From: Bdellovibrionota bacterium FG-1
GTDB lineage: Bacteria > Bdellovibrionota > UBA1018
Direction of reading: 5' to 3'
Assembly (NCBI GenBank): GCA_051382295.1
Contig: JBBCAW010000123.1
Coordinates: forward strand, 1-30,706
DNA length: 30,706 nt
The notes under the pieces: generated by a model
What the model was told of the DNA's origin: nothing
The model's database searches: none
The model's input: the letters and a program-made list of their open reading frames with translations, nothing else
Shown: piece by piece, positions 1 to 30,706 of the stretch
Layout: each line of letters opens with the position of its first letter
Numbering within the stretch: position 1 is the first letter of the stretch
Position numbers and translations under genes: made by a program

Positions 1-2
1 CC

Positions 3-221
3 TATATAGGCATTGAGCGCAAGATTCTCAACCGCATGAAAACGATGGCAAATGACGGGTTGGTCAATTTGGTCGAAACCAATGAACGGATGTTTGCCGA
101 GGGAGTCGCCGCTGGCTCAGATTCCATTACGGGCTTTGTGTCTGCCGGTGCGGCAGCAGCGGGCGGGCCTGATAAAACCTCGACGACCACCGCGAATATC
201 AAGAAGGTGGCCGGATGGTAA
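3..221 (+). CDS. 5'-truncated CDS, probably FliG C-terminal-domain protein
   Basis: Frame open from position 3 (YIGIERKILNRMKTMANDGLVNLVETNERMF...) resembles the last helix of FliG-C (xExxIxxxxRxLxxxGxIxL); overlaps the next gene and lies upstream of motAB. Confidence 0.45.
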   Translation, partial: YIGIERKILNRMKTMANDGLVNLVETNERMFAEGVAAGSDSITGFVSAGAAAAGGPDKTSTTTANIKKVAGW

Positions 222-721
222 ACCCAAACATAAAACCCTCGGTTGCGCTTTTAAAAGAGGTTAAGCTCTTTGCACCTTTTTCGGATGCCGAACTCGGACA
301 GATGCTTGCAGCTGGAAATAGTGCAATTTCTGAAGCCCACGCGAACATTATCATCGAAGGTGAAATGACCTGGGGACTTTACGTCATTCTCGAAGGAGTC
401 GTCGGAATTCTAAAGACAAATAAACTGACCGGCGAAGCCTATGACGTCGGCCAGCTTCGCCAAGGCAGTTTTTTTGGCGAAATGTCCCTTGTCGACGAAA
501 ATACTCGCTCAGCAACAGTTAAAGCCCTTACGGACTGTCATCTTTTTTACATTTCCAAAGAAAATTTTGAGCAGTTTTTAGCTCAGTCCTCTGACCGGAA
601 ACTGAGATTTTATGAAAGCTGTGTAAAAAATCTGGTCTCCCGATTGCGAGAACTGGATGACAACTACGTCATCAGCCAATACCAATTATGGAAAACAGCC
701 TTAAAGAAGGAGGCAGCGTAA
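215..721 (+). CDS. Stand-alone cyclic-nucleotide-binding (cNMP/CAP_ED) domain protein
   Basis: IIIEGE...LYVILEGVV and phosphate-binding cassette FFGEMSLVDENTRSATVKA; no HTH; ends KKEAA. Confidence 0.9.
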   Translation: MVNPNIKPSVALLKEVKLFAPFSDAELGQMLAAGNSAISEAHANIIIEGEMTWGLYVILEGVVGILKTNKLTGEAYDVGQLRQGSFFGEMSLVDENTRSATVKALTDCHLFYISKENFEQFLAQSSDRKLRFYESCVKNLVSRLRELDDNYVISQYQLWKTALKKEAA

Positions 722-724
722 CTT

Positions 725-1510
725 ATGAACTTTTCGTCACTGTTTGGCTTGATCTCAGGGATGGCCGTACTCTACGCTGCGCTTCACGCGACCACCGACA
801 ACATGAAGTTTTTTATGGATCTTCACGGTATTTTGATCGTTTTCGGAGGCACCGCAGCAGCCGCCAGCCTCAGCTTTCCTATTGCCCACGTAATAGGCCT
901 GATGAAGGTCTTTTTGCTTCGAGTGCTTGGGCGGCACCATGTCGATTATCATGGAACGATTGGTCAGCTGCTAGAACTCAATAAGAAGGCATCTTTAGGC
1001 ACCTCGGCCCTGAATGAATCGCTCGGAAGCCTGAGAAATGAATTTCTCAAAGAGGCCGTCGCATTGGTAGCGGCGGGGATCCTTACTGAAATCGAAATTC
1101 GACATACCTTGGAGCAAAGAATCAAAACCGTTGAAATGCGACTCATGCAAGAGGCCAATATGTTTCGCGCAATCGGGCGGTTCCCCCCCGCCTTTGGACT
1201 CCTCGCCACCACCCTCGGTATGATTGGGCTCCTTCAAAAGATCGGACAACCCGACAGCCAAAAACTCATTGGTCCCGCCATGTCCGTGGGGTTGATCGGA
1301 ACCCTTTATGGAATCGCTTTGGCTAATTTGGTTTTTATTCCCATTGCCGAAAACTTAACTGAACGCACCAACGAGGAAATCGCGCTTCGGCGCATGATTG
1401 TCGAGGGCGCCATCATGCTTAAACAGCAAGTGAACCCAATCTCCATGCGAGAGAGTTTGAACTCCTTTCTTTTACCGAAGGATCGTGTAGTTCGAAGGGC
1501 GGCTGCCTAA
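725..1510 (+). CDS. motA: Flagellar stator protein MotA/PomA family
   Basis: IVFGGT, PAFGLLATTLG, IGPAMSVGLIGTLYG, PIAENL motifs; 4 TM segments; directly before motB. Confidence 0.95.
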   Translation: MNFSSLFGLISGMAVLYAALHATTDNMKFFMDLHGILIVFGGTAAAASLSFPIAHVIGLMKVFLLRVLGRHHVDYHGTIGQLLELNKKASLGTSALNESLGSLRNEFLKEAVALVAAGILTEIEIRHTLEQRIKTVEMRLMQEANMFRAIGRFPPAFGLLATTLGMIGLLQKIGQPDSQKLIGPAMSVGLIGTLYGIALANLVFIPIAENLTERTNEEIALRRMIVEGAIMLKQQVNPISMRESLNSFLLPKDRVVRRAAA

Positions 1511-1519
1511 GGCTAACCT

Positions 1520-2326
1520 ATGCCAGTAAAAAAGTTTCTCAAAGCAGCCAAAGATATAGAAGCCTCATCAAAAGAGGCGCCTAAGGCCCCTGCCTCCCAC
1601 GATGAAAGCAATTGGTTGGTTTCGTATGCCGACATGATGACCCTGTTGTGCGGATTTTTCATTATGCTCTTTAGCATGGCCAAAATGGACGAACCTCAAT
1701 ATGAGAAGGTCAAAGAGGCCATGGTGAACCAATTTGGGGGAGATTATAAATCCCCAACCAAGGAGCTGGCTAAATTTATTACACAGATCCTTCAACAGGC
1801 CGGAATCGAACAACAGGTCAGTGTCAAAATTGAGGGAACCGGTGTCTCGCTGATCTTTGAGTCCACCCTATTTTTTGACACTCTCAGCGCTGAAGTGACT
1901 CCCGATGGCCGGACACTTTTAGATAAATTACTCACGATGCTGATTGGTCGAGAAAAAGCCGAGGCAAAAGAATACCAAATCGTCGTTGAGGGCCATACGG
2001 ATTCAAGACCCATTTTAGGAGGCAATTTTCCCTCCAACTGGGAACTCTCGGGGGCTCGGGCCTCCCGAGTGGTCCGGTATTTCCTTGAAAAAGGTTTTAG
2101 CTCCGATCACTTAACTGCGATTGGGTACGGAGACACCAGGCCGCTAGTTCCCTCTCGAAAACCAGACGGCGCTTATGACGAACAAGCGCTCGCAAAAAAT
2201 CGTCGAGTGGTTTTACGAATTCTCAACCCGAAAGCGGATGCAATCCCGTTTCCGACCAAAGAAGGAACGACAGAACCCCCAGCAACACCGGCCACTCCCG
2301 CAACACCGGCAAATACTGCCCATTGA
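1520..2326 (+). CDS. motB: Flagellar stator protein MotB with OmpA-like PG-binding domain
   Basis: WLVSYADMMTLL TM with essential Asp38; VEGHTD, NWELSGARA, GYGDTRP, KNRRV motifs; PAT-repeat tail. Confidence 0.95.
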   Translation: MPVKKFLKAAKDIEASSKEAPKAPASHDESNWLVSYADMMTLLCGFFIMLFSMAKMDEPQYEKVKEAMVNQFGGDYKSPTKELAKFITQILQQAGIEQQVSVKIEGTGVSLIFESTLFFDTLSAEVTPDGRTLLDKLLTMLIGREKAEAKEYQIVVEGHTDSRPILGGNFPSNWELSGARASRVVRYFLEKGFSSDHLTAIGYGDTRPLVPSRKPDGAYDEQALAKNRRVVLRILNPKADAIPFPTKEGTTEPPATPATPATPANTAH

Positions 2327-2373
2327 CTCCAGAGCCAACCGTTGAAATCCTAAGAGAAGAGTAGGAGCTCGAC

Positions 2374-2973
2374 ATGCGTTGGAATTGCCCCCATTGTGGA
2401 ACTAGTCTTGCTATCTCAGACGAAAAAATCGGAAATGGTTGGTCCTTTTCGCGTTGTTACAAATGCGCGGGCTATGGCCTGATTCGCCGGTCCGACGTCA
2501 ATCTGATTAAAGTCGATCGCGCCCCCGCTGGAGAGGCGATCCTCCTTCCGGAGGCCAACGAAGAACCCACAGCCGTCATGAGTCGGGCTGCGACCAAACA
2601 CCTATCAAAAATCATCACCCCCTATAGCGCCCAAAAGGTCATCAACCAAGCGATGAAACCCACTATGACCCAGGGGGAAGGACAGCCACCCCCTACCCGT
2701 GGTCATTTTGGACTGAACCTGCCGGCGCCCCTTCCTGATGAGCCGGTTCGCAGTCTTCAACAAAAAGCTTTGCCTTTGGCCATTGGGTTAGCGGGCGTGC
2801 TTGCGCTTGGCTCCGGTATTTATCTGTATGTTGAGGGCCAAAATTTGTGGGCAAAGGCCCATTTTAGTCCCTCCGATACAACCACCACAGCGGCTAACGT
2901 TCTAGTCGACCAAGTCCATTCAAAGGCCATGGCCCCCTCACGAGAGGCAGACGTAAGAACTACTGACCACTAG
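2374..2973 (+). CDS. Zinc-ribbon (MJ0042-like) single-pass membrane protein
   Basis: N-terminal CPHC...CYKC, Pro-rich linker, one TM (ALPLAIGLAGVLALGSGIYLYV); AGGAG SD. Confidence 0.7.
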   Translation: MRWNCPHCGTSLAISDEKIGNGWSFSRCYKCAGYGLIRRSDVNLIKVDRAPAGEAILLPEANEEPTAVMSRAATKHLSKIITPYSAQKVINQAMKPTMTQGEGQPPPTRGHFGLNLPAPLPDEPVRSLQQKALPLAIGLAGVLALGSGIYLYVEGQNLWAKAHFSPSDTTTTAANVLVDQVHSKAMAPSREADVRTTDH

Positions 2974-4447
2974 GGACGCAACGCCAGACAAAGATGCGTT
3001 TTGCCAACAAACCCCAACGCATCTTTTCAAGAGTCCAAGTTTTGGTGCAGGTTGCCTCTCGATAGGCAGGCTCGGAATCATAACGATTATCAGCCACAAA
3101 AAGCACCGGTTTAAGCAATTTTGGCCAGTCGGGCCCTTGCCCATCAGCCACAGCAAGCGAAGGCCATTCATCCATCGCCCTCAGATCGCGAGGGAGCAAA
3201 CTGACCTGCGCACCCGGTCCTTGAGCGAAAGCCGCTTGAGCGGCCGTCTGGTAGCGAACACCCAAGATTGGCCATTTTGCCTCTTCGGCCCCACCCTGAG
3301 CGGCAATAAAGCCGGGCAGCTCAGCCCAACCATATAAGTCATTCGTCACATCCATGCGTGGGTCCATCGGTTTGTCTGTCACACGATTAACTACCCAGGC
3401 CATGACCGGCAAATGGCAGCTCAAAAAAACCAAAGCACCTAAAGTTACGCCATATCCTACCTGCCATCGAACCAGCCGCCGAAACCGATGCTCCACGCCC
3501 GAAGACCAAGCCATGGCCAAAATCAATGGCCACCAAGCAATCAAGGCCCAATGAGGCTTAAAATCGGACCACAGTGGCTGCGAAAAAAAAACCACCATCC
3601 CTGGCGCCGCCCATGCCAACGCGAACAGCTCAGGACGACTGACTTTCCTAATCAATCCTCGCTTCACTAGATCGAATGAAAAAACCACCAAACCAGGCCC
3701 GGCAATCACGCATTCAATCAGCCAGAATCTCAAGTAACGAATGCCTGAAAGGTGGATGTCACCATGACGTTCGCGCAATTGATATAATAACGAAACCCAG
3801 CCATGCATCGCGTTCCAGTAAAGGATGGGCATGGCCGCAGCAAAACAACCCACGATCACGGCTAATATTCCCCGCCGCTTTCGATGCGCCGGAGCCCAAA
3901 GACCTATCGCGATCACCGCGGACAACGCCCCTTGGCCTCCCGAATATTTCGATAAAATCGCCAGGGCCACGCCACCAGCCATCCAAAAATAAGATCGCGC
4001 TGAAAATTCATTTTCAGGTGATTGACAAACTTCCCAGGTTGCCACGAAAGCCAGCATCCACCCCAAAAACAGGGGGGTATCAGGGACCATCATCCAAGAA
4101 AGTCCAAAAATTCCGACCAAAGAAACAAGAATCCAGGCGCCCGAAATCCCTCGAGGCGCCCCCGCACGCTCGAGCCAGCGCATTCCCAAAGCAAGCAAGG
4201 CGGCCATACTAGCCGCAGCTGGAAAACGAACAATAAACGCCGTGTTGGCACCATCGATCCAAGAAAAAAGCTTTTGAGACGCTGCCACAAACAATGCCAT
4301 GGCCGGTGGATGGTAAGCGTAGCCCCATGCAGGTTTTTGAGCGAGAACCCAATAATAGGCTTCGTCGTCAGTCAGGCCCAACACCGAGCCATGAAGCAGG
4401 ATCAGAAAAAAAAGAAGCAGCGGAAACGCCCAAGGATATCGTCTCAT
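2960..4447 (-). CDS. GT-C fold glycosyltransferase family 39 (ArnT/PMT-like)
   Basis: DDEAYYW...GYAYHPP, PDTPL and LSKYS motifs; multiple TM helices. Confidence 0.85.
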   Translation of the reverse strand: MRRYPWAFPLLLFFLILLHGSVLGLTDDEAYYWVLAQKPAWGYAYHPPAMALFVAASQKLFSWIDGANTAFIVRFPAAASMAALLALGMRWLERAGAPRGISGAWILVSLVGIFGLSWMMVPDTPLFLGWMLAFVATWEVCQSPENEFSARSYFWMAGGVALAILSKYSGGQGALSAVIAIGLWAPAHRKRRGILAVIVGCFAAAMPILYWNAMHGWVSLLYQLRERHGDIHLSGIRYLRFWLIECVIAGPGLVVFSFDLVKRGLIRKVSRPELFALAWAAPGMVVFFSQPLWSDFKPHWALIAWWPLILAMAWSSGVEHRFRRLVRWQVGYGVTLGALVFLSCHLPVMAWVVNRVTDKPMDPRMDVTNDLYGWAELPGFIAAQGGAEEAKWPILGVRYQTAAQAAFAQGPGAQVSLLPRDLRAMDEWPSLAVADGQGPDWPKLLKPVLFVADNRYDSEPAYREATCTKTWTLEKMRWGLLAKRIFVWRCVPSGQ

Positions 4448-4450
4448 TTT

Positions 4451-5404
4451 TTAATACTTACCCAAGGCTGCATAGTCCGGCATCGCAAATTCAATCATGG
4501 TTCGTATCCCCTTACTGAACTGTTTCCAATACTGCTCGGCCTTGCGAGGGTCTGCCGTTGGCAACTCAAGCGTGAGCGTGGGAATTCCCAACTCCTGCCC
4601 CGCATAATTCCCCAAAGACCCGGGAAAAAACCCTGTCGATACGGCTTTGAGCTGAGCCCTGAGTTTGAGGCAATCCCGAACATAGTCGCGCGGGAACTTA
4701 GAAAGCGAAATCGCCGATGGCCCATCATAATCCAGATGATTAAGGGGCGAGTGAACCGCCAATATTTTCAGAGGCCTCAAATGACGAATCAAATTTTCCT
4801 GAAACAGTGTCTCCGGCTCCGACCTTGGAACTGAGCCGGGAAATCGCCGAGGATCTGAGCGATACTTGACTTTCCAAGCCTTAAGTGCCCGCTTGGACCA
4901 ATCAGCCGTGGCAAAGTTCCGATTCACATCCACGCCATGAGCGTTCGTTCGCGTACGCGGATTTCTGAAAAACCCATCCGGATTGACCAGCGGAGCTAAA
5001 ACCACATGAACATTTGAAAGATTTTCTTTTCGCTCCTTCAACCAATGAGCCAACTGAATCGCCAAATAAAGCGGCGTGACTTCATCGCCATGAACCGCCG
5101 AGATGACCAACGTCACATTGGGAGAATTAACATTGCCAAATTCGGCAAAAACAAGCGGTCGACCTTCAACAGAGGCTCCTCCCATTCGCCAGTCAATTGG
5201 CCCTGCCTTCCCCATACAGGGATCAATCCCCCAACGAAATTTGGCGATCGCTCCGCGTGTATCGTCACACCATTTTTTGATTTGTTGACTACTCAGGTCT
5301 GCTGATAGCGCCTTTTCAATGGGAAATATCTCCACCGCACCGGCCCAAACCTCACAGCTCGCCCCCATCAGAGCGATCAATATCAGTGCTCTACAACGGT
5401 GCAC
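4451..5404 (-). CDS. Exported M14 zinc carboxypeptidase, MpaA-like murein peptide amidase
   Basis: HGDE, NPDG, RTNAHGVDVNRNF, AVHS and TLELP motifs; N-terminal signal-like segment; GTG start. Confidence 0.85.
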   Translation of the reverse strand: MHRCRALILIALMGASCEVWAGAVEIFPIEKALSADLSSQQIKKWCDDTRGAIAKFRWGIDPCMGKAGPIDWRMGGASVEGRPLVFAEFGNVNSPNVTLVISAVHGDEVTPLYLAIQLAHWLKERKENLSNVHVVLAPLVNPDGFFRNPRTRTNAHGVDVNRNFATADWSKRALKAWKVKYRSDPRRFPGSVPRSEPETLFQENLIRHLRPLKILAVHSPLNHLDYDGPSAISLSKFPRDYVRDCLKLRAQLKAVSTGFFPGSLGNYAGQELGIPTLTLELPTADPRKAEQYWKQFSKGIRTMIEFAMPDYAALGKY

Positions 5405-5429
5405 ACACGCCCCCCGGGAAAAAAGACCT

Positions 5430-6047
5430 TTAGCCGCTTCGCTTGAATTTTCGGTGAGTAATATACCACTTAGTCAGAACCAACAGAACCGTCCCCATAA
5501 TCACGAGTACAACACTATGTTCAATTCGTTGAATCACGCGAACCACACGGTCCAATTCATCCCCAAAATAATAAACCGAGCCGATGATTAAAGGGACACT
5601 AATCAAAGCTGCTCCTCCATCGTAAAAGAGAAATACGCGATAGGGAAGATGCAGTGTGCCTGCTGAAAAGAAAATAGGAGCCCTGAGACCGGGCATGAAT
5701 CGAGCGGCAAAAATCAGTTTATTGCCTCTTTGACAGAATTGGGTTTGTACCGCCGCCAAGCGATCATCTGGCAGGAGCTTGTGAAAAAACCATTTTTTGG
5801 TCAATTTCCGACCAAAATGGAAGCCAAGGTAATAGATCAGCGAATCCCCGATAATCACCCCAACTAAACCAATGGCAATCATTCCCCAAACGTCGGTTAC
5901 CCCATAATACGACAGCAGCCCCGCCGAGAAGAGCGTGATATCCTCAGGAATTGGCAACCCAAGCCCGCAAAGGAGCAAAATCCCCATAATCAAAAAATAG
6001 GGAGTTGGTCCGTAGAAATTCAAAAGAAAGTCAACCAGCCTGTCCAT
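5430..6047 (-). CDS. dedA: DedA family membrane protein
   Basis: GLPIPEDI, GDSLIYYLG and ARFMPGLR motifs. Confidence 0.9.
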   Translation of the reverse strand: MDRLVDFLLNFYGPTPYFLIMGILLLCGLGLPIPEDITLFSAGLLSYYGVTDVWGMIAIGLVGVIIGDSLIYYLGFHFGRKLTKKWFFHKLLPDDRLAAVQTQFCQRGNKLIFAARFMPGLRAPIFFSAGTLHLPYRVFLFYDGGAALISVPLIIGSVYYFGDELDRVVRVIQRIEHSVVLVIMGTVLLVLTKWYITHRKFKRSG

Positions 6048-6072
6048 AGGTAAGATTACCTTCTAACAGATC

Positions 6073-7035
6073 TCACTCCTTTGACTCAACTTTTCCTGCT
6101 GCGTTCTTTTTTGTTTGCGCCAAGGGATGGGTCCCTTGGTATTCTTTCATCAGAGCTGCCAAGTCGACATGAGTGTACCGTTGGGTGGTTGAAAGCTGAG
6201 CATGCCCTAACATTTCCTGAATCGTTCGCAAATCAGCACCTCGGGCTAGCAGGTGAGTGGCAAAACTATGTCTAAGTCCATGAGGTGAAAGACTTTTTGA
6301 TGAGGCGATCCGAATCAAATGTTTGGTCAAAATTCGCGCCACACTTCGCGCAGTGAGTCGAGCCCCCCTAAAGTTAACAAATAATGCCTCCACTCCCCGA
6401 GAGGCCCCAAGTGCCATGGGACGATCTTGCAAGTAAGTCAAAATTGCTTCTCGCGCTTGGGAACCAAAAGGAACCATTCGCTCCTTTCTCCCTTTTCCCA
6501 TGACTCTCACCCACTCTCCCGCAAGATCCAGATCTTGCAGGTCTAACCCTACGGCCTCACTCACTCTCAAACCACATCCGTAAAGAATTTCAAAAAGAGC
6601 CCGGTCTCGACGACCCAGCCGAGTAGAGGTATCCGGCGCCTCCACCAGCTCATTCATTTCGTCAATTTTCAAAAACCGCGGCAAACCGGGCTTGGCCTTG
6701 GGGGTCGGAACCAATAGACCAACGTCTCTTCTAATCCAGCCCTGCATGCGGGCAAAACGCAAAAAAGTACGAATAGCCGACAATCTTCGACAGAGACTGG
6801 AGCGCTGATGAGTATCATAGAGGTGAGATAGATAAGCCCTCAACTGAGCAGGCTCAAGATGATCGCCCAGCTCTTCGATAGAATTCACGCCAGAACCCAC
6901 CCCAGATCCCCCAGTTTTCAAGGTCTCCAGCCAGTGTGCTAAATCCTGACTATAAGCCCGCACGGTATTAGGACTGCAGTTTCGGGTGGCTGTCAGATGG
7001 CTCAAAAACCGATCTAGGGCTTGATCGAGGGTCAT
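6073..7035 (-). CDS. xerC: Tyrosine recombinase XerC
   Basis: SPNTVRAY, GLRVSE, GKGRKER, HGLRHSFATHLL, LGHAQLSTTQRYTHV (full catalytic set); start re-placed at MTLDQA (7035); neighbour of trmFO. Confidence 0.85.
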   Translation of the reverse strand: MTLDQALDRFLSHLTATRNCSPNTVRAYSQDLAHWLETLKTGGSGVGSGVNSIEELGDHLEPAQLRAYLSHLYDTHQRSSLCRRLSAIRTFLRFARMQGWIRRDVGLLVPTPKAKPGLPRFLKIDEMNELVEAPDTSTRLGRRDRALFEILYGCGLRVSEAVGLDLQDLDLAGEWVRVMGKGRKERMVPFGSQAREAILTYLQDRPMALGASRGVEALFVNFRGARLTARSVARILTKHLIRIASSKSLSPHGLRHSFATHLLARGADLRTIQEMLGHAQLSTTQRYTHVDLAALMKEYQGTHPLAQTKKNAAGKVESKE

Positions 7036-7073
7036 CCCCCAATTGTGCCAACTTGTGGTATCACCAGCAACAC
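7036..7073. promoter_or_regulatory. 38-bp divergent promoter region with extended -10 elements on both strands
   Basis: Minus: TG-G-CACAAT (7050-7042), 6 nt before xerC ATG; plus: TG-G-TATCAC (7056-7064), 9 nt before trmFO ATG; no convincing SD for either. Confidence 0.5.
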
Positions 7074-8426
7074 ATGTCATATGCAAAAGAATCTCCCGTT
7101 CACGTTGTTGGTGCCGGGCTAGCAGGGTGTGAGGCTGCCCATTATCTCGTAACTCATGGAATTCACGTAATTATTCATGAAATGCGCCCCGTCCGCACCA
7201 ACGAAGCTCACCAAACCGACAAATTTGCGGAGCTGGTCTGCAGTAATTCACTCAAATCAAAAGAAGCCCATTCAGCCCCTGGGATGCTCAAGGCTGAGAT
7301 GAATCAAGTCGGATCGCTCATTTTGGGGGCTGCCGCCGAAACGGAGGTTCCTGGCGGTCAAGCTCTCGCGGTGGATCGCGACCTGTTTTCCGAGAAAATC
7401 ACGCAGATCCTCCGCGAACACCCCCTCGTCACCATTGCACCCGGTGAAGTCGAGGCCCCCCCCCCAGACGCAACCTGCTTGCTTGCCACCGGCCCGCTCA
7501 CCTCGGAAAAGCTGAGCCAATGGATCGCTCGAGCCACCGGAACCGACGACCTCTATTTTTATGATGCTATCGCCCCGATTGTCGATGCCTCAACCATCGA
7601 TATGGATCACGCTTTTTTGGCCAACCGTTACGACAAGGGCGAAGAAGAAGCTTATCTCAACTGCCCTATGAATGAAGAGGATTACCACGCCTTTATCGAT
7701 GCCTTAATGAGCGCCGAAAAGGTCGCTCCTAAGAATTTCGAAAAAGAAACATTCTTTGCGGGATGCCAGCCGATCGAGGCCATCGCCAACACGGGCAGAG
7801 AAAGTCTTCGCTTTGGCCCGATGAAGCCTGTGGGCCTGACCGATCCAAAAACCGGACGGTGGGCACACGCGGTCGTTCAACTCAGACCCGAAAACCGTGC
7901 TCGGACGGCCTATAATTTGGTGGGCTTTCAAACCAAGCTCAAATATGGCGAGCAAAGTCGCATTTTGCGAATGATCCCCGCCCTTCAAAAAGTCGAATTT
8001 CTGCGCCTCGGATCAATCCACCGCAATACCTATGTTTGCGGTCCCAAAGTTTTGCGTCCGGACTTATCGATCAAAGGGCATCCAAAAACCTATCTAGGCG
8101 GACAAATCACCGGGGTAGAGGGCTACCTCGAATCGGCGGCCTGTGGCATGCTAGCAGCCATGTTCATTGAGCAGCGAATTCACGGAGCCCCGCACGAAGC
8201 CCCCCCTGCGAATACGGCCTTAGGGGCACTCCTGCGCCACGTCACCGGAAGCGATCCGAAACATTATCAACCCGCGAATATGCATTTCGGCTTATTTGAT
8301 CCTCATCTTTTTGATGGCGAAGCGGCGGATGGCTCACTCAAAAAGGCAGGACTGCGGCAAGCCATGGCTTCTCAAGCACTTCAAAACTTTTCACATTGGT
8401 GGAAACGACGATCATGGGACACTTGA
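7074..8426 (+). CDS. trmFO: Folate/FAD-dependent tRNA (uracil-54)-methyltransferase TrmFO (Gid)
   Basis: GAGLAGCEAA, AELVCSNS, FYDAIAPIV, FGPMKPVGL, VGFQTKLK, GQITGVEGYLESAA. Confidence 0.95.
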   Translation: MSYAKESPVHVVGAGLAGCEAAHYLVTHGIHVIIHEMRPVRTNEAHQTDKFAELVCSNSLKSKEAHSAPGMLKAEMNQVGSLILGAAAETEVPGGQALAVDRDLFSEKITQILREHPLVTIAPGEVEAPPPDATCLLATGPLTSEKLSQWIARATGTDDLYFYDAIAPIVDASTIDMDHAFLANRYDKGEEEAYLNCPMNEEDYHAFIDALMSAEKVAPKNFEKETFFAGCQPIEAIANTGRESLRFGPMKPVGLTDPKTGRWAHAVVQLRPENRARTAYNLVGFQTKLKYGEQSRILRMIPALQKVEFLRLGSIHRNTYVCGPKVLRPDLSIKGHPKTYLGGQITGVEGYLESAACGMLAAMFIEQRIHGAPHEAPPANTALGALLRHVTGSDPKHYQPANMHFGLFDPHLFDGEAADGSLKKAGLRQAMASQALQNFSHWWKRRSWDT

Positions 8427-9307
8427 GCGGACCGATCCTCATCACGATTGCCGCGCTCCTGTGGGGAACAGATTCCCTTTTTCGTTTTCCGACGGCCGGA
8501 GCAATCGACCCCACGCTTATTGTTTTCATTGAACATGCCATCGGTCTACTGTTGCTGGCCCCCTGGATCTGGTCCCGCCATCGCGGCGAAATGTTTAAAC
8601 TCAGTCTTAAAGAATGGCTTTGCGCCTTCATCGTTGGCGCGGGAGGAGGCGCTTTAGCCACGGTGCTTTTTACCGCGAGCTTTCGTTTTCTCAATCCTTC
8701 GGTTTCGATCCTTTTGCAAAAGCTTCAACCGGTCTTCACGGTTTTGCTCGCCTATGCCCTACTGGGAGAACGCCCGGTCGCAAAGTTTTATTTTTGGGCA
8801 TTGATTGCGCTGGGTGCGGGGTTTGTTTTAAGTTTTCCAGATCTCGATACCCGTTTTCTATACGAACATGGCAGCATCCATGCAAAAGGCGTGATTTATG
8901 CGCTGAGTGCCGCAGGCATCTGGAGTGTTTCGACTGTTTTTGGCAAAAAACTTCTGGTGAGCATCAGCCCGGCCGTTGCTACGTTTTGGCGTTACACTTT
9001 TGGTATTTTCACTTTAGCTACGATTTTGCATCTCGCGCAGGTTCCGCCTCCGTCAATCGCCGTTCTCACATCACAATCGATGATTTTTGCCCTTCTTTAC
9101 TTAAGCATCGTGACGGGGCTAATTCCGATGTTTGCCTATTACGTGGGACTTTCAAAAACACCTGCCGCGGTCGCGACCTTTATTGAGCTGCTGTACCCCA
9201 TCAGCGCGGTCATCTTAAATACGTTTTTTTTGCACACTCCCCTTTCTCCGATTCAAATGGGGGCGGGGGGCGCACTGCTTTTTGCGATCACGATGATCAC
9301 GATTTAA
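8414..9307 (+). CDS. DMT/EamA family transporter
   Basis: About 10 TM in two EamA repeats (LQKLQPVF..LLGER; ELLYPISAV); start overlaps trmFO end. Confidence 0.85.
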   Translation: MGHLSGPILITIAALLWGTDSLFRFPTAGAIDPTLIVFIEHAIGLLLLAPWIWSRHRGEMFKLSLKEWLCAFIVGAGGGALATVLFTASFRFLNPSVSILLQKLQPVFTVLLAYALLGERPVAKFYFWALIALGAGFVLSFPDLDTRFLYEHGSIHAKGVIYALSAAGIWSVSTVFGKKLLVSISPAVATFWRYTFGIFTLATILHLAQVPPPSIAVLTSQSMIFALLYLSIVTGLIPMFAYYVGLSKTPAAVATFIELLYPISAVILNTFFLHTPLSPIQMGAGGALLFAITMITI

Positions 9308-11133
9308 GTATTCCTCAGATGATACCGCACGCTCGTGACCACTTTGCCTCGCCTAAACATCAACGCGGCCCGTATCAACAGCGCCGTCTGATTATGCAAG
9401 AGCTGGAAGCGCCATTTAGACGTCACAAACTCCGGAATAATGATCGTAATCATATCCCGATGAGTCGTCTGTTCAACGTCATCGACATACTCCAAAAGAG
9501 GTCTAATGACCGAACGATAAGGTGATTTCAGCACCACAAAGGGAATCTCATGCGCCCAGCGATTCCATTCAGATTTCATCCGCTCAGTCGTATCTGAGTC
9601 GATCTCGACATAACAGGCGCGCACATCGTCCGAAATCGACATCGCATATCTCAGGGCATCCAATACCCCACGATGCAAACCCGAAACGGGGACAATGACC
9701 GTGTGTTTAATCGGTCGCAGTTCCCCGGGAGGAGTCTGTCCAATCAGCGAAAGCTCCGAGCCTACTGCAAGGTAATGAGAATGAATGCGCGTAAAAAGCA
9801 AGACCATCATGGGGATTAACAGGACCACCATCCAAGCCCCATCCATAAACTTAGTCGAAGCAATGACAACCAATACCGTGAGCGTGGTTAGCGCTCCCAG
9901 CGCATTAAAGATCAGAGATCGAAACCAGCGCTTTTCACGTTCGCGAAGGTGATGAAGGATCATCCCCGATTGCGAAAGCGTAAAAGACAAAAACACCCCG
10001 ACCGCATAAAGCGGAATCAAAAGATGGGTGTCGCCCTTAAAAAAGATGATCAATAGAATGGCGGCGGCACTCAGCCCCAAGATGCCATTTGAAAACACAA
10101 GACGGTCGCCAACGCTGGCCAACTGACGGGGCAAATAACGATCTTTTGCCAAGAGAGAGGAAAGCCTCGGAAAGTCGGCATAACTTGTATTTGCCGCGAG
10201 GATCAAAATCAAAGCAGTTGACCCTTGAATAAGATAATAAAACCAACTATTCCCAAAAATAGCATGACTCAAAAGGGACACCGAGGTCTCCCCGGCTTTG
10301 GGAATTAAACCATAAACATGCGACAGCCCCGTCAAACCAAGAAATAACACCCCCAAAATCAAGGCCATCCAAAAAAGCGTGATTTTTGCATTCGTTTGAG
10401 CGGGTTGGCGAAAAACAGGAATCCCATTCGAAATGGCCTCAATTCCAGTAAGCGCTGAACACCCTGATGAAAAGGCATGCAAAATCAAAAAGAGAGGAAC
10501 GGCCGGGTAAACTTCATGTACCAATGGCGCCACGGGAATAACGGCCCCAGTCAGCACTTTCCCAATACCCACCAAAATCATCAAAGCAAAAGAAAAAACA
10601 AAAAGATATGTGGGTATAGCAAAAATAGTTGCCGATTCGCGCACTCCGCGAAGATTAAACAGCATCACTACTACAACTATGACCGTACCGAGAGCTTCTT
10701 TGTGTGGAATAAGCAAAGGGAAGGCTGCCGCAAGATTTTCGACACCAGCGGCGACGGACACTGCAACCGTTAAAACATAATCAATCAATAACGACCCAGC
10801 CGCGACCAACCCCGCATAGATCCCGATATTCTCTTTGGCAACAATGTAAGCACCACCCCCACTCGGATAGCAATCAATGGTCTGCCGATACGAAATAGTA
10901 ACGATAATCAAGAGGCCCGCAATGGCCAGTCCAATGGGAATCGACCAAACCACTGCAGCGCTACTAAAGGCCGCTAATGGAATCAAAATTTCTTCGGTTG
11001 CATAGGCAACAGACGAAAGGGCGTCTGAAGAGAGCACCGCCAAGGCCTTCCACTTGGGAATTCGCTCATGCATTGCCATTTGATTTGAGAGGGGCTCACC
11101 CACCAGGATTCTTTTAAGTCGGGCAAAAAACAT
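9304..11133 (-). CDS. APC-superfamily permease, KimA/YdaO-like K+ transporter
   Basis: LSSDALSSVAYATEE, YPSGGGAY, LTGIEAISNG, DFPRL, SPYRS and LLHNQ motifs typical of KimA/YdaO; start at MFFARLK. Confidence 0.8.
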   Translation of the reverse strand: MFFARLKRILVGEPLSNQMAMHERIPKWKALAVLSSDALSSVAYATEEILIPLAAFSSAAVVWSIPIGLAIAGLLIIVTISYRQTIDCYPSGGGAYIVAKENIGIYAGLVAAGSLLIDYVLTVAVSVAAGVENLAAAFPLLIPHKEALGTVIVVVVMLFNLRGVRESATIFAIPTYLFVFSFALMILVGIGKVLTGAVIPVAPLVHEVYPAVPLFLILHAFSSGCSALTGIEAISNGIPVFRQPAQTNAKITLFWMALILGVLFLGLTGLSHVYGLIPKAGETSVSLLSHAIFGNSWFYYLIQGSTALILILAANTSYADFPRLSSLLAKDRYLPRQLASVGDRLVFSNGILGLSAAAILLIIFFKGDTHLLIPLYAVGVFLSFTLSQSGMILHHLREREKRWFRSLIFNALGALTTLTVLVVIASTKFMDGAWMVVLLIPMMVLLFTRIHSHYLAVGSELSLIGQTPPGELRPIKHTVIVPVSGLHRGVLDALRYAMSISDDVRACYVEIDSDTTERMKSEWNRWAHEIPFVVLKSPYRSVIRPLLEYVDDVEQTTHRDMITIIIPEFVTSKWRFQLLHNQTALLIRAALMFRRGKVVTSVRYHLRNT

Positions 11134-11184
11134 AGGGGTTTTCCGGGAAAAAATAACACCAGGGCCGATATGACCCCGCATAAC

Positions 11185-11221
11185 GTTTGATCAGTGTCTA
11201 AACAATAGACACTAATCAAAC
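11185..11221. promoter_or_regulatory. 16-bp-arm inverted repeat, candidate enhancer (UAS) or operator
   Basis: GTTTGATCAGTGTCTA-aacaa-TAGACACTAATCAAAC (1 mismatch), about 80-115 bp upstream of a -24/-12 element. Confidence 0.5.
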
Positions 11222-11236
11222 CCATACTTCCAGATT

Positions 11237-11268
11237 TATCAATGACTTGCTGCCTGAAGTCATTGATA
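11237..11268. promoter_or_regulatory. Inverted pair of IHF-like sites
   Basis: TATCAATGACTTG matches the IHF consensus WATCAANNNNTTR; perfect 12-bp inverted copy AAGTCATTGATA 8 nt later. Confidence 0.55.
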
Positions 11269-11296
11269 TTTTTGTTTTGCCGCTGCAAATCAAAGT

Positions 11297-11313
11297 TTGG
11301 CAAGCGACTTGCT
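11297..11313 (+). promoter_or_regulatory. sigma54 (-24/-12) promoter
   Basis: TTGGCAAGCGACTTGCT: GG(11299-11300)-N10-GC(11311-11312). Confidence 0.7.
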
Positions 11314-11389
11314 AATTGCCGGAACCAATGATTGGACTATGATCTCAATCTATTTTTATGGATTTTTATTGTTAAGGAGAAAATGAACT

Positions 11390-12241
11390 ATGAAAACAGC
11401 GAGCGCCGTTTTCGGCACACTGGCGATAGCCAGTACTTTGTTTGCAAATTTCGCCATGGCCGATACTTCGACGACCTCCGTATCCGCTACGGCGCCTCGG
11501 CTTGTCGATAAAATCACCGCTTCTTATTGGGGATCTTATTGCGGTCCATCCATCGTCAGTCCTACCGCCAGGACTAACGACTCGGGCAATAACGGCGAAC
11601 TCACTGATATTCAGAGTTTGGATAGCACCTTGACCTTGGGCTATAAGCTGGCCCCAAACGTCACCGTCGCTGGCAATTACCGCTTCATTTTTAGACCCAT
11701 GCTCTCCGATGATGTTCCGTCGGTAAAAGACCATTACAGCTTAAAAGATCCTTGGCTTTCGCTAAAACATTCGAAATTGCTTAATGGTTATGGCTTTAAC
11801 CTCAGTACGGATCTTCGTCTTTACATCCCGGTTTCCGCAGGCACGATGGGTAAAATGAATACGGGCATTCGCAGCACTCAAATCGCCACTTACGATATCC
11901 CAAGCACCCGCCTCACCCTGGGAACCTACACCATTGCACGGTATAATTCGCTTCATGGTGAATCCGCAGACCTGGGAATCGCGGATCTCAACTTGAGTTT
12001 TTCGCCCTTCGCGAATTACCAGATCACCAATACCGTGGCTGCGACATTCTGGTCCGATATTCTTCAATATGATGTCACCTTTGGACAGACTTTGGCAAAC
12101 AATCCCATGGACGTAGCCTTAGGAGTTAACTGGGATATCAGCCCAAACATCAGCGTTAACCCCCAGTTCACCTTCTTCCCTAACCATGCCACGCTCGACG
12201 CTACAACAATCGGCGCCATTATCAGCGCTAAATTCTTGTAA
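11390..12241 (+). CDS. Secreted, probable outer-membrane beta-barrel protein
   Basis: Signal peptide (…ANFAMA|DT), alternating amphipathic strands with aromatic ends, C-terminal ISAKFL; AAGGAG SD; own terminator. Confidence 0.7.
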   Translation: MKTASAVFGTLAIASTLFANFAMADTSTTSVSATAPRLVDKITASYWGSYCGPSIVSPTARTNDSGNNGELTDIQSLDSTLTLGYKLAPNVTVAGNYRFIFRPMLSDDVPSVKDHYSLKDPWLSLKHSKLLNGYGFNLSTDLRLYIPVSAGTMGKMNTGIRSTQIATYDIPSTRLTLGTYTIARYNSLHGESADLGIADLNLSFSPFANYQITNTVAATFWSDILQYDVTFGQTLANNPMDVALGVNWDISPNISVNPQFTFFPNHATLDATTIGAIISAKFL

Positions 12242-12264
12242 TAACTAGATTTTTACAGAAAACC

Positions 12265-12304
12265 AAAACCCCGAGCCGCCTGGATCAGGTGACTCGGGGT
12301 TTTT
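12265..12304 (+). terminator. Rho-independent (possibly bidirectional) terminator
   Basis: AAAACCCCGAG...CTCGGGGTTTTT GC-rich hairpin flanked by A and T runs. Confidence 0.85.
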
Positions 12305-12344
12305 CATTTGACGCTCTTAGGATTCTGATGGAAGTTGGGACACA

Positions 12345-12848
12345 ATGAAAACCATTACCGAATTTGCAGCCCCTTATTTAAAAAACGCAGCCCAGGTGAA
12401 AGCCGACCTCACAGCCGCAGGCAAGACCGCAGAGGAGCTTCCAGCTGCTATAGGTGAAATGCTTAAGCTCGAAGGTGACAAACTCACCTACCTGCTCAAT
12501 GCCCTCGATTTCATGGGTAATCGCACCAATGATCTCAAAAGAATCCTTGTCTCGGCTTTAAACGAAGGGGAAACCGCTCCCTCAGGGGCCAAGCAAATAG
12601 GTGAGCGAGTTTACGCCATCGAGTTTTATGCTGGCCTTCAAAAACCTCAAGCTCCTCAGCATGAGCGCGACGGCGACCGAAAAGGCCGAAAAGGTGGGCG
12701 ACACGGCGACAAAAGAGGTGCCAAGCCAGGGGAGCGAGGAGGTCGCAAGGGCCCCGGAGCCCCGGGAAGTCAACGGACTGAAGGATTACCCGGCCAAGCC
12801 CCTAAAATTACCCCTAAAGCTCCCATGACCCCTAAGCCGCAAACTTAA
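12345..12848 (+). CDS. Hypothetical protein with a basic Gly/Arg/Lys-rich disordered C-terminus
   Basis: 167-aa ORF filling the gap; globular N-part, then DRKGRKGGRHGDKRGAKPGERGGRKG. Confidence 0.75.
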   Translation: MKTITEFAAPYLKNAAQVKADLTAAGKTAEELPAAIGEMLKLEGDKLTYLLNALDFMGNRTNDLKRILVSALNEGETAPSGAKQIGERVYAIEFYAGLQKPQAPQHERDGDRKGRKGGRHGDKRGAKPGERGGRKGPGAPGSQRTEGLPGQAPKITPKAPMTPKPQT

Positions 12849-12853
12849 GTGCC

Positions 12854-13414
12854 ATGCGGAGGAGGATTATAGCTTCAGCGGTGGTTTTGGTGTTCGCCAT
12901 GACCATAGCCCTGGCAAAGCCTACCGCCAGCGCATCCGGGAACTGTGGTAAAGGCTGGGTTTACTTCGATCTGGGCGACACGCTCATCGACACCCACGAC
13001 TGGGATCACCTCAAGTACCTGCAAGGTGCGCATGATTATCTTAATTCTCTTAAGTCTGCGGGCTTTCACCTGGGACTGATCGTCAACATCCCTGAAAAAT
13101 GGGGTGACACCGAATCCAAAAAAATTGCCAAACTCAAAGACGAAGTAGCCAAAACATGGTCAGAAGGCAAAGGTTTTCATTGGGACTATTTTGAACGCTT
13201 ATTGGTGCCCCCCACCGACCGAGACCGCAAGCCAAGTTCCTTTCTTTTTGAGCAAGCGCGCCGCCTCGGCGGCTCTTGCAAGATCGCCTACCAAGGCGAG
13301 GACGTCCGCGAAGTCCGCGTTGCGGAGGATGCTGGATTCCATCAAGTGTATGTCGTAGGCCGACAAAATAGCCCTTTTTTCTTACCGATTAATTCGATTT
13401 TCCGTAATCCTTAA
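12854..13414 (+). CDS. Exported HAD-like hydrolase
   Basis: Signal peptide; motif I VYFDLGDTL, IVN, KP, GED. Confidence 0.65.
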   Translation: MRRRIIASAVVLVFAMTIALAKPTASASGNCGKGWVYFDLGDTLIDTHDWDHLKYLQGAHDYLNSLKSAGFHLGLIVNIPEKWGDTESKKIAKLKDEVAKTWSEGKGFHWDYFERLLVPPTDRDRKPSSFLFEQARRLGGSCKIAYQGEDVREVRVAEDAGFHQVYVVGRQNSPFFLPINSIFRNP

Positions 13415-14903
13415 CGAACTCCACAACCCCTTGCTGGATCGCCTGGGTCACTTGAACTAATCGGTCCGAGTACGGGTAACTTTGTCCGCCAATCTGAAAG
13501 GGATGGTGAGCATCGGAAAATAACTCAAACTCTTTTGGGTCATTGTAAAAAAGACATTCGACATAGGTTAACGCTCGATCACTCACCCGGCGCGAAACAG
13601 CCAAATTGCGCGCAAAAATCCCCGGCTCTACCTGCAACGAACTCCCTCCGCCCGAAGTATCAAAACCAACGCCCAAATCCCTGGCAAGATGCTGAACCAC
13701 CGATCGCCCAAGATCCAGAGAGGCCTTGCTGGTCGTCGCATCAAAAAGATGCCGCGCCATGTACATCCGCGCCTCACGCGAACTGAATTCGACTGGATCA
13801 TAACTTCCCACCACATAAACTTTAGATCCATCTCGATGGTATAAACCTACACCGTTGGGATTGCCGGGCGGATCATTTGTGTCAAAATGAATAACCAAGG
13901 CGATATCGGCGTTAAAATTCATAATTACCCGAGCGCGAGCAATTAAATCCTCCCGAAGAATAAAGTATTTGGAACGGTTGATTTCCGTATCCACAAACAG
14001 TGCTCGAAAACGAGGACTGGAAGAGAAAGCTGAAAACAAGGCCTGGGTGTTGGCGGAGCCCGCGACTAAAAGCGACTGAAACCAATTGGCCAAAGTGTTT
14101 TCGCGCATTTCAGCCAAACCAAAAGTATGAAGATCAATCCCTTCGAAAGTCTCAGAGGTCACGGGACCTAGGTCGCGCCGGGTGACCAGCACCTCGGCAC
14201 CTAATGCTTTGAAACGCTCTTCAAGAAGAACCGAGACTTGAAGGGCCATCACCCCTTCACTGAGTTTACGACCTCGCGCGTCCCTGACAAATTTTCCGGT
14301 ACGTGAGTCCCAAATTTCTCCCCCCATATGCCCCGGATCGAGCGCAATCCTAAGCCCTTTCAAAGGTTGATCCGAAGGATTGAACCGCGCACTCAAAAGG
14401 CGATTGTGAAAAAAATCCGGATCAGACGGCACAGAAACACTTCCAACGCTCAATGGAATCGAAAAATCCCTCACCTGAAATGAATCGCGATCCTGGTAGG
14501 CCGAAATCGGTTCATCTGAAACGCCAAAATAGGGCTTCACAAAATGCTTAAGCATCCCCTGAGGATCGATTGAGGGAAGAAGATCTTTAATCCCAGCTTG
14601 AGTTTGCCTGCCGGAAAGCGCATTCAGCCAGGACTGGGAATCAGGTTCCGAGGACACCCCGAAATGATCCAATACGGATTGGGTGCGGCCAAAAGCATCA
14701 CTCGCCGCAAGGGGAATGGTAACGGGTGAAAACTGCCACTGCGAATCGGCTGCGTCAAAAAAAGAGGTTAATTCGATTTTATCGGTAAAAAGTGAAACCT
14801 CCGGGGCATCCCCGGGAATCGAGTCAACCGAAGCCAAAGCAAAGGGAGTAGCAGGTCCCCAGAAAAAGCTCAACAATACCGATAGAATTATTTGCCGAAG
14901 CAT
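13389..14903 (-). CDS. N-acetylmuramoyl-L-alanine amidase (Amidase_3) with N-terminal extension
   Basis: Signal peptide; IALDPGHMGG, LSE, VIHFD, RNLAV, YVECLF zinc/catalytic motifs. Confidence 0.85.
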   Translation of the reverse strand: MLRQIILSVLLSFFWGPATPFALASVDSIPGDAPEVSLFTDKIELTSFFDAADSQWQFSPVTIPLAASDAFGRTQSVLDHFGVSSEPDSQSWLNALSGRQTQAGIKDLLPSIDPQGMLKHFVKPYFGVSDEPISAYQDRDSFQVRDFSIPLSVGSVSVPSDPDFFHNRLLSARFNPSDQPLKGLRIALDPGHMGGEIWDSRTGKFVRDARGRKLSEGVMALQVSVLLEERFKALGAEVLVTRRDLGPVTSETFEGIDLHTFGLAEMRENTLANWFQSLLVAGSANTQALFSAFSSSPRFRALFVDTEINRSKYFILREDLIARARVIMNFNADIALVIHFDTNDPPGNPNGVGLYHRDGSKVYVVGSYDPVEFSSREARMYMARHLFDATTSKASLDLGRSVVQHLARDLGVGFDTSGGGSSLQVEPGIFARNLAVSRRVSDRALTYVECLFYNDPKEFELFSDAHHPFQIGGQSYPYSDRLVQVTQAIQQGVVEFVKDYGKSN

Positions 14904-15006
14904 GGACTGTGTCTAACTTTGAACATGACACTAGTCAAGCAACGTCACCGTGCCCCTATCGAGAATTTCCTGTCTTACGCCTAGTCCCTGGGCTATCGTC
15001 GTTAAA

Positions 15007-15381
15007 ATGGGAAATATCTGGGTTGGTTTTGGCGCGACTTTTGGTTTTTTGGGTGTAGCACTCGGTGCTTTCGGAGCCCATGGTCTTTCGGATCGGCTCA
15101 GTGAAAGGGCCCTTCAGATCTATCATACCGGCGCGCAATACCAGATGTACCACGCCCTAGCGCTGCTGATGCTCGGTGTTTGGAGCAAAGTGCAGTCCGT
15201 TGAAAATACCCCGATCCAATTTGCCGGATGGAGTTTTATCATCGGAATTATGATTTTTTCGGGAAGTCTTTATGCTCTTGCCCTAACAGATATAAAAATT
15301 TTGGGCGCGGTCACGCCAATTGGCGGCGTCTTGTTCCTCATCGGTTGGATTTCGTTCGCAATTTCAGTTTGGAAGGCATAA
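15007..15381 (+). CDS. DUF423 (YgdD/TMEM256) membrane protein
   Basis: GAFGAHGL, YQMYHAL, FSGSLY, GAVTPIGG. Confidence 0.9.
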   Translation: MGNIWVGFGATFGFLGVALGAFGAHGLSDRLSERALQIYHTGAQYQMYHALALLMLGVWSKVQSVENTPIQFAGWSFIIGIMIFSGSLYALALTDIKILGAVTPIGGVLFLIGWISFAISVWKA

Positions 15382-15385
15382 AAAT

Positions 15386-15832
15386 CTATTTTGCGCCCCC
15401 CGTGCTTGCGGAGACCACATTAAAGGTTCCGGTAATCATCGCAACGGGTTTTTCGTCGTCGTTTCTAAAAAGCATCCCATGTGCGACGCAAAGCTTCTTA
15501 CCACGAAACACAACTTGTGTTCGCGCTACCAGCTTGTCTCCCAGAGAAATAGGATAAAAGTAGTTCACCTTCAACTCCACCGTCGAGCAAAAATCATTCG
15601 GACCCAAGGTTGAAAAAACCGCCGCTCCGCACGCAAAATCAAAGAATGCCGCGATTACGCCACCATGAACTCTGCCGGCGGAAGAGAGATGATCATCACG
15701 AATTTCTAGCGCCACTTCGGCCTCGTTTTTCTCCCGATCAATCTGAACAACGCGATATCCCAGCCACAGACCAAACTTGTCCGGGTGCTGATAATTTTTG
15801 AGGGATGCAATCGTTTCAGATGTTTTTGACAT
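15386..15832 (-). CDS. PaaI-family hotdog thioesterase
   Basis: VHGGVIAAFFDFACG, TVELKVNYFYP. Confidence 0.9.
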   Translation of the reverse strand: MSKTSETIASLKNYQHPDKFGLWLGYRVVQIDREKNEAEVALEIRDDHLSSAGRVHGGVIAAFFDFACGAAVFSTLGPNDFCSTVELKVNYFYPISLGDKLVARTQVVFRGKKLCVAHGMLFRNDDEKPVAMITGTFNVVSASTGGAK

Positions 15833-15855
15833 GCTCTACCTTATCACAAAATCAC

Positions 15856-17067
15856 CTAGGCGGAAACCGCCGCTCGGGACTGCCAATGATCATAACGCAG
15901 AAGCAGTAAGAAAGCGGGAATGGACACCACTGTGCAGATCAAAAAATACCCTTCCCAGCCCAAACTTTTAGCAATGAACCCCGTGGGCGCTCCCAAGACA
16001 GTACGAGTGACAGCCATCAGACTACTCAACAACGCATACTGAGTCGCGCTGAACCGTTTATCGCACATGCTTAATAAAAATGCGGCGTAGGCTGAATTTC
16101 CCATGCCGCTGCAAACATTTTCAACCGCGATCGCGGTCACCATCATAGGATAATGGTGCCCCAAATGGGCTAGCCCGAAAAACGACAAACCAGAAAACGC
16201 CTGCACCAAACCAAAAACCCAAAGCGAGCGTTTAAGCCCCAGACGAACCATCAGGACGCCACCCAACGCTGTGCCGATTAGCGTCGCCGCCAAACCGAAA
16301 CCCTTGGTCACCGCGCCGATATCCGTCTTTGAAAAACCTATTTCCATCATAAATGGAGTGGTCAAAGCGAGCGTCATCACCGCATCCAACTTATAAAGAA
16401 TAGTAAACAAAACGACCTGGAGGGCTCCGCGACGCCCAAAAAACTCCAAAAAAGGAAGGACCACTGCATCACGCAAAGACCGTGGAGTATGATAAGGCGA
16501 CTCAGGCTCAGGAGCCACCAGCGAAGTCAGAATCCCCACCAGCATGCCCGTTGCCATTAAAAGATAAACAACCCACCAGGCTAAGTGATCAGCCAAGATC
16601 AAAGCCAGAGCCCCCGAAACCAACATGGCAATGCGATAACCCAAAATATGGACGGAAGAACCCGGACCAATTTCATCAGAGGTTAGAATATCACTACGAT
16701 AGGCATCGACGACAATATCTTGACTGGCGCTAAAGAACGCAGTCAACATCGCAAGCAATGCGGTCAAAAAAGGATGATCGCGAGGTTGAGAAAAAGCCAA
16801 AGCAGCTATGGCCACAACTAAAGCCAATTGGCTGACCAGCAGCCAGCCTCTCCTGCGGCCCAGAAACGGGGGCACAAACCGATCGATCAAAGGCGCCCAT
16901 AGAAATTTAAGCGCATAGGGCATCCCCACCAGCGAAAACAAACCAATGACGGTGAGATCAACGTTATCGGTTTTCATCCATGCTTGGAGCGTCGACCCGC
17001 TCAGTCCGAGGGGCAGGCCCGACGAAAATCCCAAAAGCAAAACCACACCTAGCCGTCGGTAACGCAT
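15856..17067 (-). CDS. ampG: AmpG muropeptide MFS transporter
   Basis: LGFSSGLP, KFLWAPLID, GRRRGW, SASQDIVVDAYR, ATQYALLSSL; ATG overlaps upstream TGA (TGATG). Confidence 0.93.
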   Translation of the reverse strand: MRYRRLGVVLLLGFSSGLPLGLSGSTLQAWMKTDNVDLTVIGLFSLVGMPYALKFLWAPLIDRFVPPFLGRRRGWLLVSQLALVVAIAALAFSQPRDHPFLTALLAMLTAFFSASQDIVVDAYRSDILTSDEIGPGSSVHILGYRIAMLVSGALALILADHLAWWVVYLLMATGMLVGILTSLVAPEPESPYHTPRSLRDAVVLPFLEFFGRRGALQVVLFTILYKLDAVMTLALTTPFMMEIGFSKTDIGAVTKGFGLAATLIGTALGGVLMVRLGLKRSLWVFGLVQAFSGLSFFGLAHLGHHYPMMVTAIAVENVCSGMGNSAYAAFLLSMCDKRFSATQYALLSSLMAVTRTVLGAPTGFIAKSLGWEGYFLICTVVSIPAFLLLLRYDHWQSRAAVSA

Positions 17068-17516
17068 CAATGTTGAGTGGGCGCGGAGGGATTTCCTTGG
17101 GGCACCGGGTTAGCCTGGGCAACCTGAATAGCCTCAAAGTCGAGAATCGCTTCGCCTATTTTTTGATTATTTTGGTCAACCCACGACAAGACAAACCGAT
17201 GTTGCCCGAACTGAACCACTGGAAAACCGCCATAGCGAAACACAGCCTTCATGCGCTTCTGTTCGACCGGAATTCGCATTTCCCCATTTCCGACCACCTG
17301 CTGCTTGCCGTCTGGCGTTAATAAGTGGATCATCATCTTACCATTGAACGCACGCGGTTCGGTCTTTTCGAGAGAAATGGAAAGAACCAACGATTGAACC
17401 TGAATGGGAAGCTGGGGGGTCCTAATTTCTTCGAGAATATCAAAAACTGACAAGTTTCCGGTCTGTTGGTCGACCGATGCACCTAGCGATAGACTCGCAA
17501 ATTGAAGTTTCAGCAT
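17067..17516 (-). CDS. Hypothetical beta-rich protein (DUF6941-like)
   Basis: DQQTGNLSVFDILE N-terminal pattern and G-x-H/Y-x-F strand; translationally coupled to ampG. Confidence 0.6.
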   Translation of the reverse strand: MLKLQFASLSLGASVDQQTGNLSVFDILEEIRTPQLPIQVQSLVLSISLEKTEPRAFNGKMMIHLLTPDGKQQVVGNGEMRIPVEQKRMKAVFRYGGFPVVQFGQHRFVLSWVDQNNQKIGEAILDFEAIQVAQANPVPQGNPSAPTQH

Positions 17517-17540
17517 GAAATGATTATAAGGGGTTCAGCC

Positions 17541-19139
17541 ATGGAATACGATTACATTATTATCGGCTCAGGTTTTGGTGGAAGCGTTTCGGCTCTGCGG
17601 TTGGCCGAAAAGGGTTACAAGGTTTGTGTTTTGGAACGCGGAAAACGTTACCAGGACTCTGATTTTGCCCAAACCAACTGGGATGTTCGCCGTTTTTTAT
17701 GGATGCCCCTCCTCAAATGTTTTGGCATTCAAAACCTGAGCCTTTTCAAAAACATTCTCGTGCTCAGCGGTTCAGGTGTGGGAGGGGGAAGCCTCGTTTA
17801 TGCCAACACTCTCCTTGAGCCAGGCAAGGATTTCTTCGAAGCTCCTATTTGGAAAGACCTCGCCGATTGGAAAGCAGAGCTCAGCCCTCATTACGCCGCT
17901 GCCCGTCAGATGCTGGGGGTGACTCCTAACCCCCGCCTCAACTTCGTCGATGAGACCCTGCGGGACATTGCCGTTGAAATGGGCCGCGGTGATACCTTCA
18001 AAACAGCCGATGTTGGAGTGTTTTTTGGTGAATCTGGAAAGACCGTTCCAGATCCCTACTTTGGGGGAAAAGGGCCTGAACGCGCGGGATGCAAATTCTG
18101 CGGCGGATGCATGGTCGGCTGCCGACATAATGCGAAAAATACTTTAGTCAAAAACTACCTCTATTTTGCCGAAAAACAGGGAATCAATATCATTTCTGAG
18201 CAGCAAGTGACCGATATTCGGCCCATTGAAACCGCTCAGGGCGTCCAAGGGTATGAAGTCCAGGCAGAATGCTCAACAGCTTGGTTCTCGAAAAAACCAA
18301 GGATCTTGAAGGCACGGCAAATTATTGTTTCAGCCGGCGTATTGGGAACGCTCAGTCTCCTTCTGCGTTGTAAATTTGTCACTCGCAGTCTTTCGCGTAT
18401 TTCGGAGCGATTAGGACACGATGTCCGAACCAATAGTGAAGCGCTCATTGGAGTTTCAGAGTTAGGGGCTACCGAAGAACGGGATTATAGCAAAGGCGTC
18501 GCTATTTCCTCCGTTTTTCACCCTGATAATCACACCCATATCGAGCCAGTTCGCTACTCCCATGGCTCAGACTTTATGAGACTACTGGCCGCCCCCATGA
18601 CAGATGGCGGGAACCGACTGATCCGACCGCTTAAATTTATTCTGACTTTGCTTTCAAAACCAGTCGACACAATCCGCCTCCTTTTTAACCGAAACTGGGC
18701 GGGCACCACGGTTATTCTTCTGGTCATGCAAACTCTGGATAACAAAATGAGTTTTAAATTAGGGCGAAGCCTTTTTACGTTTTTCCGGAAAAAACTCACC
18801 ACCGCCCCCGAGGAGGGCTCACTTCGGGTGCCCAGTTACATTCCTATCGGGCATCAAGTTGCCCGGGCCTTTGCAAAAAAAGTAGGAGGAATCCCTCAAA
18901 GCGCGCTCAATGAAGTCGTACTCAGCATCCCGACTACCGCCCATATCCTAGGTGGCTGCGGAATTGGCGCTTCCCCGAAGACCGGAGTCATTGACCAAAA
19001 CCACCAAGTTTTTGGCTATCCTGGCCTTTATATTTGTGACGGCTCGACCATTCCCGCCAATCTTGGCGTCAATCCAAGCCTCACGATCACGGCACTCACT
19101 GAAAGAGCAATGAGCAGAATTCCAAAAAAAACCCATTAG
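17541..19139 (+). CDS. GMC oxidoreductase, cholesterol oxidase (ChoD)-like
   Basis: IIGSGFGG FAD motif, GGGSLVYANTL, CKFCGGCMVGC, HILGGC, NLGVNPSLTITALTERAM. Confidence 0.88.
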   Translation: MEYDYIIIGSGFGGSVSALRLAEKGYKVCVLERGKRYQDSDFAQTNWDVRRFLWMPLLKCFGIQNLSLFKNILVLSGSGVGGGSLVYANTLLEPGKDFFEAPIWKDLADWKAELSPHYAAARQMLGVTPNPRLNFVDETLRDIAVEMGRGDTFKTADVGVFFGESGKTVPDPYFGGKGPERAGCKFCGGCMVGCRHNAKNTLVKNYLYFAEKQGINIISEQQVTDIRPIETAQGVQGYEVQAECSTAWFSKKPRILKARQIIVSAGVLGTLSLLLRCKFVTRSLSRISERLGHDVRTNSEALIGVSELGATEERDYSKGVAISSVFHPDNHTHIEPVRYSHGSDFMRLLAAPMTDGGNRLIRPLKFILTLLSKPVDTIRLLFNRNWAGTTVILLVMQTLDNKMSFKLGRSLFTFFRKKLTTAPEEGSLRVPSYIPIGHQVARAFAKKVGGIPQSALNEVVLSIPTTAHILGGCGIGASPKTGVIDQNHQVFGYPGLYICDGSTIPANLGVNPSLTITALTERAMSRIPKKTH

Positions 19140-19142
19140 GGT

Positions 19143-19586
19143 TTAACTTCGCCTTTGAGCAAAAAAATCTTTGAGCACTTGGCCACACTCGGCCCGTTCT
19201 TCCAACCGAACGATAAATCGATGGTTGAACCTCTGATCCGTGTGCAGGGAGTAACCGAGACTCAACGCGCCCCCTTTAGGATCGACCGTTCCATACACGA
19301 CTTCGCTCAAGCGCGCCTGCTGACAAGCCCCGAGACACATCGGGCAGGGTTCGAGCGTCACATATAAAACACAATCCAAAAGCCGCCAGCTCCCCAAGGC
19401 ATCGGTAGCTTGAATGATCGCTTCAATCTCAGCATGAGAGCAGGGGTTTTGATCCTGTTCGCGCCGATTATAGCCGCAACCAACCACTTTACCTTCGTGA
19501 ACAATAACAGCCCCGACGGGGACTTCTTGCTCTTGCGCTGCCTGGACCGCGAGAATCAGCGCCTGCCCCATCCAGTCGGTTGACAT
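19143..19586 (-). CDS. tadA: tRNA adenosine(34) deaminase TadA
   Basis: EVPVGAV, HAE, TLEPCPMC, DPKGGA. Confidence 0.92.
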   Translation of the reverse strand: MSTDWMGQALILAVQAAQEQEVPVGAVIVHEGKVVGCGYNRREQDQNPCSHAEIEAIIQATDALGSWRLLDCVLYVTLEPCPMCLGACQQARLSEVVYGTVDPKGGALSLGYSLHTDQRFNHRFIVRLEERAECGQVLKDFFAQRRS

Positions 19587-19592
19587 AAAAGG

Positions 19593-20411
19593 CTACGCCG
19601 AACCCTGAGCACGTCGATGCTCAATCTCATCCAGCCGACGGATAAACTCTTCCTGGCTCATCAGATAACGGGATCGACGATAAAGTTGCGCGATCTTTTG
19701 CAACTGACCATTCACCTGTCTCAGCTTTCGCTTCTGCGCCCTTGATTTAATCGCAAATTTAACCCCGACTCCCTTGGGGTGAGTTACGCCGCTTTGGGTC
19801 CGCCAGACGACCACCCCCTCGCAATCGAGCGACAACCCAAAAACCTGAAAACCGAGACAAAGAAGCTCATGCAGCTCGAGGTCGGTGCGCAATTTAATGA
19901 AACAGCCCCCTATCGAAAGATCAAGAATTTCGCCGTCAATCGCTTGGGCAGAGCCACCAGCGGACCGCTGGATTCGGACAGGCACTGAAAGTTTATAGCG
20001 AGGATTGGTTTCCCACCAACGGATCTTAGGGAAAAAATACGGAACCCGCATCTCCTTGGAAATCCGATGCACCAGCCCCCCCCAAAGGAGCAGGGACGCA
20101 AGAAAAGCGAGAGCTTTGTAATGACTTTCGCCATAACTATGAACGACCCGTGCGCTTTCAAACGTGGTTAACACCCCGGAAATCAGGATGAGATACCACG
20201 CCCAGTGGCGCATTTCCCAAAGGCCATATCCGGCGAGCATCGACAGCGCGGAGACCAAATAAAACGAAGGAAAAAGCAGGATCGCCTCAACATTCAACAA
20301 AGGAATATCAAACAAGATCGTGATGATCACTAAATAGGTCACGGGGAACACCATGTACGCGACCGCGATAAATTTCAAAAACCTCGATACATAGTTTTTC
20401 ACAGTCTTCAA
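19593..20411 (-). CDS. 4-TM membrane protein with C-terminal PilZ domain
   Basis: N-terminal TMs; WWETNPRY, DLSIGGCF, GVVVW, GVGVKF; TTG start. Confidence 0.85.
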   Translation of the reverse strand: MKTVKNYVSRFLKFIAVAYMVFPVTYLVIITILFDIPLLNVEAILLFPSFYLVSALSMLAGYGLWEMRHWAWYLILISGVLTTFESARVVHSYGESHYKALAFLASLLLWGGLVHRISKEMRVPYFFPKIRWWETNPRYKLSVPVRIQRSAGGSAQAIDGEILDLSIGGCFIKLRTDLELHELLCLGFQVFGLSLDCEGVVVWRTQSGVTHPKGVGVKFAIKSRAQKRKLRQVNGQLQKIAQLYRRSRYLMSQEEFIRRLDEIEHRRAQGSA

Positions 20412-20442
20412 CCTTGTCGTAGAGTCGGGATAAAAAGTCAGA

Positions 20443-20994
20443 CTAAGCCGCGCGATCTACCGAACCCACCTCATTTTTACCTGCTGGATGATCGGTATCA
20501 TTTTCGGTTGCATGGAGGTCTTCCCGATATCGTTTCATCTGGAGATTATAGGCGTCTGCCACTTCCTGAAAAAAATCGTTCTTACGAAACCGAACATCCG
20601 AAATAGTCTCACCCTGGGCGACCCGAATGAGATGTTTTTTAAGACGATAAAGAGGCCCAGCCACCCGATGAGAAAGAACCAAACCCCAAATAGTTAAAAA
20701 GGTCAATGCCACCGCGGCAGAAATACCGTAGTAAAAATTTTTGGTACCTTGCTGTTCTGCAAGGAACTGAAAAAAAACGTGATTGGAAGGAAGGCCCAGC
20801 CCCTCACCCAGTTGATGAAATTTCCAAAAAAAATAAGCGTCCGCCGCGTAAAAAAAACCAATAATCAAAGCCGAAATCCCAAGCGTGTACGCCAAAAAGG
20901 CGAGCTGGAACTGAGGATTAATCAAAAGTTTGCGTCGACCCGATGCTGCGTCGACTCTAGGTTCAGACTGGTTATTTGCCTCGACCATAAACAC
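20443..20994 (-). CDS. Two-TM protein with HAMP-like domain and no output domain
   Basis: RRKLLINPQFQ, two TMs, SHRVAGPLYRL...RFRKNDFFQEVADAYN; ends DRAA. Confidence 0.7.
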   Translation of the reverse strand: MFMVEANNQSEPRVDAASGRRKLLINPQFQLAFLAYTLGISALIIGFFYAADAYFFWKFHQLGEGLGLPSNHVFFQFLAEQQGTKNFYYGISAAVALTFLTIWGLVLSHRVAGPLYRLKKHLIRVAQGETISDVRFRKNDFFQEVADAYNLQMKRYREDLHATENDTDHPAGKNEVGSVDRAA

Positions 20995-21112
20995 CCCTTC
21001 ATGTAATGAGTCTTCCTTAAGTATTTTTTATTTGATCAAAATAGTCAACATTTTTATGAAAAGTAAACAAATCGGTGGATTTTTTCTTTTAATTCAATCA
21101 TTTAAGATCATT

Positions 21113-21955
21113 ATGAAGATCCTGATCACCGGTGCCTCCAGTGGCTTTGGTCAACTCGCTCTACCCCTGCTCCTGCAGCGAAATCACACCGTTATCGCGG
21201 CGATCCGAGGTGGACCGTCCCGACTCAAAACCCTCTTTGAAAAAGAATTGAAGCAATACCCCGACCACCTTTTTGCGATTGATGTCCACATGGAACGCGC
21301 GGAAACTCTTGCCGCAGCTAAGATTTGGATTGACGAACAATGGGATGGAAAACTCGACGTGCTTATCAACAATGCGGGATACGGGCTTTTTGGAGCGCTC
21401 GAAGATCTGCATCCCGATCAACTTAAACATCAACTCGAAGTCAACCTAGTCGGGACGGCTTTACTGACTCGAGAACTCCTTCCAGCCTTAAGAGCAGCCC
21501 GGGGTCGAATCATTAACGTCAGCAGCATCGTGGGCCTCGTGAGCTTTCCTTTTTATGGCGCCTACTCCGCCAGTAAATTCGCGCTCGAGGGACTCAGCGA
21601 GGGCTTGTATTACGAGCTTAAACCTCACGGAGTGCAAGTCTGCCTGGTCGAGCCCGGCGGATTCGCAACGGATTTCAGCCTCAGATCACGAGTCTTTGCT
21701 AGCGCAGTGGACTCACCCTATGGTTTACGCGCCAGGGCGCTTGAAGACACTTTTGAAACTTCCTCAAGTCGGCTGGCCGATCCTTTAAAAGTGGCGCGGC
21801 TTCTCGTGAATTATTGCGAAAAATCGCGACTCCCATTTCGTACACTCGTGGGCTTGGATGCCCATTTCATGGCCTTCATGCGCTGGTTTTTACCTACCCG
21901 GTTTCGCATGACGTTGATTTATTGGGCCTTTCGGATATTTGTGTTCAAGGATTAA
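21113..21955 (+). CDS. Classical SDR oxidoreductase
   Basis: ITGASSGFG, NNAG, VSS, YSASK, VEPG; start at MKILITG. Confidence 0.9.
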   Translation: MKILITGASSGFGQLALPLLLQRNHTVIAAIRGGPSRLKTLFEKELKQYPDHLFAIDVHMERAETLAAAKIWIDEQWDGKLDVLINNAGYGLFGALEDLHPDQLKHQLEVNLVGTALLTRELLPALRAARGRIINVSSIVGLVSFPFYGAYSASKFALEGLSEGLYYELKPHGVQVCLVEPGGFATDFSLRSRVFASAVDSPYGLRARALEDTFETSSSRLADPLKVARLLVNYCEKSRLPFRTLVGLDAHFMAFMRWFLPTRFRMTLIYWAFRIFVFKD

Positions 21956-21971
21956 TCGCTTACGCTGCCGA

Positions 21972-23009
21972 TCAAACCGCGTCCAACCCCCATAACCAAA
22001 GGGGCAAAGCCCCCTCCGCAGGGCCGAAAAAAAGGCGGCAGGCGGCCATATTAGGCGTCACCATCAGGGGATCATCCTTGGATAAAGCCAATCCATAAGC
22101 AGCGGAAATCTTAGGTACATCAAGAGCCCGGGCCATGCACAAAAATTCAACCTCTGCCCGAGGCGCCCCCAATTGCCACGCTGAAAGCAGGTCAGGACTG
22201 GCCAAAAGTTGAGCCTCAGGTCTTTCCATTTTAATCAGGTGTAATAATACCTTAATTGCCGCTGAACTCTCGCCGCCCCATTCATGAACAACCCCCTGAA
22301 GATCAATCCCCCGATCGATCGCCGCATAGGCCAAGGGGGTTTCTGGGTCACCCAGCCAATACCACTGCACATTTTTATGAGCCTCAAGCCATCGTTCATC
22401 CACACCGGAATGCCTGATTCCCGTCCCACGAAGCCGCAAACACCTCAGCAACGAAGGAATCCATCCTCGCCCAAGGACCACTCGGGCAAAATCAGGGTCT
22501 GGACCCAGATCTAATTGAGACAAGGGGACGCGCACCTGCATCCCACAAAGCTCAAACCCCAAACGCTCATATAAGTGAAGTTCTGATCCCCACAATAGAA
22601 CAAGAGCCGCACCCCGCTCACGCGCCCATTCCACGGCAATCGAAACCGTACGGGAGGCCAATCCCCGCCCCCGAGCAGAGGGCGCAGTAGCAACGGCACC
22701 CATCAGCGCGACTTTAAGATCGCCAGCCGGAACCCTCAAGTCGGCAAGCCTGACTCCAGCGCAAGAAACCAGCTCCTCGCGTTGCCAAACCCCCACCCGA
22801 AATACACGGTCGCTATGAGGACCGACCGCCTCATTCCAAACGGGAAAATCGTCAAAAAAGTGCGCCCCGGCAGGAACACTAAAGGACTCATCTAATAACC
22901 TCGAAAATTGGGCTGATTTTTCAGGTCCTTCGATGAGATCCAGATTCAGAGTCTCAAGGATTTTAGGGGATTCAAGACTCTCTGGGGGCAAGGTTATTGG
23001 TGCATCCAT
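21972..23009 (-). CDS. GNAT family N-acetyltransferase (Eis-like N-domain)
   Basis: AVATAPSARGRGLAS acetyl-CoA motif A, LYERLGF. Confidence 0.85.
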   Translation of the reverse strand: MDAPITLPPESLESPKILETLNLDLIEGPEKSAQFSRLLDESFSVPAGAHFFDDFPVWNEAVGPHSDRVFRVGVWQREELVSCAGVRLADLRVPAGDLKVALMGAVATAPSARGRGLASRTVSIAVEWARERGAALVLLWGSELHLYERLGFELCGMQVRVPLSQLDLGPDPDFARVVLGRGWIPSLLRCLRLRGTGIRHSGVDERWLEAHKNVQWYWLGDPETPLAYAAIDRGIDLQGVVHEWGGESSAAIKVLLHLIKMERPEAQLLASPDLLSAWQLGAPRAEVEFLCMARALDVPKISAAYGLALSKDDPLMVTPNMAACRLFFGPAEGALPLWLWGLDAV

Positions 23010-23081
23010 GATCGGTCTCCCTCCCTCATCTTAAAGTAGAAATGAAAACTCCACACCCGGCAAAATTTTCTATAAAACACC

Positions 23082-23108
23082 TCAACTCCAGGCAGCCTTT
23101 GCCGATAG
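23082..23108 (+). promoter_or_regulatory. sigma28 (FliA) promoter
   Basis: TCAA(23082-85)-N15-GCCGATAG(23101-08), followed by AGGAGG SD and GTG start. Confidence 0.7.
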
Positions 23109-23131
23109 GCAATGATAGGAGGGCCACCTCG

Positions 23132-23425
23132 GTGTCCAAAAAGAAACATAAATTCGACCTCACGACCCTAATACATGACGGCTATCTAAAGGATGGGCAA
23201 ACCCTATTCTTTGTCAGCGACCCCAAAAAGACCTGCAAGGTCACCAAACAACCCAATGGCGAATATAAGGTTATCTTTGGACCTGAAACCATGACCGTTC
23301 ATGCTTTCGCCCAAAAGTGCCTCGGCACGGACCCCCCCGATCACGCATCGAAGTGGGTCCGCACTGAAGAAAATAAAACTTTATATGATTATTGGCATGC
23401 GGAGAATTACGCAAAAGCAGCTTAA
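23132..23425 (+). CDS. Small RAMA/TDBD-like putative nucleic-acid-binding protein (97 aa)
   Basis: GTG start after AGGAGG; LTTLIHDGYLKDGQTLFF...TVHAFA...KWVRTEENKTLYDY resembles the RAMA pattern by eye; ends ENYAKAA. Confidence 0.55.
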   Translation: MSKKKHKFDLTTLIHDGYLKDGQTLFFVSDPKKTCKVTKQPNGEYKVIFGPETMTVHAFAQKCLGTDPPDHASKWVRTEENKTLYDYWHAENYAKAA

Positions 23426-23460
23426 TGCTATTTTTTGATTAAGAAAAAAAGAAACAAATC

Positions 23461-23509
23461 ATGAGGCTAGGCGCAATAAAAAATAATTGCGTCTAGCCTC
23501 ATTTTTTTT
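23461..23509 (+). terminator. 17-bp-stem hairpin with T-run, abutting the flagellin promoter
   Basis: ATGAGGCTAGGCGCAAT-N8-ATTGCGTCTAGCCTCAT then a T-run. Confidence 0.75.
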
Positions 23510-23510
23510 C

Positions 23511-23537
23511 TAAAGAGTTTTTTTGGACCGCCGATCA
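23511..23537 (+). promoter_or_regulatory. sigma28 (FliA) promoter of flagellin 1
   Basis: TAAA(23511-14)-N15-GCCGATCA(23530-37). Confidence 0.85.
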
Positions 23538-23543
23538 GTGAAT

Positions 23544-23692
23544 TGTAAGCAGGAATGGGAATCAGGGTCTGCGCCAGGAGGTGCGGATCGGAAGCCCGAA
23601 AAGACTGCCACACGAATGTAGACTCATTCAGGCTATGGATGGCCGGGAAAGCTCTTGCAGCTTTCTGAACTTTAACCTTCATGGAGGAAGGT
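23544..23692 (+). promoter_or_regulatory. Flagellin 1 5' leader with GGA-loop hairpins (CsrA-type sites)
   Basis: Stem-loops 23566-23589 (loop AGGA), 23631-23644 (UGGA), 23675-23692 (AUGGAG, covers SD). Confidence 0.65.
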
Positions 23693-24541
23693 ATGGGACT
23701 GCGGATCAATACAAACGTACCCGCCCTCGTTGCGCAAAGAAATTTGCGTACGACCCGCGCCTCCCTCGACAGAACCCTTGAAAGACTCGCCTCTGGATCC
23801 CGCATCAACCATGCTGGCGACGATGCCGCAGGGTTAGCCATCTCCGAAAGTTTACGCGCCCAAATCCGCGGCCTTGGCATGGCCGAACGGAATGCGCAAG
23901 ACGGCGTCTCACTCGTGCAGGTCGCTGAAAGCGCCATGGGTGAAATTTCCAACCTTTTAATCCGAATGCGTGAACTGGGAGTCCAAGCCTCCTCCGATAC
24001 GATCGGACCCGATGAACGCAAATTCTTAGATCTCGAATTCCAAGAAAACCTTGCTGAAATCGATCGAATCGCCAACAGCACTGAATTTAATCGTGTTCCC
24101 CTACTCAACGGATCTGCTTCGATGTTCGAGGTCCAAGTAGGAACCCGCAATAACCCCGCGGTTGATCGAATCAAATTATTTGATGGTGCCTCGGCCGATG
24201 TCAACGTCGTAGCCCTGGGCCTCAACTTAAGCACGGTAGGCGACAAAGCCTCAGCGCAAAACTCCTTAAGTTCGGTCGATGGGGCACTCCAATCCGTCAC
24301 CTCGATTCGAGCCGAGTTTGGGGCCATGCAAAATCGCCTACAATCAATCATCAATAACCTACAGGTGAGCAAAGAAAATCTGTCGGCGGCCAATTCGCGA
24401 ATTCGGGATGCAGATCTTGCGGAAGAAACGACCGAACTCACGAAAAATCAAATTCTGCAACAGTCAGGCATCTCCGTGCTCGGCCAAGCCAACTCATCCA
24501 CGAAAGCAGCACTGAGCCTCCTCGGAGGGAACTCAGGATGA
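23693..24541 (+). CDS. fliC: Flagellin (short, D0/D1 only) 1
   Basis: MGLRINTN, ERLASGSRINHAGDDAAGLAIS, GAMQNRL, SRIRDAD; start after GGAGG. Confidence 0.97.
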   Translation: MGLRINTNVPALVAQRNLRTTRASLDRTLERLASGSRINHAGDDAAGLAISESLRAQIRGLGMAERNAQDGVSLVQVAESAMGEISNLLIRMRELGVQASSDTIGPDERKFLDLEFQENLAEIDRIANSTEFNRVPLLNGSASMFEVQVGTRNNPAVDRIKLFDGASADVNVVALGLNLSTVGDKASAQNSLSSVDGALQSVTSIRAEFGAMQNRLQSIINNLQVSKENLSAANSRIRDADLAEETTELTKNQILQQSGISVLGQANSSTKAALSLLGGNSG

Positions 24542-24610
24542 CAGGACTTAACCAAAAATTTAAATTTACTGAAGAGATCAATTTAAGGGAGGAACTCTCA
24601 TGTAAAAAAG

Positions 24611-24850
24611 TTTGACCCGAAAGCGAAGGCACGTTGCCTGAGCTCGTTTCCTGGAAAGGGATTACGGCCCGCTCCGCCCAGCCATGATGGTCATGGCGAA
24701 GCGGGCCCAAACCCCGCAGAATCCAGATGTCACAGGTCAAAAAAGTGCTGTCCGCAAGGACAGAAGCGGGCAATAAAGCCTGCGATCAATAACCCAGAGC
24801 AAGGATGCTCACTGGTTCCAAGGTTGGAACCAGACTGTCAAGGAGGATAG
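24611..24850 (+). ncRNA. Highly structured intergenic/leader RNA before flagellin 2 (unclassified)
   Basis: Closing stem TTTGACC/GGTCAAA, internal hairpins, GNRA loops, GGA-loop hairpins. Confidence 0.5.
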
Positions 24851-24854
24851 GCAT

Positions 24855-24869
24855 ATGAACGGAGTCTAG
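24855..24869 (+). CDS. Mini-ORF MNGV* upstream of flagellin 2
   Basis: AGGAGG(24841-46)-8 nt-ATG AAC GGA GTC TAG, 1 nt before flagellin ATG. Confidence 0.5.
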   Translation: MNGV

Positions 24870-24870
24870 T

Positions 24871-25707
24871 ATGGGATTAAGAATTGCTACTAATGTGACT
24901 GCCTTGAATGCTCAAAGGCAGATGGCTGCTACTCGCACTAATTTGGACAGGTCTCTCGAAAGACTTGCCAGCGGTTCTCGAATTAATCATTCGGGTGACG
25001 ATGCCGCGGGTTTAGCGATATCTGAAAACTTGAAAGCCCAAGTCCGAGGAATTAGGCAGGCCAAACGAAATGCCATGGATGGGGTCTCAGTCATTCAGGT
25101 TTCGGAAGGAGGTCTGAACGAAATCTCGAACATGATGGTCCGATTGCGCGAACTGGCCATCCAATCTTCTTCTGATACCATCGGTGATACCGAACGTCAG
25201 TTTGCGGATCGGGAATTCCAGTCGCTCAAGCAAGAAATTGACCGAATCGCCAATGCGACCCAATTTAACGGCACTCCGCTTTTGAATGGGAAATCCGGGA
25301 TCTTTGAGATCCAAGTGGGTACGCATAACAACCCGATCCTCGACCGAATCGTCTATAACGGCGAAAGGTCGGACGCGTCACTCGACGCGCTTAAGCTCGG
25401 GGGAGAGTCGGTGGCCACCAAGCAAGGAGCGCAGCTCAGCCTGTCAGTGATTGACGACGCGTTAATCCGGGTCAATAGTATCCGCGCTGATTTGGGCGCC
25501 ATGCAAAACCGGCTTCAGTCAACGATCAACAACTTGGCCATCAGCGACGAAAATCTGTCATCCGCCAACTCGCGAATTCGCGACACGGACATGGCAGAAG
25601 AAGTCTCCGAAATGACCAAGCAAAACGTCTTGATGCAATCTGGCATCGCAGTGCTGAGCCAAGCGAACCAAACGAACCAAGCAGCTCTTAAACTGTTGCA
25701 AGGTTAA
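24871..25707 (+). CDS. fliC: Flagellin 2
   Basis: Flagellin N- and C-terminal motifs; 278 aa. Confidence 0.97.
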   Translation: MGLRIATNVTALNAQRQMAATRTNLDRSLERLASGSRINHSGDDAAGLAISENLKAQVRGIRQAKRNAMDGVSVIQVSEGGLNEISNMMVRLRELAIQSSSDTIGDTERQFADREFQSLKQEIDRIANATQFNGTPLLNGKSGIFEIQVGTHNNPILDRIVYNGERSDASLDALKLGGESVATKQGAQLSLSVIDDALIRVNSIRADLGAMQNRLQSTINNLAISDENLSSANSRIRDTDMAEEVSEMTKQNVLMQSGIAVLSQANQTNQAALKLLQG

Positions 25708-25745
25708 AAAGTAGGGCGAAGTGAACAGCAAGAAGTATGACTAGA

Positions 25746-26072
25746 GGCTAAATGCAGCTATGCAAATCAAACTGGTGATTCCAATACCCGTCTTTCGGGA
25801 GAGCGCGGCGGCGAAAAGCCCCCGCTCTCTCGAAAGACTCAGTTAGACACCAGGGAGGCCCTTGGATGGAGTGATGAAAGTTTAAAGTTTGTGGAAACGG
25901 TTGGCAGCTCAGACCCGTACGAATGCGCCTGACCCTTTCCCCACAAGTGCAGTTTCTCAGTCGGCTGAGGAACTGTTTAGCCAAAACCGAGTTGCATCAC
26001 AATGCGACTCATTGACCAACGGGGCAAGGAAGCCCGGCCGTCACAAGGAAGCAGAGACGGCTTTTCAAGGAG
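25746..26072 (+). ncRNA. Highly structured intergenic/leader RNA before flagellin 3 (unclassified)
   Basis: Closing stem GGCTAAA/TTTAGCC enclosing a 16-bp hairpin and others; downstream AAGGA-loop hairpins. Confidence 0.5.
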
Positions 26073-26081
26073 ACGAACATT

Positions 26082-26096
26082 ATGAACGGAGTCTAA
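26082..26096 (+). CDS. Mini-ORF MNGV* upstream of flagellin 3
   Basis: AAGGAG(26067-72)-9 nt-ATG AAC GGA GTC TAA, 1 nt before flagellin ATG. Confidence 0.5.
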   Translation: MNGV

Positions 26097-26097
26097 T

Positions 26098-26934
26098 ATG
26101 GGACTGAGAATAGCGACAAATATCACGGCCATGAATGCCCAACGCACGATGGCTGGAACACGTAATAAATTGGATGCAAGCTTAGAGCGATTATCGAGTG
26201 GATCTCGAATTAATCGATCAGGTGACGATGCCGCAGGATTAGCCATTTCAGAAAACTTACGAGCGCAAATCCGTGGGATCCGGCAGGCCAAACGAAATGC
26301 CATGGATGGGGTCTCAGTCATTCAAGTGTCTGAAGGCGGCCTCAATGAAGTATCCAGTATTCTGGTACGATTACGTGAACTTGCGATCCAATCCGCTTCA
26401 GATACCATTGGGGATACTGAACGCGGCTTTGCAGACCGGGAGTTTCAGTCACTCAAACAAGAAGTGGATCGAATCGCCAACGTAACCAACTTTAACGGTA
26501 CTCCGCTCTTAAACGGAAAGTCCGGAATCTTCGAGATTCAAGTCGGTACGAAAAACAACCCGATTTTGGACCGCATCGTCTACAATGGCGAAAGGTCAGA
26601 CGCGTCACTCGACGCACTCAAACTCGGGGGCGAATCGGTTGCGACCAAGCAAGGAGCCCAGCTGAGCCTTTCCGTGATCGACGATGCATTAATCCGGGTC
26701 AATAGCATCCGCGCTGATTTGGGCGCTATGCAGAACCGGCTTCAATCGACGATCAATAATCTAGCCGTCAGCGACGAAAACCTCTCTTCAGCTAATTCTC
26801 GTATTCGAGATACGGATTTTGCCGAAGAAGTCTCAGAGATGACCAAAAACAACATCCTGTTGCAATCGGGTATCTCTGTGTTGAGCCAAGCCAATTCAAC
26901 CAATCAGGCGACGCTCAAATTATTGCAAGGCTAA
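26098..26934 (+). CDS. fliC: Flagellin 3 (close paralog of flagellin 2)
   Basis: Flagellin motifs; 278 aa, long identical peptide stretches with flagellin 2. Confidence 0.97.
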   Translation: MGLRIATNITAMNAQRTMAGTRNKLDASLERLSSGSRINRSGDDAAGLAISENLRAQIRGIRQAKRNAMDGVSVIQVSEGGLNEVSSILVRLRELAIQSASDTIGDTERGFADREFQSLKQEVDRIANVTNFNGTPLLNGKSGIFEIQVGTKNNPILDRIVYNGERSDASLDALKLGGESVATKQGAQLSLSVIDDALIRVNSIRADLGAMQNRLQSTINNLAVSDENLSSANSRIRDTDFAEEVSEMTKNNILLQSGISVLSQANSTNQATLKLLQG

Positions 26935-26995
26935 TCTTGGTAGAGACGAAGCAGTTAAACAGGTAGACTTGGAGTTAAGGGAGATACCCTGAAGC

Positions 26996-27883
26996 ATGTC
27001 AGTCACGCATTCAGTATGGATTTTAGGTGGGAGTAGCTTTGTTGGGAGCCATCTTGCCCTCGCGATGAGGGAGAAATGCAAGGTGACGCTGACCTACTAT
27101 GGCCGACCTATCAAGATCCCGGGAGTGACGTCGCTTCATCTAGCACTAGATAACCGAGACTGGGCAAAGCGAATTGCTTACTTAGCCAAGCCGGACACCA
27201 TTATCTACGCGGCTGGAAGCAACAACGTGGCCGCCGCCGAAGCCGACCCCCACATGTCAGACCATCTGCATATAGGGGGGGCGGCCACGATGGCAGACGT
27301 CACCGAAATCATGCAACCCAAGTTCATCTACTTGTCCAACTGCTTCGTCTTCGACGGACTCAAGGGAAACTACCGTGAAACGGATACAGTGATCCCCGCT
27401 GCCGCACTCGGTAGCTCCAAAGTCGGGGGCGAAAACTATGTCCGGGGGCGGTGTCTGAATTATATGATTGTCCGCTCCAGTCCTCTGATTGGGCGAGGCA
27501 ACGGACTCCGCACCACCTTTTTTGACCGTATCCGTACCGCACTCGATCGTGGGGAGCGATTCGAGCTGCCCAATCACGAATCCTTTTCCTATGCACCGAT
27601 CTCAGGACTCGTTGACCTCATCACCCGCCTGGTAGAAGGGGGCGTTCGAAACCGCGTACTCCATTATGGTGGGCTCACGCGCCTAACGCCTTACGAGTGG
27701 GCGGTTCAATTTGCCACCCGTTTTGGATATAATCCAGGCCTCATCGTTCCTGCGCGAGCGGGGCTCCAAAAAAAGGATTTCTCTCTCAACTGCTCTCAGG
27801 CTATCGAGCTTTTAAAGATCAAGCCCCTTCTCGTGGAGGAGAGCTTTGATCTGATCGAGAAGCAACTGATTGCCCGCCCGTGA
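26996..27883 (+). CDS. RmlD-like extended SDR (sugar-nucleotide-binding), catalytic residues degenerate
   Basis: ILGGSSFVG, KPDTIIYAAG, YLSNCFVFDG..GNYRETD, LGSSKVGGE (YxxxK Tyr replaced), DFSLN. Confidence 0.8.
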   Translation: MSVTHSVWILGGSSFVGSHLALAMREKCKVTLTYYGRPIKIPGVTSLHLALDNRDWAKRIAYLAKPDTIIYAAGSNNVAAAEADPHMSDHLHIGGAATMADVTEIMQPKFIYLSNCFVFDGLKGNYRETDTVIPAAALGSSKVGGENYVRGRCLNYMIVRSSPLIGRGNGLRTTFFDRIRTALDRGERFELPNHESFSYAPISGLVDLITRLVEGGVRNRVLHYGGLTRLTPYEWAVQFATRFGYNPGLIVPARAGLQKKDFSLNCSQAIELLKIKPLLVEESFDLIEKQLIARP

Positions 27884-28438
27884 ACGACGCGTATCTCGTG
27901 TTGCGCGCGCAAATTCGGAAAAATAAAATTTAGCAACCTGGTCAGGTGTGACTTTTTCACCCTGAAAGGTCCAATAAACATCACGAAATGGCCCGACTTG
28001 CGCCAAAAGATCCTGCGTCTGCGCTGCTCCGTTAGCCTGCGCACCCCCACCAGCGACAGCCTGTCCATCCACGCCAATAGTTCCCCGCAAATGCTGGGTA
28101 AAGGCGATCTGGATCACGCCATGAGCGGAGTTAGTGACCACCAGTTTGACTTGATTGCGAAAAATCATGAAATCAGCGGCAGTCTGAGCCACACTGTAAA
28201 CCTTGATTTCTTGGAATTTGGTCCCGCTCTCGGCAAAACCATTAAAAATTCGAGCATACTCATTAAAGCATTCTCGAAGGTCGGCCAAAAAATCGATCGT
28301 ATCTTCTTCGACTAACTGTTGCGGGTCAAAGCCACGCCCCAGCTGCAGCAGTCTCTCAGCGTCTGGATGAACTTCCGCCCGTGCTAACTCATGGATCCAG
28401 CCCTGCTGAGACGGCAAAACATCTTTAAAGCGGCTCAT
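27812..28438 (-). CDS. Hypothetical protein (208 aa)
   Basis: Plausible coding ORF with SD-like GGGGTG; no recognised motif; 72-bp convergent overlap with the RmlD-like gene. Confidence 0.75.
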   Translation of the reverse strand: MSRFKDVLPSQQGWIHELARAEVHPDAERLLQLGRGFDPQQLVEEDTIDFLADLRECFNEYARIFNGFAESGTKFQEIKVYSVAQTAADFMIFRNQVKLVVTNSAHGVIQIAFTQHLRGTIGVDGQAVAGGGAQANGAAQTQDLLAQVGPFRDVYWTFQGEKVTPDQVAKFYFSEFARATRDTRRSRAGNQLLLDQIKALLHEKGLDL

Positions 28439-28524
28439 TCAATAGTCACCCCAAAAGTAAGTGTATTTCCAATGGATCGAGATTGTCAAATTTAGGGTTA
28501 AGAGGACGAAAAAGAAGGGAAAAA

Positions 28525-28687
28525 ATCCTCAGAACCCGTGGTTGTCATTGGACCCCAGGATTAAGGTGGGCGCCGTATAATCGCTTTAGGCTTCCTGGAC
28601 GTGCCAGGCATGCACACCACGATCAGGGACAGCCCCCTGGGCTAATGACTGTAGGGTCCGAATTCATATCGCACGGGCCCTGAGGTA
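28525..28687 (-). ncRNA. ssrS: 6S RNA
   Basis: Minus strand contains GGTGTGCATGCCTGGCACGTCCAGGAAGCCTAAA...CCCACCTT, matching the 6S core (E. coli GGUGAGCAUGCUCGGUCCGUCCGAGAAGCCUUAAA...CACCUU); terminal stem CCTCAGGGCCCGTG/CACGGGTTCTGAGG; -10 TATGAT at 28698-93; U-run after the stem. Confidence 0.85.
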
Positions 28688-28793
28688 GCTCCATCATACT
28701 CCAATCGCAGGAAAGGGTCGTAGCAAAAAATCCATTTTTAAAGAATTTAAGTTTTCTTTACAGGTCGACCTTGAAATGACACAATTTTATCCA

Positions 28794-29837
28794 ATGGTCG
28801 GGAAAAAGCTTCTTGTAGCGGACGACAGTTTAACCATTCAGAAAGTCATACGACTCGCCCTCTCCAATGAGGGATATGAGATTCAGGCTGTCTCGGATGG
28901 CAATGACACCCTCGAACAAATTTCAGTATTTCGACCTGATGTCGTGCTGATTGATGTCTCTCTTCCGACCCAATCGGCCTTTGAAATCAAGCGCGCCGTC
29001 AATGAACACATCGACCTTCAAGATGTCCGTTTTGTCCTGATGTCGAGCGCCTACGAAAAGGTGGACGAAGCCCAGGCGACCGAAGTAGGCTTTCACGGCC
29101 GACTCACCAAACCCTTCGACCCAGCTCATTTGCGTCAAGTTCTGACCCAAGTCCTCGAACAAGTAACGGCTAAGCGCCGCGAAACGACGGCCCTCATTCA
29201 ACGCCCCACTGAAAAGACACCAGACCTCGATTTAGACTTGCCACCTGCCGATGAACTCGAACTTGAAGTATTGCCACCGCCGCCTTTTCCGAATGACGAT
29301 TGGCTCTCGCAACCGCTAGCCCCTGAAGAGCCTCTTTTACCACCGCCTCCTCCAGAAGCGGTCAAACAACTCTGGGAGGCTGAACCCGCGCCGCCCCAGC
29401 CGCCAATTCAGGAATCCAACCGGGGAGATCCCGATGGAGATATCCGACACCTGACGGAATCGACTATTCGAATGAGCGGTTTAGATGATTTTCAATGGAG
29501 CGTGAACGAGCCTTCGCTCAAAGCTGATTTTACGCCTTCAGCCCCCGAAACCACGGTCAGTCCTCCGTCAGATTTTGAAGCCGGAGGAGCAGATTTTTAC
29601 AGAGAACCAGAGGAGCCCTCACCTGTCACCCCTCCTCCTTTTACGGCGCCCTCTTTTATTCCTCCTGCTCCTTTTGTTGAGGAACCACAAATTCAGGCCA
29701 TTTCACAAAGCCAGATTGAAGAAATGATCCGCAAGGAGATCCATGAAACATTTCAAAAAATGGCTGAAAAAATGTTACCCGAAGTGGCCGAAAAGATCAT
29801 CAAACAGGAAATTCATCGGATGCTTTCGGAAATCTAA
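28794..29837 (+). CDS. romR: RomR-like polarity response regulator (receiver + Pro-rich linker + C-terminal helix)
   Basis: LLVADDSLTIQKVI closely matches the RomR N-terminus; DVVLID, LTKPFD; acidic Pro-rich linker; PEVAEKIIKQEI C-motif; alternative start 28776. Confidence 0.8.
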   Translation: MVGKKLLVADDSLTIQKVIRLALSNEGYEIQAVSDGNDTLEQISVFRPDVVLIDVSLPTQSAFEIKRAVNEHIDLQDVRFVLMSSAYEKVDEAQATEVGFHGRLTKPFDPAHLRQVLTQVLEQVTAKRRETTALIQRPTEKTPDLDLDLPPADELELEVLPPPPFPNDDWLSQPLAPEEPLLPPPPPEAVKQLWEAEPAPPQPPIQESNRGDPDGDIRHLTESTIRMSGLDDFQWSVNEPSLKADFTPSAPETTVSPPSDFEAGGADFYREPEEPSPVTPPPFTAPSFIPPAPFVEEPQIQAISQSQIEEMIRKEIHETFQKMAEKMLPEVAEKIIKQEIHRMLSEI

Positions 29838-30549
29838 GCTTCACATCCTCAGCAAAAAGAGAAACCTCCCGCCCCTGGACCTCCACCCGTAGTTCGCCCA
29901 TTTTACCAAGGCCAATCACCCGCCCCCGATGTCCATCCCATTCCACTTCAGTACCGGAAGCGAAAATAGCAAGGCGTTCATACTCGTCCGATACCACGCC
30001 TGATCCGTGAGCTACTAAATCCGCCAAAACAGTTTTGAGACCTTCTATGATTTCCAAACGAACATCATCCGCACTCACTCGCCGAGGCGAAAGCTGATCG
30101 CTGATTGACGTTGTGGCTTGGTCTAATCCTTGGGGGGCAAAAAGGCAATTCAGGCCTAAACCGATCACAATAAATGCATCTTGTTGAGTTCCAATAGCCT
30201 CACATAATACTCCGCCTAGCTTGGCTCCTTGAACCCAAAGATCGTTAGGCCACTTAATTCCCACCGCTAATGAAGGATACTGTTTTACGAAAAACCCAGC
30301 AACCGCGACAGTGGCGGTGAGCGGAACCCAGCTCCACAAACTCTTGTTTTCAATGCGGACCACCATCGAAAGAAAAAGATTACCCTCGACCGACTGCCAT
30401 GAACGACCTAACCGCCCCCGCCCCCGCTCCTGAATTCGCGCGGACACCCAAGTGCCATGAGGAGCTCCGGATTGCCCTAACTGTCGCGCTAGATCATTGG
30501 TGGAGTCACAACGATCGAGAACCTGGTTCGCTAACGCTCCTGAGTTCAA
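29800..30549 (-). CDS. birA: Biotin-[acetyl-CoA carboxylase] ligase, no N-terminal HTH
   Basis: DSTN, GRGRLGRSW, IKWPND, KLGGVL; TTG start overlapping upstream TGA. Confidence 0.93.
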   Translation of the reverse strand: MNSGALANQVLDRCDSTNDLARQLGQSGAPHGTWVSARIQERGRGRLGRSWQSVEGNLFLSMVVRIENKSLWSWVPLTATVAVAGFFVKQYPSLAVGIKWPNDLWVQGAKLGGVLCEAIGTQQDAFIVIGLGLNCLFAPQGLDQATTSISDQLSPRRVSADDVRLEIIEGLKTVLADLVAHGSGVVSDEYERLAIFASGTEVEWDGHRGRVIGLGKMGELRVEVQGREVSLFAEDVKLRFPKASDEFPV

Positions 30550-30644
30550 AGTCGGGCCACTCCTTCTAAAATCATCGAAAAATCACAGCTTTTTACACTG
30601 TGTGAAAGACTACCCACCGAAAGAACATCAACCCCATCAATCTG
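30546..30644 (-). CDS. nadC: 3' end of quinolinate phosphoribosyltransferase NadC (homology stops at 30644)
   Basis: QIDGVDVLSVGSLSHSVKSCDFSMILEGVARL* matches the NadC C-terminus (GVDxISxGxLTHS..DxS); TTGA overlap with birA. Confidence 0.75.
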   Translation of the reverse strand, partial: QIDGVDVLSVGSLSHSVKSCDFSMILEGVARL

Positions 30645-30706
30645 GTCGTGAAAGACCTCGGACATGCGGGGCCTTTCGCGACGACGCGTTTTACGGACGG
30701 TCAGAG

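Follow-up and report, generated by a model that had tools for sequence, protein, structure and literature searches.

What is the small protein that Bdellovibrionota bacterium FG-1 encodes just upstream of its flagellins, and what might such a protein do in a swimming cell? The window analysed here is the whole stretch of 30,706 nucleotides of contig JBBCAW010000123.1 (assembly GCA_051382295.1). An original prediction, made from the letters alone, had described a short gene in it as coding for an unstable, stand-alone, RAMA/TDBD-like regulator driven by sigma28. We followed up the gene, its product and its surroundings by comparison with relatives, structure prediction and whole-genome counts.

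The gene lies at 23132-23425 (+), from a GTG start to a TAA stop at 23423-23425, and encodes a stand-alone RAMA-fold protein of 97 amino acids. A Shine-Dalgarno sequence, AGGAGG (23117-23122, +), is found 9 nt 5' of the GTG at 23132, and almost every orthologous locus has a site of the AGGAG/GGAGG type ahead of the start, as judged by reading rather than by tally. The product begins with (M)SKKKHK and ends with AENYAKAA, and is laid out as a basic N-terminal KKK patch, a RAMA core (residues 3-89) and a flexible tail. Promoter, AGGAGG, GTG and both protein termini were all recovered at the places where they had originally been put. A 127-aa reading was rejected because the promoter falls within its N-terminal extension, nearly all relatives listed measure 96-98 aa, and an in-frame stop occurs no more than 30 codons upstream in 64 of 81 orthologous loci; the preference of the original prediction for 97 aa is thus borne out. 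Compared with 22 ungapped 97-aa orthologues, the gene showed 503, 326 and 1253 differences at codon positions 1, 2 and 3, respectively. Comparison shows that the gene is real and vertically kept, and that its product has, as judged from sequence and model, a RAMA fold. Codon usage is uninformative on abundance, as the flagellins and the histone score as low as the RAMA gene, and a homodimer prediction (score 0.00) counts neither way.

Among 300 genomes of the phylum, the gene was found in 58 of the 68 belonging to the class UBA1018 and in 0 of the 232 of other classes, of which only 2 have a Pfam RAMA at all. It is present in one copy per genome, except for two genomes with two partial matches. 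Records carrying it include UBA1018 and FG-2, which PMC13200544 places in the class UBA1018 as undescribed organisms for which predation is a genomic prediction. Most of the missing genes may be assembly gaps, since a histone gene of similar size was found in only 60 of the 68 genomes; two f13 genomes and G008 may truly be without the gene. All 10 class genomes without it have flagellins. On a weakly resolved tree the family labels need 8 changes, which is the minimum and is as expected for vertical descent. Relatives of near length number 354, and scoring of 8000 candidates gave only 3 longer forms, two of which look like mis-called frames. Searched with the profile, 1.84 billion representatives yielded 26 matches, the remote relatives P0128-P0147 are single sequences lacking context, of which two end in -AA, and phage records contained no match to the gene. 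Short RAMA proteins exist in other phyla (Atlas clusters of 82-99 aa, mostly from Actinomycetota and Chloroflexota), so that the novelty lies in the fixed subfamily and its control signals and not in standing alone.

The 97-aa protein matched the Pfam RAMA profile (PF18755) with an E value of 3.8e-6 and 27.2 bits, the curated cut-off being 35.2, and the profile was matched by 92 of 97 aligned family members (E<=0.01; best 6.3e-8). None of these 97 matched the Tify domain binding domain (TDBD) in Pfam at E<=0.01. An AlphaFold model was obtained with a pLDDT of 88, the last residues having low confidence. When this predicted model was compared with 48,161 chains, the closest fold was the C-terminal DNA-binding domain of CcrM (6pbd; Z 11.6, rmsd 4.0 over 88 residues), followed by MPND (7ydt; Z 9.3, rmsd 2.7 over 80) and, with a middling score, a SAND domain (Z 5.8). 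Foldseek again placed CcrM and MPND on top in the same order (E 5e-3 to 0.12), and a sequence search of solved structures with the family profile gave no match. Of the proposed RAMA/TDBD likeness, the RAMA part is therefore supported by a profile match below the curated cut-off, structure comparison and Foldseek and the TDBD part is not; predicted fold and family-wide profile matches also agree with a stand-alone RAMA protein.

In CcrM, the C-terminal domain is reported to bind phosphates non-specifically through S315, H317, N330, W332 and R350 (PMC6787082), and in both solved RAMA domains the grip on DNA is described as being on the backbone, with no contacts to bases (PMC6787082, PMC9963953). 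According to PMC9963953, the MPND RAMA binds double-stranded DNA whatever its sequence or 6mA state and leaves single strands unbound; its DNA binding is inhibited by an acidic stretch that follows the domain, and the domain binds histones directly, helped by the acidic region. The phosphate-binding residues were mapped onto the family indirectly, through the canonical RAMA proteins L052 and L146 and the residue numbers in PMC6787082. In this mapping the S-x-H of CcrM (S315/H317) aligns with T55, which is invariant, and H57, which is conserved in at least 90%. The W of NGW was aligned to W75 by two aligners, spacing pointing instead to H71 on the N, so that the register is ambiguous, and the position of R350 is taken by an invariant W88. 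As the canonical N-G-W and the Arg350 position are not retained as such, the DNA surface appears altered; H71, W88, P68-P69 and K46 are new invariant residues, and the mean net charge of the protein is only +0.5. The surface motifs are highly conserved in the family, whose members share 70-80% identity between genera. L052 itself is a second, canonical RAMA at the end of a 321-aa protein (L052:868-1833, G000:C120), in the usual defence-type context with an ASCH-domain gene and a transposase-like ORF as neighbours; used as a query, it found no match in plasmid records and only chance-level matches among solved structures.

Upstream of the gene lies a sigma28 (FliA)-type promoter (23082-23108, +), composed of a -35 TCAA at 23082-23085, 15 nt, and the -10 GCCGATAG at 23101-23108. 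One such match is not above chance, since TNAA-N15-GCCGAT[AC] occurs 46 times in the genome versus 18-41 times at other spacings. The 120 nt upstream of the gene contained the sigma28-type pattern in 65 of 81 distinct loci, whereas none was found on the opposite strand and 200 shuffles gave a mean of 2.9 and a maximum of 8; it occurred in 40/44 flagellin-linked and 11/16 unlinked loci. With a matrix whose training set included copies of this promoter from relatives, the gene's promoter ranked 22nd among 4214 ORFs. A FliA gene is present in the source genome (TIGR02479, 273.9 bits, above cut-off), and this, together with the conservation of the pattern shown by these counts, upholds the promoter originally predicted. 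The promoter also matches the TTAAG-N16-CCGATA motif of the attack-phase promoters of B. bacteriovorus, for which FliA has been proposed as global regulator (PMC3627812). It is from this species, a member of a different class, that the term "attack phase" is taken over, and none of the other classes sampled yielded a relative of the gene.

Downstream of the gene, a 17-bp hairpin (23461-23502) followed by a T-run makes an intrinsic terminator (23461-23510, +). The hairpin has a folding energy of -29 kcal/mol and a z of -9.3, equalled in stability by 0 of 200 shuffles, and by eye a stem and T-run unrelated in sequence stands at the same place in most of 46 flagellin-linked loci. We read it as a terminator because its shape is conserved, its sequence is not, and it abuts the flagellin's own sigma28 promoter; for the same lack of sequence conservation it was rejected as an operator. 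The claim that the gene has its own terminator was therefore right, and the region 23461-23537, once suggested as an EMSA target, turns out to be this terminator and then the first flagellin's separate sigma28-type promoter (23511-23537, +; TAAA-N15-GCCGATCA), which is present in 43/46 linked intergenic regions. An Rfam search of 22900-27100 gave only 3 chance-level matches, all far under the gathering score.

Three flagellin genes follow (23693-26934, +; Pfam Flagellin_N/C), the first of which really starts at 23693 and not at 23681. They adjoin the RAMA gene in most of family f1 only: a hand count found a flagellin within 500 nt downstream in 21/27 f1 loci and in 2/22 loci of other families, so that the expected synteny exists in f1 and is missing outside it. 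Among all 84 distinct loci, a flagellin was adjacent in 46, further off in 9 and not found in 23, and 6 were too short; in the other families 18/20 fetched loci were unlinked to a flagellin at a 3-kb range and 1 more lay at 3 kb distance. Since the promoter persists in unlinked loci and the synteny is lineage-limited, sigma28 control travels with the gene and flagellin adjacency does not. The divergent GNAT acetyltransferase gene (21972-23009, -) tracks the flagellins more faithfully than the RAMA gene does, being within 6 kb of a flagellin in 6/6 genomes checked in which the RAMA gene is elsewhere. A dedicated flagellin regulator is not what these loci suggest, as adjacency is missing in at least four families in which GNAT stays with the flagellins.

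Several other features of this neighbourhood were seen. GNAT keeps near the flagellin cluster class-wide, even in genomes in which the RAMA gene lies elsewhere or was not found, and an RmlD-like gene follows the flagellins (26996-27883); both possibly serve flagellin modification. The flagellin leader (23555-23695, +) contains GGA-loop hairpins, one of them over the ribosome-binding site, which are conserved in relatives, and CsrA is encoded in the genome; the pattern resembles CsrA control of flagellin translation. In the relative L034, a long inverted repeat of ~230 nt is inserted between gene and flagellin. An -AA end is also present in three further ORFs of the window, which code for a cNMP-binding protein (215-721), a MotA-type protein (725-1510) and a small membrane protein (20443-20994).

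The last nine residues, HAENYAKAA (23396-23422, +; Ala-Ala codons 23417-23422), form a putative ClpX-type degron. Among the matches listed, a terminal Ala-Ala was found in 118/119 relatives (119/120 counting the window's own protein); at the level of loci it was found in 49/49, from nine families, the genome background of -AA ends being 90/4214 crude ORFs (2.1%). The two alanines are encoded by 15 different codon pairs, and the computation shows the tail to be under selection. Terminal Ala-Ala is reported to be the main determinant of ClpX recognition, Tyr at -5 and Leu at -3 contributing modestly (PMC7652416), and a ClpX gene was found in the source genome. The ClpX-type tail originally proposed is accordingly conserved across relatives. 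As for its being a mimic of the ssrA (tmRNA) tag, the Ala-Ala and the acidity are conserved (average net charge of the last 9 residues -2.6 over 96 loci; E or D at -3 in 97/119 listed proteins), and the remaining tag letters are not. Tyr at -5 was present in 69/119 listed proteins and 12/27 f1 loci, and in only 2/22 loci outside f1. Predicted tmRNA tags end in YA[LM]AA in 13/15 class genomes, the rest being one longer variant and one evident miscall, and no conserved ending of this type was found across the family, either in the 119 listed proteins or in the loci outside f1; in the source genome the tail ENYAKAA compares with a predicted tag end ADYAMAA. Tag and tail thus have the terminal Ala-Ala in common, and the tail differs in being genomically encoded, in its unconserved Tyr -5 outside f1 and in its usually acidic -3, where tags have Leu/Met. 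By its letters, the tail is better described as a putative -AA degron carrying an acidic run than as a conserved mimic of the tag.

The combination of a sigma28-type promoter and an -AA end is shared by other genes of the source genome. With a sigma28 matrix built from 108 promoters of relatives, and with crude gene calls, 16/147 high-scoring ORFs ended in -AA versus 74/4067 others (p 5e-8); about 55 of the 147 high scores are expected by chance, and the 16 include the RAMA gene itself and two ORFs with one shared upstream sequence. The excess persisted after filters for coding-likeness and length. Among operon-leading ORFs with a strong sigma28 score, those without an N-terminal hydrophobic stretch (non-exported) ended in -AA in 10/26 cases versus 30/1181 of the others, and exported ones in 0/25. 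This enrichment of non-exported sigma28-like ORFs is about ten- to twenty-fold in the source genome (L186-L203). The products include two HD phosphodiesterase-type proteins, CheA, a chemoreceptor, a hybrid kinase, a sigma54 activator and Lon, and many non-flagellar genes of this genome carry the sigma28-type motif. In G230 (same family, 1.2 Mb) the result was weakly repeated (2/32 versus 6/1049, p 0.02), the repeat test at a post hoc score threshold of 10 giving 4/53 versus 4/1028; G236 (another order, 1.2 Mb), which offered only 5 non-exported candidates, showed no enrichment (0/34 versus 13/1033). Two details may be added. The Lon protease L200 (G000:C53:25118-27577) ends in six alanines and has a marginal sigma28-like score. 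A dynamin-like/TPR ORF (L193, G000:C13:142154) and a DNA methylase ORF (L194, C86:27390) have in common their upstream sequence, first residues and sigma28-like match, the shared part being probably the terminus of a mobile or repeated element.

Our leading reading, to which we tentatively give a little under an even chance, is that the protein is unstable, belongs to the motile phase and binds DNA for the most part non-specifically; it would be cleared by ClpXP and would help to keep the chromosome compact or silent. Such a role would start from a core gene of one class, vertically kept, for a free-standing 97-aa version of the domain by which CcrM and MPND grip DNA. The promoter evidence strongly suggests that sigma28 transcribes the gene as its own short mRNA with the motile-phase programme, a second regulator probably gating transcription at a GGCA-N5-TGCC palindrome. 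Going by the modelled fold, the protein would then rather probably bind the backbone of double-stranded DNA with little preference for sequence or methylation, the basic N-terminus aiding this binding and the acidic tail possibly damping it. With still better probability, the protein would be degraded by ClpXP through its free Ala-Ala end, as would other cytoplasmic proteins encoded behind sigma28-type promoters in this genome. The weakest step is the last one, in which the protein might help to keep the chromosome of swimming cells compact or non-replicating, and removing the protein might help to release the chromosome at the start of growth. As background, non-replicating B. bacteriovorus is reported to have a very compact nucleoid by means left unexplained in that report (10.1101/2025.09.24.678257), and ClpX/ClpP are among the proposed attack-phase core genes (PMC5430801). 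Some results count against this reading: the cross-genus identity of 70-80% would be just as fitting for a protein with a specific partner or site, the surface facing the DNA appears changed and the net charge is low, the promoter pattern is absent from 16/81 loci, and the -AA enrichment is weak in G230 and absent in G236.

A rival reading, which we hold to be unlikely, takes the protein for a sequence-specific regulator of the sigma28 programme, maybe repressing its own promoter and further ones through the palindrome or acting on the flagellins. The palindrome, GGCA-N5-TGCC (23091-23103, no strand), was absent from the original prediction; it is a candidate operator overlapping the spacer and the -10 box, with a degenerate copy at 23059-23071, and in relatives a second copy often lies over the -35. 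We presume a resemblance to the ftr element of Caulobacter FlbD. Its GGCA half, which lies in the spacer five bases ahead of the TGCC that opens the -10 box, recurred (at most 1 mismatch, same register) in 37/69 RAMA-gene promoters, these relatives not being independent, and was rare elsewhere (1/43 flagellin promoters, 10/145 sigma28-like matches in the genome). Between ORFs the palindrome was enriched in the source genome (24 observed versus 7.2 expected, rank 3 of 256) and in G230 (7 versus 1.0). A specific regulator would also agree with the conservation of the surface motifs, with SAND as third fold match and with the flagellin adjacency in f1. However, in G236 the palindrome was observed 0 times versus 1.7 expected, and its excess over two controls was 1.14 in five gene-carrying f12 genomes and 2.12 in eight genomes of the order in which the gene was not found, both ratios being noisy whole-genome counts on incomplete assemblies. 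Because the excess is not tied to the presence of the gene, the RAMA protein was rejected as the binder of the palindrome and another regulator is the likelier one; the rarity of the motif in flagellin promoters and the lack of base contacts in the solved RAMA domains also speak against this rival. The palindrome type is GGCAAA-N-TTTGCC, with ~24 intergenic sites, some near another flagellin (C3:111118) and several near housekeeping-looking genes.

We likewise think it improbable that the protein is mainly a partner of other proteins (RNA polymerase or sigma28, a histone, or ClpX, for which it would be a decoy or timer) and binds DNA secondarily or no longer. The altered DNA motifs with their new invariants and the near-neutral charge would fit such a factor, as would the tail of f1, which is often D-Y-A-x-A-A as in the tmRNA tags of the class, a form found in 0/89 other -AA ORFs of the genome. 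The histone binding of the MPND RAMA (PMC9963953) points in the same direction, and a 74-aa bacterial histone is encoded here (L329:1381-1605, G000:C52:10900-11124; E 2e-14 to PDB 8cmp and 8fvx, the solved Bdellovibrio type) and in 60/68 class genomes. Yet the histone is phylum-wide (261/301 genomes with this query; 0/9 f14 and 0/9 f18 genomes), whereas the RAMA gene is limited to a single class; beyond f1 most of the ssrA-like letters have gone, and T55/H57 and the basic N-terminus are kept. As the class has the bacterial histone too, the RAMA protein does not replace it, and a histone replacement was discarded.

An RNA-binding or otherwise non-DNA flagellar assembly factor, tied to the flagellins and GNAT, is very unlikely. 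The gene does sit between GNAT and the flagellins in most of f1, behind a sigma28-type promoter, but it has its own terminator, nearly all loci of the other families are unlinked at the 3-kb range, the flagellin leaders already carry CsrA-type GGA hairpins with CsrA present, and the MPND RAMA showed no single-strand binding (PMC9963953).

The reading as m6A reader goes back to the proposal of RAMA as a candidate for this function from its methylase and nuclease fusions (PMC4738411), and CcrM as best fold match, together with several methylase matches in the source genome, one of them an ORF with a sigma28-like score and an -AA end, would be in keeping with it. However, adenine methylases of the families PF01555, PF02086 and PF02384 were found in 6/16, 3/16 and 7/16 carriers of the RAMA gene, respectively, and none of these three families in 7/16, which are 93-98% complete. 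No methylase or nuclease was recognised among the recurring gene neighbours, and no fusion to or constant association with an adenine methylase or restriction nuclease was found in neighbours, carriers or longer forms. The frequencies of GATC and GANTC in the source genome are near expected (1.00 and 0.93), and according to PMC9963953 and PMC11037411 there was no confirmation of the 6mA preference that MPND had been reported to show. A split CcrM or m6A partner was rejected, the carriers having no constant methylase of these three families and none being recognised nearby. With no conserved adenine methylase of these families, no adenine mark apparent that the carriers would share and no base contacts in solved RAMA domains, the slimmest chance of all is left to the m6A reading of the original prediction, or to a detached DNA-binding subunit of a CcrM-like methylase.

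A non-specific, stage-restricted DNA-binding protein has its closest known parallels in parts of several systems. With RAMA as defined by Iyer et al. (PF18755; PMC4738411) the 97-aa protein has the fold and a weak profile match over the whole core in common; the RAMA domains described there are fused to methylases, nucleases and chromatin proteins, whereas this one is stand-alone, single-copy and vertically kept, with a changed NGW. Caulobacter CcrM, whose S-x-H is apparently kept here, is itself restricted to a cell stage and cleared by a protease, but there Lon does the clearing, by way of the last 24 residues (10.1101/293738), whereas the end here is ClpX-type and no methylase domain or constant partner is present. 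MPND (7ydt, 7ydw) has an acidic stretch directly behind its RAMA, as here; it is eukaryotic and fused to an MPN domain, in contrast to the stand-alone UBA1018 protein, which is known from sequence and a predicted model. In Caulobacter swarmer cells, ClpXP is reported to clear CtrA, PdeA, McpA and TacA (PMC8973945), that is, DNA-binding, phosphodiesterase-, chemotaxis- and sigma54-activator-type proteins of one motile programme, kinds also met among the -AA products above; the proteins are unrelated, and degradation is suggested here by predicted ClpX-type ends.

The passages on RAMA in 10.1101/2025.10.09.681413 and PMC11037411 deal with fusions only. In the literature on RAMA, UBA1018 and Bdellovibrio FliA/ClpXP, mainly open papers judged by titles, beginnings of abstracts and passages, no account of this family or of -AA degrons in a sigma28 regulon was found. 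We conclude that a known domain occurs in a new role, for which the gene and its membership in the regulon are well supported and the function is unproven. It is conceivable, though we consider it quite unlikely, that in UBA1018 the domain by which a methylase grips DNA became a chromatin protein specific to one stage and working with the histone, and that sigma28 products share destruction by ClpXP through Ala-Ala at the switch to growth. If true, predators would have their own version, made of other parts, of the swarmer-to-stalked reset of Caulobacter, with a RAMA-histone lock on the chromosome of the swimming cell, as the RAMA of MPND works with eukaryotic histones.

Catalogues list RAMA as an accessory to restriction-modification and to eukaryotic chromatin proteins, and its proposed reading of m6A is disputed. 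That a stand-alone RAMA is retained class-wide, also in genomes in which the common methylase families were not found, suggests that the domain is put to a developmental use, and the UBA1018 protein is a small and clean object for settling the ligand of RAMA. The gene may also be used as a short marker for the class UBA1018. Together with the link between sigma28 and -AA ends, it provides candidates for the compaction of the chromosome in the motile stage and for the reset of the proteome in Bdellovibrionota.

Follow-up and report, generated by a model that had tools for sequence, protein, structure and literature searches.

A conserved SD-led micro-uORF upstream of a subset of Bdellovibrionota flagellin genes may couple their translation to CsrA control

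Comparison of orthologous leaders indicates that a mini-ORF ending just upstream of certain flagellin genes in Bdellovibrionota is a conserved, SD-led upstream open-reading frame (uORF) whose start and in-frame stop are under selection. Judged by how its frame has been maintained, the uORF is very probably translated. Our best reading, held with slightly more than even confidence, is CsrA-gated translational coupling via this micro-uORF, in which its role would lie in the act of being translated rather than in its peptide. The two copies described first lie in a window of 30,706 nucleotides, the whole stretch of DNA analysed here, from Bdellovibrionota bacterium FG-1 (contig JBBCAW010000123.1).

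Results

Flagellins 2 and 3 are each preceded by the codons ATG AAC GGA GTC and a stop, TAG in the first case and TAA in the second, and a single T separates the stop from the flagellin ATG (Table 1). A first-pass annotation had reported these identical SD-led MNGV* mini-ORFs, 1 nt from the ATG and differing in the stop, and the sequence is as it described. The 15-mer TATGAACGGAGTCTA occurs at two sites in the whole 4.44-Mb genome, both of them these mini-ORFs. The SD of the flagellin 2 uORF (SD1) is AAGGAGG at 24840-24846, with 8 nt between its end and the uORF ATG; that of the flagellin 3 uORF is AAGGAG at 26067-26072, with 9 nt. The better upstream SD claimed for both is therefore present at 8 and 9 nt, but it is itself one of the CAAGGA/ANGGA repeats of these leaders. 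ANGGA stands at 24756, 24801, 24840 and 24859 upstream of flagellin 2 and at 26026, 26045, 26067 and 26086 upstream of flagellin 3. Repeated CAAGGA motifs are common to both leaders beyond a shared 18-mer, contrary to the initial impression that the intergenic regions had no other obvious similarity.

The source genome contains six flagellin genes, with csrA and fliW side by side. That the two MNGV* copies match is weak evidence, since flagellins 2 and 3 share 89.6% identity and form a sister pair in the tree (support 0.89); the copies are recent duplicates, not independent, and our test therefore had to rest on orthologs. By inspection of the sequence, the flagellin 1 leader has no comparable mini-ORF, as first claimed, and it serves as an internal negative control. 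Gene order and length suggest that flagellin 1 is FliC3-type and that flagellins 2 and 3 are FliC4-type; the FliC3 protein is 282 aa long and extended at its C terminus, and FliC4 and FliC1 have 277 and 274 aa (PMC2791853; bioRxiv 10.64898/2026.06.08.730854). A relaxed sigma-28-like pattern is found in 47 of 112 flagellin-1 leaders (1.6 expected from shuffles). In flagellin 2 leaders the motif appears in 1/136 from the source genome's own order (1.6 expected) and 10/57 from the Bdellovibrio-side clade, and the window holds a single weak candidate for a flagellin 2 promoter, at 24598.

Table 1. Features of the flagellin locus, in positions of the window
Feature	Position	Strand	Basis or remark
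Sigma-28-like promoter candidate upstream of flagellin 1	23511..23536	+	Pattern match only
Flagellin 1 SD hairpin, AUGGAG hexaloop, abutting its ATG; SD1-like module without uORF	23674..23692	+	Predicted fold
Flagellin 1, 282 aa from ATG 23693, putative FliC3-type with C-terminal extension	23693..24541	+	Label from gene order and length
Hairpin pair preceding the SD1 hairpin, flagellin 2 leader, loops AGGA (CsrA-type) and AGGU (variant)	24797..24833	+	Predicted fold
SD1 hairpin, CsrA-type, overlapping the uORF SD: 5-bp stem, AAGGAG hexaloop, closing C-G then U-A	24835..24850	+	Predicted fold, ortholog pair counts
uORF of flagellin 2, M-N-G-V-stop TAG, unannotated	24855..24869	+	Holds SD2 (GGAG, 24861-24864) within ACGGAG
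Flagellin 2, 278 aa, putative FliC4-type	24871..25707	+	Label from gene order and length
Flagellin 3 leader: predicted loops with AAGGAA (26026, 26045); SD1 AAGGAG 26067-26072	26021..26075	+	Predicted fold
uORF of flagellin 3, M-N-G-V-stop TAA, unannotated	26082..26096	+	Holds SD2; passes GGAG rule
Flagellin 3, 278 aa, recent duplicate of flagellin 2	26098..26934	+	Identity and tree

This arrangement is rare in the source genome. A strict rule required GGAGG 4-14 nt upstream of an ATG, an ORF of 2-10 codons and a stop placed -1 to 8 nt ahead of the main ATG. Of 748 SD-led genes, flagellin 2 alone passes; when GGAG is accepted as the SD, 3/748 pass, two of which are flagellins 2 and 3. A gene-blind pattern (GGAGG, 5-15 nt, ATG, one codon, GGAG-NN, TRR, 1-6 nt, ATG) has matches in 108 of 401 genomes of the phylum and its reversed control in none; TGG, though permitted by TRR, is absent among the matches listed. 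Forty matches were fetched: 32 lie upstream of a flagellin, 5 at the starts of a transposase-like protein, which we take to be IS481, and 3 elsewhere.

We collected 444 flagellin leaders (distinct sequences, not independent genomes), 441 of them on the tree, from records labelled Oligoflexia, Bacteriovoracaceae or Bdellovibrionota. Leaders were gathered by flagellin protein similarity, with the exception of the 40 pattern-picked loci, which raise the counts somewhat. The series SD1, ATG, codons, GGA-GNN, stop and, 0-5 nt further on, the main ATG is found in 169 of 225 FliC4-type leaders, from several classes of the phylum; 56 lack the strict uORF. Within this type it is present in 101/137 leaders of the source genome's own order, in 3/3 of family f13, 27/28 of f22, and 38/57 of f21 and its neighbours. 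Strict uORFs are absent from all 139 leaders of the FliC3-type (flagellin-1) clade and number 0/25 in C62a, 1/19 in C62b and 7/16 in the C3 type. Families f16, f18, f23 and f28 have no match to the gene-blind pattern, and their inspected leaders yielded a single uORF call, VIGG*. No uORF was seen in six inspected outgroup flagellin leaders, and a metagenome scan for flagellins beginning M-x-I-N-[HT]-N (M-x-x-x-I-N-T-N starts fall outside it) returned one match, itself a Bdellovibrionota-like flagellin. At duplicated loci the uORF is kept in 49/52 first copies versus 24/52 second copies. A csrA match was found in 27 of 29 flagellin-bearing genomes checked; inspected leaders from the other two lack the uORF, as do some csrA-positive leaders. 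Rfam returned 10 weak matches, none reaching a family's gathering score, and no Bdellovibrio flagellin stood out in a PDB search.

The proteins of f21 are B. bacteriovorus flagellin by source naming, and leaders under that name carry MKHGG* before the FliC4-type gene and MKNKY* before the FliC5-type gene. With the FliC5-type label assigned from genome position and the uORF scored by a looser rule, 28 of 30 FliC5-type leaders in f21 have an SD-led uORF; the same rule passes 3/137 flagellin-1, 0/25 C62a and 0/11 FliC1/2/6-position leaders, and 15/747 genome genes. An ATG lies downstream of SD1 in 28/30 of these leaders against 5.4 expected. The stop falls 2-5 nt before the gene in 6 and 14-34 nt before it, upstream of SD2, in 22; these stops are less informative because the leaders are AT-rich. 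FliC5 is a major component of the B. bacteriovorus filament and FliC4 a minor one (PMC2791853), and both have the uORF, which is therefore no marker of low abundance; the tuning of minor flagellins proposed at the outset is too narrow.

Several features of the leaders point to a translated frame. When the ATG is chosen blind to frame, as the first one 4-14 nt downstream of SD1, a multiple of three (6, 9, 12, 15 or 24 nt) separates it from the GGAG of SD2 in 168 of 169 leaders, and the sole exception has lost its stop too. The 84 independent tree pairs contain 24 changes in ORF length, of which 23 keep the frame, compared with 17/85 in the flanking spacers (8/44 between SD1 and ATG, 9/41 between SD2 and the main ATG); Fisher p is about 7e-12, a value qualified by the deep ancestry common to the pairs. 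At GGAG+6, 171/186 leaders have a stop triplet (TAA 88, TAG 66, TGA 17, TGG 0), against 44/748 other genes of the source genome and 14/139 flagellin-1 leaders, and 38 of 42 changes of this triplet in independent pairs are stop-to-stop. Parsimony requires at least 34 length changes and at least 52 stop swaps. Our rule permitted ATG, GTG and TTG starts, and 170 of 176 uORF calls begin with ATG, at an SD1 spacing of 4-10 nt; the stop lies 0-5 nt from the main ATG, with overlap in 0/176. All three elements, SD1, in-frame ATG and stop, survive jointly in 160 of 225 FliC4-type leaders, and 23 have lost all of them. The ortholog alignment proposed by the first-pass annotation thus finds all three elements, with synonymous stops, and not only the GGAG.

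One could instead suppose that a tandem RBS duplication is kept as two CsrA sites, with the ATG and stop as untranslated by-products. Such an RNA-only or neutral origin would account for the f21 leader, which consists of two CAAGGAGGAU copies with an ATG after each, and for the GGAGGA-TAA that stands alone in some flagellin-1 spacers (14/139). It would not account for the frame-keeping length changes, the stop-to-stop swaps or the joint loss of the three elements, and the ATG and stop lie in no stem; we consider it most improbable. Duplication may be the origin rather than the present state: the simplest source of the uORF would be tandem duplication of a hairpin-SD-ATG module, of which the two CAAGGAGGAU units in f21 would be copies.

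The encoded peptides are diverse, dozens in total, including MNGG, MQGG, MFEGD, MTKEG, MKNKY and MSNNTGD, and MNGV, once taken for a shared peptide, is not conserved among orthologs. This diversity, with no conserved residues or codons, rules out a functional leader peptide such as an attenuator or stalling peptide; the peptide varies freely, and the product itself is therefore not what matters. The one constant residue is Gly, encoded by the GGAG of SD2 and nearly universal at the penultimate position in FliC4-type uORFs. That Gly, and the 66 TAG among 171 stops versus 6/44 at the equivalent place in other genes, might suggest a termination or elongation sensor, in which ribosomes that pause within the short ORF or at its stop would signal release-factor or tRNA status, and the peptide or Gly-X-stop context would matter. 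However, SD2 explains the Gly, the remaining residues vary freely, all three stops are used and the TAG count is inflated by kin, which makes a sensor quite improbable.

The SD1 hairpin resembles the high-affinity CsrA/RsmE site, an ANGGAG-type hexaloop hairpin (PMC4005645). Its closing pair is C-G in 85 and U-G in 12 of the 101 leaders from the source genome's own order (97/101), and in the Bdellovibrio-side clade it is C-G in 36/38 and either of the two in 37/38. Inner stem pairs partly covary above shuffles, which ignore relatedness, and some are weak; pair 3 in the own order scores 0.50 versus 0.46 shuffled. ANGGA is present at SD1 in 90/101, 37/38, 3/3 and 6/7 leaders, by group, and f22 has an AGGAG pentaloop form in 22/27. 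The flagellin 2 leader folds between 24762 and 24860 into a row of small hairpins (z = -5.1; 0/200 shuffles equally stable), the last of which carries SD1 in its loop; SD1 of flagellin 3 is weaker, its MFE fold lacking a stem there. ANGGA is enriched in flagellin-1, flagellin-2 and C3 leaders (2.4-4.2 per 150 nt versus about 1 shuffled); enrichment is absent in f22 leaders (1.22 versus 0.90 shuffled) and in C62a/b. By match of sequence and modelled structure SD1 is a CsrA-type site, and it is likely that CsrA binds there. B. bacteriovorus CsrA represses a hag reporter, and its native targets are reported to be little known (PMC13443453).

SD2 differs in structure. Ortholog folds place no stem at its ANGGA (the ACGGA within the ORF), and the consensus fold is empty of any conserved stem over SD2, the main ATG or the stop in 43 and 12 anchored leaders. 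We also considered a stem around SD2, ATG and stop as the reason for conservation; it is ruled out, there being no such stem. The A of the SD2 ANGGA is kept in 80/98 and 38/38 leaders of two clades while its codon varies among Asn, Lys, Gln, His, Tyr and Asp, which would suit the early proposal that uORF ribosomes strip CsrA off this site and free the flagellin start for new ribosomes. But SD1, a stemmed hexaloop, is the better CsrA site and SD2 is stemless, so CsrA would more likely block the uORF first, and the SD2 ANGGA is weak in f22 (17/25) and the C3 group (1/7). Displacement of CsrA is therefore improbable.

Discussion

We propose that free CsrA would cover the SD1 hairpin and shut the uORF start, and would probably also cover the weaker ANGGA at SD2, about 20 nt downstream, such that neither start is used. 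Sequestration of CsrA by FliW, a switch modelled on the B. subtilis system, where FliW exchanges binding between flagellin and CsrA, would release SD1. Ribosomes would then enter at the strong SD1, synthesize 3-7 residues and terminate 0-5 nt upstream of the flagellin ATG with SD2 already beneath them, allowing re-initiation on flagellin. In effect the uORF would serve as a natural two-cistron loader, giving a subset of flagellin paralogs an extra CsrA-gated coupling step. Geometry and anatomy fit the two-cistron re-initiation with CsrA first suggested for this locus, except that the main CsrA-type site is the SD1 hairpin and the ACGGA in the ORF is stemless.

That the uORF couples positively to flagellin translation we rate at a little better than an even chance, given its sequence organization. 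Whichever of the three relative frames the uORF occupies (98, 48 and 23 leaders), its stop lies upstream of the main ATG, although out-of-frame ORFs lacking it would end a median 16-48 nt into the flagellin gene; its retention therefore fits re-initiation. Predicted SD1 strength exceeds that of SD2 in 69/101, 27/27 and 15/38 (16 equal) leaders, by clade, and 11 of 169 leaders have no GGAG at SD2 with the uORF intact. Re-initiation is favored because the stop is fixed just before the gene, SD1 is stronger, decay of SD2 is tolerated and a major flagellin is included. Coupling persisted in constructs of one E. coli study at gaps that span both the 0-5 nt seen here and the longer gap of many FliC5-type uORFs (PMC12548453). 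We counted against coupling that FliC4 is minor in the filament and that 22 of 28 FliC5-type stops lie upstream of SD2, together with the 56 FliC4-type leaders that have no strict uORF, its frequent absence from second copies, the unenriched ANGGA of f22 and the weak pair 3 of the own-order SD1 stem. With no conserved hiding stem, SD2 could act alone, and no fold of the leader makes coupling obligatory.

The distance between the two ATGs, 15-26 nt, is close enough for occlusion and also counts against coupling. The uORF would then be translated with the opposite effect, ribosomes at the usually stronger SD1 blocking the flagellin start and damping or capping synthesis after CsrA release. Close uRBS/mRBS pairs repress in S. 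meliloti in 2 of 3 tests (PMC13285730), and the B. bacteriovorus filament contains little FliC4 (PMC2791853); both observations speak for occlusion. Yet the S. meliloti occluding uORFs, which match in start distance, overlap the main gene by 23-37 nt, an overlap that is absent from the flagellin uORFs, where the stop just upstream of the main ATG is kept in every frame. In addition, SD2 decays behind an intact uORF, and the FliC5-type gene, encoding a major component, has the uORF as well. We regard occlusion as unlikely and retain CsrA-gated coupling as the preferred reading.

CsrA control via a coupled uORF is known at E. coli iraD and evgA, as is CsrA-FliW control of flagellin. In evgL-evgA, a CsrA-repressed leader peptide is coupled to evgA, with repression both direct and via coupling (PMC11210196). 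As predicted at the flagellins, CsrA sites cover both SDs, that of the leader and that of the main gene, the second lying inside the leader ORF. The evgL stop overlaps the evgA start, whereas the flagellin uORF stops 0-5 nt upstream; the flagellin uORF has 3-7 codons and a flagellin target in a FliW genome, and its layout is kept across a phylum. Coupling is demonstrated for evgL-evgA, and at the flagellins we infer it from sequence. The flagellin uORF would work like evgLA yet misses two features, the stop-start overlap and a hiding structure. At iraD, CsrA likewise represses a short upstream ORF, ORF27 (idlP), through a site on its SD (PMC5574718, PMC7652899); there the iraD SD is masked by RNA structure and stop and start overlap, in contrast to flagellin leaders, which have no conserved hiding structure and carry ANGGA at SD2.

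The B. subtilis Hag-FliW-CsrA system shares with the source genome the presence of csrA and fliW and GGA hairpins in the flagellin leader, one of them on the SD (PMC7652899, PMC13443453), a plan that the flagellin 1 leader fits exactly. The cited portions of those reports describe no uORF for hag; here, in some paralogs only, a uORF is placed between the CsrA hairpin and the gene. The S. meliloti glnK gene has a 4-aa uORF, both SDs are strong, and mutation of the uORF start lowers output (PMC13285730). It resembles the flagellin case in its 4-codon uORF, two strong SDs and starts within 25 nt, and differs in its ATGA overlap, in tests confined to a single species and in that the source, as cited, reports no CsrA link. 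The glnK and evgL precedents support the coupling reading, and the S. meliloti set as a whole offers precedent for coupling and occlusion alike.

Synthetic bicistronic design (BCD) joins an SD1, a short leader cistron holding SD2 and a stop beside the main start, all of which the flagellin uORF shares; the leader cistron of BCD is longer. BCD is engineered and constitutive, whereas the flagellin uORF is natural and minimal, with regulator sites on both SDs. The Schoner SD result on two-cistron designs is cited here through PMC12548453.

A search of full-text literature, which covered main texts and few subscription papers, turned up no description of a uORF ahead of a flagellin gene or in Bdellovibrionota. 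The flagellin uORF is real and conserved, and apparently unreported. One could envision a broader scheme, possible though rather doubtful, in which FliC3-type genes sense CsrA directly, FliC4- and FliC5-type genes respond to it by way of the micro-uORF, with SD strength and stop-start gap setting threshold and yield, and distal types have neither arrangement. A block-ordered multi-flagellin filament would be built partly by this translational code, and the uORF would be a phylum-old bicistronic tuner of subunit order and ratio.

The uORF provides an unusually clean, natural, near-minimal example maintained across the phylum. Its roughly 200 natural variants differ in ORF length, SD strength and gap and are useful for weighing re-initiation against occlusion. 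Leaders from genomes whose flagellin is named B. bacteriovorus carry it, and testing by point mutation is therefore possible in a tractable laboratory predator. It offers a handle on the question of how six similar flagellins of B. bacteriovorus come to differ greatly in amount and order. It may represent a hidden extra layer on CsrA-FliW control of flagellin, one that could help set the amount of each flagellin.

Results

Three additional flagellin paralogs (L314, L315 and L338) carry the same form of SD-led mini-ORF (uORF) ahead of the flagellin start, reading MTTGD*, MFRGD* and VIGG*, respectively, and the number of paralog lineages with the uORF thus comes to at least four. At the C3 flagellin locus of the window's source genome (L105, G000:C3; flagellin start 110815, - strand), an SD-led MKTK* is present and is followed in frame by GGA GAT TGA, the customary uORF ending. 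The new, earlier stop has converted the uORF to the form known from FliC5-type genes, in which the stop precedes the flagellin's own SD (SD2). Five other pattern matches (L107, L112, L113, L126 and L135) were rejected as uORF loci: the start of a 386-aa transposase-like protein (M-P-W-x-E-C), presumably IS481, imitates the pattern in a different frame.

Across all clades, uORFs end in TAG in 66 of 171 cases and in TGA in just 17. In contrast, TAG accounts for 6 and TGA for 20 of the 44 stops at the equivalent position in other genes.

A relaxed pattern search found no sigma-28-like motif in 135 of the 136 flagellin-2 leaders of the window's own order (24542-24870 in the window, plus orthologs); the motif is present in the majority of C3, C62a and C62b leaders. 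Flagellin 2 may be transcribed from the flagellin 1 promoter, or via another sigma factor.

Features upstream of flagellin 1
Feature	Window position	Location
127-aa ORF	23042-23425	immediately 5' of flagellin 1
Terminator-like element (17-bp hairpin, then T run)	23461-23502	shortly before the candidate promoter of flagellin 1

Discussion

Among the 52 own-order loci with a second FliC4-type copy, the uORF is retained in 49 first copies but in only 24 second copies. These second copies provide natural series of uORF decay.
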